From a candidate division FCPU426 bacterium (lineage in GTDB: Bacteria; Oederibacteriota; Muellerivitia; Muellerivitales; Muellerivitaceae): a DNA stretch of 64,000 bases. Numbering within the stretch: position 1 is the first letter of the stretch; every line of letters starts with the position of its first letter. The position numbers and the translations under genes were made by a program. Under the pieces are notes generated by a model. The model searched no databases and was not told where the DNA came from. It saw only the letters and a program-made list of their open reading frames with translations. Shown in pieces: positions 1 to 64,000 of this stretch. The stretch spans positions 1,344,001 to 1,408,000 of the forward strand of contig CAWCKJ010000004.1 of NCBI GenBank assembly GCA_963796105.1. Reading direction: 5' to 3'.

Positions 1-148
1 AATTGTTTGAATGGAGAGAGTCGGCCTGAAGCCTTTCCTCTGGGAAAAAGAAGGGGGAAAGGGGCGCCTGTTTTTCCGGAAACCGGCAACAGACAGGGCA
101 CTCCAGGCAAACCTCACTGGCGATCAACTGGGGCATCTGTGGACGCAT
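1..148 (-). CDS. YkgJ-like CxxCxxCC cysteine-cluster protein, partial (runs off window start)
   Basis: Manual translation from ATG at 148: MRPQMPQLIASEVCLECPVCCRFPEKQAPLSPFF...; not in the ORF track because it is open-ended. Confidence 0.7.
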   Translation of the reverse strand, partial: MRPQMPQLIASEVCLECPVCCRFPEKQAPLSPFFFPEERLQADSLHSNN

Positions 149-160
149 GAAGTCCTTGGC

Positions 161-352
161 TTAAAGGTTGTATATCCCAACGCCGATAACGACCAGTCCC
201 CCGATGATCAAAATGGGCGCGAGGGTCATGGAGCCCGTGGCCAGGAACATATATCCCGCCACCAGGACGCCCACTCCCACGCCAAGTGTTGTCTTGCCTG
301 CGCTGCTCATTTTGGGTGTTACAGTTTGGACTTTTTCGTTCTTATCCGCCAT
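161..352 (-). CDS. Small two-TM membrane protein (63 aa)
   Basis: GGAGG RBS before ATG at 352; MADKNEK followed by two hydrophobic segments. Confidence 0.65.
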   Translation of the reverse strand: MADKNEKVQTVTPKMSSAGKTTLGVGVGVLVAGYMFLATGSMTLAPILIIGGLVVIGVGIYNL

Positions 353-670
353 GAAGACGAACCTCCGGCAATTGGTCAATCGCCGGGTATTGTAGCAGAG
401 GTACCGCGAAAAATTAAACCGATGTGATGTTTTAAATAGCGCCAGTGGGGAATTACCGAAATTCAAGGCCTACTAGAGGATTGGTCCGCAAATATAAAGG
501 AATTAGGCGCTATATCCGTGCTCTGACAAGGGAATATGGGTATGAAAGGGTGAGTTTAAGAAAAGACTATGAGCTCAACCGGGATAAGTTTAGAACTCAA
601 CTAATACAGGGGTTTCCCAGTTAATTCCTCGAAAGTTCCCCTTTTCCTGTTTTACTCAGAAAATTCCTCT

Positions 671-1408
671 TTAATATTTTGGTTTATATAGCGGGGTTTT
701 AGAATCTAAAAGAGTGCCGTCATCGCCAATATGGGAAAAAGGCTTATATCCGATTTCAGGAGGAGCGATATATTCTTCTTTTGTTATTACATTAATTATT
801 TTCACCAGATTGTTTTTATCATTTTCGGTTTTATAAACGATCCATAATCCATTATCGGAAATGTAACCTTTCTCTATTGCGTTCTTTTCAATTTTTTGAA
901 AAATTTGTTCTCCCTTTTTAGAAAGTACACCAATTTCATAAGACCCATTATCTAAATAAGTTTCGGTTAAAGCTATTTGGCCATATTTATCATTGAAGCG
1001 AGCTCCATGCATGATTTTTCGAACAACTTTACGAATTTTGACCGAATTAACACAAATAGATTGCATAACACCTTTCTTATAAGGGGTTAAAGGACAGACC
1101 GTAAATGTCCCATAAACTTCGGTCGAAAAATCTTCCAATAATTTATCTAAGTTTTTCGGGGTTTCACTAATGACACCTAACATCCGATGGGTTCCAATTA
1201 TCCATATACGCAAAGTAGGATATCCATTCCAAGAACTTATTCGGCCCTCAAAAGTAAAACATTTTTCAATAATATTCGAATCGTGGTATGGCCCTTTAAT
1301 TTCCTTGGGTGTAATTAATTGCGCTTTTAAGTCATGAATGGTGAATGTCAAAGAAATACTTATTAATAAAACTATTATTTTATTTTTCTTCATAAAATAT
1401 TTCCTCAT
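671..1408 (-). CDS. AT-rich secreted hypothetical protein
   Basis: 245-aa ORF with signal-peptide-like MKKNKIIVLLISISL; visibly lower GC than neighbours. Confidence 0.7.
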   Translation of the reverse strand: MRKYFMKKNKIIVLLISISLTFTIHDLKAQLITPKEIKGPYHDSNIIEKCFTFEGRISSWNGYPTLRIWIIGTHRMLGVISETPKNLDKLLEDFSTEVYGTFTVCPLTPYKKGVMQSICVNSVKIRKVVRKIMHGARFNDKYGQIALTETYLDNGSYEIGVLSKKGEQIFQKIEKNAIEKGYISDNGLWIVYKTENDKNNLVKIINVITKEEYIAPPEIGYKPFSHIGDDGTLLDSKTPLYKPKY

Positions 1409-1462
1409 AAGAGAATTTTCACAACTGGGAGACTTGGATTCAAACCTAAGTAATCAGCGTCA

Positions 1463-2737
1463 TCAAGAAACCGGGCGAAGAGTGTCCAGGCCGCCCAAAT
1501 AGGGGCGAAGGGCCTCGGGGATCACGACGGAACCGTCCGCCTGCTGATAATTCTCCAGTACGGCCAGCCAGGTGCGGCCCACCGCCAAACCGGAACCGTT
1601 CAAGGTGTGCACTAGTTCGGGTTTGGAACCGCCCTCCCGCTTGAATTTAATTCCCCCCCTGCGGGCTTGGAAGTCCGTGCAGTTGCTGCAACTTGAGATC
1701 TCCCGGTAGGAGTTCTGGCTGGGAACCCAAACTTCCAAATCATAGGTCTTTGTCGCGCTGAAGCTTTTATCGGCGGTCGCCAGGGCCACCACGCGGTAGG
1801 CCAATCCCAGTTTCTTGAGGACTTCCTCGGCGTCCGAGGTCAATTCCTCCAGGGCCGCCATGCTTTTCTCGGGATCGACGAATTGAAACAGCTCCACCTT
1901 GTTGAATTGATGCAGGCGGATGAGGCCCTTGGTGTCCTTCCCGTAACTGCCGGCTTCCCGGCGGTAGCAGGGGGTATAGGCCATGTATTTCCTGGGCAGG
2001 GTACCGGCCGGAAAAGTCTCGGCTCGGTGGTAATTCGCCAGCGATACCTCGGCGGTGGGAATCAGGTAATAATTGTCTTTTTCAATCGTGAAGGCCTGGT
2101 CGATGAATTTGGGGAATTGGCCCGACATTTCCATGGAGGCGTAGTTCACCAGGTGGGGCACCACCATTTCCCGGTAGCCCTTGGGGGCGTGCAGGTCCAG
2201 CATGAAATTAACCAAAGCGCGCTCCAGGCGCGCCCCGAGGCCGGAAAGGGTAAAAAATCTCGCGCCGGAGATCTTGGCGGCCCGCTCGAAATCGAGGATC
2301 CCCAAAGCTTGACCCAGGTCATCGTGGGATTTGGGCTTGAATGAGAAAGAAGGAGGCTGGCCCACCCGACGGATTTCCTGGTTGGCTTCTTCCCCGCCCA
2401 CGGGAACGGTCGGATGGGGAATATTGCAGACTAGGAGCTCCAAATCATGAAAGTCTTTCTCGACCGCGGCGATTTCCCCGTCCATCTGCTTGATCTCGTC
2501 CGAAAGTTCCTGGAGCTTCGCCCGGTACTGGGAGATGTCCTTTCCCTCCTTCTTCATTCGCCCCATTTCCTCGGAAGCCTGATTCAATCGGGCCTTCCGC
2601 TTGTCGGCCGACATCATCAGGTCCCGGCGGCGGCGGTCGAGATCCAGGTAGAGGGAAAGATCCACCTTGGACCGGCAGTCCTCCAGGGCTTTGCGGACCT
2701 CGGTCTCGTGTTCACGGACGAATTTAGGGTCGAGCAT
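1463..2737 (-). CDS. serS: Serine--tRNA ligase
   Basis: LIPTAEV, YRREAGSYGKDTKGLIRLHQFNKVE, EISSCSNCTDFQARR, HTLNGSGLAVGR. Confidence 0.98.
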   Translation of the reverse strand: MLDPKFVREHETEVRKALEDCRSKVDLSLYLDLDRRRRDLMMSADKRKARLNQASEEMGRMKKEGKDISQYRAKLQELSDEIKQMDGEIAAVEKDFHDLELLVCNIPHPTVPVGGEEANQEIRRVGQPPSFSFKPKSHDDLGQALGILDFERAAKISGARFFTLSGLGARLERALVNFMLDLHAPKGYREMVVPHLVNYASMEMSGQFPKFIDQAFTIEKDNYYLIPTAEVSLANYHRAETFPAGTLPRKYMAYTPCYRREAGSYGKDTKGLIRLHQFNKVELFQFVDPEKSMAALEELTSDAEEVLKKLGLAYRVVALATADKSFSATKTYDLEVWVPSQNSYREISSCSNCTDFQARRGGIKFKREGGSKPELVHTLNGSGLAVGRTWLAVLENYQQADGSVVIPEALRPYLGGLDTLRPVS

Positions 2738-2814
2738 GCTTTACCTTATTGTGATTTTCGGCAAACCGGACAAAGTTTAAATCTTTTCACAAAGAATCTG
2801 AAATGAAATCGACA

Positions 2815-2852
2815 ATACCGGCCTCAATAACTGTTTTATAAAAGGCTGGCAC
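2815..2852. repeat. ~38-bp imperfect palindrome (RTRCC...GGYAY family)
   Basis: ATACCGGCCTCAATAA-ctgtt-TTATAAAAGGCTGGCAC. Confidence 0.6.
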
Positions 2853-3050
2853 GCGCTGGGATAAAATTCCCGTCAGCGTGGAAGTGATTGAATCCCCCCT
2901 TTGAAAAAGGAGGTGTAACATCATCTGCAAATTCAGGAAAGAGGCTATTTCATTGCCGTCCAAATTAAACAAAAACCAAGGAACTAAGATAAATAAAATC
3001 AGAAATTTTAAATTCTAAAAGGCGTTAAGCAAAACCAATGCTTTTGCCAC

Positions 3051-3127
3051 GTGCCAGCCTTCCATAAGGCAGTTGAAGGAGGCTGGTACTGTACCGATCT
3101 CAATATATCTTTATGAATGATCGGCGC
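3051..3127. repeat. Two abutting RTRCC...GGYAY palindromes
   Basis: GTGCCAGCCTTCCATAA-ggcag-TTGAAGGAGGCTGGTAC, 1-nt gap, GTACCGATCTCAATA-tatct-TTATGAATGATCGGCGC. Confidence 0.7.
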
Positions 3128-3353
3128 GGATTCAGGGGATGCAGGGGATAAACAGATTCACCACAGGGACTCGGAGACCCTGCTACTGCATAGCAAAGGG
3201 TGAATATTTTCAGATCGTGTTGTATGGCTCATCCGACGGCCGATGGAAAAATTAATTTTTCCACGGTCCGCAGGCAGGGCCATAACGCCCAACGGGCGCA
3301 AAGGCAAAGCCTTTGTCACGATCAAGTCTTGTTGTATCCCATGAATCCCATGC

Positions 3354-3430
3354 ATGCCGACCTTCCTATAAGTAATAAAAGAAGTCGGTATGGTACCAAT
3401 CTCCAAATAAGCTTTATGGAAGATTGGCAC
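3354..3430. repeat. Two abutting RTRCC...GGYAY palindromes
   Basis: ATGCCGACCTTCCTATAA-gta-ATAAAAGAAGTCGGTAT, 1-nt gap, GTACCAATCTCCAAATAA-gct-TTATGGAAGATTGGCAC. Confidence 0.7.
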
Positions 3431-3477
3431 ATCTGTGGCTAAAGTCTATTTTGGACAGGTGTGAGGCTATTTATCTT

Positions 3478-3777
3478 TTAAAGTTTGCGCAGAACCGAAT
3501 CCACCTTATCGGATGGAAGCTGAGTCTTGTCCCTGCGGTCGTCCAATTTGATGACGGTATAGACCCTTTTAACGCCCTTGGAAAATGGGATTTTGTGCAT
3601 GGCGGCGGCCAATTTTAAAAGGTCCCCGGATTTGCCCGTGACAATGGTTCCCATGCCATTCAACTCGTATTGAACCCCTTTTTGCCTTTTCAGGAATTTT
3701 AAAATATCGGCCACATGGGAACTGACCGATGTTTTTCCAGTCCCCAGGGGGACCACGCTGATTTCCATCATCGCCAT
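3478..3777 (-). CDS. MTH1187 family thiamine-binding protein
   Basis: MAMMEISVVPLGTGKTSVS...ELNGMGT...KRVYTVIKLDDRRDK; GGAGGAG RBS. Confidence 0.92.
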   Translation of the reverse strand: MAMMEISVVPLGTGKTSVSSHVADILKFLKRQKGVQYELNGMGTIVTGKSGDLLKLAAAMHKIPFSKGVKRVYTVIKLDDRRDKTQLPSDKVDSVLRKL

Positions 3778-3842
3778 GTCATTTCTCCTCCATTTATTAT
3801 TGGAAAAACCGAGTATATCGAAAGCCTTTGGGAATAAATAGG

Positions 3843-3985
3843 AAGCCTAAATCACCATAAAACATGCTTATGCACAAAGTACTTATGATTTACTCAGGTT
3901 TGGCATGTACCGATTCACCATAAAGAAGTTAAGGAAATCGGCACTATACCGAACTTTCATTGAAAGCTTTATTGAGGTTCGGCAC
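3843..3985. repeat. Tandem of three RTRCC...GGYAY palindromes; the first is interrupted by an orphan IS end
   Basis: 3907-3944 GTACCGATTCACCATAA-agaag-TTAAGGAAATCGGCAC; 3946-3985 ATACCGAACTTTCATTG...TTATTGAGGTTCGGCAC; 3843-3906 arms separated by an insert. Confidence 0.65.
3863..3880. mobile_element. Solo terminal inverted repeat of the IS1595-family element
   Basis: 3864-3880 ATGCTTATGCACAAAGT is identical to 62247-62263. Confidence 0.7.
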
Positions 3986-4019
3986 GTGCTTATCTGATTC
4001 GATATTTGAAAAGTTAGCC

Positions 4020-4114
4020 CCCCCTTTGAAAAAGGGGGATAGGGGGGGTATTAGTTTTTGTTGGGAAACACCCAGAGACTAACTTCCCCTTAATCCCCCT
4101 CTTTCAGAGGGGGA
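4020..4114 (-). repeat. REPIN-like doublet of CCCCCT(C/T)TGAAA(G/A)AGGGGG palindromes, copy 1
   Basis: Reverse complement matches 58493-58638 and 61017-61112 in the arms; central spacer differs. Confidence 0.85.
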
Positions 4115-4230
4115 GAATTAAAAAACAATAGGCCGCAGGTGTATTGTGCCTAATCTTGCCTTAAAAAACTGTCCGGGGAATAAAATAAAGAATATACTTT
4201 TACCGCTTCTATTTCATCGTGGAGGACGCC

Positions 4231-4956
4231 ATGAGCAAATTAAACCTGAAATGGTTAATTCCTGGGATTTTATTGCTAGCCGCCCCCTTGTGGGCCGCTG
4301 AAAGGACCGGGGTTTTACTGCCTTATACGGCTCCGGAAAAAGCCACCGAGATCAAGAAGGAGCAGGACGACGCCATGATGAAACTCATCGGCGGAAACCA
4401 ATATTTCGTCAAACATCAAACGGAGCACGCCGCGAATCCCAGCGTCATGGTGGTCAGCTGTTCCGACTCCCACACCCCCCCGGAATCCATATTCCACATG
4501 AAAACAGGGGAGCTTTTCGTCAACCGTGTCTTCGGCAACGTGGTGGACAAAGTCATCCTGGGCAGTTTGGAATACGGCGCCCAGACCTTGAACTGCCGCG
4601 TCCTGGTGGTCATGGGCCATTCGGGCTGTACCGCCATTAAGGGGGCCATCGCGGAGTACCGGCACGCCAGGACCTCCTGGGTTTCCATGAACCAGGAGTC
4701 CTTGTACAACCAAATCGAGCCGGCCGTGGCCGAGGTGGAGAATACCCAGAAACACATAAAAGCCAAGACCGACATTGAGCTGAAGGGGGACGATTTCGAC
4801 GAGGCGGTGGTCCGGGTGAACATCCTGAGCACCATGCGCTACATCCGCGAACAAAGCCCGATCCTCTGGGATTTGGAGCATAAGGATATTTTAAAAATAG
4901 TGGGATGCATTTATCACAAGGAAACCGGCAAGGTGGAGTGGATCAAGGAACAGTAA
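4231..4956 (+). CDS. Secreted beta-class carbonic anhydrase (divergent)
   Basis: Signal peptide; SCSDS, GELFVNRVFGN, GSLEYG, GHSGC; GGAGG before ATG at 4231. Confidence 0.88.
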   Translation: MSKLNLKWLIPGILLLAAPLWAAERTGVLLPYTAPEKATEIKKEQDDAMMKLIGGNQYFVKHQTEHAANPSVMVVSCSDSHTPPESIFHMKTGELFVNRVFGNVVDKVILGSLEYGAQTLNCRVLVVMGHSGCTAIKGAIAEYRHARTSWVSMNQESLYNQIEPAVAEVENTQKHIKAKTDIELKGDDFDEAVVRVNILSTMRYIREQSPILWDLEHKDILKIVGCIYHKETGKVEWIKEQ

Positions 4957-5001
4957 GGGTGCCGGTTTGTTTCCAATAGATGGACCTTATGGAGCTCAAG
5001 C

Positions 5002-6084
5002 TTGATCATCGGCGTGCCGAGGGAAATTAAAGACAACGAGTTCCGGGTGGGAATCGTTCCCGGCGGGGTGGAAGAGCTGGTATCGGGGGGGAATCAAGTC
5101 CTCCTGGAGAATGGGGCGGGGAAGGGAAGCGGAATCCCCGACCGGGAATACGAGGAAGCCGGCGCCGAGATGATAAGCGACCGGCCGGAATTGTTCCGGC
5201 GCGCCGAATTGATCCTGAAAGTCAAGGAACCCCAGCCATCCGAATTCGGCCTGTTGAGGAAAGGCCAAGTCCTCTTTTGCTATTTTCATTTCGCTTCATC
5301 CCCGGAACTCACGAAGGCCATGATCAAGGCCGGGATTGTGGCCATCGCCTATGAGACCATCTGCCTTCCTACCGGGGAACATCCGCTTTTGACCCCCATG
5401 AGCGAGGTGGCGGGGAAAATGGCCATCCAGGAAGGCGCGAAGTATTTGGAAAGATCCATGGGAGGAAAAGGAATCCTCCTGGGAGGGGTCACCGGCGTCA
5501 AACCCGCCAAGGTGGTGGTGCTGGGAGGCGGGGTGGTCGGGACCAACGCGGCCAAAACCGCGGCGGGTCTGGGCGCGTTCGTGACGGTGCTGGACGTGAA
5601 CCCATCCCGCTTGAGGTATTTGGAAGATATCCTGCCCCCGAATGTCGCCACGATGGTATCCAACCGTAGGGTCATCCGGGAGGAAACCGGGGACGCCGAT
5701 TTGCTTATCGGGGCCGTTTACGTGGAAGGGGCCAAGGCCCCGCGCCTGGTGACCGAGGACATGGTCCGGGGGATGAAACCCGGTTCGGTCATCGTGGACG
5801 TGGCCATCGACCAAGGGGGCTGTGTGGAGACATCCCGGCCCACCTCGCACAGCCATCCGGTTTTCGTGAAACACGGCGTGGTGCATTACTGCGTCACCAA
5901 TATTCCCGGCGCCGTGGGCATGACTTCCACTTACGCCCTGACGAATTCGACCCTTCCGTTTGTCCAGGCAATCACCCGTCACGGGTGGAAAGAGGCCGTC
6001 AAACGGGATCCAGTCATCCGCCACGGGTTGAATATCGACCATGGAAAAATCATTCATCCTGCGGTCAAGGCCGCCTTCAAATAA
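5002..6084 (+). CDS. ald: Alanine dehydrogenase
   Basis: IGVPREIKDNEFRV, KVKEP, PMSEVAG, GGGVVG, DVAIDQGGCVETS, YCVTNIPG. Confidence 0.97.
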   Translation: MIIGVPREIKDNEFRVGIVPGGVEELVSGGNQVLLENGAGKGSGIPDREYEEAGAEMISDRPELFRRAELILKVKEPQPSEFGLLRKGQVLFCYFHFASSPELTKAMIKAGIVAIAYETICLPTGEHPLLTPMSEVAGKMAIQEGAKYLERSMGGKGILLGGVTGVKPAKVVVLGGGVVGTNAAKTAAGLGAFVTVLDVNPSRLRYLEDILPPNVATMVSNRRVIREETGDADLLIGAVYVEGAKAPRLVTEDMVRGMKPGSVIVDVAIDQGGCVETSRPTSHSHPVFVKHGVVHYCVTNIPGAVGMTSTYALTNSTLPFVQAITRHGWKEAVKRDPVIRHGLNIDHGKIIHPAVKAAFK

Positions 6085-6114
6085 TTCCTGTAAATACCCT
6101 CTTGGAGGTTTGAA

Positions 6115-6825
6115 TTGCCTACGGTCTTCGCGGGCATCATCAGCACGGTTCTTCTTTTTTATATAGCGACGCTGATCCTGGCCTATACCCACCTGTTACC
6201 CACAGGCCTTCATATGCTCTGGGGGCTCCTGATGACCCTTTTGATCGTTCTTTTGCAATGCCTCATCTTCGGCTTTTTCATCGGGAGCGGGAAAACCATC
6301 AAGCGGGTGGCTTTGGAAAAGGGGTTGCCGGGCGATTGGGCGGATAAAACCAGGGAGTATAAAAACCGGTCCTATCCAGCGTTGATGTGGGCGATTTTGG
6401 CCACTGTCCTGGCGGCGGGGGCGGGGGGCGGGGTTTCCACGGGCTTGATCCCGATGACAGCGCATCAAATCCTGGTTTGGGCCGCCTTTGTCATGAACGC
6501 GGTCTCATTTTGGATCTCATACAGGGTCATCGTGGAAAACGTCAGGGCGATCCATCAAATCAACGGAATCATTCAAGAACGGGATAAGAAAGGGGAAACT
6601 CAAGTCGAGAGGGTCAAGATCTTGAAAGAGGAGAAATCCCCGTCCTCCGCCCAAAGCCGCCGTCCCCAGAAATTTTTCTTTCTATCGGCCGCGGTTTGGA
6701 TTCCTTATTTCTACATGAGGTATTCCTTGGGAAGCCGTACTTTTCCCTTTTGGCCTTTTTTAGCATTAAGCCTCCTTTTTCTTGTCCTGGGGGCGATTGA
6801 AGTCCCCAAAACGCTGAAAGAGTGA
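6115..6825 (+). CDS. Hypothetical multi-TM membrane protein
   Basis: About six hydrophobic segments; GGAGG before TTG. Confidence 0.75.
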   Translation: MPTVFAGIISTVLLFYIATLILAYTHLLPTGLHMLWGLLMTLLIVLLQCLIFGFFIGSGKTIKRVALEKGLPGDWADKTREYKNRSYPALMWAILATVLAAGAGGGVSTGLIPMTAHQILVWAAFVMNAVSFWISYRVIVENVRAIHQINGIIQERDKKGETQVERVKILKEEKSPSSAQSRRPQKFFFLSAAVWIPYFYMRYSLGSRTFPFWPFLALSLLFLVLGAIEVPKTLKE

Positions 6826-7047
6826 GGGCCTTGGTTGTTATTTAGCGCCCTGAATGTTATCTTTTTTCCTTTCCTTTGGGGAAAATCGGCTAAAATGACG
6901 CCCCTGTGCCACTTTCCGGTTGATTGAATCGTCGAAAATTCCGGAGCCAAACCTGTATTGATTTTGAAATTTGATTTTAAAAGCCCCGGTTTTTCCCGGA
7001 AATTGAACGTAGATTCGGGGTTGATCGAATCCGAAAAAAGGAATCGC

Positions 7048-7791
7048 GTGAAATTTTTTTCTTTCTTTCTTTTTCTCTTAACAGCTTCCTTAACAATAGG
7101 AACCAATGTTTGGGCTGATGGCCCCGGCGATTTTCTGCATACCAGAACCTACATCGGCGTGTTCGGAACCTCCATCAGCATTGACAAGAGCGGCGAGTTT
7201 TCGGGAACCAACTATTCCCGGGTGGATAATCCGGGTTATGAAATCACGGCCATTCCCTCCCTGGCCCAGAATTTCGGTTTTGCCGTTTTGTTAGGCCATA
7301 GGGAGGAAGCTTACGCGCTGGAATTGAGTTATTGGCAGTCCAACCACTTGGCGACTTTTGGGCCGACTACCTTAGGAGCGATATCGGGACAATCCGCGAC
7401 TTTCACGGGTACCTACCAGGCCGCAGCCGTGCTTCGGTCCGTGAACGTTGATTTCAAGAGGTATTTTCTTACCGATTTGAACTTTCAACCCTTTGTCAGC
7501 CTGGGGGTGGGTTTCCCCTGGCTCGATATTCCTGATGCCGATGGCGATGGCGCCGGCCATATTTATCCGGTGACCCTGGCCGGGTTGGGTTTTGATTTAG
7601 GCCTGGGCGCCGAATACTACCTGTCTCCCGCCCTTTCCATTGTTGGAAGCGCCTCCCATCGCTGGGCCAGTTTCGACCAGCTCAAGGGCTACCAGGGCCT
7701 TTACAACCAGATGGCACTTTATGGAAGTTCCACCGGGGACAGCGAGGGCGGTTTTATTTTCGCGATCGGAACCACGCTGGGTTTCGAGTGA
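7048..7791 (+). CDS. Outer-membrane beta-barrel protein A (small barrel)
   Basis: Signal peptide after GTG at 7048; amphipathic strands (QPFVSLGVGFPW, GFDLGLGAEYYL); paralog of 10408-11175. Confidence 0.8.
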   Translation: MKFFSFFLFLLTASLTIGTNVWADGPGDFLHTRTYIGVFGTSISIDKSGEFSGTNYSRVDNPGYEITAIPSLAQNFGFAVLLGHREEAYALELSYWQSNHLATFGPTTLGAISGQSATFTGTYQAAAVLRSVNVDFKRYFLTDLNFQPFVSLGVGFPWLDIPDADGDGAGHIYPVTLAGLGFDLGLGAEYYLSPALSIVGSASHRWASFDQLKGYQGLYNQMALYGSSTGDSEGGFIFAIGTTLGFE

Positions 7792-7836
7792 CGCGGGTTC
7801 GCTTAAAGAGGAATTAAAATTCGGGAAGGCCGGTTC

Positions 7837-8886
7837 ATGAAAAAATATTGGTTTTTGGGCTTGTTTTTCGCCCTGACGGCATTCACCCTTTTGATCGGGC
7901 TGGCTTGCTCGGTTAATCCCACAGGCCCCAGCCTGCGTCCCGCCGTTCAAACTATCGTGGCCATCAACCCGACCTTTACCTTTACCAACACATTTACCCC
8001 GACCTGGACCCCGACTCCTTCTTTTACGCCCACTCCCTACGTCAGCACGACGCCTTGGGTTTCCTACAAGAATCCCTCCGGATTGGCGGTGGATTCCTCC
8101 GGAAATATTTATGTCGCGGACACGGGCAACAACGCGGTGGAGAAGTTCTCGCCCAACGGCGTCCTCTATTCCGACTGGGGCAACGGGGGCAAGGGAAGAG
8201 GGAAGATCTATATCAACCAGCCCCAGGCGGTCGCGGTGCAAGGACCGACAATTTCCGGCTCGCCGGTCACCCTTTATGTGCTCAACGCCAATGGCGTAAG
8301 CAAATTTGATGATTTGGGAAATCCCTTGGTCCAATTCACGCCTTCCAGCGTGACCTTTACCAGCCCTCAAGGCATAGCGGTGGATGGAAGCGGGAACATC
8401 TTTGTCAGTGACAATGAAACAACTGCCTCGAAAATCTTTAAACTTTCCAATACGGGTTCAGCGGTAACGGCTTTTGGCACATCCGGGATCTTCACTTTTG
8501 GAGCGCCGGTAACAGCGGTTTTCGGCCTGGCGGTGGATGATTCACAGAATATTTGGGCCGCTGTCGCTAATAGCGTCTCCTATGGGAACATTTTGGAGTT
8601 GGACGCTAACGCAGCCACAGTAATATCCACTATTACTGGGTTTAATAATCCTCATGGCATCACATTTAACGGTCCGGTAACCGCTGAGGATTTATTTGTC
8701 GCGGATTCCGGCAACCACCAGGTAGAGGAATTCTTGCCCGGTTCTTTTACGGCTCCATCGGTTATTTTCAACGACGGGGGGAAATTATCGAATCCAGTCG
8801 GGGTCGGTGTGGATTCTTACGGCAATGTTTACGTGGCGGATTCAACCTACCAGACGAACGGGGCTGTTTTCCGGTTTACACCTTAA
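7837..8886 (+). CDS. NHL-repeat lipoprotein 1 with Thr/Pro stalk
   Basis: Lipobox GLAC; TPT repeats; NPSGLAVDSSGNIYVADTGNN, SPQGIAVDGSGNIFVSD. Confidence 0.9.
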   Translation: MKKYWFLGLFFALTAFTLLIGLACSVNPTGPSLRPAVQTIVAINPTFTFTNTFTPTWTPTPSFTPTPYVSTTPWVSYKNPSGLAVDSSGNIYVADTGNNAVEKFSPNGVLYSDWGNGGKGRGKIYINQPQAVAVQGPTISGSPVTLYVLNANGVSKFDDLGNPLVQFTPSSVTFTSPQGIAVDGSGNIFVSDNETTASKIFKLSNTGSAVTAFGTSGIFTFGAPVTAVFGLAVDDSQNIWAAVANSVSYGNILELDANAATVISTITGFNNPHGITFNGPVTAEDLFVADSGNHQVEEFLPGSFTAPSVIFNDGGKLSNPVGVGVDSYGNVYVADSTYQTNGAVFRFTP

Positions 8887-8915
8887 ATCGCAGGGAGAGG
8901 CGGAGGATCAGGAAT

Positions 8916-10196
8916 ATGATGAAAAGGATTTTATTGGGCGTCTTGCTTCTCACGACGGCTTTGCCCTTGACCATTTCGTGCAAGAACTCATCCAACCCCG
9001 CGGCTCCCGCACCGACTCCCACCAGTTGGGCCGGTTTTACGAACACGATGACTTACACGACAACCTACACACCCACGATTACCCCGACACTTACGATCAC
9101 CCCATCCTTCACCATTACACCCTCTCCAACGGCAACGACCTCTCCCACAATCACTCCCACAAATCTCAGCGGGTACACCTCCACACCCACTCCCTCCTTC
9201 ACCCCCACTTCGACTTTTACTTATACCTCAACCTACACTTATACCTATACCGCGACCTATACCACCCCGACCTTTACGCCAACCATTACCTGGACCTTCG
9301 TGGCGAGTCCCACGTGGGTGTTCAGTAATTCTTGGCCGGTCACCCATCCCAACGGGCTGGCCCTATTAGGCAATTCCTCATCAGGAACCCTGTTCGTGGC
9401 GGCGGGAGAAAATTCCGTGGGAGCGCAAGTTTTAAGTTTTAAAATCAGCAATGGCGCTTTGTCCGGCGGAGTCTTGGGGACATGGACTCAATGGGGTTCA
9501 ACTCCCTTGGTTTCTCCTGAGGGGGTCGCCGTCAACCAGACCACCAATCAGGTGTATGTCGTGGATTCGGGCGACGGCGGCAATGGAACTGTTTATGTGT
9601 TTAATTCTGACGGGACTACAGTCACATCCTGGTCGTCCTGGACCGGAGCCCCGGTTTCCGCTTTTAACGATCCTACCGGGATCGCGGTGGATTCCACGGG
9701 AACTACCGTTTATGTGGCGGATACGGGACACAACACCTTAGAGGTGTTTGACCAAAATGGAAATTACATTTCTCAATGGAGCACAGGGACTGGAACTGAT
9801 TTAAGCCCCGTAGCCGTGGCTTGCGGTGCTGGAACAACAATCGCGGCCGTGGACGACGGAAACGCTTCTGGATCTGCCACTATTAATGTTTACAGTTCCG
9901 CTTCTTTAGCGGCATCAATAACCGCCGCTCCTAACGCGGATATTTTCGGTTTAGCTTTTGATCAAACCGGGAATCTGTTCGCCGCGGATACCAGCCTGGA
10001 TCCGAATGGAAGTGTTGAATATTACAGTGCCGGGGTGGAGCAATTTGTTTTAACCGGAGGAACTGGCACTAATGCCTTTGTCAGCCCGGATGGAGTGGTT
10101 TATGACACCACCGGCACACTTACCTGCCTATACGTTTCTGATTACGGAAACGGTTCAAACGGACTGGGGTCCATCGAGATTTTAAGCCATCATTAA
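8916..10196 (+). CDS. NHL-repeat lipoprotein 2 with long Thr/Pro/Tyr stalk
   Basis: Lipobox TISC; ~100-aa Thr-rich tract; DPTGIAVDSTGTTVYVADTGHN. Confidence 0.9.
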   Translation: MMKRILLGVLLLTTALPLTISCKNSSNPAAPAPTPTSWAGFTNTMTYTTTYTPTITPTLTITPSFTITPSPTATTSPTITPTNLSGYTSTPTPSFTPTSTFTYTSTYTYTYTATYTTPTFTPTITWTFVASPTWVFSNSWPVTHPNGLALLGNSSSGTLFVAAGENSVGAQVLSFKISNGALSGGVLGTWTQWGSTPLVSPEGVAVNQTTNQVYVVDSGDGGNGTVYVFNSDGTTVTSWSSWTGAPVSAFNDPTGIAVDSTGTTVYVADTGHNTLEVFDQNGNYISQWSTGTGTDLSPVAVACGAGTTIAAVDDGNASGSATINVYSSASLAASITAAPNADIFGLAFDQTGNLFAADTSLDPNGSVEYYSAGVEQFVLTGGTGTNAFVSPDGVVYDTTGTLTCLYVSDYGNGSNGLGSIEILSHH

Positions 10197-10407
10197 AACC
10201 AAGAAGCTTCTTGTTTCCGGTTCCTAATCGACTTTTTGCGGATTGAAGTGGGGTTTTTTAGGGTTTTTTCTTTCTTAATTGTCACTCCCCGCCTGTAAAT
10301 CAAAGTTTTCCTTATATTTTCAAGGTTTCTTGAGTTAAAATAAATTCCTAACAAAGGGAATACGGGAATTTTCGCCTGTTTTCTCAAACGCAATAAAATC
10401 CAGGAGG

Positions 10408-11175
10408 ATGGGACAACGAATGAAAATGAATAAAATCGGCCGGTTCATGGCATTTGTTCTGTTTTTCGGGGCGGTCACCACGGCAGTTCTGGCTGATGAT
10501 TTATTAGGCGAGTTCTTTGAGGGATCTTCAACCGACTTTATAAAATCCAGGGTTTATATCGGGGCATTCGGGATTTCTTCCACCATCGACCAATGGGGGG
10601 ATTTTAACGGAACCATAATCGCATCGCATAATTCAGGCACTGAAACCGAGTTGGATTTAATCCCGGCCATAGACCGGAAATTCGGCTGGGGGGCTCTTAT
10701 CGGCTACAGGAGGGGCCCTTGGGCTGTTGAAATGAGTTATTGGCGGAGCGACCATACCGCTACATTTAACAACGGTGTCACCCTTACAACCCCCGCCAGC
10801 TTGCAATCGCTCAATTTTGATTTTAAACGGTATTTTTTCACCCAAGCGCCCACCCAGCCATTTTTCCAATTTGGCTTTAGTTTGCCTTGGTTATGGGTCC
10901 GTCAGGCATCATCGCTTGTTCCCAGTAATCTTGTGGATGATGAGACTATTTCGGGCATCGGCTTTAACTTGGGGGCTGGTTTGGAGATATACCTGGATAA
11001 CAATTTCTCCATCATGGGCGGGGTCATTCAACGTTGGACGGGGTTCAACCAGATCAATGGCGCGGCTAAAATACCTGAGAATACTTTGTACGACGACGGA
11101 AATCCATCCGACATTGGGTCCTTGGAAGGGGACGGCCTTAATTTTTACGCGGGCATGACCTTCGGGGTGGAATAA
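10408..11175 (+). CDS. Outer-membrane beta-barrel protein B
   Basis: AGGAGG RBS; shares YIG.FG, SYW.S.H.ATF, N.DFKRYF.T, QPF, PWL and RW..F.Q with barrel A. Confidence 0.82.
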   Translation: MGQRMKMNKIGRFMAFVLFFGAVTTAVLADDLLGEFFEGSSTDFIKSRVYIGAFGISSTIDQWGDFNGTIIASHNSGTETELDLIPAIDRKFGWGALIGYRRGPWAVEMSYWRSDHTATFNNGVTLTTPASLQSLNFDFKRYFFTQAPTQPFFQFGFSLPWLWVRQASSLVPSNLVDDETISGIGFNLGAGLEIYLDNNFSIMGGVIQRWTGFNQINGAAKIPENTLYDDGNPSDIGSLEGDGLNFYAGMTFGVE

Positions 11176-11302
11176 TTCCGTACGGGAAAACCATGGGGTA
11201 TTAAGGGATCGAAGAAGTCGTTTTCGTGGTTTAGTGGTAATATTCATTAAGACTTGCAGATGGATTTTTAACCTTTTTGCAAAACCTTCTCGAGGCGGAA
11301 AA

Positions 11303-12538
11303 ATGAAAAGATTTCTGATGCTGGGCATCATCCTTTCAGGATTGATCATCCCCCTAGCCTGTTCGGACAACAATAACAACCCTACGAAGCCCCAGGTTCC
11401 GTCCATTTCGGTTACGCCGACTGGAACAATCACCCCCATTGTGCCGACTTTTACAAAAACTCCGACAGTGACAGGAACGGTTAATACGCCAACTGTTACA
11501 CCTACCCTTACCAACACTCCATTAGTCACCCAGACCCCCGCGCCTCCTTTTCTAGGTAATTACGTCACTTCAGCTGCTCCAAATGCCATGTATTACGATG
11601 GCAGTATTCTTTATGTCGCCGAGGGTGAAGTGAGGGCAGGAGGGGATGTCACAATGTTTGAGTGTTATCAGGTCAGCGGGGGTGGAAATCTTACGGGGGC
11701 TTGCGGTGGTTGGGTGGATCCTCAAGTGGATGGAAATCAGTTGGCTTATGGTATTCCAACCCCCGGCCTTACTCCTCCTTGGCAACCAAGTCTTATTACT
11801 GCGACTATGCCTCAGGGATTAGCGGTTACGAAAGGATGGGTCGCGACCTTGGATTCCTCACCCTCCGGTGCCGCGACTTTATATGAAGGGCAAGGCGGCT
11901 TTCAAGGTTTATTCACATGTATTACCACTAATTATGGTGGCGCTCCCCTCAATGCGCCAAGAGCCATGGTTGGGGATTCATTAGGAAACATTTATATCGC
12001 GGACACCGGAAATGCTTATGTCGATACATTTGGAGTAGGAGTTGAATGTCTCATTGACAATTTGGAGGCGGATTGGCTTCACCGGTGGAATGGGGCTTCT
12101 TCCAGTATGCCCTTCAAACAGCCAGTGGCTTTAGCTGTTGACGCCCAAAATGATATCTGGGTAGGCGACTCAGGGTATTCCCCATCGCTCATTGAGGTTT
12201 ATACATCAGGAGGCGCGACTTTTGGTGTTCAAGGGATAAATCCCGCCGGATTTTTTAAAACCGTTCCAAATTGTATCATTAACGGGTTGGCTGTGGATCA
12301 AAGCGCTTCTTGCAGCGGCGTTCCTGGTCCTTGTGTCTATGTTTCGGATACCGCAAACGGAGGGCAGGTGGAGGTTTACACCTCCCTGGGTAATCTTGTG
12401 AGAGTTTGGGGCGATCCCCACGGGCCTCATGAGTTTTTGCCGTTTAACCCGGCTTCCATCGCTCTTATCGGAAATCCGCCAACCATTTTCATTGTGGGGG
12501 ATACAAATAACGACATCCTTAATGTTTTCGGGCCATAA
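11303..12538 (+). CDS. NHL-repeat lipoprotein 3 with Thr/Pro stalk
   Basis: ATG at 11303; lipobox PLAC; GNIYIADTGN, FKQPVALAVDAQNDIWVGDSG. Confidence 0.88.
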   Translation: MKRFLMLGIILSGLIIPLACSDNNNNPTKPQVPSISVTPTGTITPIVPTFTKTPTVTGTVNTPTVTPTLTNTPLVTQTPAPPFLGNYVTSAAPNAMYYDGSILYVAEGEVRAGGDVTMFECYQVSGGGNLTGACGGWVDPQVDGNQLAYGIPTPGLTPPWQPSLITATMPQGLAVTKGWVATLDSSPSGAATLYEGQGGFQGLFTCITTNYGGAPLNAPRAMVGDSLGNIYIADTGNAYVDTFGVGVECLIDNLEADWLHRWNGASSSMPFKQPVALAVDAQNDIWVGDSGYSPSLIEVYTSGGATFGVQGINPAGFFKTVPNCIINGLAVDQSASCSGVPGPCVYVSDTANGGQVEVYTSLGNLVRVWGDPHGPHEFLPFNPASIALIGNPPTIFIVGDTNNDILNVFGP

Positions 12539-12990
12539 CGGGATTGAATTTTAAACTTTCTTCTAACTGTTATGTGAAATTGAACACTCCACACGATATT
12601 AACAGCGTGTTTATATGTTTTTTTGAACTTTGTTGATTTCCCTTTTTTAAAATTACCTATCGATATTTATGAACTGAAATAAACTTGATGATCTAAAAGT
12701 TTATATGTTCGAGGTTCCCTCCAACCAAGGATTTTCCCAGAATATAAAGCTAAAACCGTTGATCAAATCGCCAAGTTGTCATTTTACAAGTGGACATTGA
12801 AGGCATTTGTAGGGTAAAAATGGTGGACTTGATTCGAGGTTTAGGGTACGGTTGTGGCGAGACCGGCTCGACTTCTGCGGGAAAATGTTAAATTTATTCC
12901 GCTGAGACGGTTAATAACCCGGTCGTCCTAGGAATCGCGGACCCGGAAAAGTTCGAGGACCCACTCTTTTCTCACGAGGAGCCATTTCTC

Positions 12991-13719
12991 ATGAAGATTT
13001 CCCTGAAAATATTAATGGGTTTTATCCTGATTCTGCCAAGCCTGGGGGGAACCGCCCGGGCCGGCCAGCAGGTTTATCTTTCCCAATCTCCAAATGAACG
13101 CTACAGAGTGGTGGTGGAGCAGGTCATTGACCGGCGGGTCGGGGATAAAATATTCTTCCGCTATCCCATCAGCCTGGTGAATTCCAAAAACGGCCGCCAT
13201 TTCGAGATTCAAGAGGCTACGACGCCCTTGGTTCGGGAAACCCAACGCGAAACCTTCCAAGTTCATTGGGACTCCATCCATTTCGACTGGTCCAAGGACA
13301 GCCTGAAGATGTTCGTAAGGGTGGAAGTTATCGAGGGAACCTGGCGGACCTTTTTCGTGGATGTGAACAAGGGAACAACAACGGATATCACCGCCGATCT
13401 CGAGCAATTCATTGTTCAAAGGGTGGAATTCCACGATTGGGCATGCCAGGAACCGACCACTGTCCAAGTGGTCCAATGGACGAAACCTTACCTGGCCTTC
13501 TTGAAAGTCATCGATATTTGCGGGAAAGAGAAGGACAAGGAGAACCGAAAGCTTTTTTACATGAATGACTCCCTGCTTTTTGACACTCATTTGGGCAAAG
13601 TCGTGACCCATTGCGCTGATTGCAAGGATGAAAGAGCCTTAAAAGCATTTGACAAGTATTTCCAGTCCACCCAGGCGACTCCGACCCCAACGCCGGAAGA
13701 AACCCCAACCACCCAATAA
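12991..13719 (+). CDS. Secreted hypothetical protein with C-terminal PT tail
   Basis: GAGGAG RBS; signal peptide; ends TQATPTPTPEETPTTQ. Confidence 0.8.
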   Translation: MKISLKILMGFILILPSLGGTARAGQQVYLSQSPNERYRVVVEQVIDRRVGDKIFFRYPISLVNSKNGRHFEIQEATTPLVRETQRETFQVHWDSIHFDWSKDSLKMFVRVEVIEGTWRTFFVDVNKGTTTDITADLEQFIVQRVEFHDWACQEPTTVQVVQWTKPYLAFLKVIDICGKEKDKENRKLFYMNDSLLFDTHLGKVVTHCADCKDERALKAFDKYFQSTQATPTPTPEETPTTQ

Positions 13720-13733
13720 AGGGAAGCCCTTTT
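13718..13733 (+). terminator. Possible short intrinsic terminator
   Basis: AAAGGG-AAG-CCCTTT(T) directly at the stop codon. Confidence 0.3.
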
Positions 13734-13845
13734 ACCGCGCTTTGCTGGGTCCCTGTTCATTCCCGGCCGGAATCAAATCTTAAGGCCTTTTCGTTTTAGG
13801 ATTTTTAAAAGTGATAAAAACTTCATGTCCTCTTAAACTAAAGGC

Positions 13846-15549
13846 ATGAGAATTCTTCGACTTCCCAAGTCTTTTGGCGTTTACCTCCTCTTTGCTTTCC
13901 TTTTTTCCCTGCAAGTCATTCCCCGAATCGGGTTGGATTCCCTCACCAACGACGAGCCCACCGACATCACCAACGGCTATTACTATTTGACCCATGGGGA
14001 TGTCGTGACGCCCCACAACCATCCGCCCCTGGCGGGAGCGCTCCAAGCCTGGCCCTTGCTTTTCATGAACCTAAAAACCTTCCCTTTCCAGGGGGATGTC
14101 ATTGACCGGGGGCATCATTTCCTTTTCGATTGGAACCTGGACCATTTGGAAGCCATCACTTGGGCCAGCCGATTGACCAGCTGGGGTTTAGGTCTTGCTC
14201 TGGGTTTTTTGTTGTGGAGGGTGTTAAAGGACAACATAAGCTGGCTTTTGGGGGCCTTGTTTTTTTGGGCTTTGGACCCCACCTTTTCAGCGCTTTCCGG
14301 CCTGGCCAAGAGTGATATCGCCCCGGCTTTTTTCTTTTTTCTATCAGTTCTGGCCTTCCAAAAGGCGGTTCAAAAGACCCATTGGGTTAATCCCTTGGCC
14401 GCGGGGGTGATTTCGGCCATGGCTGTCACCTGCAAATTTTATTGTTTAGTGTTAATCCCGGTATTTCTTTTTCTTGAGGTTTTTAATGAAAGAGAACGCT
14501 TCAAACCGCGGGGAATATCCGAAAAAGTCTTAGGACGAATTTTGCTTCGTTGGTTCACCGGGTTCCTCGGCTTTTTATTATGGATTGTTATGATTTATCT
14601 GCCGGCGACCTTAGCCCTTCCGGATCATCGGTGGCCCTTAGTCTATTTCATCAGCAAGTTCAAAGAGGACCTGCTTTTCGCCCAAGCTCCTCACGCGGTT
14701 TATTTCCTGGGGAACTCCACCCTGCAAAGCCATTGGTATTACCTCCCCCTTGCATTCCTTTTGAAGGAACCCCTTCCTTTCCTGGCCCTTTTGGCCCTTT
14801 GCGTTTATTCGCTCATAACGAGGCGGATTTTTCTGCCGACATGGCAATGGCTGTCGCCGGTACTATTCACCCTGGCGGTTTTACCAACACCCAACCTGGG
14901 AGTGAGGTATCTTTTGCCAGCATTTCCTTTTCTTTTCCTAGTGGGGGGCAAAGCTGTATCAGCTTTATGGGTGTCAAATCCGGGGAGGAATTTTAATTCA
15001 GGAAAACTATTTATTGGTTGCCTCGCATTCTGGCAATTGTTCAGCGTGTTGGGGAGCTTTCCAGGCGCCATCGGCTACTTCAATGATTTGGTTACAGCTG
15101 AGAAAAAAATATCCCTTCTTGGGGACTCGAACTTGGATTGGGGACAGGATTTAATAAGGCTTGCCGCAGTGGCGGAGTCCCACGGGTGGAAAAGAGTGAA
15201 ATTAGCGTATTTAGGAAGCGTGGACCCGAAAGTTTACGGCCTGAACTGGGAACCCTGGTCATACGAGGATTTAAAAGGCCCCCAGCCAGGAACAGTTTAC
15301 GCCGTGAACACGAGTTTCCTGCAATTGGCGCCACTGAGTTATCCCTCCACCCGTATAATCGCCGAAAGCTGGATTCGCGGGGAAAAACTATCGGGCAAAG
15401 TAGGTGACACTTGGTATTTCCTTGAGGCGCCGGGCAAGTCCGCGGTGGGTAAGGAAAAAAGTTTTCTTCCGTCCGTTCCTTTTCAACAATACAGAGGTTA
15501 CGCGCCCTTTCCCCTGGCCATTCAGGAAATTCCCCCTAACTCCAAATGA
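13846..15549 (+). CDS. GT-C fold glycosyltransferase (PMT/ArnT-like)
   Basis: TNDEP loop motif, NHPPL, many TM segments, GVRYLLP, DSNLDWGQD. Confidence 0.85.
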   Translation: MRILRLPKSFGVYLLFAFLFSLQVIPRIGLDSLTNDEPTDITNGYYYLTHGDVVTPHNHPPLAGALQAWPLLFMNLKTFPFQGDVIDRGHHFLFDWNLDHLEAITWASRLTSWGLGLALGFLLWRVLKDNISWLLGALFFWALDPTFSALSGLAKSDIAPAFFFFLSVLAFQKAVQKTHWVNPLAAGVISAMAVTCKFYCLVLIPVFLFLEVFNERERFKPRGISEKVLGRILLRWFTGFLGFLLWIVMIYLPATLALPDHRWPLVYFISKFKEDLLFAQAPHAVYFLGNSTLQSHWYYLPLAFLLKEPLPFLALLALCVYSLITRRIFLPTWQWLSPVLFTLAVLPTPNLGVRYLLPAFPFLFLVGGKAVSALWVSNPGRNFNSGKLFIGCLAFWQLFSVLGSFPGAIGYFNDLVTAEKKISLLGDSNLDWGQDLIRLAAVAESHGWKRVKLAYLGSVDPKVYGLNWEPWSYEDLKGPQPGTVYAVNTSFLQLAPLSYPSTRIIAESWIRGEKLSGKVGDTWYFLEAPGKSAVGKEKSFLPSVPFQQYRGYAPFPLAIQEIPPNSK

Positions 15550-15676
15550 ACCCGATGGATGACGCCGACTAAGCCATATTCGTTAATAAAATAACCTTTG
15601 GCAAGTCTTACGATTTGAGATAATGGAAATGAAGATGGATGTTTATGAATAGCCCATCGATTCAGGAGAATGACAC

Positions 15677-16639
15677 ATGCCCATGTTCGACCTGCCTTTA
15701 AAACAGCTCAAAACCTACAAAGGGTCAAACCCCAAACCAAAGGATTTTGACCGGTATTGGGATGGCGCTTTAAATGAGATGAGGTCCATCAAGCCAGAAG
15801 TGGAATTAATTCGTAACAAAACCATTCATACCTCTTTTGCGGAATGTTTTGACTTGTATTGGAAAGGAGTGGGAGGAGCCCGCATCCACGCTAAACTATT
15901 GCGGCCCAATAAGACGCCCCGGTCCCAGCCAGCCATTTGCTTTTTCCACGGGTACAGCGTTTCCTCCGGCAACTGGGCCGATAAATTGGGTTATGTAGCC
16001 TCTGGGTTCACGGTGGCGGCCATGGATTGCCGCGGACAGGGAGGAACCTCAGAGGACAAGGGGGGAGTGAAGGGCACCACCCTCAGGGGACAATTCATCC
16101 GGGGATTGGACGACAAGCCCGAGAACCTGCTTTTCCGCCAGATTTTCCTGGACGCGGCCCAAATGGCCAGGATCGTCATGGAATTGCCGGGAGTGGACCC
16201 GAAACGCGTCGGAGCCATGGGAGGCAGCCAGGGGGGAGGGTTGACCCTGGCCTGCGCGGCTTTGACACCCGGCATCCGACGGATCGCGCCTGTCCATCCT
16301 TTCCTATCCGATTACAAACGGGTGTGGGACCTGGATTTGGCCAAGGACGCCTATGAGGAACTCCGGTACTATTTCCGCCAATTCGACCCGAACCATGAGC
16401 GGGAAAAGGAAGTTTTTTCCCGCTTGGGATATATCGATGTTCATCACCTGGCTCCCCGGATCAAAGCGGAGGTCCTGATGGCGGTCACCTTGATGGATAC
16501 CATCTGTCCTCCATCCACCCAATTCGCCGCTTACAACAATATCCGGTCAAAAAAACGAATGGTCCTTTATCCCGATTACGGCCACGAATACCTGCCGAAT
16601 TTCGAGGACAAAGCCTTTGAGTTTATGAGGGGGTTGTAA
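15677..16639 (+). CDS. Acetylxylan esterase / cephalosporin-C deacetylase (CE7)
   Basis: FHGY, MDCRGQGG, GGSQGG nucleophile motif, DTICPPSTQFAAYN, YGHE. Confidence 0.95.
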   Translation: MPMFDLPLKQLKTYKGSNPKPKDFDRYWDGALNEMRSIKPEVELIRNKTIHTSFAECFDLYWKGVGGARIHAKLLRPNKTPRSQPAICFFHGYSVSSGNWADKLGYVASGFTVAAMDCRGQGGTSEDKGGVKGTTLRGQFIRGLDDKPENLLFRQIFLDAAQMARIVMELPGVDPKRVGAMGGSQGGGLTLACAALTPGIRRIAPVHPFLSDYKRVWDLDLAKDAYEELRYYFRQFDPNHEREKEVFSRLGYIDVHHLAPRIKAEVLMAVTLMDTICPPSTQFAAYNNIRSKKRMVLYPDYGHEYLPNFEDKAFEFMRGL

Positions 16640-16832
16640 CGGCGGAACTTTGCAGTTCCGGCGGGAGGAGGACCACCGCGGATTGGTCCCAAATCTCCAA
16701 ACCATCCTTTTCGGTGGCCACGACGAAACCGTGGAATTCCCCGCTCGCGCCCTTGAATAACTGGGTCACGAGGGTCCCGACCTTATTGGTCTTGAAATTA
16801 CCGACATGATGGTTTACGACAAATTGAAACAT
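16623..16832 (-). CDS. Small hypothetical protein
   Basis: GGAGG 6 nt before ATG; fills the gap between two genes. Confidence 0.5.
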   Translation of the reverse strand: MFQFVVNHHVGNFKTNKVGTLVTQLFKGASGEFHGFVVATEKDGLEIWDQSAVVLLPPELQSSAVTTPS

Positions 16833-16939
16833 GAAAAGCCTCCATCCGCTTGAATTTAGTTAAAATCCAATTACGGATCGATCATAGCAGTAATGAAAAC
16901 CTAAAGTACCGTAAATCGGGCAACTCGATCGGAGATACC

Positions 16940-17584
16940 ATGTTCCAGCAAGATTACTGGGAAAGAAAGTCCTTGGAAGGCCGAAGGCCTCCCGGTCATC
17001 CCGTGGTCCGTCAGTATGTCCTGCCAAAAATCGAGATGTTGAGAAAACATATTCCGATGGAAAAAAAACACAGGTTGTTGGACGTCGGCTGCGGAAACGG
17101 ATTTTTTTCCAGCTATTTCGACGCTATTTGCGAGACGGTCGGCGTGGATTATTCGGAAAAGCTGTTGGCGAAAAATCCCATATCCAGGAAAGTCCTCATG
17201 GATGCCAACCGGCTGGCCTTCCAAGATTTCTCTTTTGACGTGGTTTTTTGCCATGCCCTGCTGCATCACGTGGAAGATCAGGTCCGGGTTTTATCCGAGA
17301 TGAGGCGTGTTTCAAGGAAATATGTCGTAGTCATGGAGCCCAACCGCAACAATCCCCTTATGTTCCTTTTTTCAGCGCTTGTGCCCCAGGAAAGGAAAGC
17401 CCTCGATTTTTCGCCGGCCAACCTGAGAAAAACACTTGAGGCCAGCCGGCTCAAGATCGTTTGGGTTGTTTCCCAAGGAATGACTGTCCCCAACAAATTG
17501 CCCGTGTTCCTGCTTCCTTTGATGAAATTTCTTGATTTCCCCCAGCCCTTTGGGATGACCAATATTCTCATCGCCGAACGTTAA
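16940..17584 (+). CDS. Class I SAM-dependent methyltransferase
   Basis: LLDVGCGNG, GVDYS, FDVVFCHALLHH; GGAG before ATG at 16940. Confidence 0.92.
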   Translation: MFQQDYWERKSLEGRRPPGHPVVRQYVLPKIEMLRKHIPMEKKHRLLDVGCGNGFFSSYFDAICETVGVDYSEKLLAKNPISRKVLMDANRLAFQDFSFDVVFCHALLHHVEDQVRVLSEMRRVSRKYVVVMEPNRNNPLMFLFSALVPQERKALDFSPANLRKTLEASRLKIVWVVSQGMTVPNKLPVFLLPLMKFLDFPQPFGMTNILIAER

Positions 17585-17709
17585 TTTATTAACGCCCGAT
17601 GGTCAGGCTTTATACTGGTACTTGAAGGTTTTAAAATGCTTTGCCAAAACCGCTCCGGCCTTTTTCCCAGGCGGGCGGCGATGGATTGACGGATTTGATT
17701 GAGGATGGA

Positions 17710-18507
17710 ATGTTCAAAAAACAAGATGAAAGAACCCTGGCCTTGGATGTCGAGAACATCACTTTAGCTTTCGGGGGGCTCGTTGCGGTGGATGATTTTT
17801 CCCTGGTTCTTCACCAGGGAGAGCTAGCGGGATTGATCGGCCCCAATGGCGCGGGCAAAACCACCGTTTTCAACATTCTCTCAGGCATCTATCAACCCCA
17901 GGAAGGGGATGTCCGGATTTTCGGGAAGGCGGCGCTGGGTTTGAGGCCTCACCAAATCACCCATATGGGCCTCGTCCGGACCTTTCAAAATATCAGGCTT
18001 TTCATGGGACTCACGGTGGAGACCAATATCAAAGTGGCTTTCCACCATTCCCAACCCTATGGGATAGGATCAGCCTTGGCCCGAAGCGTCCGGTTCGCGG
18101 AGTCTGAAAAAAGATTTGAGGATGAGACCCAGCGTTTGATGGAAGTGATGGATTTGACCTCCCGGAAAGGATATTTAGCCTCGGCGCTATCCTATGGGGA
18201 CCAAAAAAAACTTGAGATCGCGAGGGCCCTGGCCACGGGAGCTAAAATCCTTCTTTTAGACGAGCCCGCCGCGGGAATGAACCCCCAGGAAACCCAATGG
18301 CTGATGGAGGTGATCCGGCGGCTTCGGACGGATTTTCAGCTGTCTATCTTACTCATTGAGCATGACATGAAGGTGATTATGGGCATTTGCGAGAAGATCC
18401 ACGTCATGGACCATGGGGTGAAAATCGCGGAGGGAACGGCCCGGGAAGTCCAGGAGGATCCGAAGGTCATCGAGGCGTACCTGGGAATGAAAAAAAAGAA
18501 GGGATGA
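17710..18507 (+). CDS. livG: Branched-chain amino acid ABC transporter ATPase
   Basis: GPNGAGKTT, RTFQNIRLF, LSYGDQ, LLDEPAAG, IEHDM, VIEAYLG. Confidence 0.93.
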   Translation: MFKKQDERTLALDVENITLAFGGLVAVDDFSLVLHQGELAGLIGPNGAGKTTVFNILSGIYQPQEGDVRIFGKAALGLRPHQITHMGLVRTFQNIRLFMGLTVETNIKVAFHHSQPYGIGSALARSVRFAESEKRFEDETQRLMEVMDLTSRKGYLASALSYGDQKKLEIARALATGAKILLLDEPAAGMNPQETQWLMEVIRRLRTDFQLSILLIEHDMKVIMGICEKIHVMDHGVKIAEGTAREVQEDPKVIEAYLGMKKKKG

Positions 18508-18510
18508 AAA

Positions 18511-19230
18511 TTGCTTGAAATAACCGGTCTTTCCGTTTTTTACGATTCCATCCAAGCCTTGAGGAATGTCAGCTTGAGGGTGCCGAAAGGCTCCATCGTC
18601 TGCATGATCGGGGCTAATGGGGCTGGTAAATCCACGGTATTAAGGGCAATCTCCGGGCTTAAAAGACTCAAGAGCGGTGAAATCCGTTTCAATGGAAAAT
18701 CCATCAATGGGTTGGAGCCCCATCAACTTGTTCAAATGGGAATCGTTCAATGCCCTGAGGGAAGGGGAGTGTTTCCCAACCTGACAGTGGATGAGAACCT
18801 GGGCTTGGGGGCTTATGCGCGAAATGACGCAACCCGAATCCAAAAGGACTTGGAGCATGTTTATTCCCTTTTTCCACGCCTCCAGGAGCGGCATAAACAA
18901 ATGGCGGGAACTCTTTCGGGAGGGGAACAGCAAATGTTGACGATCGGCAGGGCACTTATGGCCCGGCCCCAATTACTACTCCTAGATGAACCTTCCCTAG
19001 GATTAGCTCCCCAAGTCACTGAATTGATTTTCGAGACGATCGAGAAAATAAACAGAGAAGGAACCACCATTCTTCTCGTGGAACAAAACGCCCAATTGGC
19101 CCTGGAAGCGGCTTCTTATGCCTATGTCCTGGAAACAGGAACTCTGATCCTGGAGGGAGATGCTTTGAAGGTCCTGGAAAATCCGATTGTAAAACAGGCC
19201 TATCTTGGGGAATCGGCTTTGCAGGGATGA
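18511..19230 (+). CDS. livF: Branched-chain amino acid ABC transporter ATPase
   Basis: GANGAGKS, PEGRGVF, LSGGEQQM, DEPSLGLAP, VEQNA. Confidence 0.94.
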   Translation: MLEITGLSVFYDSIQALRNVSLRVPKGSIVCMIGANGAGKSTVLRAISGLKRLKSGEIRFNGKSINGLEPHQLVQMGIVQCPEGRGVFPNLTVDENLGLGAYARNDATRIQKDLEHVYSLFPRLQERHKQMAGTLSGGEQQMLTIGRALMARPQLLLLDEPSLGLAPQVTELIFETIEKINREGTTILLVEQNAQLALEAASYAYVLETGTLILEGDALKVLENPIVKQAYLGESALQG

Positions 19231-19390
19231 GACGTTCGTTTTAATAAAAGAAAGAAAAGCGCCAAGAAAAATCTGGTTTTTATTTTCATCCCGCTCTAGG
19301 GGTAGGGTTATAATCTTTAAATGGCTTGTGTACCGGACGGGCTCCCGCGGATCAAGGCAAAGCCGATAACATTTTCAAAAGGTGAAGAAT

Positions 19391-19816
19391 ATGTCAAAAA
19401 ATAAATTATTTTGGTTTTTGTTGGCGGCGATTTTGGGGACTTCAGGCCTTGCTTGGGCCCAAAACTACCATTGTCAGGATTATATGAGGCTGGCGCAAAG
19501 GGCCTACCAGAGCAAAAAAGTTGATATGGCGCTCGAGTATTACCAAGCGGCCGCGGATGACAATGAACAATACTGGCAGGCTTTCCAAGGGCTAGGAACC
19601 TGCTATTACTTGAAGGGAAAAAAGAAGGACGCCCTCACGGCTTTTGAAAAAGCCTATCAGTTAAATCCGGGTAATAACGCCCTTCTTCAATTCATCCAGG
19701 CCTTGAGAAGGGTATTAGGGATGCTGCCCCTGGCGATACCCACCCCGACCCCGGTAGTGAATTCCATGCCCGTTCCCGTCGAGAACGCTCTTCCTCCCGG
19801 GCAAACCATTCATTGA
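19391..19816 (+). CDS. Secreted TPR protein with Pro/Thr tail
   Basis: Signal peptide; AFQGLGTCYYLKGKKKDALTAFEKAYQLNP. Confidence 0.85.
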   Translation: MSKNKLFWFLLAAILGTSGLAWAQNYHCQDYMRLAQRAYQSKKVDMALEYYQAAADDNEQYWQAFQGLGTCYYLKGKKKDALTAFEKAYQLNPGNNALLQFIQALRRVLGMLPLAIPTPTPVVNSMPVPVENALPPGQTIH

Positions 19817-19853
19817 AAACTGGGTTGTGTTGTTTCGCGGGAAAGAGGATTTA

Positions 19854-20720
19854 ATGCGGCGTATTAAAAGACAATTTTTTTTATCTTTGCTTTTACTCGC
19901 AGCCATAAGGGTATGTCAGGCCCAGGATTTATCCCCCCGCTATTTGGCCGCCGCGAATCAGGCTTACCTTGCGAAAAATTACGACCAGGCGATCCTGTAT
20001 TATCAGGCGGTGGTGAAGTTGAACCCCCAGTCCACTGCCGCGGAACTAGGTCTGGGAAACAGTTTTTTCGTGGAACGCCGTTACGGGGAAGCTTTGACAG
20101 CTTATCAGGCTGTTCTCAAGCTCGATCCGAACAACGCCCAAGCCTCGCGCTTAATTGAGGTTTTACGGAAGAACAATTCGTCACCCGCGCCGACGGCAAC
20201 TTCCACGCTGCCTATTGGGCCGGTGGTGGATGTTTCCCATCCCGTGACTGTTCAACCGGAAGGCCACCGATACATGGGTATCGGAGGAGGCATGGCTTCG
20301 CCTTCCCAGGGAGTAAATGATAAATTTCAATCCGGGTATGGACTTGAGTTTTATGTGGGTTATGCCGACGCGGGCAAACTATCTTTTCTCATTTCCGTCG
20401 CGGGCTACGAATTTCCCTTGAAAGCCAGCACTCTGAGCCAAGACGAGGTGGAAATCGTGCCGGGAGTGAGGCTTACCTTCGGGAATAAAATCAGGCCCTA
20501 TCTCTGCGCGGGTTTGGGAATGGATTTTGACATCAGCAATTACACGGGGGGTTCCTCAACCAATACCAACTTCATGCTGCAGGGCGGGGCTGGATTGGAA
20601 TTTGAGTTCTCGAAAGGAACAAGTTTTTTTGTGGAGGGAATATATTCTGAGGTGTTCGGATCGTCCGCGTTTGCCTACATCCCTTTTAATGCCGGTTTCC
20701 ATTTCGACTTGGGAACTTAG
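19854..20720 (+). CDS. TPR + outer-membrane beta-barrel fusion protein
   Basis: N-terminal TPRs (LGLGNSFF..ALTAYQAVLKLDP), PT linker, C-terminal RPYLCAGLG / GGAGLEFEF / FVEGIY / IPFNAGFHF strands. Confidence 0.85.
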   Translation: MRRIKRQFFLSLLLLAAIRVCQAQDLSPRYLAAANQAYLAKNYDQAILYYQAVVKLNPQSTAAELGLGNSFFVERRYGEALTAYQAVLKLDPNNAQASRLIEVLRKNNSSPAPTATSTLPIGPVVDVSHPVTVQPEGHRYMGIGGGMASPSQGVNDKFQSGYGLEFYVGYADAGKLSFLISVAGYEFPLKASTLSQDEVEIVPGVRLTFGNKIRPYLCAGLGMDFDISNYTGGSSTNTNFMLQGGAGLEFEFSKGTSFFVEGIYSEVFGSSAFAYIPFNAGFHFDLGT

Positions 20721-20740
20721 AACTTCAAATTAAAACCTAA

Positions 20741-20980
20741 TTTCACCACAGGTTCCTTCGGAACCGCGGTAATAAAAAACATTAATGTTTTAATACCTTA
20801 AACCCAAAGACAACTTACTTCGGCGCGAAGTCCCATTGTTTAAAGAAGTAATTATTTTATCGTTACTTAAGATTTTCAATTCAAATCTAAATTGAATAAA
20901 AAAGCGAGAAAAGATTTTTTTAAAATCAACGATTAATCTCTACGAATTTTGTGCGCTGCTGAAGGCAGCCTGTGGCGAAA
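20741..20980. repeat. Inverted pair of TTCACCACAG-hairpin repeats bracketing an AT-rich spacer
   Basis: TTTCACCACA-GGTTCC-TTC-GGAACC at 20741; GCTGCT-GAA-GGCAGC-CTGTGGCGAAA ending at 20980. Confidence 0.8.
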
Positions 20981-20991
20981 GCCGGTTGGTT

Positions 20992-22512
20992 TCAAGGTTT
21001 AAAGCCGTAAAGATCCCCGAACTTTTTCCCTAAATAATCCAAGAAGTCATCCGGGCTTAATTCTTTTCCAGTGACAGTTAGGCATAAATCCAGGGCCTTG
21101 TATTTCTGTCCTTGGGAATGGATTTTCTCATTCAGCCACTTCCGCAAGGGCGTGAAATCCCCCCGCTCCATTTGCGGCTCCAGCGGTCCCAATTCGTGTT
21201 CCGCCGCCTTGAAAAACTGGGCTGCGAAGAGGTTGCCCAAAGTGTAGGTGGGGAAGTAGCCAAAACTTCCATGACTCCAATGCACGTCCTGTAGGCAACC
21301 CAAGGCGTCATTCGAGGGGGAAATTCCCAGGAATTTTTTCATCGCGGCATTCCAGGCTTCCGGAATTTCCTTTGGCTTCATGTTTCCACCGATTAAATCC
21401 AATTCGATCTCGTACCGCAGGCAGATGTGGAGGTTGTAGGTCACCTCATCCGACTCGGTGCGGATCAAGCTGGGGGAAGAATGGTTGATGGCGAAGTGGA
21501 ATTCCTCCAGCGAATTTCCCTCAAAAACACCCGGGAAGGTTTTTTTCAATTCCGGGAAAAAATATTTCCAGAATCCCAGGCTTCGACCCACCAGGTTCTC
21601 CCAAAGACGGGATTGGGACTCGTGAATGCCCAGGGAGACCGCCGAGGCCCGGGGAGTGCCGTAAAGATCTTGGGATGAAGGCAGTCCTTGGTCATAAAGG
21701 CCGTGTCCGGCCTCATGCAGGGTGCTGAAAAAGGAATTCTCGAAATTTCGTTCCTCGAAACGGGTGGTGATTCTAGTGTCACCCGGCCCCAGGCCGGTGG
21801 TGAAGGGGTGCGCGGACAGGTCGATACGGCCCCGGTTGAAATCAAAGCCGATGGACTCGGCTAATTTCCGGCAGAAAGCCTGCTGGGCCTCGATGGGGCA
21901 GGGTCTTTTCAGGATGGAAAGATCGGGTTTCCGCTTGGCGGAGGCGATTTTAGCGACCAATCCGGAAAGTTTCTCCCTTAAGGTGGGAAGAAGCGCATTC
22001 AAGCGGGAAGAAGTCAGGCCGGGCTCATAATCCTCCAGAAGGGCATCATAGGGATGCCCCTGATAGCCATAGCATTCCGCCTGCTGACGGACAAGTCCGA
22101 TGGTCCTCTCAAGCCAGGGTTCAAAAAGGGAAAAGTCGCTTTTTTTTCGGGCTTCCACCCAAACCACCTGGGCATTGGAGGCCACGCGGGCCATCTCTTC
22201 TACCAGGATTTGGGGAAGTTTTCTAGAGCGGTCATAGGACCGCCGCCATTCTCGGAGGTTGACCAAGGCGTCCGAGAGGGGATCGGCGCCGGCATTAAGG
22301 GAGGCTTGGGACAGGAGTTCTCCGATTTCCGGGGAGGTGAATTTTTTGTGGCACATTCCCGCGAGCAATGACAACTGCTCCGCCCGATATTCAGCGTTGG
22401 CCGGGGGCATGTAAACTTCCTGGTCCCATCCCAATAAGCCGGCGGCGTTGCCCAAAAGGGACAATTCCTTCATCCGGCTCATGAGTTCTGTGTAAGCCTG
22501 TTCGGGGTTCAT
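20992..22512 (-). CDS. Carboxypeptidase, M32 (Taq) family
   Basis: HPF, RITTR, HEAGH, HESQSRLWEN, IRTESDE, QDVHW, GYFPTYTLG. Confidence 0.96.
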   Translation of the reverse strand: MNPEQAYTELMSRMKELSLLGNAAGLLGWDQEVYMPPANAEYRAEQLSLLAGMCHKKFTSPEIGELLSQASLNAGADPLSDALVNLREWRRSYDRSRKLPQILVEEMARVASNAQVVWVEARKKSDFSLFEPWLERTIGLVRQQAECYGYQGHPYDALLEDYEPGLTSSRLNALLPTLREKLSGLVAKIASAKRKPDLSILKRPCPIEAQQAFCRKLAESIGFDFNRGRIDLSAHPFTTGLGPGDTRITTRFEERNFENSFFSTLHEAGHGLYDQGLPSSQDLYGTPRASAVSLGIHESQSRLWENLVGRSLGFWKYFFPELKKTFPGVFEGNSLEEFHFAINHSSPSLIRTESDEVTYNLHICLRYEIELDLIGGNMKPKEIPEAWNAAMKKFLGISPSNDALGCLQDVHWSHGSFGYFPTYTLGNLFAAQFFKAAEHELGPLEPQMERGDFTPLRKWLNEKIHSQGQKYKALDLCLTVTGKELSPDDFLDYLGKKFGDLYGFKP

Positions 22513-22672
22513 GAAAACTCCTTCATAAAAGGCTTAATTTTAAATTAATGGTAGATAATACCGTGGGGCGAAAAATTAAGGTTTCCACTTGGAGGACTCT
22601 CCCGATTCCGTTTGAAGGGCAAGGAGGGTTTCCGAAGTCGGGCATGGTCCCGACTCTTATTGGCATGGTTTT

Positions 22673-23272
22673 TTATACGATTTGAATTAAAATTCTTTTT
22701 AATTCATCAAATGTTTCCGCACTGCGCATTTCCTTTTCCCGCTTTTTCAACGCGTCACAGGCCTTGAATAATATCCCAACATCGGCTCCTCTCAACATCT
22801 TGACGTCATTAAAAGAATCCCCTACTGCGATGGTTTCAAAGCCAGCTTCCTTAAAGCGTTTCACCACCTCGATTTTTCCATCCGGCTCGCGCAATATGTA
22901 ATCAACAACCATCCCATCCTTATCTATGACCAGGGAATTGGCATAAGTGAATGGACTCCCGATTTTTTCAATCAACGGGCCGATATATTCATAATAACTA
23001 CCAGTCAATATTGCCGCCTGTGCTTTGGACCGCAACCAATCCAAAAATTCCTTGGCTCCCTCAAAAGCGTTCATTCTCAAGACGATTTTGTGCATTTCGT
23101 GGATACCTAGATGATGCTTCTTCAAAACAGCCAGCCTCATTTTCATCAACACATCATAATCAGGCTCATCCCTGGTTGTTTTCATGAGCTCCGGAATTCC
23201 AGTGATTTTCGAAAACTCCTCCCAAAATTCAGGAATAAGAACGCCTTCCAGGTCAAAACAGACCACCTTCAT
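22673..23272 (-). CDS. thrH: Phosphoserine phosphatase / homoserine phosphotransferase (HAD)
   Basis: DLEGVLIPEFW, TTRDEPDYDVLMKMRL, GDSFND. Confidence 0.9.
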   Translation of the reverse strand: MKVVCFDLEGVLIPEFWEEFSKITGIPELMKTTRDEPDYDVLMKMRLAVLKKHHLGIHEMHKIVLRMNAFEGAKEFLDWLRSKAQAAILTGSYYEYIGPLIEKIGSPFTYANSLVIDKDGMVVDYILREPDGKIEVVKRFKEAGFETIAVGDSFNDVKMLRGADVGILFKACDALKKREKEMRSAETFDELKRILIQIV

Positions 23273-23381
23273 AAAATGACCCCCGGACGAAGTGATTTAA
23301 GCATTTTTGACGTTTCCCCAAATTCGGCCAAAATTCAAATTAGTATAACTTAAAAGAATTAAAAACAGGAAACCACCCATT

Positions 23382-24353
23382 TTACCCTGCGAAAGTTTGA
23401 CGAATGAAGGCCACATCTTCCATGGTCAGGGGTTTTTCTGAGACAGAGAGGTTCACTTGAACCTGGTTTGAATTGCGGAAACCAGGAATGACGCAGGCTA
23501 CGCAGGGAACAGCCAGAAGATATTGCAGGGCGGCCCGCGCCAAATCCTTGATGTCGGGCCCGAACCTGGCTTTCAATTTTTCAATTTTGGGTTGGATTTT
23601 CACGAGTTGCTCCGAAGTGAAACGCTGGTCTCCCAGCCGATGGTCCCCGGCCTCGAATTTCGGGGGATTTTTCGGGTCAAATTTACCCAGCAGGATTCCC
23701 TGGTTCAGGGGAGAAAAGGCCACAAAGCTCAACTTACCTTCATCCAACAATTTGCGGACCGGGGTGCCTTCCCGGATGAACTGGTCATCCATGGAGTGCG
23801 CCCAGCTTTGCAGTACATCAGGCTTGACTTTGGGTACCAGCCTCTCGAAATCCCCGTTGGAATAGGAGGAAAGGCCGATCAAACGGATCTTGCCTTCCTT
23901 GCGAAGCTGGTTCATGACGCCCACTGCCCCATCCAGGTAGCGGTCGTTGTGGCCAAAGTCACCATGGTGGAAGTAATAAAGGTCGAGGACGTCCCGCTTC
24001 AGGTTGATCAGGGATTGCTCGCACTGGTGGCGGATGTGGGCCGGCTCATAGGCGTGCTCGGCGGTGCCGGGAAACCAGCCCACCTTGCTGGCGATACTGA
24101 CTTTTTTAGAACGGCCGCCCAGGACGCGGGAAAGCATCTGCTCGGCCTTCCCGTTTCCATACACATCGGCGTTATCAAAATGGTTCACTCCCTGATCCAA
24201 GGCGTAGTCGATAGCTTTCCTGACCTCGGCCTCATCCACGTTCGCCCACCCGTTGGGGGAGCCGTTGACCCAGTTCAAACCTCCCAGGGTCCAACAACCC
24301 AAGCTGACCTCTGAAACTTGTATGTCCGAATGACCCAATTTACGGTAACGCAT
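23382..24353 (-). CDS. Aldo/keto reductase
   Basis: YRKLG..VSEVSLGCW, FDNADVYG, ASKVG, GKIRLIGLS, FSPLNQG. Confidence 0.94.
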   Translation of the reverse strand: MRYRKLGHSDIQVSEVSLGCWTLGGLNWVNGSPNGWANVDEAEVRKAIDYALDQGVNHFDNADVYGNGKAEQMLSRVLGGRSKKVSIASKVGWFPGTAEHAYEPAHIRHQCEQSLINLKRDVLDLYYFHHGDFGHNDRYLDGAVGVMNQLRKEGKIRLIGLSSYSNGDFERLVPKVKPDVLQSWAHSMDDQFIREGTPVRKLLDEGKLSFVAFSPLNQGILLGKFDPKNPPKFEAGDHRLGDQRFTSEQLVKIQPKIEKLKARFGPDIKDLARAALQYLLAVPCVACVIPGFRNSNQVQVNLSVSEKPLTMEDVAFIRQTFAG

Positions 24354-24449
24354 AAGAACACCTTTCCGCTATGAAATGAAGAAAAGAGTATGGAAGTTGA
24401 TTTTAACGATTTTGATAGGATATTCCCATGTTTTTGAATGAGAGGAATA

Positions 24450-25400
24450 TTAATGGTTGAGTTTTTGATGGGCGGCTTTTTCAAGCCGGTCGTTGATAGC
24501 CCGGCCCAGGCCTTGAGAGGGAAGGGAATAGGCCAAAATCAAATCCAAACCTTGAGCATCCAGCCGGCGCAGGGCCGCGAAAAATTTTGAGGCGGCCTCT
24601 CTCAAATCCCCCTTCTCGGATAAGAGTTCCACCGCCGTGAAGGGAGTCAAGTCCTCAGGCGCGGTGAGGGATAGAAGCCCGATTTTTTTATTTCCTGGAA
24701 AAGATCTAACCAATTGGTTCAAGTATAGAGGGGTGGTTGGGGCGTAATGGGTGGGAAGTTGTCCGGGAGCCTGAGGCTTATCCTCTGAGGGGAGGCCTAT
24801 CTGGATTTCTCCGATCAAGTCCTGAATTTCCTCCAGGGGTAATCCGCCAGGACGAAGTAAAATAGGAATTTCACTGGTAAATGAAACCACTGTGGATTCC
24901 ACACCCACCAGACAAGCTCCCCCGTCCAATATCAAGTCCACCTTGTCCCCCAAGTTTTTCCTGACATGTTCCGCGGTTGTGGGGCTGATTTGTCCAAAGG
25001 GATTGGCGCTGGGCGCGGCGATGGGCCGTCCGGATTTAATGATCAATTCCAAGGCCAAGGGATGGTTCGGTACTCGAAGAGCCACGGTGGGAAGGGAGGA
25101 AGTCACCAGATCCGGTACCCGAGAGGATTTGGGGAGAACCACCGTCAGGGGCCCCGGCCAAAATCGTTCCGTTAGTTTCAAGGCTTTTGATGGAAACCCT
25201 AACGTCAATATTTCCGCCTGCCTGGCATCAGCCACATGAACGATAAGGGGATCGAAACGGGGCCTGTTTTTCACCTCGAATATCCGAGCTACAGCCATCG
25301 GATTCAACGCGTCAGCACCAAGGCCATATACGGTCTCGGTGGGGAAGGCTACGAGCCCCCCTTCCTGGATGATTTTCACAGCTTTGTCGATTTCAGACAT
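24450..25400 (-). CDS. tsaC: L-threonylcarbamoyladenylate synthase (Sua5 type)
   Basis: VAFPTETVYGLGA, KNRP..DPLIVH, FWPGPLT, APSAN, APGQLPTHYAP. Confidence 0.96.
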   Translation of the reverse strand: MSEIDKAVKIIQEGGLVAFPTETVYGLGADALNPMAVARIFEVKNRPRFDPLIVHVADARQAEILTLGFPSKALKLTERFWPGPLTVVLPKSSRVPDLVTSSLPTVALRVPNHPLALELIIKSGRPIAAPSANPFGQISPTTAEHVRKNLGDKVDLILDGGACLVGVESTVVSFTSEIPILLRPGGLPLEEIQDLIGEIQIGLPSEDKPQAPGQLPTHYAPTTPLYLNQLVRSFPGNKKIGLLSLTAPEDLTPFTAVELLSEKGDLREAASKFFAALRRLDAQGLDLILAYSLPSQGLGRAINDRLEKAAHQKLNH

Positions 25401-25504
25401 AGTCTCTATTTACCATAGGGGCCAAGGCATTCCTACCCTGAAATTAGCTTGGCTCCAAGAAATCCGGGCGTTATCCTGCCTTGGAAGCCTTGGAATTATG
25501 GTTG

Positions 25505-27670
25505 ATGGCTTCAGAACACCCGAAGCAACGTAAAAGGAAAATACTTTTGGAATTTCGAGCTTCCTATCGTCCCTGGATCTATTTCATCCTTTGGGCCTCG
25601 GTCAGCTTTCTCCTCTCATATTCGTCTCTTTCCCTGGGTATTAAACTTGCGCTGGGATTGTTTGGGATTATTCTTCCGCTATTAATAGCCCTGGTTGCCG
25701 TTCACGCCTTGGATAAACCCGAGCATCCTCTTTGGGAGATTGAAACCCTCAACCGTCCCGCCTCTTGGGTATTCGTGTTAATCCTGTTAGGGGCATTGGT
25801 TTTGAGATTCAGCGGTTTAACCGCCTGGCCGGTTTGGCCAAATACGGATGAGGGATTGATCGGCCGGTTTGCGATGGATCTATGCCGGCAATGGAACTGG
25901 AAGTTTTTTTTAACCTTCGGACAAGTGCCTCCCGGAATGGATTGGCTGCTTTCTTGGGTTCTTGCTCATTCTTCGGAACCGCTCAGGGCTCTTTGGGCCT
26001 TACCGGCCGTCCTCTCCTCTCTGACCGTTATTTTAAGTTACTGGGCGGCAAGAGCCTTCTTCCCAAAATCCTTGTCGTTCCTGTTTTTTGTTTTATGGTC
26101 CTTTTCATTTTGGCCACTTTTTTACGGACGGTATTGCCACCCTGGAGTCTTGCTTCCTCTTTGGGCCTTATTAGTCTTAATGGTCCTGGGCTTTTTCCTT
26201 AAATCGAAAAAGCCCGCGCAACAATTTTGGCTAGCTTTCGGCCTTGGGATAGTTACTGGAATCGGTTCCTTCACCTTTACACCCTGGGTGGTTTTAGCGT
26301 TTTGGATTTTCTGGGTGGTGGCCATAACCGCTTATTTCAGTTCCCCCGAAAAACGAAGTGGGTTATGGGGATTTCTATCATCTCTGGGAATAGGCCTCGT
26401 CCCTTTTATCATCGCGGTTTTCAAAGAAGGCTTTGGGCACCACCTTTTCGCAGTTTCCGCCATTCGTGGTTACAGGCCCCTAGGGGAACAGTTGACAGCC
26501 GTTTTTTCCTATCTCACAGCCCCTTTCTGGGGGCTGTTTGAAGACCAGCCCGCATATGCTCCTTTTTGGGGAGGCATGTTGAATCCCATTCTGACCGCGG
26601 CTTTCCTGGTTGGAATGGTTGAATCTTATCGCCACCGGAAGGATTCAAAAGTCTTTTTGGTTTGGTGTGGAGGATTTTTATGCTTCCTTCCGGGGCTTAT
26701 GTCCATGAACGTTGAAATGTATCGTGTCATTTTGTTTCTTCCATTTCTTCTTTTAGGCGCGGCAATTGGTCTGCACCGTCTTCTATTTGAGATTTCCCCA
26801 ATCCGCAGGTCCATTTATCTGACGATTATTCTCCTACTCTCGCTGTTTTTGGATCTCGCCCATTTGGCTCAACCATATTTTTCTCCCTTATTCTCCAAAC
26901 AAGGGGCTTTTTTTGGGGCGCCGCCATCGAAACCTGTCCATTCTTACAGGGCCTATCAAATCCTGAAAAAGCAGGCGAGTTTAGGGCCGGGGCTTTTCTT
27001 TTCGGATTTCGGGACTCTTCCGAATGATCAAACCCTCAATTATGCCTCGTTCGAATTTAATGCCCTCCTGAATCCGAGAATACCTCTTCCATCAGCCCGT
27101 TGGGCGGCTGTTTTGATCAATGCGAACTACAGGCCTTACATGGAAAAAAAATTTCCCGGCGGACAATGGATTCTCCTCGATCAGGATATGGGAGTGCCGG
27201 ATGGAGGATTGATGCTGGGCGTCATTCCCATAACCCGGCAGAATATCGGGGTCCTTCAAAACTGGGTTCGAGTTTATCCCTTTTTTCGTGACATGGATTT
27301 TGAATGGCTGAACCTAGCCGACTTCATGAAGGGAACCCGTCTTCTGGAAGAATTTTCCAAAGTAAAACCCCTGATAACGGGAGATAGGTTTCTGGAGAGT
27401 TGCTATTGGGAGAAAACTGGTGAAATCCTTTACAGGGATAGGGCTTATCCCCTCGACTTGCAAGCTTTTCAAAAAGCCCTCCAGGAGGGGTTTCCCACCG
27501 CTCATTTGTACTACAAAATAGGAAGCATCCAGCTTCGGAAAAACCAATTCGATCAGGCCAGGGAAAGTTTCCATAAGGCCGAGATGGCTCCTTTGAACCT
27601 GACCCAGTCTGTGAAGGCTCTTCAGATGGGGGATGAATTGGAAAAACAGGGCGTGTTGCCTCAGCCCTGA
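25505..27670 (+). CDS. GT-C fold glycosyltransferase-like membrane protein with C-terminal TPR
   Basis: LRF...NTDEG loop motif, many TM segments, C-terminal AHLYYKIG...ARESFHKA. Confidence 0.78.
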   Translation: MASEHPKQRKRKILLEFRASYRPWIYFILWASVSFLLSYSSLSLGIKLALGLFGIILPLLIALVAVHALDKPEHPLWEIETLNRPASWVFVLILLGALVLRFSGLTAWPVWPNTDEGLIGRFAMDLCRQWNWKFFLTFGQVPPGMDWLLSWVLAHSSEPLRALWALPAVLSSLTVILSYWAARAFFPKSLSFLFFVLWSFSFWPLFYGRYCHPGVLLPLWALLVLMVLGFFLKSKKPAQQFWLAFGLGIVTGIGSFTFTPWVVLAFWIFWVVAITAYFSSPEKRSGLWGFLSSLGIGLVPFIIAVFKEGFGHHLFAVSAIRGYRPLGEQLTAVFSYLTAPFWGLFEDQPAYAPFWGGMLNPILTAAFLVGMVESYRHRKDSKVFLVWCGGFLCFLPGLMSMNVEMYRVILFLPFLLLGAAIGLHRLLFEISPIRRSIYLTIILLLSLFLDLAHLAQPYFSPLFSKQGAFFGAPPSKPVHSYRAYQILKKQASLGPGLFFSDFGTLPNDQTLNYASFEFNALLNPRIPLPSARWAAVLINANYRPYMEKKFPGGQWILLDQDMGVPDGGLMLGVIPITRQNIGVLQNWVRVYPFFRDMDFEWLNLADFMKGTRLLEEFSKVKPLITGDRFLESCYWEKTGEILYRDRAYPLDLQAFQKALQEGFPTAHLYYKIGSIQLRKNQFDQARESFHKAEMAPLNLTQSVKALQMGDELEKQGVLPQP

Positions 27671-27692
27671 GCAAGGAACCAAGGAGGTATTT

Positions 27693-28223
27693 TTGATAAT
27701 CAGGCCCGGTACCCTGGCGGATGTTCCCGAGATTTCAAGGGTTTACGCCGAATCCTGGAAGACGACCTATGAGGGGGTCATGCCGGAGCCTTTCGTTAAG
27801 GGAATGACCCCGGAAGCCGCCGGGAAGATTTTCCACGACAGCCTTCAGCCCAATGAATACAGTTATTTTTTCCACGTGGCCGAAGGACCCGATGGGAAAC
27901 TGGCTGGATTCGCGGACGGGGGGAAGGAACGCAGCCATCCGGAAAGGGGAATCGGGGAGCTTTATGCCGTTTACCTGCTCCAGCAATTCCAGAGGCGGGG
28001 TGTCGGGAAAAATTTCTTCCAAGCCTCGGTCCGGAGCCTCTTGGATTCCGGCATGAATCAAATGGTCACTTGGGTCGTGGAGAAAAGCCCTTATCGGAAG
28101 TTTTATGAATCACTAGGAGGGACACTGGAACCAGGGATTAAAAAATTAGAATTCGGCGGTTTCCAAATCCACTTGGTTTCTTACGGATGGGACAACCTTG
28201 AGGGGCTGATCGAGGATCGTTGA
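27693..28223 (+). CDS. GNAT family N-acetyltransferase
   Basis: AAGGAGG then TTG; GELYAVYLL..FQRRGVG, RKFYESLGG. Confidence 0.92.
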   Translation: MIIRPGTLADVPEISRVYAESWKTTYEGVMPEPFVKGMTPEAAGKIFHDSLQPNEYSYFFHVAEGPDGKLAGFADGGKERSHPERGIGELYAVYLLQQFQRRGVGKNFFQASVRSLLDSGMNQMVTWVVEKSPYRKFYESLGGTLEPGIKKLEFGGFQIHLVSYGWDNLEGLIEDR

Positions 28224-28232
28224 CCCGATTTT

Positions 28233-28877
28233 TCAAGCGCGGCTGGGTTTTCCGGAATATACAAAGGGAAATAACGCCAACCCCGTTAGGAATCCTCCAA
28301 CGTGGGCCCAAAAAGCCACTCCCCCCATGTCAGGACTCGAAAGGCTCGCCATGAAATACTGCTCCAGAAACCAGAAACCCACCACGAAAACAGCCCTCGC
28401 GGGAATGGAAAAGATCGGGAAAATCAGGAAGAAAAACTGGAGCCTCATCTTTTGCCAGGGGAACATCAGCATATAAAGCGCGCAGATTCCCGAGATGGCC
28501 CCGGAAGCTCCGATCATGGGCAGGGTGGAATGGGGGTCAGTGGAATATTGAAGATAGGCCGCTCCCAGGCCGCAAAGGAAGTAACTCAAGGGATAAACCG
28601 ATTTTCCCAGGCGGTCTTCCACGTTATTGCCGAATACGTAGAGAAAGTACATGTTGCCCAGCAGATGACCCAAACCCGCGTGAAGAAACATGGAGGAGAA
28701 AACGTTTTGCAAATGAGGGTGCGCTGGGATGAATCCGTTATGCGAAACCAGGCGTTGGAAATGAGGGCCAAAGAACGTATTGAAAAAAACATAGATGTTG
28801 GTAGTGATCAGAATGATGTTCATGAGGGGGAATCGTTTAGCGGGTTTCCCCTCATCTATCGGCAAAACAAAAAACAT
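28233..28877 (-). CDS. Rhomboid intramembrane serine protease
   Basis: SMFLHAG..HLLGNM, GASG, VAFWAHVGG. Confidence 0.95.
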   Translation of the reverse strand: MFFVLPIDEGKPAKRFPLMNIILITTNIYVFFNTFFGPHFQRLVSHNGFIPAHPHLQNVFSSMFLHAGLGHLLGNMYFLYVFGNNVEDRLGKSVYPLSYFLCGLGAAYLQYSTDPHSTLPMIGASGAISGICALYMLMFPWQKMRLQFFFLIFPIFSIPARAVFVVGFWFLEQYFMASLSSPDMGGVAFWAHVGGFLTGLALFPFVYSGKPSRA

Positions 28878-28918
28878 AGAACCTCTTTAAAGAAAGGAAA
28901 AATGAGATTAAGCCAAGC

Positions 28919-30067
28919 TTAATTTAATAGAGTCGAAGCTTTCGCCGCAAGAGGAGTATCGGCTGCGGGAGTAACAGGATTGGGTTCCCGGTCTGGAATT
29001 TTCCAAACCCCCGCGATGGGAGTGGAACACCAGGGGCAAAGGCCCTCCGGGCCCATCTTGTTTTCCAGGACGTCAAATCCAAAGCGCTCCACCAGGAGTT
29101 CCCCGCAATTGGGGCAATAGGTATTCTCCGTGGCGCCCACCTCGCCCGGCCGGTTGCCCGAGTAGACATAATTCAATCCGGCTTTTTCCCCGATCTCATG
29201 GGCTAAATTCAATTGGGCCGGCTGGGTCCACGGCAGGTCCTCCATGCGATAATCGGGATGGAAAGCGGTCACATGCCAGGGGATATCCCTTGATACGGAG
29301 GCGATGAAACGAGCGATCTCCCTCAGCTCTTTCTCGCTGTCATTCAGTCCAGGAACCACCAGGGTGACGATCTCCACCCAGAAACCCATGGCTTTCGCCC
29401 GCTCGATGGTTTCCAGCACCGGTAATAAGGGGCCACCCATGTGTTTGCGGTAGGTCTTATCGCTCATGCTTTTCAGGTCCACCTTGTACAGGTCCAGGGA
29501 AGGCCGAAGGAATTCCAGCGCCTCCCGGGTGGCGTTTCCGTTGGAGACAAAAGAGGTCAAGAGCCCATTGGAACGTGCCAATTGGAAGACTTCCCCTGCC
29601 CATTCGCCGGTAATGAGGGGCTCATTGTAAGTGGAGGTAATGACGCGGCATTCATGGCGTAGCGCGGCCTCCGCCAGTTCCGCGGCGGTTTGGACCCTCA
29701 TGAAATCACCCGATGTCTCGCAAGCGGGGTCCCGCAAGGCCTGGCTGGTGATCCAGTTCTGGCAATAGTCGCAATGATAATCACAGCCCAGCATTCCGAA
29801 GGAAAAGGCCCGGCTTCCGGGAAGAACGTGAAAAAATGGTTTTTTCTCGATAGGGTCAATCTGAAGGCCCGAGACGTAGTTGCGGGGAACACGGAGAATG
29901 CCCTGTTCATTGAAACGAACCTTGCAGATTCCCTGTTTACCCGGGGAAATTTTGCAATGGTGGCCGCAGGCAAAGCAATGGACCCGGTTGTCCGAAAGCT
30001 TTTCATAAAGTTTGCCCTCAACACTTTTGCCGGAGAGCAATTGTTCTAAAGTTTGGCTTTTATCCAT
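28919..30067 (-). CDS. amrS: AmmeMemoRadiSam system radical SAM enzyme
   Basis: CFACGHHC, DPIEKKPFFH, GCDYHCDYCQNW, TYNEP, PWHVTAFHPDY, CPNC. Confidence 0.93.
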   Translation of the reverse strand: MDKSQTLEQLLSGKSVEGKLYEKLSDNRVHCFACGHHCKISPGKQGICKVRFNEQGILRVPRNYVSGLQIDPIEKKPFFHVLPGSRAFSFGMLGCDYHCDYCQNWITSQALRDPACETSGDFMRVQTAAELAEAALRHECRVITSTYNEPLITGEWAGEVFQLARSNGLLTSFVSNGNATREALEFLRPSLDLYKVDLKSMSDKTYRKHMGGPLLPVLETIERAKAMGFWVEIVTLVVPGLNDSEKELREIARFIASVSRDIPWHVTAFHPDYRMEDLPWTQPAQLNLAHEIGEKAGLNYVYSGNRPGEVGATENTYCPNCGELLVERFGFDVLENKMGPEGLCPWCSTPIAGVWKIPDREPNPVTPAADTPLAAKASTLLN

Positions 30068-30244
30068 GGAGGCCTCCCGGGTATTTTAAGGTCCCATAAG
30101 GCCAAAGAACAGGCGGCATTCCCGGAAAATCATGAGCTTTTGCGGTTTGAGGGCTTGGGCTATTCTGGAAAAATGAAGTAAAATGATGGCGCGTTTCATG
30201 AAAGAATGGCTTTTGATTAGCGGCTAAAATTTTTTGAGGAAGAC

Positions 30245-31651
30245 ATGCCTGAAAATAAAAAGACCAAAAAAAATGGAAAAAAAGATAAATCCAAATCTTT
30301 AAACAGGTTGCCGAGAGCCCTGGAACTCATCGAATCCCTGGTCCTGCTTGAAGATGTTTTTAGGGATGAGGTGGGCAGAAGGTTCAAGCGCCTATTAAGG
30401 TGGCTCTCGGGAAAGAGGGAATCCGACCCTGTCATGGGATATCGGCGCTATACAAAACTTTGGAAAGCGGTTGCCGAAAATCAGGAATTCATTCGTCACC
30501 CGCGCGTGGGAAATCTCCTTCAAGACCATTGGCTGGAGAGATTTTTGGACGATCCTAATCCGTTCCACCGAAAAGCGGAAACGGCTTCCCTTCATGAAAT
30601 AGGTTCCTCACTTACGGAAGCCTACCGAGGGGAATTGGAATTCTTTCAGAAAATTTTGCGGACTGATTGGGAAAGCGAATTTCGAAAAAAATGGGAATCT
30701 GCGGGGATAGGTGAAATTCCCTCAATGACAGTGAGGCAAAAGAAGATGCCGGATAAGGAGATTTCCTTGGCCGGTCAGGCGCGAAAAAAAATCAAAGAAA
30801 GCATCCTCGGGGAAGGTTCCAAGGCCGATCAACTTTTAAAGGAAATAGCGGGTTGTTTCCTAGAGAATGGATGGGGGCTTTTCGGGCGTTACCGCGCCTT
30901 CCGCTGGGAAGACCGATTCGGGACTGGGGGAAAATTGACAGGTATCGAGGATGTGGATCCCATCCGTCTTGAGAATCTTGTGGGTTATGACGATCAACGC
31001 AAACCCCTCATCGACAATATCGAGGCTTTCGTGTCGGGCAAAACCGCCAACAACACCCTTCTTTACGGGGAAAGAGGGACGGGAAAGTCCTCCACAGTCA
31101 AGGCTCTCCTGAACTCCTACCAGGACAGGGGATTAAGGCTGGTGGAAGTTTCGCCCTCGGAATTGCGAGAATTCCATGACATCCTCCCCTATTTAAGAGG
31201 CCGGCGTGAAAAATTCATCCTCTTCGTGGACGACCTTTCCTTCGAAGAAAACGAGACGTCCTACAAGGGCCTGAAGGCGGTACTGGAAGGGGCGGTAGAA
31301 GCCACTCCTCCCAACGTGATCTTGATCGCCACCTCCAACCGCAGGCATCTCGTGCGGGAGTTTTTCGAGGACCGATCCGGAGGCGTCCAGAAAGACAGCG
31401 AAATCCATGGGGCGGATACCGTGGAGGAAAAACTCTCCCTTTCCGACCGCTTCGGGCTGGTGGTTTCCTTTTATTCCCCCGACCAGTCCACTTATCTTCG
31501 GATGGTAGAAAATTGGGCGAGCGTGGATGGCCTTCGTATTCCAAGCGGGGAACTGCATTCCCGGGCTCTTCTTTGGGCCAGACAGAACAACGGGCTATCG
31601 GGTCGAACCGCCAGGCAGTTCATTAACGACTTGAGCGGAAAATTAAAATAA
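30245..31651 (+). CDS. DUF815-family AAA+ ATPase
   Basis: ANNTLLYGERGTGKSS, FVDDLSFE, ATSNRRHLV, EEKLSLSDRFG, SGRTARQF. Confidence 0.92.
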   Translation: MPENKKTKKNGKKDKSKSLNRLPRALELIESLVLLEDVFRDEVGRRFKRLLRWLSGKRESDPVMGYRRYTKLWKAVAENQEFIRHPRVGNLLQDHWLERFLDDPNPFHRKAETASLHEIGSSLTEAYRGELEFFQKILRTDWESEFRKKWESAGIGEIPSMTVRQKKMPDKEISLAGQARKKIKESILGEGSKADQLLKEIAGCFLENGWGLFGRYRAFRWEDRFGTGGKLTGIEDVDPIRLENLVGYDDQRKPLIDNIEAFVSGKTANNTLLYGERGTGKSSTVKALLNSYQDRGLRLVEVSPSELREFHDILPYLRGRREKFILFVDDLSFEENETSYKGLKAVLEGAVEATPPNVILIATSNRRHLVREFFEDRSGGVQKDSEIHGADTVEEKLSLSDRFGLVVSFYSPDQSTYLRMVENWASVDGLRIPSGELHSRALLWARQNNGLSGRTARQFINDLSGKLK

Positions 31652-31769
31652 GGATCTCCTGCTTGGGAAACCATCGAGACGATAAATGAGTTTTAAAAAA
31701 CTGTTCTGGATTGGTTATCATGGGTTCTTGTTATTTCGGCTGATTGACCGTATTCCATAGGGGGTTTCA

Positions 31770-32246
31770 GTGCCTGTTGACCTTTCCGTTTTCCACAAAG
31801 CCGCGCCTTACCGGAGTTTCAGGGCTGAGGATTGGAATATTCTTTCCGAGATTTTGAAAGAGGTGCGTTATGAGGCGGGAAAAACCCTTTTCAAGGAGAA
31901 CGATCCAGGAGAGGGTTTGTACCTGGTCCGTTCCGGGCGCGTTCTCATTCGGCGGCGATTCATCCCGGAAGGAGTGAGAACAGCCCAGGAGCAGGTCCTG
32001 GCTGTTCTGACTCCGGGTGAAATCCTGGGCGAGATGGCCCTGGTGGATGGGGCTCCCCGTTCCGCGGACGCTTTAGTGGAGGAGGATTCGGTTCTGTTTC
32101 ATCTGACCCAATCCGACTATGTGACTCTCCAGCATAACCATACCGGTACCGCGCTTCGCATCCAGGACCTGCTGGTGATCACCCTCTGTTCCCGCATCCG
32201 TGCCGCCGACCGCAACTTCGAGATCATCCGGTTTTTTTGCACTTAA
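31770..32246 (+). CDS. Stand-alone cyclic-nucleotide-binding domain protein
   Basis: LFKENDPG, GEILGEMALVDGAPRSADA; no HTH. Confidence 0.9.
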   Translation: MPVDLSVFHKAAPYRSFRAEDWNILSEILKEVRYEAGKTLFKENDPGEGLYLVRSGRVLIRRRFIPEGVRTAQEQVLAVLTPGEILGEMALVDGAPRSADALVEEDSVLFHLTQSDYVTLQHNHTGTALRIQDLLVITLCSRIRAADRNFEIIRFFCT

Positions 32247-32421
32247 GGTTTGCCTCAATTTAAGATTGTAGCCTCTGAAAAAGTCGGCTATCGCCTCCTT
32301 TTTCAGAAAAACATTTATGGAAACCCCGCGATTTCCTGCGAAAATCTTTGGGGTCGAAACCTCTGTTGGTCGCTTTTCAACAGTTTTTCAGAGGTTTCAG
32401 ATTAAAACGGTGGAATAACTC

Positions 32422-33420
32422 TTGGGATCAAATGTGAGAAATTCACTATATCCTTTAGTGAATCGGCGATTAGTCTGGGTTCCCCTGGGGTTTTTTGCCC
32501 TTCTTTTTTGGCTTCCGCTTTGCACCCAAGCGGATCCGTCCCGGACCGTGAAACTTTCCATGCCCTCCCTGTTGGTTTGCGGACAGCATGAGACGCTTTA
32601 TCATGTGAAAAATTACAACATCGACTGGGAGTTTTCGGCGGGAGGGAAAATACTGGATGCCCAGCCACAGCCTCTTTCCTACCGGTTCCTGGTAGTGGGT
32701 GGCCCCCGGAAGGTTTTCCTGCTCCGCAAGGTGGACAAGGGGTGCCGCGTGATCTGGGACTGGTCCCGCATGGAAGGGGTCGATATTACCTGCGCAGTGG
32801 CGGCCGATTGGGACTTGGAGGATCTACCCACCTTGATTCTGGCAGGGGATGCCCGGAATAACCGCCTCTTCCTGGCGGAGGCCAGGTCCTTTGGATCCAA
32901 GGTGAGGTGGGAATACAAGTTGCCGGCTGCTCCCCGGTCGGTGCGGTTGTGCCCCGACACGGGAAATTTCCTGGTCACCCTAGCCGATTCAACGGTTGAG
33001 GAAATCTATTTCCAGGAGGACAAGCTTGTATGGTCCCTCGGCAAGGGGGAGGGCCTTGGGGACGCGCGGGACGCGGTCCGGGGCTTTCGGGGCGACACTT
33101 TCGTAGCCGACGCCTTGGATGGATCGATCATTTGCTTCAACCCTGACAGGAAAGTCAGATGGAGAAGCCATCTGCCCTTTACCCTCAGTAACGGAACCCT
33201 TAACCAGGTTACCCTTTCCCTATACAAGAAGAACGGCAGGCGAACAGTCATGGCGTCGGTTCATTTCGAGGGAAGCGGGCTCGGCGCCAAGGACATGGTG
33301 TTCCTTCTGAACGCTGATTCGGGCAGGCTCATGGCTTGGTGTGACCATTTGGCGAGAGGGGCTTTTCCACCCTTCGTTAAGGCCATTCCTGACAAGCCTT
33401 CCTTCTTCAAGAAGCAATGA
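32422..33420 (+). CDS. Secreted hypothetical protein, probably beta-propeller
   Basis: Hydrophobic N-terminus; repeated VIW/VRWEY/LVWS/VRW strands, GNFLVT, TFVAD; start uncertain. Confidence 0.65.
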   Translation: MGSNVRNSLYPLVNRRLVWVPLGFFALLFWLPLCTQADPSRTVKLSMPSLLVCGQHETLYHVKNYNIDWEFSAGGKILDAQPQPLSYRFLVVGGPRKVFLLRKVDKGCRVIWDWSRMEGVDITCAVAADWDLEDLPTLILAGDARNNRLFLAEARSFGSKVRWEYKLPAAPRSVRLCPDTGNFLVTLADSTVEEIYFQEDKLVWSLGKGEGLGDARDAVRGFRGDTFVADALDGSIICFNPDRKVRWRSHLPFTLSNGTLNQVTLSLYKKNGRRTVMASVHFEGSGLGAKDMVFLLNADSGRLMAWCDHLARGAFPPFVKAIPDKPSFFKKQ

Positions 33421-34535
33421 ATACCAGGGATTCTCCAGTCGGCGTCACGCTTTGGCTTCTTTGGACTGTTTGTTTTTGCACGCTAACGGGACCACTCCCC
33501 GCCACTGAAAATAGGGATTTTTCCGCGAGGCTCAGCCTGGAGGCTGGCATCCTTGAGGCCCCCCTGGAAGCCTCGGGATTTTACCAGTATTCAAGGCTTT
33601 TGCTGGAGAGCCATAACGATCTTGATCCATCATTAACGCTTACGGTCTCGGGTGAATTAGGCTGGCAGGCCTCTACTGCCGTTTCAGGGCCTCCTTGGCA
33701 GGTTTTCCCTGTTAAAAACCTGTTGAATCTGGAGGCCGACAATATGTCCTCCTCCAGTGGGCCGGAGGATATTTCGGCCCGATTGAGCCGGGCCTGTCTC
33801 CAATGGGCCAACGGAAGGCTTCAAGTCAACGCCGGCCTCCAGAGTTTCGATTGGGGATCCTCCCGCTTTTACCGCCCGACGGATTACTTCTTTCCCCTAT
33901 CCCCCCTCGCCTGGGTTGACAACCAGCCTTTGGGGAGCGAGGCGTTGGACGCGGAATGCTACCTCTTCGAGTTCTTGAGCGCGGAAGGGGCCGTTCGTTG
34001 GCTCCAGGGGGGTGAGAGCGAGTGGGTGGCCAGACTGATTAATAAGGGGATCGGAATCAGCGTCAGCCCCAGTTTCGCTCGTATGATTGACCGGGACGGG
34101 ATAGGCATGGAAGCGTCGGGAACATTCCCTGAGTTTCAGGCGAGGCTTGAGGCGGTTGAATGGCTCTATCACTATGGTTCTGCTTATTTAGAATTCGTGG
34201 CGGGGCTTTCCACGGTTCAAGAGAAAATAACCTATAATCTGGAAGCTTTTCTGGACGGGACTGGAAGCGTCCTGGGCGCCTTCTCCAGCAAGCCTGGGAG
34301 GGTTGTTTATCTTTTCGCCTCGGTGGGGAAGGACTTCTTCACCGGGTGGAAAGCCTCAGTCGGGCTGGTTAAATCCCCGGTAGGGGGGCCATTTTTATTT
34401 TGGCCGAAGATTTCCTGGGCTTACGCGGAATCCCGAGAATTGGACTTGCAGTGCCAGGTACCTCTAGCTGTAGGGGACGGCTCGCTGGATCTGACAACGA
34501 CCCGTATGGGTTTATCGGCCGCCTATCTTTATTGA
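33417..34535 (+). CDS. Putative outer-membrane beta-barrel protein
   Basis: ATGA overlap with upstream gene; GLQSFDWG..FYRPTDYF.P; terminal MGLSAAYLY. Confidence 0.7.
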   Translation: MNTRDSPVGVTLWLLWTVCFCTLTGPLPATENRDFSARLSLEAGILEAPLEASGFYQYSRLLLESHNDLDPSLTLTVSGELGWQASTAVSGPPWQVFPVKNLLNLEADNMSSSSGPEDISARLSRACLQWANGRLQVNAGLQSFDWGSSRFYRPTDYFFPLSPLAWVDNQPLGSEALDAECYLFEFLSAEGAVRWLQGGESEWVARLINKGIGISVSPSFARMIDRDGIGMEASGTFPEFQARLEAVEWLYHYGSAYLEFVAGLSTVQEKITYNLEAFLDGTGSVLGAFSSKPGRVVYLFASVGKDFFTGWKASVGLVKSPVGGPFLFWPKISWAYAESRELDLQCQVPLAVGDGSLDLTTTRMGLSAAYLY

Positions 34536-34623
34536 TAATGGATGCCGTAAAAGCCATTTCTTTCTTTGAATGAGATTCGCATTCATTCTATAATCCGAAA
34601 ACTTGGTTTAATTCGAGGAGAAT

Positions 34624-35235
34624 ATGCCACATAAATCTAAAATTCATACGAAATCCACCCCGCAAACAGCCTTCAAGTCGGCTTCGGCCGGCGTCATCAA
34701 GCCGAAAGGATTTCCCGAGAATATCGTCCTCATCGGCATGTTGGGGAGCGGAAAAACTTCAGTCGGTAGAATCCTGGCTGACAAGCTTCGATATCATTTC
34801 CTGGATGTGGACCACCTCATCGAAATGAAGTACCGAAAGCCGCTGGGCAGGGTCATGGAGATGCTGGGCATGAGGGAGTTCATGCGGGTGGAGGAAGAAA
34901 CCATCCGGGCCCTGCAAAACTACTGGCATTGCGTCCTGGCGCCGGGCGGAAGCGCGGTCTATTACCCCCAGGGAATGAAACAACTGAAAAAACTGGGACC
35001 CTGCATTCATTTGGAAGTGTCGCTGCAAGAAATCAAGAGGAGGATCCCCGATTGGTCCAACCGGGGGGTTGTCTGCAGGGGGGGCAACACTCTCCCCGCG
35101 CTTTATCACGAGAGGGAGCCTCTCTACAAGAAATACGCCGATTTGACAGTGGACGCTTCGGGGCGGTCCTTCGAAAAGATCGCCCAAAAAGTCTTAAAGC
35201 ATCTTGGGGTGGAATCCAGCCCCGCCAAGAAGTAG
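34624..35235 (+). CDS. aroK: Shikimate kinase
   Basis: NIVLIGMLGSGKT, FLDVD, GGSAV, ERxPLY..YAD. Confidence 0.9.
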   Translation: MPHKSKIHTKSTPQTAFKSASAGVIKPKGFPENIVLIGMLGSGKTSVGRILADKLRYHFLDVDHLIEMKYRKPLGRVMEMLGMREFMRVEEETIRALQNYWHCVLAPGGSAVYYPQGMKQLKKLGPCIHLEVSLQEIKRRIPDWSNRGVVCRGGNTLPALYHEREPLYKKYADLTVDASGRSFEKIAQKVLKHLGVESSPAKK

Positions 35236-35344
35236 GGTTTTGCGATTCCAGGGACATTATTCCTCCATGCGAAGTTTGCCCCTCTTGTACCTTCCCCGCC
35301 TTGTATAATGAATAAATTGAAAATTCGATTTTTGGAGAGTTCTC

Positions 35345-36346
35345 GTGAAGACGGCGGTCATAGGTTCAGGCAGTATGGGGACGGCACTAGCCCGTCTCTT
35401 GGCGGATAACGGCCATTCGGTTTCCTGTTGGGACCATATTCCTTCCGTGGTGGAGGACATCCGAAAGAACCACCTGAACTCCAAATTCCTCCCTGGGGTG
35501 GATCTGCCGTCCAGCATAACCGCAGACCTGCTCCTGAACCATGTGGTCCGGGAAGCCCAGATGGTATTCATTGCGGTGCCATCGGCCTTTTTCGGGCATG
35601 TCGTGAAGGAGTTTTCTCCTTTTTCCCCTCCCCAAGCCATCGTGGTGGGAACCTCTAAGGGATTGGAGCCTTCCACCGGAAAGCGACTCAGTCAAGTCTA
35701 TGCCCAGGCCGCAGTGCATCCCCCCGACCAGTACGTGGCCCTTTCGGGCCCCTCCGTCGCCGGAGAATTCGCCCCTCAGAGGCCCACGGCGGTAGTCGTG
35801 GCGGGATCAAGGAGCCAGTCCCAGAAAGTTTCGGACGCTCTCTCCAACCCTTATTTCCACGTGGAAATATCCGACGACCTGGCCGGCGTGGAGTTGGGAG
35901 GAGTACTGAAAAACATCTACGCCATCGGGTTTGGTTTCCTGGACGGACTCAATCAGGGCTCCTCGAACCTGAAATCAGCCTTTCTCATTAAAGCTTGGGC
36001 GGAGTTGAAAGGCATTGGGGTGAAATTGGGAGCCCAGGCCAAAACCTTTGACGGGTTGGCTGGTTTGGGAGAGTTGGTTACCACAGGCTATTCCGCGGAT
36101 TCCCATAACCGCAAGTTCGGCCAGCTTCTGGCTTCCGGGTTGGATTACGACAAAGCCGTGGCGCAAATAGGCGGCGCGGCGCCCGAGGGCGTTCGGAATC
36201 TCGCTACCCTATTGACGGTATTAGGAAATCAGATGGATACCCCCCTGGCGAAGTTGATCCAGACCAGCATCCAACAACCGGCCGCGCGGGCCAAATTCGT
36301 GGAAGGAATTCTCCAATTTTTCAACGGATCCGTTTCCGGCCGTTGA
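35345..36346 (+). CDS. gpsA: NAD(P)H-dependent glycerol-3-phosphate dehydrogenase-like protein (divergent active site)
   Basis: GSGSMGTALA, AVPS, SKG, LSGP, GVELGGVLKN; GDL/SRN motifs appear as GEL/SHN. Confidence 0.82.
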   Translation: MKTAVIGSGSMGTALARLLADNGHSVSCWDHIPSVVEDIRKNHLNSKFLPGVDLPSSITADLLLNHVVREAQMVFIAVPSAFFGHVVKEFSPFSPPQAIVVGTSKGLEPSTGKRLSQVYAQAAVHPPDQYVALSGPSVAGEFAPQRPTAVVVAGSRSQSQKVSDALSNPYFHVEISDDLAGVELGGVLKNIYAIGFGFLDGLNQGSSNLKSAFLIKAWAELKGIGVKLGAQAKTFDGLAGLGELVTTGYSADSHNRKFGQLLASGLDYDKAVAQIGGAAPEGVRNLATLLTVLGNQMDTPLAKLIQTSIQQPAARAKFVEGILQFFNGSVSGR

Positions 36347-36379
36347 GGCGGCTTTGGAAGAGGAAAGGCGGAGTGCCCG

Positions 36380-36814
36380 GTGTTCGATTTCGTTTCCCAG
36401 TTTCCTGATTGGCACCATGTCCTTTTTAAGGTCAAGGACGCAGACCTGTCCATCCGCTTTTACAGCGAATACCTGGGAATGGGAGCGGTGCTGGACCAGA
36501 AGGACGCGGATGGCGCGCGGTGGGTATGGCTTCGTTTTTCCGAGAACCCGAACGCGCCTTATTTTGTCCTATTAGAAGATTCCAGCTTAAAAAAGAACCC
36601 CGTTGTCGCGAAAAGCCTCCAGCAATTTTCCTTTCGCCTTCCGGACTTGAAACCGGTGGAGGAAATCAGCACCAAGGGCAAAAAGGACAAATGCCTCGTG
36701 GAAGCAGCCAGTTACGGGGGACATCTCAGGGGCTATTTCTGCGTGGTCTCGGACCCTGACGGCAACCTACTCGAGTTCGCTTATGTCCTCACTCCTAAAA
36801 CCATTTCGCATTGA
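36380..36814 (+). CDS. VOC/glyoxalase family protein
   Basis: HHVLFKVKD..SIRFY..LG, DPDGNLLEF. Confidence 0.88.
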   Translation: MFDFVSQFPDWHHVLFKVKDADLSIRFYSEYLGMGAVLDQKDADGARWVWLRFSENPNAPYFVLLEDSSLKKNPVVAKSLQQFSFRLPDLKPVEEISTKGKKDKCLVEAASYGGHLRGYFCVVSDPDGNLLEFAYVLTPKTISH

Positions 36815-36952
36815 GAACTTTAAAATCAAGAATCTGCAATTGAAAGTATGATTGCGACAGGGCCAACAAGTTAATCAAGGCCGGCCATAAAATTATTGCT
36901 CTAAGTCCATTGGGCGCGAGTGGGCGCTGTTTAAGAGTAAGGGCCGGGAATT

Positions 36953-37663
36953 TTAACGCCGGTTGCTGGATAGAATGCGAAGGATCGCAAGGAACAGGTT
37001 GAGAAAATCCAGGTATAGGGAGAGGGCTGCGCTGACGTACTCGTCGGGCTCATGAGTCCTAAGAATCCTTGAAGTGTCGTAGAGGATGAATAGGGAAAAC
37101 AGAACCGAGGAAATCCAGGCGAGGGCCAGACTGGCCGCGTCTACTTGGTATCCGAACGCTTGCATGACCATAAGGACGACCCCGATTCCGACCACGGCCC
37201 AAATCCCCGTCCAAACTATCCCGCTGAGAAAAGAAAAGTCCTTTTTGGTGATGAAGACGTAGGCGGTCAGGCCCACGAAGATGCTTCCTGAAATCAACCC
37301 CGCCTCATATATGACCCCATAGGTTCCCCCGGTTCTTAAGGCCGCCACCATGAGGCAGGGTGCGATGAAAATACCGCTGACAAAAGTAAAAGATAAAAGG
37401 GCAAGGATGTTGATCCCGGGTGTTTTCCGGACAGCCATGCACAGGAAAAAAACCCCGAAATAGAGGATGGTGCCGATGAAAAAGTGATGTAAAACCGCGG
37501 AGGCGAAACCGGGATTGGCCAGGGTGAGAAACGCTCCCCCGATAGCGACTCCGAGTCCCAAAAGAAACAGGGAATAGACTTTTTGCAGGAAATCCAAACG
37601 GATTTCGACATTTTCCCCCACGACGCTGGAGGGAATGGTTTTGTCTTGGGTAAAGAGGGCCAT
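36953..37663 (-). CDS. Bax inhibitor-1/YccA family membrane protein
   Basis: FLQKVY, KKDFSFL, LYDTSRI, AALSLYLDFLNLF. Confidence 0.94.
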   Translation of the reverse strand: MALFTQDKTIPSSVVGENVEIRLDFLQKVYSLFLLGLGVAIGGAFLTLANPGFASAVLHHFFIGTILYFGVFFLCMAVRKTPGINILALLSFTFVSGIFIAPCLMVAALRTGGTYGVIYEAGLISGSIFVGLTAYVFITKKDFSFLSGIVWTGIWAVVGIGVVLMVMQAFGYQVDAASLALAWISSVLFSLFILYDTSRILRTHEPDEYVSAALSLYLDFLNLFLAILRILSSNRR

Positions 37664-37905
37664 GGACTTTCTCCTTTTAAAAATTTCTAGGTGTTTATAT
37701 TGGGCACGGAAGCCCTAAATGTCAATGTCCGTTGGTTGTCTTCATTTAGGAATGTTCTGCGGGGTTTTCCCACTGGCTGAAAATATACAGGGCGGTTCAA
37801 ACCCATCGAGATGGCTCATGTTGAGTCCAGGCATGCTCCGGCGCAGGCCCCCCATACTCTTATGGTAAGATAAGGCGTTTTTCCAAAACTCGAAGGAGAC
37901 TCTTT

Positions 37906-39522
37906 TTGTTTTCCAAAAGTCATTACCGGAAAAATTTATGGGTTTTTTCCCCATCCGAACTATTGACCTCCGGTCTCTTCGTGATTCTCTTTGTCCTTTC
38001 CCTGGGGGCTTTTTTCGCGGATCGTCCTGGGGCCAATCCCGCCCTGGTTTCAGCCTGCGTGAACAGCCTCATTTGGGTGGCCTGGATGTATTTTGTCTCA
38101 GTGCGCCGACCTCCTCCTTTCGGGTTCCTTGGACTGACGAGGGGACTGGGGCCCTGGCTGGGGCTGATTTTGTGCTATACCTTAATGAAACCCCTCGTGC
38201 CGGTCCTTCATCCCCAGCTTTTTGACGCGGAACTCCACAGTGTTGACATTCATTTATTGGGGAAGGGACCATCATCTTTCCAGACGGTGCTTCTAGGAAA
38301 GCCGGGATGGACCGACCTGTTCAGTTTTTTTTATCTGGGGCTTTTCGTCTGGCTCATCGGATTGATTATTTACCATATTTACCTGAGGCGGGCGCTTTAC
38401 CAGAGGTTCATGCTCGGGCTCATCCTGGTCTATTCAGGGGGTTTCTTGGGCTACCTGGTTTATCCCGCGGTGGGGCCGAGGTTCGCTTCTCCCCAGGATT
38501 GGTCGGATGTCCAAGGTGGCGTCTTTTTTTGGGTTACCCAGGCCTTGGTCAACGGCCTCGGAGCCAGGTTTGACGTTTTTCCCAGCCTGCACGGGGCCCT
38601 CTCGGGATACCTGCTTGCCTGGCAGTTCCAGCACGACCGGCGCTCCATCGCTTGGGGTTTTCCCCTAACAGCCGCGATTTGGCTCTCGACCCTTTTCCTG
38701 GGTTACCATTATTTGCCGGATCTTGTCAGCGGAGGACTTCTGGCATGGGCCAGCGCTTGGGCCGCGCCGAGGTTGGAGGTTCTGGCGGGTGCTTTCCGCA
38801 GGTCCTTGAGGCCACCCCGGGTTTGGCTCATGAACCTGACCGAGGGACATGGGGATCATTTTGGGAAGCTGGCGGGACGCCTCAGCGATTTGATACCCCT
38901 TGGCGGGGAAACCTCGCCTGGTTTCATCTGCGGCGGTGTGCCCAAGAACAAGGCGATGGAACCTCTGCGCCAGGCTCTGGAGGACCTGGAGGACGGCCCC
39001 TTTTGGGTCAGGACTTCCGACGCATTGGGCTCCAAACGAAAGAACCTGGCGGGATTGAAACCCATGAACGTCGAACAGGTGTTCAAGGAGATTTTCGCCC
39101 CCGCGAGGGGGAACTATTTCATCGTTCAAAAAGCCCTCAAAGTCTCGGCGGTCGGGGTCTGCCTGGCTTTCCCGCCGAAAGGCATGGGGTTGTCCGACGT
39201 GGAAGTCCGGATGACATCCCTTCCCGAGGGGGATGTCCTGGAGTTGAACCTTTCCCCCAACCGGAAGTTGTTCAGGGGGCTCTTGGATAATCCCTGGCAC
39301 TATTTTCCAAAGTCTTTTCCCTTGAGGGGCTTCGAGCTTTTTGAGGCCGTGAAATTGACCCGGCGCCTGGCCCAACGTTGGAACCAACCCGCTGAGGTGG
39401 AATGGGTTCTCTCCCGGGGAAAAGTCTTCGTCCTGGACGCCAGGCCTGTTAAGGAAAATCCAACGGAAGATAAATCGGATCACCCTATCGAAAACAGCAC
39501 GCAAGAAGATCTTCAACTATGA
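37906..39522 (+). CDS. PAP2/AUR1-like phosphotransferase fused to a degenerate PEP/pyruvate-binding (PPDK_N-like) domain
   Basis: YPAVGPR, FPSLH, YHYLPD; C-terminal FWVRTS, FIVQK, EVEWV, VFVLDARPV. Confidence 0.8.
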   Translation: MFSKSHYRKNLWVFSPSELLTSGLFVILFVLSLGAFFADRPGANPALVSACVNSLIWVAWMYFVSVRRPPPFGFLGLTRGLGPWLGLILCYTLMKPLVPVLHPQLFDAELHSVDIHLLGKGPSSFQTVLLGKPGWTDLFSFFYLGLFVWLIGLIIYHIYLRRALYQRFMLGLILVYSGGFLGYLVYPAVGPRFASPQDWSDVQGGVFFWVTQALVNGLGARFDVFPSLHGALSGYLLAWQFQHDRRSIAWGFPLTAAIWLSTLFLGYHYLPDLVSGGLLAWASAWAAPRLEVLAGAFRRSLRPPRVWLMNLTEGHGDHFGKLAGRLSDLIPLGGETSPGFICGGVPKNKAMEPLRQALEDLEDGPFWVRTSDALGSKRKNLAGLKPMNVEQVFKEIFAPARGNYFIVQKALKVSAVGVCLAFPPKGMGLSDVEVRMTSLPEGDVLELNLSPNRKLFRGLLDNPWHYFPKSFPLRGFELFEAVKLTRRLAQRWNQPAEVEWVLSRGKVFVLDARPVKENPTEDKSDHPIENSTQEDLQL

Positions 39523-39576
39523 AAAAAAGACGAGGAGATGTTATGATCAGAACCCATCCCGGGATAAAAGGCGGAA

Positions 39577-40212
39577 ATGATGTGTCCGTTTAAAAAGTTA
39601 TTATTCTTGACCGTGATCGTGGCGGTAGCCGCTATAGTGGGTTGCGTCTCCCTAGATGAAAACGTCCAGGTGACCCCGCCCAACGCCGTGGAGCAGTATG
39701 GCCGAAGTCCTATCGACCAGTGCACTCCCCATATGGTTCCCAGCCGTCTCATCATGGCGACGGCTAGCTATGCCGTGACTCTTGTTCAGCAGGGCGGGGC
39801 CTATGTCCAGGACCAGCAGAATTTTGACTTCTATTGGTCGCAAATTAACCCCCAGTTGGATCAAAATCAGGTGGTTTCCTCCAACCTCAAGCCGGTCATT
39901 GATTGGACCGTCCTGGGGGCTTATTTCGTGACGATCCCCATGACGGATTCTTGTACCAGAGCCAAATCCTATGGCGATGGAATCAATACTGATTGTTACA
40001 CCATATCGATTCCGATATATCTTTACGAGGAACCCAATTGCCAAAAACAATCACCAAGCGCGGATTTGGTATTCCTTTATACATATCCCAAAAGTAATTT
40101 ACCGGTGGCCATAAAGTGGATAAATCCCACACCCACCTCTTCGCCCACTCCTTCACCAACGCCTCTGCCTACCGCAACGCCGACCTCTGCGCCAAAAAGC
40201 GGGGACGAGTGA
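39577..40212 (+). CDS. Lipoprotein with C-terminal PT tail
   Basis: Lipobox IVGC; ends PTPTSSPTPSPTPLPTATPT. Confidence 0.8.
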   Translation: MMCPFKKLLFLTVIVAVAAIVGCVSLDENVQVTPPNAVEQYGRSPIDQCTPHMVPSRLIMATASYAVTLVQQGGAYVQDQQNFDFYWSQINPQLDQNQVVSSNLKPVIDWTVLGAYFVTIPMTDSCTRAKSYGDGINTDCYTISIPIYLYEEPNCQKQSPSADLVFLYTYPKSNLPVAIKWINPTPTSSPTPSPTPLPTATPTSAPKSGDE

Positions 40213-40688
40213 AAGTTTTCCAGCGGTGTTTAAAGGGGCAACGGGTCGCAGGCGTGATTTTCGGGATGCTTTTACTGTGGATGGCCACATTTTCCAAGGC
40301 TTGGCCCAAGGATGAGGAGATCACTCTGCCCGTGATCATCGCGGATTATTACGCTTGGGCCTATACCGAGGCGGTGGAAGATAAAGCCACCCTTTACGCT
40401 TGTTCCACGGGGGCCGTGGACGCAGCGGGCTGGGTTTTCCTGGCGGCGAAACCCGATTACACCGGGCTTTTCCTGGTGAATCTGGCAGGCGGCGCCAAGA
40501 CGGTTTATCCCCTCGCGGTACTTCTCACGAGTTCCGACAATGGCGCCAGGGAAAGAGCCTGGATCGCCTTGGGAACCCACGCGGCCACCCTCATTACCCT
40601 GGAGTTGTTAGGAAAGCCCGAGATCAGCCTTCAGGCCATGACTCCAAAGGGAAAAGGCTTGGGTTTGCAATTGGCCTGCAGGTATTAG
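40209..40688 (+). CDS. Hypothetical membrane/secreted protein
   Basis: GTGA overlap with upstream stop; hydrophobic segments; terminal GLGLQLACRY. Confidence 0.6.
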   Translation: MKVFQRCLKGQRVAGVIFGMLLLWMATFSKAWPKDEEITLPVIIADYYAWAYTEAVEDKATLYACSTGAVDAAGWVFLAAKPDYTGLFLVNLAGGAKTVYPLAVLLTSSDNGARERAWIALGTHAATLITLELLGKPEISLQAMTPKGKGLGLQLACRY

Positions 40689-40719
40689 AAGCGCCGGATT
40701 CAGAAGGCGGAAGATCCTT

Positions 40720-41226
40720 TCAAACAGGGGGCAATTGTCGGGCCAGGACCATGTATTCCTCGACGCCCTTTAATATTTTCCGGACGTCCTCATCGGTGAC
40801 CTGCCGGGAAAACCTTCCGGGCAAACCCAGAACGAGCGAGCGCGGGGGAATGACTTTTCCCTCCGGCACCACGGCTCCCGCCCCGATCACGCATTCATCC
40901 CCGATTTGAGCGCCCGTGAGAATGGTGGAATGGATTCCCACCAGGCAGCGGTTCCCGATTTGGCAGGCGTGCACGCAGGCCTGGTGTCCAATCACGCAAT
41001 CCTGTCCCACCAGGGTGGGGCAAGCCCGGTCGGTATGGAAGACACAGCCATCCTGTATATTGGTCCTGGTCCCTATTCGAATTAGATTCAAGTCGCCCCT
41101 GAGGACGCAGGAGGGCCAAACGCTCACATCGTCCCCCAACTCCACTTGGCCCATGACGGTGGCAAAGTCGTGGATCCGGACGTTCCTGCCGAAAAGAGGA
41201 TGGTACTCAAGGTAAGGTTGAATCAT
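40720..41226 (-). CDS. Gamma carbonic anhydrase family (hexapeptide-repeat) protein
   Basis: VLRGD, TNIQDGCVFH, IGHQACVHAC, LVLGLPG. Confidence 0.93.
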   Translation of the reverse strand: MIQPYLEYHPLFGRNVRIHDFATVMGQVELGDDVSVWPSCVLRGDLNLIRIGTRTNIQDGCVFHTDRACPTLVGQDCVIGHQACVHACQIGNRCLVGIHSTILTGAQIGDECVIGAGAVVPEGKVIPPRSLVLGLPGRFSRQVTDEDVRKILKGVEEYMVLARQLPPV

Positions 41227-41278
41227 GGTCCATTCCAAATTTTATGAAGGATGCCTTAAAGTATGACTGAAATCGGAT

Positions 41279-41731
41279 TTAAAGATTCTCTAAAACTTCC
41301 TTGACGTGATCCTTGACGCTCACGGGGGACCAGATGTTTTTCACCTTGCCGTCCTTGCCGATGATCAGGGTCGTGCGGACAATGCCCATGAACTCGCGGC
41401 CCATGAATTTTTTCTTTTGCCACACGCCGTATTTTTTCAGCGTCTTTTTCCCTTCGTCGGACAAAAGCGTGAAAGGAAGTTTGTATTTTTCCTTGAAGGC
41501 CGAGTGTTTTTTAACCGGGTCGGCGCTGACTCCCAGCACCACTACGCCTTTTTTTTCGATGGCCTTCCAGTTGTCACGGAAGTCGCAGGCTTCCTGTGTG
41601 CAGCCGGGCGTCATGTCTTTGGGATAAAAATAGAGAACGACCTCTTTTCTATTGAATTCCTCCAGTGATACTTTTTCACCCTCCTGGTTTTCCAACACGA
41701 AATTTGGGGCTTTTTGGCCATTCTTGATCAT
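41279..41731 (-). CDS. bcp: Thioredoxin-dependent peroxiredoxin BCP
   Basis: YFYPKDMTPGCTQEACDFRD, GVSAD, LLSD, GIVRTT. Confidence 0.95.
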   Translation of the reverse strand: MIKNGQKAPNFVLENQEGEKVSLEEFNRKEVVLYFYPKDMTPGCTQEACDFRDNWKAIEKKGVVVLGVSADPVKKHSAFKEKYKLPFTLLSDEGKKTLKKYGVWQKKKFMGREFMGIVRTTLIIGKDGKVKNIWSPVSVKDHVKEVLENL

Positions 41732-42102
41732 GGAACACCTCTAATGATTTGATGGAAAAAGTCATCATTGGAAAGAGGGGAGCTAATTACAAGCCCCACG
41801 AAAACCAATCGCGACTTAGGTGGGCTATTTTCATGAAAAGGATATAATTCAATTGATGTTACAGAAGTGTAAAAACTGACACAATAAGGTCAAATATGGC
41901 CATTTAAACATATTTCAGTAAACATCGTTTATATAGAAAAAGACCAAATTTTCTTTTATTTAAGCCATAATTTTGTTGTCTAAATAAATATATATATACA
42001 ATTAAGGTACAAGAGGTATACTTTTGATAATAAATTTTGGCCTACAATTCATCACCTACAACAATGCCTCAAACGTAAGGTCCAAAATAAAGGGGAGATA
42101 TT

Positions 42103-42780
42103 ATGAACTTTTATTTTTCGCTTTTTCAGCTCATCGAGACAGTGGAGTCGCTCGGCAGGAACGTTCAGCATTTGGCAAGCCGGGCTCTCCGAATCAGTCC
42201 CAGGGACGCGCGCGCCAACCGCGAGCTCTTGGAAAAATGCGAGTTGAAGTTGAACGAGGTTCGGGTGTTATTGAACAACAAGACCCACATCCGGAAGATC
42301 GTCCTCCGCAAGGCTTCCTATTTGTTCCAGATCTTGGATGTCTTCTACCGCCGGGTTTTGCACCTTTCCACGGCGACCGCCAGCATCGGCCCGGACGATG
42401 AGAATTCCGTCAAGGCCGTATGGCAGCTTCAGGCCTTGGCTCAAAAGCACTACCAGATCGTGGTACACACCCTCTTTGAGCTTACCGGTATTCCGGTGAC
42501 TCTGGCCCTGGACGCTTCCAGGGAATACGGCGCGAGGGATTTCAATTCCGTCATCCAGGATGAGGCGGTCTGCCATCAGGAAGCCCTCAAGCTATTGGAA
42601 AAAGCCATAGAAGTATTTGGCGAGGAACAGGAACTAGCGGACAAACTGGTCTTGATGCGCAAGGAAATCCTCGAGATCAAGAAGAGAATGAAACATTTCT
42701 CCCCAGTTCCGGCCGTGGAAAAAGCTGAGCCGGTTATGGCCCCCGTTTCCGCCGCCATCGCATCTAGTTCTAAAAATTAA
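42103..42780 (+). CDS. All-helical hypothetical protein, possibly ferritin-like
   Basis: GGGGAG RBS; helical pattern ...KHYQIVVHTLFELTGIP...DEAVCHQEALKLL. Confidence 0.65.
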   Translation: MNFYFSLFQLIETVESLGRNVQHLASRALRISPRDARANRELLEKCELKLNEVRVLLNNKTHIRKIVLRKASYLFQILDVFYRRVLHLSTATASIGPDDENSVKAVWQLQALAQKHYQIVVHTLFELTGIPVTLALDASREYGARDFNSVIQDEAVCHQEALKLLEKAIEVFGEEQELADKLVLMRKEILEIKKRMKHFSPVPAVEKAEPVMAPVSAAIASSSKN

Positions 42781-42821
42781 AGAGTGAACACGAGCCAGAT
42801 GCAGGGAAGGGAATTGGCCGA

Positions 42822-44117
42822 ATGAGCCCGAGGCGTTTTCGGCCAGCTGCCCTTTACATGAAGGCTCCATTCCTACGCGAGGTCCTGGACGGGATGCCGG
42901 ATTCGGTGAAGATTATCGATGACCAATTCAGGGTTGTATTTGCCAACCAAGCCGCCCGGGATAAGATTCAAAAGGACCTGAACGAGGTGCGGGGAAGGCC
43001 CTGCCACCAGGTCATCAACGGCTTCAAGGACCGGTGCTTTTTCTGCAACACGAAGAAGGTTTTTGAGAGCGGGGAACCTCAAGTAGGCTATTGCACCTTA
43101 TCCGCCGACGGGAACCTGCGCGACTTCCAGGTTTCCGTTTTTCCCTTGAAGACCGACGGTAAAAAGCCCGAGTTCGCTGTCGAGATCGTCAAGGATATTA
43201 CCAGTCTTTCCAAGGGAGCCCCCTTGTCCCGGGGGGCGGGGAATATTCTCAGCCGGGACAGGACCTTCGGCTGGATATTTGACCAGATGGCCCAGTGCGC
43301 TTTGGACGACGTCCCGGTTCTGGTCCAGGGAGAGAGAGGTACAGGGAAAAAGTCCTTCGCCTCAGCCCTCCATCAAAGAAGCGCGCGTTCCTTCGGCCCC
43401 TTCCGGGTCTATCACTGCGAGAATCCGACCGGCAGCGGGGATCAGGGGGGATTGTTCGGGGAAAGAGGGGAGTGGCAAAAAGCCTCGGGAGGAACCCTTT
43501 TCCTGGACAATTTTGACCTCTTGAGCGAGAGGGACCAGAAGATTCTGGATGGAAAACTTTCCGAGCCGGCAGGCACCGGCTCCCCCCGGGTTGTTGCGGG
43601 AACGAGGATGGATCTACAGCGCTTGACGCGGGAAAAGGCCGTCTTGCCGGGACTCTATGATCGGTTTGCTTCCCATATTCTCTGTCTGCCCGCCTTGAGG
43701 GACCGGCGGCAAGATCTTCCGTTTTTAGCCCAGCATTTCATTGAAACCTACAAGGTCGTGACGGGCTCTCCCGCTGAGAACCTGACTCAAGACGCTCTCA
43801 ACCAATTGATGTCCTATTCCTGGCCCGGAAACCTCCGGGAACTGGAAACCCTGATTGAGCGCGCCTGCCTCATGGCCACCGGACCCAAAATCGAGAAATT
43901 GGATCTGCCCGTCTGCGCCCCGCAAGTCGGAAAACTGGGTGACCAATTGAGTTTGACTGAAAAAGCCTTCCTGGTGGACGCCCTGACTAAGTCAGGGGGC
44001 CGTCTAGCGAAGGCCGCCCAAAGTTCCGGGTTAAGCCTGAAAACCTTCCAAAGAAAGATGATTAAACATGGTTTGAAGACGGCTGATTTCAAGGATCTTC
44101 CGGTAACTGCCTCGTAA
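42822..44117 (+). CDS. PAS - AAA+ - Fis-HTH regulator (degenerate sigma54-activator type)
   Basis: PAS with [43 protein letters not shown]; no GAFTGA. Confidence 0.88.
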
Positions 44118-44212
44118 CCAAGTCACTTTCCTCTTTCTTGACGCTTTCGCTCCCTGGTTTTAAACTGCCCACGCTTCATTTGAACACCCAATCCAACCTT
44201 AAAGGAGATCTT

Positions 44213-45463
44213 GTGTCTCACACCTACCAAAACGTGAAACCGCCGCAAGGGGAGAAGATCAGCATTCAAAACGGGGTATTGGCTGTCCCGGATCATCCGG
44301 TGATCCCGTTTATCGAAGGGGATGGAACCGGGCCGGACATCTGGCACGCGTCGGTAAGGGTCATTGACGCGGCTGTGCAGAAGGCCTTCGGCGGAAAAAA
44401 GAAAATATCCTGGTTCGAGGTTTACGCGGGACAGACCGCTTTCGACAAGTTCCAGAACTGGCTTCCGGACGACACGGTGGAAGCCTTCCGGGAATACCTG
44501 GTGGGAATCAAAGGGCCCTTGACGACGCCCGTGGGGAAAGGTATCCGGTCCCTAAACGTGGCCTTGCGCCAGATGCTGGACCTCTACGTCTGCCTGCGTC
44601 CTGTCAGGTATTTCCAGGGGGTTCCCTCGCCGGTCAAGCACCCGGAGAAAGTGGACATGGTCATATTCCGGGAAAATACAGAGGATATCTACGCCGGCAT
44701 CGAGTGGCAGGCGGAAACGCCCGAGGCCAAGAAAGTCATAGAGTTCCTGCAGAAGGAAATGGGTGTCAAGAAAATCCGGTTTCCCCAGACTTCCGGAATC
44801 GGCATCAAGCCAGTGTCCCAGGAAGGGACCGAGCGGCTGGTGCGCGCGGCGGTGGAATATGCCATCAAGAAAAAAAGAAAAAGCGTCACTTTCGTGCACA
44901 AGGGAAACATCATGAAATTCACCGAGGGAGCCTTCCGCGATTGGGGCTATGCCCTGGTGAGGAAGGAATTTGCCGGGCGCGCTGTGGGTTGGGATGACTG
45001 CGGAGGAAAGCCTCCCGCGGGCCAGGTCCTGGTCAAGGATGCCATCGCCGACATAACCCTCCAGCAGGTGCTCACCCGGCCCGAGGATTTTGACGTGATC
45101 GCGACCTTGAATCTCAACGGAGACTATCTTTCCGATGCCCTAGCCGCCCAAGTGGGAGGCATCGGCATCGCCCCGGGCGGAAACATCAACTATGTCACGG
45201 GACACGCCATCTTCGAGGCCACCCACGGGACGGCGCCCAAGTACGCCAACCTGGATAAGGTCAACCCGGGGTCGGTCATTCTCTCGGGAGTCATGATGCT
45301 GGAGCATTTGGGATGGCTGGATGCCGCGAACCTCATCGTGAAATCCTTGGGAAAAACCATCGGACACAAGGTGGTGACCTACGATTTCGCCAGGCTCATG
45401 GAGGGCGCGAAAGAAGCGAGGTGCTCGGAGTTCGGCACGGCCCTGATCCAGAACATGGTCTAG
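44213..45463 (+). CDS. icd: NADP-dependent isocitrate dehydrogenase
   Basis: [61 protein letters not shown] before GTG at 44213. Confidence 0.97.
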
Positions 45464-45534
45464 GATTCGGGAACCTTTATACAGGATTTCATCCTAAAAC
45501 CCTATTTACAAGAACGGCCTCAGTCCATCTTTAC

Positions 45535-47742
45535 TTATTTGGCCGTGGGTAGTTTTTCCCCTAGGGGAAAGTTAAATCCTGGCGTTGGAATGGGTTTTTG
45601 GCTGAAGGTTTGGAAATACTTTAGGCATTGATCCCGCCATTGTTGGGCATCCTGGACCTGTTGGCGCAGTTTGCTGGAGACTGTTTGGAATCTTTCCCCA
45701 TCCACTTTGCCTTTGAGTCCTTCCCAATCTTTTTCAAGGCTCATAGCCTCTTTAACCCCCCCCTGGTATTTCCCGCATAGTTCTTCCCAAAAGGTATTCC
45801 CGGACTTCATCATTTGTTCCCAAGGCACGTGGTGGAACCAGAGAAGGTATTTCTCCGGGCAGGTATTAAGGGAATTGAATTTCCCCGATAAGGGGGTGTG
45901 GTACTGGGTGACCGCGGCGCTTCCCTTGAGGGTGCGGTCGAAGCCCAGGCCCCTTGGGTCGGCATGGACGAAATAAGTCGAGGACCAATCCTCGTGCTGG
46001 GGATCGAAAGTCCAGGGCATGGGCGCGTAATGGATGTGGGGGTCGGTCACCCCGTTGAGCCCCAAGGGGCTGTCGTAATCCACGAAAGCCTCCCGGGAAG
46101 CCATCATCATGGTTACGATTGGGTCCGTGATTTGGGGTTTCACGCCCCAGGTCAAGCTTGCCCATTCCCGGGCAATGGCCTCCGCGCTTAAATCCGGGTT
46201 CCAAGCCAGCCTGCCGAAGGCGTACCAGTTGGCCTGGGCGAAGGGATGACCGCACCAGTTCCGGTTATCTCCGGTATTGGCCACGCCCGAGATAACGCTG
46301 TCCTTATGGTTGTTGAGCTTGCCTTCCACGACTTTTTTCACTGTCGAGCCGGGTCCCGTGGAATAGGTATCAGCGTCCAGGAATTCCCTCCATAACGGTG
46401 CCAGGTAAACCAAATGCGTGGATTGGCCCAGGTATTCCTGGGTGACCTGTAATTCGGCGGCCAATGAAGTTTTCGGCATTCCGCCGAACAGGGGGTGGAA
46501 GGGCTCACGGGGCTGGAAATCCAGAGGACCATATTTGACCTGGAGGAAAACATTGGGAAGGAATTTGCCGTCCAAGGGCGTGAACTCCTGGTAAGCCCTT
46601 TTAATCCGGTCATGGTCCACTTTGGGTGAATAAACAAAAGCCCTCCACATCACGATACCCCCATGGGGGGCCAAGGCCTTGGCCAGCATATTCGCCCCCT
46701 GCGCGTGGGTCCGTCCGTAATCGTTGGGTCCGGGTTGGCCCTCGCTGTTGGCCTTGACCAAGAAACCGCCGAAATCCGGGATCAGGCTGTAAATCTCATC
46801 GGCTTTTTGGATCCACCATTTTTGTACCGAGGGGTCGAGGGGGTCGGCGGTGGGAAGGTCCCCCAAAGCCTTGGGAGTTCCAAAGTTGGCGGAAAGGTAC
46901 ACCTGGATGCCGTATGGGCGCAGTGCGTCCGCAAGGGAAGCGGTTTTCTTGAGGTATTCGGTTTTCAGAATCAGGGGATTGGCATTCACGTTGTTCAGGA
47001 CCGCGCCGTTCAAAGCGATGGAGGCGCAGGCCCGCGCGTAATCCCTCACTCGGGAATCGACCCGGGCGGGCAGATCATTCCAGCGCCAGAGGGATTTACC
47101 CGCATAACCTCTTTCAATAGTGCCGTCCAGGTTGTCCCAGTGGTCCAGCATCCGGCGCTTCAGGGCGGGTTTTTCAGCGATATCCAGATTCTCGATGGAC
47201 TGGCGGGTGCCCAGGAGCCGGAGAAGGTGGAAGGCGCCGTAGAGACAACCCAAGGGAGTCTGGGAAGCAATCAGGGTGAAGTGGCGGCCCTCCATCTCGC
47301 AGGATTGGATCAGGTAACCTTCCTTTCCCAAAGCTTGAAGCCTTCGCGCCTCCTTCATTTGGGCCACGAAGGGGGAGGTTTGGGGAGTGCCGACCAATAG
47401 GGAGCCATTCAGGATTTCCTCCCGGATAGGGATATCTTTTCCCAAGAATCCCTTGAGTCCCTGTTGAAGTTCGTCCCGAAGGATTTTCTCGGTAGCCGTC
47501 GTTCCTTCCACCACGATAGAGGTTAAGGAGCGGCGGTATGAATTCAGCAGGCTGGAATCTTTCACCTGGTCATAACGAAGCCAGAGCCGGTAGCCATCTT
47601 CGGCCTGGATGTGGGATGAAATAGCCAAGAAACCCACGAACAATATAGGAATCCACCAACGTTTTCGAATGGCGGCGGGTTGAATATTTTTGATGCTGAA
47701 CCTCCAAGGCCCATTTGAGTTGAACAAAAATGATTTTATCAC
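45535..47742 (-). CDS. aguA: Alpha-glucuronidase (GH67), secreted
   Basis: EDGYRLWLRY, HWDNLDGTIERGYAG, VKANSEGQPGP, GPLDFQPREP, LLWFHH; exact start uncertain. Confidence 0.95.
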   Translation of the reverse strand: MIKSFLFNSNGPWRFSIKNIQPAAIRKRWWIPILFVGFLAISSHIQAEDGYRLWLRYDQVKDSSLLNSYRRSLTSIVVEGTTATEKILRDELQQGLKGFLGKDIPIREEILNGSLLVGTPQTSPFVAQMKEARRLQALGKEGYLIQSCEMEGRHFTLIASQTPLGCLYGAFHLLRLLGTRQSIENLDIAEKPALKRRMLDHWDNLDGTIERGYAGKSLWRWNDLPARVDSRVRDYARACASIALNGAVLNNVNANPLILKTEYLKKTASLADALRPYGIQVYLSANFGTPKALGDLPTADPLDPSVQKWWIQKADEIYSLIPDFGGFLVKANSEGQPGPNDYGRTHAQGANMLAKALAPHGGIVMWRAFVYSPKVDHDRIKRAYQEFTPLDGKFLPNVFLQVKYGPLDFQPREPFHPLFGGMPKTSLAAELQVTQEYLGQSTHLVYLAPLWREFLDADTYSTGPGSTVKKVVEGKLNNHKDSVISGVANTGDNRNWCGHPFAQANWYAFGRLAWNPDLSAEAIAREWASLTWGVKPQITDPIVTMMMASREAFVDYDSPLGLNGVTDPHIHYAPMPWTFDPQHEDWSSTYFVHADPRGLGFDRTLKGSAAVTQYHTPLSGKFNSLNTCPEKYLLWFHHVPWEQMMKSGNTFWEELCGKYQGGVKEAMSLEKDWEGLKGKVDGERFQTVSSKLRQQVQDAQQWRDQCLKYFQTFSQKPIPTPGFNFPLGEKLPTAK

Positions 47743-47879
47743 TACATCAGGCCGGCTTTATAAATGAGTTCGACCGTATAAACTGAGAGACTCTAACAAA
47801 ATTGAGGATTTGCGAAAGTGGCGTTACCAACAACACCATGAGACATTTTAATTCCTTTTAATTATGGAGCATTTTCTTT

Positions 47880-47925
47880 CTGTGCATCTGTGCGCTGCCT
47901 TGGGCAGCCTGTGGTGAATGCTTTC
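47880..47925 (+). repeat. CTGTG-hairpin-CTGTGGTGAA repeat
   Basis: 42/46 identical to 63292-63337; the loop differs (TTG vs GAA) plus one flanking base. Confidence 0.85.
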
Positions 47926-48023
47926 CTGTTGGAAGTATTAAGCTTGAAGACCGATTCTTCTTGAAAATGAACCGGCATTGTCTTTTATTAGTGCCTTTCA
48001 CAACCTAACCAAGGAAAGTTCTG

Positions 48024-48653
48024 TTGAAACCCAAACGCATCATCCTATTCGATCTCGACGGCACTTTGACCTGGGGCGTGTCCACCACCAGGTTTCTCTT
48101 CCGAAAAATGGGGCAAGAGCCTTTTTTCAAGGAACTGGAATCAGACTGGCTGCGCGAGCAGACCGACCATTTGACCCTGGCCCGGAAAGTCACGGCCCGG
48201 ATGAAGGACTGGAAAACGAGGGACATCGAAAAAGCCCTGCGCGCTATCCCTAAGATGAGGAGAATTGGTTTTACCGTCCGGACCCTGAAAAAGAAAGGCT
48301 ATTACACTGCTCTATCTACCTTGGGTTATGAGTTCGCGGCCAAGTTTTTCCAGGATTGGTATGGTTTTGACGAGGTGCGTGGAACGTCATTGGGAATCCG
48401 CGGGGGTGTCATCACGGGTAAGGGAATGAAAATTTTCCAGGAGCACGAGAAATCCCTTTTCCTCAAAGGAATGGCACGAAAATTTTCCATTCCCCTTTCG
48501 GAAACCGTGGCCTTGGGCGACAGTCGGTCGGATCGGGAGGTCTTCAAGACGGCGGGATTTCGGATCGCGGTAAATCATGACGGTTTTTTAAAGGGTAAGG
48601 CGGATAAGGAACTCAAGGGGCGGGATTTGGGAAAAATCCTGAAATATTTATGA
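48024..48653 (+). CDS. HAD-IB phosphatase (SerB-like)
   Basis: FDLDGTL, ALGDSRSD. Confidence 0.88.
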   Translation: MKPKRIILFDLDGTLTWGVSTTRFLFRKMGQEPFFKELESDWLREQTDHLTLARKVTARMKDWKTRDIEKALRAIPKMRRIGFTVRTLKKKGYYTALSTLGYEFAAKFFQDWYGFDEVRGTSLGIRGGVITGKGMKIFQEHEKSLFLKGMARKFSIPLSETVALGDSRSDREVFKTAGFRIAVNHDGFLKGKADKELKGRDLGKILKYL

Positions 48654-49528
48654 GCCTTAAGAAAAACGGCGTTCTTCTCATGATGACAGGAAACCTATTT
48701 TTCGGGTTCCTCCCAATCCTGGTCAAGTGGGGAAACACCCAGGGATATTCCTCGACCCAAACGACTTTTTTTCGCTTCGCTTTCGCCACCCTCGGTATCC
48801 TGGCCTTGGCTGGCGCGGGAGTACAGCCCCTCAAACCGGTCAATACCAAGGCTTTGATCTGGCGGGGCTTTTGCGGGGGATCTTCCGTATTCCTTTATTT
48901 CTTCACGCTTCAATGGACGACCGCGGGGAAAGCCACGCTCTTTAACTATACCTACACCATTTGGGCCAACGTCTTCGCGGTGATTTTTTTGAAAAGAAAA
49001 GCTCCTCGGGGATTGGGATTCCTGTTGGCCTTGGCGGGACTGGGGGTGTTCCTGGTCCTGGGGTCGAAGTTTGAGAGTTTGAATTGGGGCGACCTGACCG
49101 GCATTTTTTCGGGTATCGTGGCCGGCGCCGCGGTGGCGGCCACCAGGGAGGCCCGCCGGACCGACAACGCCCTGACGGTTTTCGGGAGTTTCACCTTTTT
49201 CGGGTTCCTGATATCAGGTTTGTTCCTGTTATTTGGGCCTTCCGGCGGTTTCAACCATTGGACTCCACTGACGACCGGCGGGTGGGAAATCCTGCTGGCC
49301 ATGGGAGCCTGCGCCATGGGGGCACAGCTTTTGTTCACCCAAGGCTATGGTTACACCAGCCTGGCCATGGGAACACTCTTGTCCCTCACCGTACCGGTTT
49401 TGGCAGCCCTCTTTGGCTTGCTTTTCTTGAATGAGCCTTTAACCCCCCATTTCATCCTAGGCACTACCATGGTTTTGGCCGCCTGTGGAATTTTATCCCG
49501 CTTGGATTCAAAACCCCATTATCAATAG
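48650..49528 (+). CDS. DMT/EamA family transporter
   Basis: About 10 TM segments in two EamA-like halves; FFRF, FLNEPL. Confidence 0.9.
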   Translation: MSLKKNGVLLMMTGNLFFGFLPILVKWGNTQGYSSTQTTFFRFAFATLGILALAGAGVQPLKPVNTKALIWRGFCGGSSVFLYFFTLQWTTAGKATLFNYTYTIWANVFAVIFLKRKAPRGLGFLLALAGLGVFLVLGSKFESLNWGDLTGIFSGIVAGAAVAATREARRTDNALTVFGSFTFFGFLISGLFLLFGPSGGFNHWTPLTTGGWEILLAMGACAMGAQLLFTQGYGYTSLAMGTLLSLTVPVLAALFGLLFLNEPLTPHFILGTTMVLAACGILSRLDSKPHYQ

Positions 49529-49761
49529 CGGGAATAGATGAAAAATTGTTTGATTTCTGGCCAGGGCATCTTTGCTTTAGAAAATTTCAGGATAGGTGAT
49601 GCGGCATTTTAAAATAAGAAAGATGACAGGATTTTAGTGAGGGATTTATGACTCCTCCTGGTGGTAAAATGTTACTAGAAAAAAGGTCACGGTTTTTTCC
49701 TGAAAGGGAAATAGGTAATTGATCACCTTCAGGGATGAGGTTTTTTTGGGGGGTGGGTCTC

Positions 49762-50220
49762 ATGTCCATGAAAACGGGTTGGGTCGAGAAAAGACTGCAC
49801 GAGCGCGTTGTCGCCACCCTGAAAGTCGATTTCCGGGTAGTGGACCCCAAGGAATCCAAGAAGATCCTGGACCACGTCCATTACAGCCATACCACCATTG
49901 ACCACATGCCTGAACTGGCCAAGTCGTCCCCCCTCTACCATGCCGTCACGCGGGATATTTCCATGGGGGGCTTGGCCTTGATTAGCGACCAGCCTTTTTC
50001 ATCGGGCGGGTTGGTGGAGATAGGGCTTCACCTGCCCCAATACAACACCATCCTGAAATTCCTGGCCAAGGTGGCCCACACGGATAAATTCGTCGAGTTG
50101 GGCCGGAATATTTACCGGGCGGGTGTCCAAACCGTCGCCATCAACCAGGCGGACCTCAATCGGATTGAGACTTATTTATTCAAGTTAAAACTTCAGTCAG
50201 GGCCTCAGGAGCCTGCCTGA
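49762..50220 (+). CDS. PilZ-domain protein 1
   Basis: EKRLHER (RxxxR), DISMGG. Confidence 0.88.
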   Translation: MSMKTGWVEKRLHERVVATLKVDFRVVDPKESKKILDHVHYSHTTIDHMPELAKSSPLYHAVTRDISMGGLALISDQPFSSGGLVEIGLHLPQYNTILKFLAKVAHTDKFVELGRNIYRAGVQTVAINQADLNRIETYLFKLKLQSGPQEPA

Positions 50221-50402
50221 GGCTGTTTCCGGCTTCCCCTCATTTTTTGTGAATTGTGTAACTTCATTTCCTAACCTTTTCTGAATCTTTCCCGTTTGAT
50301 AAGGCGAAAATCAACTCATTCCTCAGGCCCTTGACTTCCAATGGCTTTGGAAGATACTGCCCAAAGAGCAACAAGCGTTCGGATGTTTACTAAGGAGACC
50401 TA

Positions 50403-50840
50403 GTGGATTTCAAGACGGCCTGGATGGAAAAAAAGCTCAAGGACAGGGTAATCGCCACCTTGAAGGTGGATTACCGCCTAGTGGACCCCAAGGATTCCAA
50501 GAAAATCCTCGGGCATTCCCACTACAAGGCCACCACCATGGAAATCATGGCGGGGGCCTCCGAAAAATCATCCCTCTGGCACGCCGCGGCCCGGGACATA
50601 TCCACGGGAGGCCTTTCCCTCCTGGCCTATGAGCCCATCAGTAAAGGATCCCTTGCGGAAGTTGGCCTGCACCTTCCCCAGTACCATGCGGTCCTCAAGT
50701 TCCTGGCCCAGGTGAACCATGTCGAGAATTTCACCGAGATGGGCCGGGTCATCCATCACGCCGATTTGCGGCCGTTGGCCGTCAACAAGGGCGATTTGGA
50801 AAAAATCGAGGCTTTCCTGATCCGGCAAATGGAGCCATAA
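50403..50840 (+). CDS. PilZ-domain protein 2 (tandem paralog)
   Basis: EKKLKDR, DISTGG; colinear with PilZ-1. Confidence 0.88.
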   Translation: MDFKTAWMEKKLKDRVIATLKVDYRLVDPKDSKKILGHSHYKATTMEIMAGASEKSSLWHAAARDISTGGLSLLAYEPISKGSLAEVGLHLPQYHAVLKFLAQVNHVENFTEMGRVIHHADLRPLAVNKGDLEKIEAFLIRQMEP

Positions 50841-50847
50841 AAAGACC

Positions 50848-51858
50848 ATGAGCGTACCCGCCCTCTCCACGCCCACTTTCTCACGCCTTCCCCGCTGGCG
50901 GGGTTTCAACCTTTTGGGCCGCTATTCCTTCCACAAGCAATCCAATTTCGGGGCTTTCCTGGAGTGGGATTTTCGCATGATCGCAGAGTTGGGTTTCGAT
51001 TTCGTGAGGTTTCCCCTGGATTACCGTTTCTGGATCAAGGACGGCGATTGGGAAAAGATCGATCCGGATGCTTTCCGGGAAATCGACCAGGCATTGGCCT
51101 GGGCGAAAAAATACCGTCTCCACGCCTGCGTTAATTTTCACCGCGCTCCCGGATACTGCATCAACCTTCCCAAGGAATCCCGGAACCTTTGGACCGACCG
51201 GGAAGCCCAGGAGGTTTGCGCGGCCCACTGGGCCTTTTTCGCCAAGCGTTTCCGGGGAATCCCCAACCAGGAAATGACTTTCGATCTCTTCAACGAGCCC
51301 CATGAGGTGTCTAACGCCGACTATGCCGCAGTCGTAACGCTCATGGCCGCGGCCATCCGCTCGGAGGATCCCCAACGCCTTATCATCGCGGACGGCACGG
51401 AAGTGGGGAACCGTCCGGTGCCGGAACTGATCCCCTTAAAGGTGGCCCAGGCCACCCGGGGCTATCAGCCCATGGAAGTGAGCCATTACCTCGCGGCCTG
51501 GGCGCCGGGCGGGGGGCGGCACCCCAAACCCACCTGGCCGCTGGAGAAGGAAGGGAAACGGTTGGATCGCGCTTGGCTCAAGAGGGAATTCATCGAGCCC
51601 TGGAAGGAACTGGAAGCTCGGGAGGTGGGGGTGTTCGTGGGGGAATGGGGCGTTTACAACCGCACGCCCCACGGGGTCGCGCTGGCCTCCATGCGGGATC
51701 ACCTGGAACTTTGGAAGGAAGCGGGATGGGGCTGGGCCTTATGGAATTTCCGGGGGGATTTCGGATTCCTGGACAGCGGCCGCGAGGATGTGGATTACGA
51801 GGACTTTGAAGGTCACAAGCTTGACAGAAAAATGCTGGAACTTTTAAAGGCTTATTAA
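50848..51858 (+). CDS. Glycoside hydrolase family 5 (no signal peptide)
   Basis: RGFNL, FVRFP, HRAPG, FNEP acid/base motif, VGEWG nucleophile motif, WALWNF. Confidence 0.93.
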   Translation: MSVPALSTPTFSRLPRWRGFNLLGRYSFHKQSNFGAFLEWDFRMIAELGFDFVRFPLDYRFWIKDGDWEKIDPDAFREIDQALAWAKKYRLHACVNFHRAPGYCINLPKESRNLWTDREAQEVCAAHWAFFAKRFRGIPNQEMTFDLFNEPHEVSNADYAAVVTLMAAAIRSEDPQRLIIADGTEVGNRPVPELIPLKVAQATRGYQPMEVSHYLAAWAPGGGRHPKPTWPLEKEGKRLDRAWLKREFIEPWKELEAREVGVFVGEWGVYNRTPHGVALASMRDHLELWKEAGWGWALWNFRGDFGFLDSGREDVDYEDFEGHKLDRKMLELLKAY

Positions 51859-51869
51859 TCAAAAGAAGT

Positions 51870-52298
51870 CTACTCCCCGAGAAACTGGAGTACGACCTGG
51901 CGCTTGCGGGACCGGTTGTCGAAATCAATCAGCACAATTTGCTGCCAAGTCCCCAGCGCGGCCTGGCCCTCCAACACGGGAAAGGTTTGGCTGGTTCCGA
52001 TCAGGGAAGAACGCAGGTGGGAATGGCCGTTACCGTCCTGCCAAGTGTCATCGTGGTGGTACCTTCCCGGAGGGGCGATCTTGTCCAGCATCTCGGGGAT
52101 ATCCTGCGCCAAACCCGGCTCGAATTCCATGGTGGTGATGCCGGCGGTGGAACCCACTACCGAGATGGTGACGATGCCCTGCCGGCACTTAATGGAAGAC
52201 AGGAATTCCTGAACCTCCCCGGTCACATCCTGAATATGGCTGTTGCCTCGGCTGGAAATATGGATGGTCTTTGACTCGTTCTTCAAGGATGTTGCCAT
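51870..52298 (-). CDS. yjbQ: YjbQ/UPF0047 secondary thiamine-phosphate synthase family
   Basis: GSTAGITTME, NGHSHLRSSLIG, LGTWQ, DFD. Confidence 0.92.
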   Translation of the reverse strand: MATSLKNESKTIHISSRGNSHIQDVTGEVQEFLSSIKCRQGIVTISVVGSTAGITTMEFEPGLAQDIPEMLDKIAPPGRYHHDDTWQDGNGHSHLRSSLIGTSQTFPVLEGQAALGTWQQIVLIDFDNRSRKRQVVLQFLGE

Positions 52299-52337
52299 GG
52301 CTTCCTCCTCCAAAAGGTATTTCAACAAATATTTAAT

Positions 52338-53222
52338 TTAACTTCCTAAACTTGGCAAAGTCCCGAAAATAACTTTTCTCAATGCCTCGGCGGCAGGAGA
52401 AAGTTTTCCTTTTTTGCGCCAAGCCAGAGAAAGGGTGCGGATGGCTTTGGGCTGTGAAATGACCGAATAGGCCACTCCGGGAAAACTCGCCACCATCCTG
52501 GGCACCAGGCTGATGCCCAAACCCGAGGCCACCAAGGCCTGCACTGTCTCGATTCCCGCGCTCTCAAAAACCACCTTGGGCTCCAGACCGGCTTGGCGGA
52601 AAAGGTCCAGGGTGATCTGACGGAATCCATGGCCTGTCTTCATCAAAATGAACGGTTCTTCCGAAACTTGCCTGAGGGCCAGGGTTTTTTTCCCCGCCAG
52701 GGGGTGCTTGGCGTGAAGGGCTAGGAGAAGTTCCTCGGCCAAAATGGTTTTTTGGTCCAAGCCGGGCCTTAATCCCGCCTCATCCATGATCGCCAATTCC
52801 ACCTCTCCTTGTTCCAGGGCCAGGGCCAGGTTGGGCGAGGATTCCTCCCTCAACTGGACCTGAATCTTCGGGTAGGCCTTCCGGAACGCCGTGAGAATGG
52901 GGGGGAGCAAGTGGGCACCGGTCGTGGGCATGCAGCCAAGGCTGACCTTGCCCAGGGTGAGTCCCGTCAGGGCTTTGGCGTCCTCGCGGGCGGATTCCAT
53001 TTCCTGCAGGATGGCCTTGGCCCGGGGCAGGAAGGTTTCACCCCTGGCCGTGAGGTTTCCACCCTTCCGGGTCCGTTCGAAAAGAGGTCCGCCCAATTCG
53101 TCCTCAAGTTTCGCGATTTGGATGCTCAAGGAAGGCTGGGATACGTTGCAAGCCCTAGCCGCGCTCGTGAATCGGCCCGTTTGCGCCACAGCCAGGAAAT
53201 ATCGCAACTGATGGGTTTCCAT
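52338..53222 (-). CDS. LysR-type regulator divergent from leuCD
   Basis: QLRYFLAVA..FTSAA..VSQPSLS.QI.KLEDELG..LFER; GLGISLVP. Confidence 0.95.
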   Translation of the reverse strand: METHQLRYFLAVAQTGRFTSAARACNVSQPSLSIQIAKLEDELGGPLFERTRKGGNLTARGETFLPRAKAILQEMESAREDAKALTGLTLGKVSLGCMPTTGAHLLPPILTAFRKAYPKIQVQLREESSPNLALALEQGEVELAIMDEAGLRPGLDQKTILAEELLLALHAKHPLAGKKTLALRQVSEEPFILMKTGHGFRQITLDLFRQAGLEPKVVFESAGIETVQALVASGLGISLVPRMVASFPGVAYSVISQPKAIRTLSLAWRKKGKLSPAAEALRKVIFGTLPSLGS

Positions 53223-53236
53223 AAAAGCCTCAAGTC

Positions 53237-53272
53237 TTTCACCACAGCGGCGCTTCGCGCCACACAGAACTC
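53237..53272 (-). repeat. CTGTG-hairpin-CTGTGGTGAA repeat upstream of the LysR RBS
   Basis: TTTCACCACAGC-GGCGC-TTC-GCGCC-ACACAGAAC. Confidence 0.8.
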
Positions 53273-53329
53273 TTCGCATCGCAGCGAAGAGTCGTTGACA
53301 GTTAAAATTTTAATGTCCTAAAGAAAATT

Positions 53330-53366
53330 ATAGTATAAAGCTATATTTAATATAGTAACTATATCT
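53330..53366. promoter_or_regulatory. LysR-type operator, OxyR-like ATAG-N7-CTAT-N7-ATAG
   Basis: ATAG 53330-33, CTAT 53341-44, ATAG 53352-55 with exact 7-nt spacing, in the divergent promoter. Confidence 0.7.
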
Positions 53367-53430
53367 TATACAAATATGACTTTTCGTCCTATATTTTCCA
53401 TAGTTGCTTTAAAACAAATCTTTCCGTGAA

Positions 53431-53464
53431 CTCTGTGCGCCGCCGAAGGCGGCCCGTGGTGAAA
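53431..53464 (+). repeat. CTGTG-hairpin-CTGTGGTGAA repeat upstream of the leuC RBS
   Basis: CTCTGTGC-GCCGCC-GAA-GGCGGC-CCGTGGTGAAA. Confidence 0.85.
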
Positions 53465-53481
53465 ACGCTTTGGAGGTCATT

Positions 53482-54888
53482 ATGGCAAAAGGCACTCTCT
53501 ACAACAAAGTCTGGGATTCGCACATCGTGGACAAGCTTCCCACGGGACAGTTCCAGCTTTTCATCGGCTTGCACCTCATCCACGAGGTGACCAGCCCCCA
53601 GGCCTTCGATATGGTCGGGGAAAAGGGGGTCAAGGTGGCCTATCCCCAAAGGACCTTCGCCACCGTGGACCATATCGTCCCCACCCAGAGCCAGGCCAGG
53701 CCCTTCGCGGACCCCGAGGCTGAGCAGATGATGGGTGCCATCGAAAAGAACGTGAAGAAGTACGGGATTCAGTTCTTCGGGTTCGACACGGGCCGCCAGG
53801 GAATCGTCCATATCGTGGGACCTGAAATGGGATTGACCCAGCCTGGCATGACCATCGCCTGCGGGGACTCGCATACCTCCACCCATGGGGCGTTCGGGAC
53901 CCTCGCCTTCGGCATCGGCACCTCCCAGGTCAGGGATGTTTTGGCCACCCAGTGCCTGGCCATGGACGCCTTGAAGGTGCGCCGGGTCAACGTGAACGGA
54001 AAATTGAAGCCGGGTGTCACGGCCAAGGACGTCACCCTCTATGTCATCCAAAAGCTGGGGGTGAAGGGAGGCATCGGCTACGCCTATGAGTACGGTGGAA
54101 CCGTGTTTGACGCCATGAGCATGGAGGAGCGCATGACGGTCTGCAACATGGCCATCGAGGGCGGGGCCAGGGTGGGCTACGTCAACCCGGACCAGACTAC
54201 CTTTGACTACTTGAAAGGCCGGCCTCACGCCCCTTCCGGGGACAAATGGGACAAGGCCCTCGCCTATTGGAAATCAGTGGTTTCCGACAAGGACGCCCAG
54301 TATGACGACGTAGTGAATTTCGAGGCCTCGGATATAGAGCCCATCGTGACTTGGGGCATTACGCCGGACCAGTCCGTGGGCGTGAACCAAAAGCTTCCCG
54401 AAGTCGGCCGCTTCTCGGCCGATGAGGCCAAAACGGTGGAATTGGCCTACAAGCACATGGATTTGAAACCTGGCGCCCCGATCAAGGGAACTCCCATCGA
54501 CGTGGCTTTCATCGGTTCCTGCACCAACGGCCGAATCAGCGATCTGAGGGAGGCAGCCAAGGTGGCCAAGGGGCGGAAAGTTTCCAAGACGGTTCGGGCT
54601 TTCGTGGTGCCTGGCTCCCAACAGGTGAAGGCCCAGGCGGAAAAAGAGGGGCTTCACAAGATTTTTACTGAGGCTGGTTTCGAGTGGCGGGAGGCCGGCT
54701 GTTCCATGTGCCTGGCCATGAATCCCGACAAACTCAAAGGCCGGGAAATCTCAGCCTCCTCGTCGAACCGTAATTTCATCGGGCGGCAGGGAAGCAAGGA
54801 CGGGAGGACCATGTTGATGAGTCCCGCCATGGTGGCGGCCGCCGCGGTTGAGGGGTATGTCACCGACGTCAGGGAATTTATGAAATAA
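53482..54888 (+). CDS. leuC: 3-isopropylmalate dehydratase large subunit
   Basis: [47 protein letters not shown]. Confidence 0.96.
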
Positions 54889-54958
54889 TCTCGGATTGTT
54901 TTGGGAGATGGGAAAAAAGAGCAAGGGAAAAATTTAATTCTTAAAAATTAAACTGAGT

Positions 54959-54989
54959 CTCTGTGCCGCCAAAGGCGGCTGTGGTGAAA
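54959..54989 (+). repeat. CTGTG-hairpin-CTGTGGTGAA repeat upstream of the leuD RBS
   Basis: CTCTGT-GCCGCC-AAA-GGCGGC-TGTGGTGAAA. Confidence 0.85.
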
Positions 54990-55003
54990 TTGAGGAGGAA
55001 TTT

Positions 55004-55606
55004 ATGAACAAAATTACTAAGATCGAGGGAAGGGCTATTCCTGTTGAGGGAAATGACATTGATACCGACCGCATCATTCCGGCCAGGTATTTGAAGGAAA
55101 TCACCTTCACCAACATGGGAAAGTACCCATTTTTTGACGAGCGTTTTGACTCCCGGGGAAAAACAAAGGGTCATCCCTTTGATATGGCCCCATACCAGGG
55201 CTCTTGCCTCTTGGTGGTGAACCAGAACTTCGGGTGCGGCTCCTCGCGCGAGCACGCCCCGCAAGCCCTCATGCGCTGGGGAATCAAGGCCATCCTGGGG
55301 GAGTCCTTCGCGGAGATATTCGCGGGCAATTGCACCATGCTGGGCATTCCCACCATGACGGCGCCCCAGGCGGGAATCCAACGCCTTCAAAAGATGGTCA
55401 AAGATAACCCGAATACCGCCTTTGCCGTGGATTTGGAGAAGATGACTTTGTTCGGAGACGGGAAAGAAGTTTTAAAATTCGAAATCCATGAGTCCAAACG
55501 AAACGCCCTTATCAATGGGACTTGGGATTCAACAGGTTTACTCTTGGCCAACGTCGGCAAGACCGCCGAGGTCGCCAAGCGGCTTCCTTACGTCAGCGGG
55601 TTTTGA
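55004..55606 (+). CDS. leuD: 3-isopropylmalate dehydratase small subunit
   Basis: DIDTDRIIPARYLK, NFGCGSSREHAP, SFAEIF.GN. Confidence 0.96.
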   Translation: MNKITKIEGRAIPVEGNDIDTDRIIPARYLKEITFTNMGKYPFFDERFDSRGKTKGHPFDMAPYQGSCLLVVNQNFGCGSSREHAPQALMRWGIKAILGESFAEIFAGNCTMLGIPTMTAPQAGIQRLQKMVKDNPNTAFAVDLEKMTLFGDGKEVLKFEIHESKRNALINGTWDSTGLLLANVGKTAEVAKRLPYVSGF

Positions 55607-55710
55607 GGCCGGATGAGGTTACTGATTCCTCCGGCTTGATTTGATTCTATTCCTTCGGAATGTTACCATAATAGGATCGATATGGCTACAAATCGGCCAC
55701 GGGAGGGAAG

Positions 55711-56043
55711 ATGAAATTCCATCAGGTTCGTGAAATGAGAACTCATTACGGCAAGGTGCTGGAGGACCTCCGAAAGGAGAAGAAAATCGTGCTTATGAGC
55801 AAGGGGAAACCTGTAGCACTGCTGACTGAATTAACTGAAGATAGTTTCGAGGAGCGGATTGCCGAAACCAAAAGTACTCATTTTGCCGCTGAGCCTTCCT
55901 TGTTATACGGGACCGAAGATCCGGAAATACTCAAAGCTTGGATCGGGGAAGCGGAAAGCCGCCGCCGTGACTACCTAGAAGGCAAATCAAAACTCATTCC
56001 CGCCAAAAAAGTATTTGCCAGTCTCCGCCAAAAGACCAAATGA
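55711..56043 (+). CDS. Antitoxin: Phd/YefM domain fused to an addiction-module-type C-terminus
   Basis: VREMR...VL...KGKPVALL; then AWIGEAESRRRDYLEGK..IPAKKVF. Confidence 0.8.
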   Translation: MKFHQVREMRTHYGKVLEDLRKEKKIVLMSKGKPVALLTELTEDSFEERIAETKSTHFAAEPSLLYGTEDPEILKAWIGEAESRRRDYLEGKSKLIPAKKVFASLRQKTK

Positions 56044-56342
56044 TCCGTTTCCATCTGGAAGCTGTCGCGGAATTGGAGGCTTCTTTCGATTATTACGAGA
56101 CCCAACGGCCCGGTTTGGGTCTGCTTTTTCTTGAGGGAGTGGAAAAAGCACTGGAAAAAATACAGTCCCATCCCGACGCATGGCCTTCCTTGACACCGGA
56201 AAGGGGACCCTTGCGCCGCCACCTGTTGAAGTTGTTTCCCTACGGCTTGATATATGAGAGAGAAAAACAGGATATCCTTGTATGGGCTGTCATGCATTTG
56301 GCTCGTAAACCCGGTTATTGGAAGAAAAGGAACCGGCGTTAA
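56040..56342 (+). CDS. RelE/ParE family toxin
   Basis: ATGA overlap; RFHLEA..EL...DYYE.QRPGLG..F, FPYGLIY, AVMHLARKPGYW. Confidence 0.93.
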   Translation: MIRFHLEAVAELEASFDYYETQRPGLGLLFLEGVEKALEKIQSHPDAWPSLTPERGPLRRHLLKLFPYGLIYEREKQDILVWAVMHLARKPGYWKKRNRR

Positions 56343-56393
56343 AGGAATGAGCGTTTAATCAAAATGGCTATGGGTGTTCACAAAAGAATTACT

Positions 56394-57269
56394 TCACCTG
56401 AACTCCACGCACCTCATGGACAGCATGCCGTAGTCGAATCCCTCGAAGGGAAAGCGCACCTTGGGTTTGCCACGGGTGCCCGCCGAGGCGGCGGCTACCA
56501 GGAGAGGGGTGAAATGCTCATCGGTGGGGTGGGATTGGGGGCCGCCAGGGGCTTCCATATAATTGGACAGGGTCTTCAGGTCAAATCGCAGAAGGGTCTC
56601 CTTCACCCAATTGTCAAACCCCGATACCCAATCGGGGGGCGCTGCGGCCCGGTCGCTAAAATCCACCAAGCCCAGGTTGTGCGTGATATTTCCGCTTCCC
56701 AGGATGAAGACTCCCTTGGACCGCAGGGAAGCCAGGGCTTTGCCCAAGGCCATGTACTCCGAAAAGGAGGCCCCGGTGGGGATGGAAACCTGGAGAACGG
56801 GGATACCCGCTCGGGGGAACAGGTGAAGCAAGGGGACCCAGGCTCCGTGGTCCAGGCCCCGGTCCGAAAGGGTGGCTGGCTTCAAACCGATATTTTCCAA
56901 GAGCCCCATGATCAACTTGGCCAATAAAGGCGCGGTGGGAGCGTTATATTCCAGGTCGTAGAGCTCCCCGGGAAAGCCGTAGAAGTCGTAGTTCAAAGGG
57001 ACTTCGCTCAAGGGGCCCAGATGCGGGGGCCATTGTACCCAATGGGCCGATATGACCAGGACGGCCTTGGGTCTTGCCTCTCGGCCCTCCTCGGGGTCCA
57101 GCAGGGATTCCCCCCAAGCCTTCCAGGCCTGGGTGATTTCGTTATCCTCAACCGCCAGGGTGGGAGCGCCATGTCCCACGAAACCCACCGGCATCAAGAT
57201 TTTCGAATCCAGGTATTCCTTCGGCTCGCCTGTTTTGCCTTCCTTTTTTTTATTCTTATGGGACGACAT
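56394..57269 (-). CDS. Class III extradiol dioxygenase (YgiD/DODA/LigB-like)
   Basis: GHGAP, ISAHW, YDFYGFP, RGLDHGAWVPL, GSGNITHNL, SHPTDEHFTPL. Confidence 0.94.
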   Translation of the reverse strand: MSSHKNKKKEGKTGEPKEYLDSKILMPVGFVGHGAPTLAVEDNEITQAWKAWGESLLDPEEGREARPKAVLVISAHWVQWPPHLGPLSEVPLNYDFYGFPGELYDLEYNAPTAPLLAKLIMGLLENIGLKPATLSDRGLDHGAWVPLLHLFPRAGIPVLQVSIPTGASFSEYMALGKALASLRSKGVFILGSGNITHNLGLVDFSDRAAAPPDWVSGFDNWVKETLLRFDLKTLSNYMEAPGGPQSHPTDEHFTPLLVAAASAGTRGKPKVRFPFEGFDYGMLSMRCVEFR

Positions 57270-57880
57270 AAGCGCTTCCTTTCAGATTCCACCGGCCTGT
57301 TGGGGGTAAAAGAGCAGCCCGGGGGGACAAGGCCTAATAGGATAGGGTTTTTTTTGAAAAATCCAAGAAGGGAAATAATGGGAATAAACGAAAAGCGGCG
57401 GAATTAGTTTTAGTTATTAGAGGTTTTCCCGGCGTTCCAAAAGAGGGTTTGGGCCGGACTTCCGCCCTGCCGCGCTAGCTTTTTGGATTCAGCGGTTTTA
57501 GAGGGCTTTTTCCCCGCTTTCCAAGAGGATGAGGGGGCCCCATAGATCGGCCAGATGAGAAACAATGGTTTCTGAAATTCCCTGGAGTATTTTGTGGTTC
57601 GGAATCGCATGGCCTCTCCTTGGCGTTTTTGGAGTTTACGAGAAAAGAATATCCAAGGAGGGGGTTGCCGATTTATGCGCTGGATCATCCTTAATGGGAA
57701 TATATTTTCGCCAGGGGGTATTGATTTTAAACCACGGATTAATTCGTAAAATCTGTTTATGGTCAGGATACGCTTTGAGTAAACGGGTATCCAAAACTTG
57801 ACCCTTGAATCGGCCGGACCTAACATGGTCATGCGCAATCATTCAAAAACTTTTTTCGTCCAATATCGCGGGGGAAATTC

Positions 57881-58354
57881 TTGAGAAAACTTTTCTGGGT
57901 CGTGGTCCTATTCCTATTCTCTAACGCGGTCTTGGCCCAAGAGGCTCTGACTCCGGTCATTCTCAATTCGGGGAAATTTTCCAGGAAAATTTCCTTTAAA
58001 AAAAACCCGAACAAAGGTCCGTCCGCCATTACCAAGGAGCTGGTCAACCGGAGGGTCAATGGGAAAGGCCCGGTCAACAATTATTACCCTCTTCCCAATA
58101 AAAAACCGGCTCCGGGAAAAAACCCAATGACTAAAGCGAAAACTGGAAAGGCCCTGCCGAACAGCCGCGCGGTTCAAGCCGGCGTCAAGCCGAAGACCCT
58201 GCCCTTGGTCAGGATGGTGCCCACTCCGAAGGGGTTATCCAACTATGTTCAAGGCGTGAAAAATTTTCCGGGTTACAAGTACTCTCCCGGGGGTGCGTCA
58301 TCGGTCATGGGCCCCGCCACCCTCAACTATCCGACTCTTTACCAATCCAAGTAA
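57881..58354 (+). CDS. Secreted, basic Pro/Lys-rich hypothetical protein
   Basis: Signal peptide ending AVLA-Q; low-complexity body. Confidence 0.6.
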   Translation: MRKLFWVVVLFLFSNAVLAQEALTPVILNSGKFSRKISFKKNPNKGPSAITKELVNRRVNGKGPVNNYYPLPNKKPAPGKNPMTKAKTGKALPNSRAVQAGVKPKTLPLVRMVPTPKGLSNYVQGVKNFPGYKYSPGGASSVMGPATLNYPTLYQSK

Positions 58355-58381
58355 TTTTAAAACCTCAATCAAAATTCAAAA

Positions 58382-58726
58382 TTTCACCACAGGTCCATTC
58401 GCGCCTCGACGAATGGACCTGCCTCGACAGCGCGCAGAGGAACAAATAAGATTTTTTACTCAACTTTGGCAAATCTCGGTTTGACTTGCGTTTCCCCCTC
58501 TGAAAGAGGGGGATTAAGGGGAAGTTAGCCTTTTCGTATTAATCAGAGAACGACTAATACCCCCCAGTCCAACACCGCTCATAGGGAAAAACCCGTATGT
58601 TACCCACAAACCGAAATACCCCTTTTTCAAAGTGGGGAAATCAGCACCAGCGACATTTTTTTGAAATTTGCCAAATTTGGGTTTTTATTTATTTAATCCC
58701 ATGAATCCCATGTATCCGTGGCGAAA
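58382..58726. repeat. Nested composite palindromic element, copy 1
   Basis: Outer TTCACCACAG/CCGTGGCGAA; middle CTCAACTTTGGCAAAT/ATTTGCCAAATTTGGG; inner CCCCCT..AGGGGG doublet. Confidence 0.8.
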
Positions 58727-58764
58727 AAGTTTTGTTTTTGATTTTTTGGCATGTCTAGAAGGAT

Positions 58765-59730
58765 TCAGCTTGCGGAAGGACGTTTTTTAAATAATTCCCA
58801 AAGCTCCCTGCGTCCGAACATTCCCCTGGGCCTCCAGAGCATCATGAGGATCAGAAGCAGGGAATAAATGACCATGCGCAGGTCGATGCCGGTCCACTGC
58901 TGGATGGGCCTCAGGGCCTCCGGCAGGAAGGTCAGGATGAAGGCCGCGATCAGGGAGCCGGAGACGGAACCCATGCCCCCCAAGACCACCATGATGACGA
59001 TCTCCACGGATTTCATGAAGTCGAACGAACTCGGGTTGATGAAGGAAAGGTAGTGGGCGAACAACCCTCCCGCAACGCCCGCCGCCGCGGAGGAGGCCAC
59101 GAAAGCCTGCACTTTATAATGGGTGGTGTTGACTCCCATGGCCTCCGCCGCGATCTCGTTCTCGCGGATGGAAAGAAGGGCCCGGCCGTGCGTGGAGAGG
59201 ACGAAACGGTGAGTGGCCAGGACGCAGAGGGCGAGGATGAAGACCACCAGGAAAGCCGTGGTGGTGCCGGGAATGCCGATGAAACCCCTGGCGCCCCCCA
59301 CGGCTTGGATATTCAGGATCGTGACCCGGATGATCTCGCCGAACCCAAGAGTGGCGATGGCCAGGTAATCTCCCCTCAAGCGAAGCGACGGCAGGCCCAC
59401 CAGGTATCCCGCCAGGGCGCTTAAGAGGGCCGCGGCGAGGAGGGAAATGATCAAGGCGCACTGGTTTCCCGCGAAGCTTCCGTGCAGGGGCGCCAGAAGA
59501 AACACGTTCACCGAGGCGGCGGTATAGGCGCCCACCGCCATGAAGCCGGCGTGCCCTAAGGAAAACTGCCCCGAGAGGCCGTTCACCAAGTTCAGGGAAA
59601 CAGCCAGGATGGCGTTGATGCTGGCCAGGATGAAAAGCTCGCTGAAATAGGGAGGCATCACGGCTGTGAGCCCTTGGGCCGCGCCGGCGATCGCCAATAA
59701 AAGCAAAAGCCATTTCAAATTAGAAACCAT
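58765..59730 (-). CDS. livM: Branched-chain amino acid ABC transporter permease
   Basis: GQFSLGHAGF, LRLRGDYLAIATLGFGEI, IRENEIAA, VVLGGMGS, RPRG. Confidence 0.94.
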   Translation of the reverse strand: MVSNLKWLLLLLAIAGAAQGLTAVMPPYFSELFILASINAILAVSLNLVNGLSGQFSLGHAGFMAVGAYTAASVNVFLLAPLHGSFAGNQCALIISLLAAALLSALAGYLVGLPSLRLRGDYLAIATLGFGEIIRVTILNIQAVGGARGFIGIPGTTTAFLVVFILALCVLATHRFVLSTHGRALLSIRENEIAAEAMGVNTTHYKVQAFVASSAAAGVAGGLFAHYLSFINPSSFDFMKSVEIVIMVVLGGMGSVSGSLIAAFILTFLPEALRPIQQWTGIDLRMVIYSLLLILMMLWRPRGMFGRRELWELFKKRPSAS

Positions 59731-59745
59731 TTAAAAACTCCTGGC

Positions 59746-60034
59746 AGGCTGCTAAAAAATAAAATAGGCCCACATACCGCTTTTCTTATTCAACAAATTA
59801 ATATTGAAAGCGGCATAGTCCCACTTTCATTAAAGCAGTATCGAAAAGTGAGACAAAGTTGCCTGCGGCCCCAAAGATTCCGCAGGAATCGTAGGGTTAC
59901 CACGAATGTCGTCAGATGCCCCCATTTCTCAATGTTTAAACTTTCGTAATGAAAATGGGGACGTCCTCATGCCCTTTGATTTATTTTCAAAGAGGCATCA
60001 GGGAAAAAGTCCGTTCGGGCTTTTTTAGCAAGCT
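59746..60034. mobile_element. MITE-like non-coding element filled with tandem hairpins
   Basis: Terminal IRs AGGCTGCTAAAAAA / TTTTTTAGCAAGCT (12/14); six to seven internal stem-loops. Confidence 0.6.
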
Positions 60035-60046
60035 AAATGGGTTTTA

Positions 60047-60886
60047 CTACCAGCGTTCCGCGGCTTCCACTGTCTGGGTGATGAGGGTGGCGATGGTCAT
60101 GGGGCCGACGCCGCCGGGAACAGGCGTATAAGCGAAGGCACGATCCTTCACTCCATCCAGGTCAATATCCCCCACACCGCCCGGGTGGTAGCCAGCGTCC
60201 ACCACCACCGCAGCGTCCTTGATCCAGGAGGACTGGATGAACTTGGGCCTTCCGACAGCCCCCACCACCAAGTCGGCCAGCCTCACCAGGTCCCCTAGGT
60301 CCTTGGTCTTGGAATGGCAGATAGTGACCGTGGCGTTGGCGTTCATGAGCATCATGGCCATGGGTTTTCCCAGGATGGGGCTTCTTCCCACCACGACCGC
60401 GTGCATACCGGCCAGGGTGATGGGGTAATGCTTCAATAGGGTCATGATGCCCTGGGGAGTGGCGCTTCCATAGGCCTTCTCGCCCATGGCCAGGCGCCCG
60501 AACCCGTGGGTGGTCACGCCGTCCACGTCCTTTTCCAGCTTGATGGAGTCGAAACAGTGCCTCTCATCGATCTGTTTGGGGACGGGATGCTGGAGGAGGA
60601 TTCCCGCCACGTCGGGATTATTGTTCAATTCCTTGATCTTTTCCGCCAACTGCTCGGTGGTGGTATGCTCCGGCATCTCCACCTTCAGGGATTGCAGGCC
60701 CACCCTTTGGCAGGCGTTGCCCTTCATTTTCACGTAGGTCACGGAGGCTGGGTCCGCCCCCACCAGGATAGTAGCCAGCATGGGCGTCCGGCCTTGGTGC
60801 TTTTCCCGGATCTTCTTCACCCGCTCCGCCAACTGCAGTTCGATTTCCTTCGCCAAAGCTTTTCCATCCAGGACTATAGGAGCCAA
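60047..60886 (-). CDS. folD: Methylene-THF dehydrogenase/cyclohydrolase
   Basis: [37 protein letters not shown]. Confidence 0.97.
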
Positions 60887-60922
60887 ATTTCACCTCTTTT
60901 TAGTTTTTATTAAAGACCCATA

Positions 60923-61218
60923 TTCACCACAGGTTCCTCCGGAACCACAGTGGCGCTTCGCACCACACAGTTTAAATTATTCTCAACTTTGGCAAATTTG
61001 CGGAACACACTATGTCTCCCCCTCTGAAAGAGGGGGAATATGGGGAAGTTAGTCTTTTCTTGCCTCTTTACCAAAGGCTAATACCCCCTATCCCCCTTTT
61101 TCAAAGGGGGGAATTGATGTTTACGATGCGTCTTTCAAGATTTACCAAAATAAAATTATTAAAATTTTGAGTGCGTTCTTAACCGTGCCTTTGTGGTTTC
61201 GAAGAAACCTGTGGTAAA
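60923..61218. repeat. Nested composite palindromic element, copy 2
   Basis: Outer TTCACCACAG/CTGTGGTAAA; CTCAACTTTGGCAAAT at 60982; inner doublet 61017-61112. Confidence 0.8.
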
Positions 61219-61241
61219 TTTTTTTGAGCCTCTTCTTATTT

Positions 61242-62144
61242 TTAAACTTTTTCCGGCTGGTATTTTCCAAACAACCCCGCCGGTTTGAAGAGAAGGATGA
61301 GGATCAGGATAGCGAAAGCCAGGGCGTCGCGGTAGGTGGAGGAGCCGTAGCCCACCACCATGGCCTCGGCGATGCCCATGATCAAGCCACCCACCACCGC
61401 CCCCCGGATGCTTCCAATGCCCCCCAGCACCGCCGCCACGAAGGCCTTGATTCCGATCATGACCCCCATAAGGGGGTCCACCCTCGGGTAGCAGATGCCC
61501 ACCAAAATGCCCGCCGCTGCCGCCAGGGCGGAACCGATGATGAAAGTAAAGGAAACGATTCGTCCCGTTGGAATTCCAACCAGCGAGGCGAGCTCATGGG
61601 AAAAGGATACGGCCCTCATGGCCCGTCCTAATTTAGTCTTCTGCACGATCCACTCCAAGATGATCATCAGGAAAAGGGCCGTCATGAAAACAGTGATTTG
61701 CTGGTTGGTCACGGCCACTTGGCCGAACTGGAAGAGGGCTGTCTGGGGCATGATTTCCGGAAAGACGCGGGGGGTGGCGCCGAAAATCACCTGGCCCAGG
61801 TTTTCCAACAGAAGGGAGACACCCACCGCCGTGATCAAGAGGTTGAGCCTTGGAACGTGCATGAGGGGCCTGTAGGCGAAGCGCTCGATCAAGAAACCAA
61901 GTAAAGCCGAGGCAGCCATGGCGGCTACCAGCACGATCAGGAAACGCCCGATACCGGGATTCGTGCCGGCTCCCACGGCGATGGCCGTAAAAAGCCCGGC
62001 GTAAGCCCCCACCATGACGATGTCGCCATGGGCGAAATTAATCAGCCTCAGGATGCCGTACACCATGGTGTACCCCAGCGCGATCAAGGCGTAGATGGAA
62101 CCCAAGGCCGCGCCGTTTAATAAAAGTTGGAAAAAACCTTCCAT
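61242..62144 (-). CDS. livH: Branched-chain amino acid ABC transporter permease
   Basis: GSIYALIALGYTMVYG..INFAHG, GRAMRA, KAFVAAVLGGIG, KPAGLFG. Confidence 0.95.
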   Translation of the reverse strand: MEGFFQLLLNGAALGSIYALIALGYTMVYGILRLINFAHGDIVMVGAYAGLFTAIAVGAGTNPGIGRFLIVLVAAMAASALLGFLIERFAYRPLMHVPRLNLLITAVGVSLLLENLGQVIFGATPRVFPEIMPQTALFQFGQVAVTNQQITVFMTALFLMIILEWIVQKTKLGRAMRAVSFSHELASLVGIPTGRIVSFTFIIGSALAAAAGILVGICYPRVDPLMGVMIGIKAFVAAVLGGIGSIRGAVVGGLIMGIAEAMVVGYGSSTYRDALAFAILILILLFKPAGLFGKYQPEKV

Positions 62145-62245
62145 TCGGCAAGTCTCCATTAGTTAATGAAAAAATTTATTTTATACGTCTTATCTGAGGA
62201 AATTACGATGTCATTGAATAGGCGCTGAATTTAATGATGATTTTA

Positions 62246-63231
62246 TATGCTTATGCACAAAGTGACCGTGCTGTAATGGGTTTTGCTAAGGCACATGCGG
62301 TCAAAGCACGGTGAAATAAGGAATCGGGATCATGACGACGGTTGAACCGATAGGCATATTCACTTAGATACCGGCCTAAATACTTAGCATCAACGCCATG
62401 ATGAGTTCCAATGATCCAGGCCTTGGCGTTGGAAATGAACCGGTGTACCCAGGGCAACCAACTTTCCAACTCTTTCGGGTCATTGGCCATCACCCGGTAG
62501 TCTGCCTCCACTCCTTTGAGTTCACGCAAGGCTGGCGAAGCATCTGTGTTGAGGAAAGAGCCTTTTTCCATAGTCTGATTCACGAATTCCTGGCTCTCCC
62601 ACTTGGTTTCCATAGCTACCTTCACCTTGGCAAAACCCGCTTTTTCCTTCTTGCAACCATTCTCATCCACCCATTCCTTGCTTTCCACCGCCACCAAGAC
62701 TTCCACTTGGTTTTCCTTGGCCTTTTTCCCAAAAACCGCCCCATCCAACTCAATGACGCCCTTTAGAGTATAGCTTTCGTCCTTTTGCCTAAGACCTTCC
62801 CGGATCTTATGCAATAGAAGCCATGCCGAATGATCCGAAAGATTTAAATGCCGCTTCAGTTCCAGGGCCGAAATACCCCGTTTGCCCTGCATCATCAAAC
62901 TGATGGCCCTGACCCAGGTTAAAAGAGGCAGCTTGGAGCTTTCAAAAATCGTCCCGGCGCGAAGCCGAAGACGTTTCCGGCAATAGTCACATTCCCTCAC
63001 TTCAGGCTTGGCCTGGTGTTGCCAGAAGCTTTCGCCCTCACATTGGGGACAAACAAAGTCTTTCCCGCCGAAACGGCATCTCCACACCCATTGGCGGGCT
63101 TCTTCTTCCGTGTGGATTTTCCTCAGAATTTTAATGCTTTTCATCCGCTGGTAGCTCATGTACCACCTCCCGTAGCGGACAGTATACCTATGTATTCCTT
63201 TATTTCAAGGGTCACTTAATACAGAAGCATG
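62246..63231 (-). mobile_element. Complete IS1595-family insertion sequence (986 bp)
   Basis: TIRs ATGCTTATGCACAAAGTGACC vs rc ATGCTTCTGTATTAAGTGACC (17/21); 8-bp TSD TGATTTTA at 62238-62245 and 63232-63239. Confidence 0.92.
62251..63159 (-). CDS. IS1595-family transposase (ISSod11-like, His at the third catalytic position)
   Basis: Zn ribbon CPQC/CDYC, GTIFE.SKLPL, IELD, NTD, LPWVHRFISNAK, YLSEYAYRFNRR. Confidence 0.95.
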   Translation of the reverse strand: MSYQRMKSIKILRKIHTEEEARQWVWRCRFGGKDFVCPQCEGESFWQHQAKPEVRECDYCRKRLRLRAGTIFESSKLPLLTWVRAISLMMQGKRGISALELKRHLNLSDHSAWLLLHKIREGLRQKDESYTLKGVIELDGAVFGKKAKENQVEVLVAVESKEWVDENGCKKEKAGFAKVKVAMETKWESQEFVNQTMEKGSFLNTDASPALRELKGVEADYRVMANDPKELESWLPWVHRFISNAKAWIIGTHHGVDAKYLGRYLSEYAYRFNRRHDPDSLFHRALTACALAKPITARSLCA

Positions 63232-63291
63232 TGATTTTAATATTGTCTTTATCAATCGTTATCAGTTTTTCAAAAAAACACAAGCCTTCCT

Positions 63292-63337
63292 CTGTGCCTC
63301 TGTGCGCTGCCGAAGGCAGCCTGTGGTGAATGCTTTC
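63292..63337 (+). repeat. CTGTG-hairpin-CTGTGGTGAA repeat
   Basis: CTGTGCCTCTGTGC-GCTGCC-GAA-GGCAGC-CTGTGGTGAATGCTTTC. Confidence 0.85.
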
Positions 63338-63454
63338 TTCAAGCGATTTTACCCACGAAGCTGGAAACACTAAACAGAAAAACAAGAGGGCGCGGCGCTT
63401 CCTTGAAGGGCGGCGGGCTGGGATAATAGGTTTATCTGATCCCAAGGAGTTTTC

Positions 63455-64000
63455 TTGGCTTCCAAAAAAACTGTCCTCATCGCGAACCTCGTGTTCAGCC
63501 TTTTTTTCATCCTGAACGTAATAGCCATCGTGACGGGGCTTTCTTTTTATCCCCAGCAATGGAGGTTTTTCCTGCTCGCGGCGGTTTTGGGAAACCTGCT
63601 ATGGCTTTTATTTCCCCTCATTCTCAAGAGGCATTCGTCCCCCTTTTTCCGGCTTACCCGGGCTGTATTGGGACCCTTCTGGGTCTTATGGAACTTTTTC
63701 ATCCTGCTTTATTCCGCCTTCATCCTGATTTTGGGGCTCCTATGGTTTCTTTCGGCGAAATGGATGGGTATTCCTTTTGACCATTTTGCCTATATTCCCT
63801 CCAACGTCTTCCTGGGGGTCATCGCCTTCGTTTGCGTGGTTGGTTACTTCCAGGCTTTGATTCCCATTGATTTGAGGAAGGTCACAATTCCGATCCGGAA
63901 CCTTCCAAAGGAGTTCATCGGCTTCAAGATCGCCATGGTTTCGGACCTGCATGTGGGCTTGTTTACCCGGTTTTCCCGGCTCCAAGAATTTGCCAGGACT
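63455..64000 (+). CDS. Membrane-anchored metallophosphoesterase (YkuE-like), partial (runs off window end)
   Basis: Manual translation from TTG at 63455 after AAGGAG: about four TM segments, then NLPKEFIGFKIAMVSDLHVG. Confidence 0.88.
   Translation, partial: MASKKTVLIANLVFSLFFILNVIAIVTGLSFYPQQWRFFLLAAVLGNLLWLLFPLILKRHSSPFFRLTRAVLGPFWVLWNFFILLYSAFILILGLLWFLSAKWMGIPFDHFAYIPSNVFLGVIAFVCVVGYFQALIPIDLRKVTIPIRNLPKEFIGFKIAMVSDLHVGLFTRFSRLQEFART

Follow-up and report, generated by a model that had tools for sequence, protein, structure and literature searches.

Known barrel–lipoprotein pairs and the present locus

In about 52% of Slam clusters, according to the available text of PMC5449769, a barrel gene lies beside lipoprotein genes. 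The Slam protein combines N-terminal TPRs with a predicted 14-stranded DUF560 barrel, and its cargo carries a C-terminal soluble 8-stranded barrel. A different partnership is that of BamG–BamH in the Bacteroidota BAM. In the part of PMC12578637 that deals with this pair, the barrel is an attachment platform, the conserved N-terminus of the lipoprotein inserts at the barrel wall, and bamG2 and bamH2 lie in one putative operon. BamG, a homologue of FadL, has 14 strands and binds BamA. Small barrels can also be structural partners of another complex, as the available sections of PMC12501162 describe for the Legionella Dot/Icm porin III, which forms a C16 ring around DotG.

Here we describe a barrel–lipoprotein locus at positions 7048–12538 of a 64,000-nucleotide stretch of DNA from a candidate division FCPU426 bacterium (hereafter the window). 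As in Slam/T11SS, the barrel gene adjoins a lipoprotein gene, but there are neither TPRs nor a 14-stranded barrel, and the lipoprotein heads are NHL propellers or absent. The locus resembles BamG–BamH in that a barrel is encoded with a lipoprotein whose N-terminus is conserved in sequence; it differs from it in having eight strands and an optional head. What is new is that the barrel is inherited together with a lipopeptide tag, the head being optional. An earlier note on this DNA had listed five genes on one strand in the order barrel A – lp1 – lp2 – barrel B – lp3, each lipoprotein with a lipobox cysteine, a Thr/Pro stalk and an NHL propeller, and this description holds:

7048–7791, + strand: barrel A, signal peptide and outer-membrane beta-barrel, eight strands by homology to barrel B, C-terminus G-F-E
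7837–8886, + strand: lp1, lipoprotein with Cys24, conserved N-terminal tag, Thr/Pro stalk and NHL beta-propeller head
7906–7971, + strand: lipid cysteine through conserved tag of lp1 (residues 24–45, core 33–45), kept with barrel A upon head loss
8916–10196, + strand: lp2, lipoprotein with Cys22, long Thr/Pro stalk and NHL head, lacking the lp1-type tag
10408–11175, + strand: barrel B, paralogue of barrel A, modelled as 8-stranded (pLDDT 91), PF13505, C-terminus G-V-E
11303–12538, + strand: lp3, lipoprotein with Cys20, Thr/Pro stalk and divergent NHL head, lacking the tag

The start codon of barrel A is GTG, and its frame is open from 6958. NHL repeats (PF01436) were found in all three lipoproteins, in 4, 2 and 1 stretches in lp1, lp2 and lp3, respectively. 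The Rfam scan of the window gave no matches, and the promoter and terminator scans stayed at shuffle level (7 vs 6.2 and 8 vs 11.0). The barrel–lipoprotein arrangement exceeds chance: it is kept family-wide, whereas none of the nine other PF13505 genes of the genome has a lipobox ORF directly downstream (one of nine has one directly upstream).

Small barrels with an altered predicted lipid-facing surface

Barrels A and B are paralogues, as proposed earlier, with 37% identity over 227 aa (E 1e-40), and are each other's sole tblastn matches in the genome at E<=0.01. Both mature proteins are about 225 aa long and barrel throughout, ending at the last strand, unlike OmpA with its C-terminal periplasmic peptidoglycan-binding domain; no TPR family was detected in either. 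Barrel B has a signal peptide, eight amphipathic strands and a PF13505 match above the cut-off (E 1.2e-6), while barrel A matched no Pfam family and joins this class via its 37% identity only. PF13505 is matched by 51 of 104 barrel-family members, and the neighbours of barrel A in the ESM atlas are OMP_b-brl clusters. No PDB chain was matched by the barrel profile in a sequence search at E<=1. In NCBIfam, none of 13 close-clade representatives was named, and 42 distant relatives gave few barrel matches, all below cut-off (PorG, AcfA, OMP_myx_plus), or matches to fused domains.

The model of barrel B matches 8-stranded barrels over residues 42–255. The top structural match, Dot/Icm porin III (PDB 9nh2; Z 16.8, rmsd 3.7, 183 aligned, 13% identity), is tied with NspA (VIA-align Z 16.2, rmsd 2.6, 151 aligned), and OmpW (Z 15.7) and OmpA (Z 15.4) are close; long extracellular strands are shared with NspA, OmpW, OmpA-TM and OprG. 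The likeness to Dot/Icm porin III implies no common function. Eight strands in the model, no TPR and a match to PF13505 instead of PF04575 show that the barrel is not Slam; the earlier note had not recognised it as such. Genome searches with PF04575 (Slam) and PF14349 (SprA) gave no matches, but carry no information, their controls having matched nowhere either.

Compared with NspA, OmpW, OmpA-TM and OprG, the barrels of this locus have an extra polar residue at the C-terminus, and on strands 1 and 7 their predicted lipid face carries small or polar residues. A dedicated lipopeptide gene, described for none of the four in the literature that we searched, is a further difference. The G-x-E ending pointed out earlier is literally present, but it is less unusual than was thought: the hydrophobic residue of the final strand is shifted one position earlier and one polar residue is added. 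Of 43 barrel-A sequences, 37 have F as the last residue but one, and 82 of 111 distant relatives have a terminal F. With in/out positions assigned from strand parity, not coordinates, the share of large hydrophobics among the positions of strand 1 predicted to face the lipid is 0.40 in barrel A (n=43) and 0.36 in barrel B (n=77) vs 0.74 in the 111 distant relatives; for strand 7 the values are 0.55 and 0.58 vs 0.76. Alternatively, this face could be a barrel–barrel interface. The lumen is predicted to be polar, with conserved charged residues, and hydrophobic in its upper part; the invariant P86 and P160 are located at the start of strand 2 and within strand 5. The barrel clade is restricted to one order among 99 genomes of the phylum.

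Linkage of the barrel to a lipopeptide tag

The genomes compared are kin within one order and not independent. The barrel is present in 31 of 32 of them. Of the 58 barrels in these 31 genomes, 57 share their cluster with a lipoprotein; one in-clade barrel (G015, L114) has no lipoprotein. Every one of the 27 barrel-A genes is clustered with a lipoprotein that bears the tag. In 25 of them lp1 follows directly, its Cys codon 62–117 nt past the barrel stop, and in the remaining two barrel B comes next and then two lipoproteins. Among 41 metagenome loci, some of which duplicate the genomes, 32 have barrel A followed directly by lp1, seven have the order A–B–lipoprotein or similar, and two end too soon. 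Linkage is tighter than could be seen in the earlier note. A lipoprotein is the regular neighbour of the barrel; its NHL head is not constant. In distant relatives (matches in G057, G058 and G061), three of four scanned downstream stretches had no lipobox-like match and one had a doubtful match. As 44 of the 47 stalk lipoproteins of this genome are located away from the barrel, the class as a whole needs no adjacent barrel.

With a profile of signal plus tag, 33 strong matches (E<=3.1e-9) were obtained, spread over 31 of 32 genomes and every one directly behind a barrel; all nine genomes left out of the profile were matched too. No strong-score match was found away from barrels in the 32 genomes, and the sole genome without a tag match is the sole genome without a barrel match. 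In the genome of the window the tag matches one of the 47 stalk lipoproteins (37 bits; the next scores 0.8). Conservation is 0.72 for the tag vs 0.55 for the head. When whole clades were held out, 7 of 12 lipopeptides scored above all decoys with a core-motif profile; those of G008, G012 and G025 and both second peptides of genus g4 were indistinguishable from decoys. Without composition correction, 2 of 10 lipopeptides were separated. The hydrophobic moment of the tag is 0.23 at 100 degrees and 0.225 at 180 degrees, favouring neither helix nor strand, and residues 25–64 of lp1 have pLDDT<50 when modelled alone, the head being confident.

Ten barrel-adjacent lipoproteins in eight genomes lack the propeller and consist of signal, cysteine, short segment and Thr/Pro stalk. 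These head-less genes are spread over several separate barrel clades, and no NHL remnant was found behind those examined. In five head-less pairs, pN/pS over 26 codons was 0.15/0.63, 0.16/0.84, 0.10/0.58, 0.25/0.62 and 0.46/0.90, compared with 0.19/0.71 and 0.21/0.74 for barrel A; purifying selection is clear in four of the five. At the metagenome locus L153 the tag is carried on two non-NHL heads. Since the head is lost or swapped while the tag is kept, the conserved unit is the barrel plus the N-terminal lipopeptide, and the conserved cargo is not the NHL head. Heads that are NHL, non-NHL or absent fit the earlier suggestion of an anchor with variable heads.

Heads and duplication history

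By Foldseek, the lp1 head matches six-bladed NHL propellers (E 8e-16 to 1e-11). It is like those of the Mycobacterium PknD sensor domain, TRIM-NHL proteins and Pizza6, but is lipid-anchored on a Thr/Pro stalk and dispensable in several lineages. Of the three possible head pairings, lp1 with lp3 is the most distant, and unlinked NHL proteins give higher scores. Every one of the 26 genomes that have a barrel-B orthologue also has lp3, though not always adjacent: in 5 of 27 genomes lp3 and barrel B lie apart. lp2 was not found in some genomes retaining both barrels. Barrel B shows the same altered face, yet in 24 of 26 genomes it lacks a tagged partner. The barrel and its cargo had been thought to be duplicated as a whole. 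For this window that is not supported, the lp1 and lp3 heads not being sisters and lp3 being without the tag and mobile. An ancestral duplication of barrel plus tag is nevertheless plausible from gene order, because genus g4 and locus L153 show two barrels followed by two lipoproteins.

Possible function of the barrel–tag pair

The explanation we favour, to which we give about an even chance, is that barrel and tag form an outer-membrane complex holding the stalk and an optional head. Barrel A, eight-stranded by homology, would likely bind 1:1 the lipidated N-terminal tag of the lipoprotein encoded just behind it. The tag may pack onto the side of the barrel near strands 1 and 7; the residues predicted to face the lipid are unusually small or polar there. 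The two partners would be delivered by Lol and Bam, and the pair would anchor the stalk and any head, probably at the cell surface, the barrel holding the tag and not passing a folded domain. Barrel B of this window has no tag-bearing partner, and lp2 and lp3 are looser members. A bolder form of the same idea, which we regard as rather unlikely, is a minimal two-part display: the barrel would recognise a portable tag of about 20 residues that completes its lipid-facing wall and reaches the outer face during Bam folding, so that any fusion (NHL propeller, other domain or bare Thr/Pro stalk) would be displayed without a translocon pore.

The lipopeptide might instead serve the barrel as an assembly, stability or plug subunit, in an LptE-like role, of an OmpW-like small-molecule channel, the heads being passengers and possibly periplasmic. 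Selection on head-less forms speaks for this, as the minimal function then needs no head, and so do the fold matches, which include OmpW, OprG and AlkL, the invariant strand prolines with the predicted hydrophobic upper lumen, and the exbB-exbD-tonB genes with a TonB-dependent receptor that come after the cluster in many relatives. The prolines appear, however, to be placed differently from the OmpW gate, where they flank strands 3 and 4 (as described in the accessible part of PMC2993939), the OmpW family PF03922 is matched by only 1 of 104 members and weakly (E 0.0055), and the TonB block moves independently, being about 245 kb away in this genome. The stalk is also retained even in head-less forms. 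We consider a subunit role possible but improbable. A slightly smaller chance is left for mere co-transcription, barrel and lipoprotein acting in the same process or being translationally coupled without contact, with head-less genes as slowly decaying remnants. All genomes come from one order, other neighbours are conserved as well, lp3 moves freely, and G072 and G073 have frameshifted lp1 or barrel A frames, which would all suit such a history. On the other hand, head-less genes are intact where synonymous sites approach saturation, with pN well below pS in four of five pairs, the tag is conserved above the head and gives no strong match away from barrels, and g4 and L153 pair two barrels with two peptides.

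The earlier note had also considered a translocon. A Slam-like barrel that exports its neighbouring lipoproteins, or every stalk lipoprotein, through the outer membrane would account for the adjacent lipoprotein genes, as with Slam (PMC5449769, available text), and for the export route that dozens of stalk lipoproteins need; no Slam match was found in the genome either, in a search whose control matched nowhere. The eight strands of the model, the missing TPRs, the conserved charged residues predicted in the lumen and cargo without the soluble 8-stranded barrel of Slam substrates all argue against it. The OmpA barrel, 8-stranded too, is called too small for a polypeptide in the available part of 10.1101/2020.07.15.203869, and judging from the model a protein-conducting pore is unlikely. 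We consider the translocon very improbable.

These results bear on the question of how diderm bacteria without recognised Slam bring lipoproteins to their surface and keep them there. The complexes used for comparison are built on larger barrels, BamG and Slam having 14 strands as far as the cited texts describe them. Natural deletions have already narrowed the candidate interaction down to a stretch of about 20 residues and a barrel of about 225 aa, so that a two-gene construct would be enough to test it directly. Should the tag prove portable, it would also make a compact display tool. The restriction of the barrel clade to one order limits the general reach of these findings.

Further genes around the cluster are also conserved without a known link to it. 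A 242-aa gene at 12991–13719 was considered as part of the module and rejected: present in 31 of 32 genomes, it travels with tonB and the receptor even where the barrel is elsewhere or unmatched.

The gene cluster

Five ORFs stand on one strand of the window in the order that the earlier note described (lp, lipoprotein):

7048-7791 (+), barrel A, outer-membrane beta-barrel
7837-8886 (+), lp1, lipoprotein
8916-10196 (+), lp2, lipoprotein
10408-11175 (+), barrel B, outer-membrane beta-barrel
11303-12538 (+), lp3, lipoprotein

The barrels are indeed paralogs, as claimed (37% identity, 227 residues), and the 4.98 Mb genome has no further close member (both E<1e-80; next match 0.0011). The lipobox Cys, Thr/Pro stalk and NHL repeats ascribed to the lipoproteins were found in all three. 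lp1 is modelled as an NHL propeller preceded by a stretch, residues 25-64, that is unstructured when predicted alone. Since Omp85 and LolA matches are encoded in the genome, an outer membrane is likely present in the host.

Directly 5' of barrel A, here (6115-6825, +) and in most relatives, is the gene of a membrane protein of 236 aa that matches no family; it is missing from the loci of g4, the genus of G004 and G020. At 12775-12957 (+) lies what is left of a tonB C-terminus, decayed and interrupted by an in-frame stop, with 43% identity to the TonB of a relative (E 9e-8). Relatives have an exbB-exbD-tonB-receptor block between lp3 and the gene of a 242-aa secreted protein, and the intact block of this genome (G000) is now at G000:C4:1600795-1604947. 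The 242-aa protein (12991-13719, +), without Pfam/NCBIfam match and with a conserved short Thr/Pro tail, is found in 31 of the order's 32 genomes, where its gene often lies between tonB and a TonB-dependent receptor. The ORF at 62251-63159 (-) resembles an IS1595-type transposase in its sequence features.

Distribution and fold of the barrels

A barrel profile was searched against 99 genomes of the phylum, 32 of them in the order. Strong matches were obtained in 31 of these 32 (58 genes in total), and outside the order only weak ones in 3 of 67 genomes (E 1e-9 to 1e-14). Among 1.84 billion representatives, 577 matched at E<=0.001 and 32 at E<=1e-30; the matches listed are the best 150 of the 577. 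The FastTree tree (77 barrels, 206 columns, genes <190 aa excluded) contains an A clade of 26 barrels (support 0.93), to which the frameshifted copy of G073 adds a 27th by synteny, and a B clade of 26 (support 0.84), namely 25 genome barrels, the G022 gene nested among them, and one database protein. Five other barrels (G008, G012, G014, G015, G025) form a weakly resolved group. The A/B duplication is older than most genera of the family. Frames are split in two in lp1 of G072 (L094 8975-10077), barrel A of G073 (L095 9604-10409), the barrel of G008 (L058 3738-4527) and the second lp3 copy of G019 (L112 5989-7325), whether by assembly error or by genuine breakage. Two distant relatives stand in tandem in G057 and G058 of another family (L099 6125-8920; L100 97-2384); those checked are not followed by a convincing lipoprotein.

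AlphaFold models barrel B (104-sequence alignment; pLDDT 91, pTM 0.81) with ten strand segments; we take the pair in loop 1 to be an extracellular hairpin and the other segments to make up an eight-stranded barrel. Its top structure matches, Legionella porin III (Z 16.8), NspA (16.2), OmpW (15.7) and OmpA (15.4), are tied within about 1.5 Z, and Foldseek agrees. By fold it is an ordinary protein of the PF13505 clan; the gate prolines of OmpW (PMC2993939) are placed differently from the prolines here. The G-x-E end that the earlier note set against the usual Phe is present, but it amounts to one polar residue added to an otherwise normal last strand. The conserved R101, E108, K140, E193 and R209 have inward parity, and strand parity, rather than coordinates, suggests a closed and polar lumen.

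At 19827-20720 (+) an OMP_b-brl-like barrel is encoded in fusion with a TPR domain. Its layout is Slam-like with a small barrel, its TPR_Slam match is weak and below cut-off, and similar proteins occur elsewhere in the genome.

Lipoproteins behind the barrels

The supposition that these barrels neighbour NHL lipoproteins stood as regards the lipoprotein, which is directly 3' of 52 of the 58 barrels (31 genomes), but the NHL head is missing in several lineages. The six exceptions are two g4 A genes, three B genes immediately preceded by lp2 and one barrel without any lipoprotein (G015, L114). Among 41 metagenome barrel-A loci, several of which duplicate the genomes, lp1 is directly behind in 32, the g4 order or a similar one is found in 7, and 2 break off before that point. 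For comparison, none of the 9 other PF13505 genes in this genome is followed directly by a lipobox ORF, and 1 is preceded by one. Of the 47 stalk lipoproteins of the genome, 44 are away from this barrel, as are 10 of the 13 with NHL-like heads; the class as a whole is therefore without an adjacent barrel. An apparent survival of barrel A without lipoproteins in five genomes was an artefact of length cut-offs, short genes being found in the gaps. A possible second pair is found at G000:C4:828041-829809 (-), where a Thr/Pro lipoprotein carrying tandem ~40-aa repeats immediately precedes another PF13505 barrel.

About ten residues past the Cys, lp1 orthologues carry a segment F-Q-x-P-(L/V)-Q-T-(I/V)-V-A-x-N-P, here called the tag. 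Its column conservation is 0.72 vs 0.55 for the head, the domain beyond the stalk; the equivalent window scores 0.56 in lp3 and 0.71 in lp2, the latter with unrelated sequence. The tag profile matches lp1 alone out of 47 stalk lipoproteins called by heuristics in this genome. A signal-plus-tag profile, scored on first-look candidates only (30-97 per genome, 32 genomes), gave 33 matches at E<=3.1e-9 (24 in the profile, 9 outside it), every one directly behind a barrel, alongside three weak ones, of which one is an lp3 and two are unlinked. G017, at 97% completeness, gave no match to the barrel or to the tag. In a whole-clade hold-out with the core profile, 7 of 12 peptides outranked all decoys, namely those of G003, G015 and G014, the first peptide of each g4 genome and both proteins of the metagenome locus L153. 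Those of G008, G012 and G025 and the two g4 second peptides were not separated and are assigned by position and lipobox only; the uncorrected version separated just 2 of 10.

The head is absent from ten genes of eight genomes and from two further metagenome examples (L136, L144). In G003, G076 and G015 the short gene behind barrel A encodes a signal peptide, lipobox, lp1-type N-terminal segment and Thr/Pro stalk, then stops; in G004 and G020 two such head-less genes come after barrels A and B, and G008, G014 and G025 of another family have one each behind their barrel. No NHL remnant was found behind them in ten stretches checked, and over 26 codons, short and therefore rough, pN is 0.10-0.25 vs pS 0.58-0.84 in four pairs and 0.46 vs 0.90 in a fifth, comparable to barrel A. 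On both grounds these genes are no simple wrecks. In L153 the tag precedes two heads without Pfam match or NHL repeat.

Discussion

Duplication of the barrel-cargo unit as a whole, as previously proposed, does not suit the present arrangement. lp1-lp3 is the most distant pair (profile comparison E 9e-23, vs 2e-41 for lp1-lp2 and 3e-36 for lp2-lp3), and the cluster mates are outscored by several NHL proteins encoded elsewhere in the genome. lp3 orthologues occur in 27/32 genomes, including all 26 with barrel B, and lie elsewhere in G004, G020, G013, G023 and G071; no lp2 orthologue was found in G003, G076, G004, G020 or G015. Because g4 and L153 have two barrels and two peptides, our results suggest that barrel plus tag was duplicated and that barrel B afterwards lost its tagged partner in this lineage, an order of events that we infer.

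We consider it an even call that barrel A and the lipidated tag form a putative one-to-one outer-membrane complex, in which the stalk would keep an optional head at a distance from the membrane. At lipid-facing positions predicted by strand parity, large hydrophobic residues make up 0.40 (A, n=43) and 0.36 (B, n=77) of strand 1 vs 0.74 in 111 distant relatives, and 0.55 and 0.58 of strand 7 vs 0.76; the other six strands show no similar drop. This fits a partner lying along the predicted lipid face, and equally well a barrel-barrel interface. The altered face correlates imperfectly with the peptide gene: one of the positions still carries a large residue in G014 and G025. A peptide whose main role is to stabilise or plug the barrel, as the head-less forms would allow, seems doubtful to us, and co-transcription of barrel and lipoprotein without contact unlikely.

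The earlier note's translocon is a very improbable reading. It had not recognised the barrel as Slam, rightly so: Slam is defined in PMC5449769 by TPR plus a predicted 14-stranded DUF560 barrel, whereas here no TPR was found in the barrel and the model has eight strands. An eight-stranded OmpA barrel is too small to pass a polypeptide according to 10.1101/2020.07.15.203869, and the lumen is predicted to be polar. Passage of a 270-residue propeller through the barrel is therefore improbable. The papers covered, largely from outside the subscription literature, yielded no description of this pair, whether among eight-stranded barrels that anchor a lipoprotein N-terminus, NHL lipoproteins or FCPU426 envelope proteins. 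The putative complex would be a lineage-restricted form of barrel-lipoprotein partnership, with a candidate tag mapped by nature.

Genome-wide, 185 ORFs are rich in Thr/Pro repeats. Many are secreted proteins of 1000-3000 aa with a common C-terminal tail, which we take to resemble type IX sorting domains.
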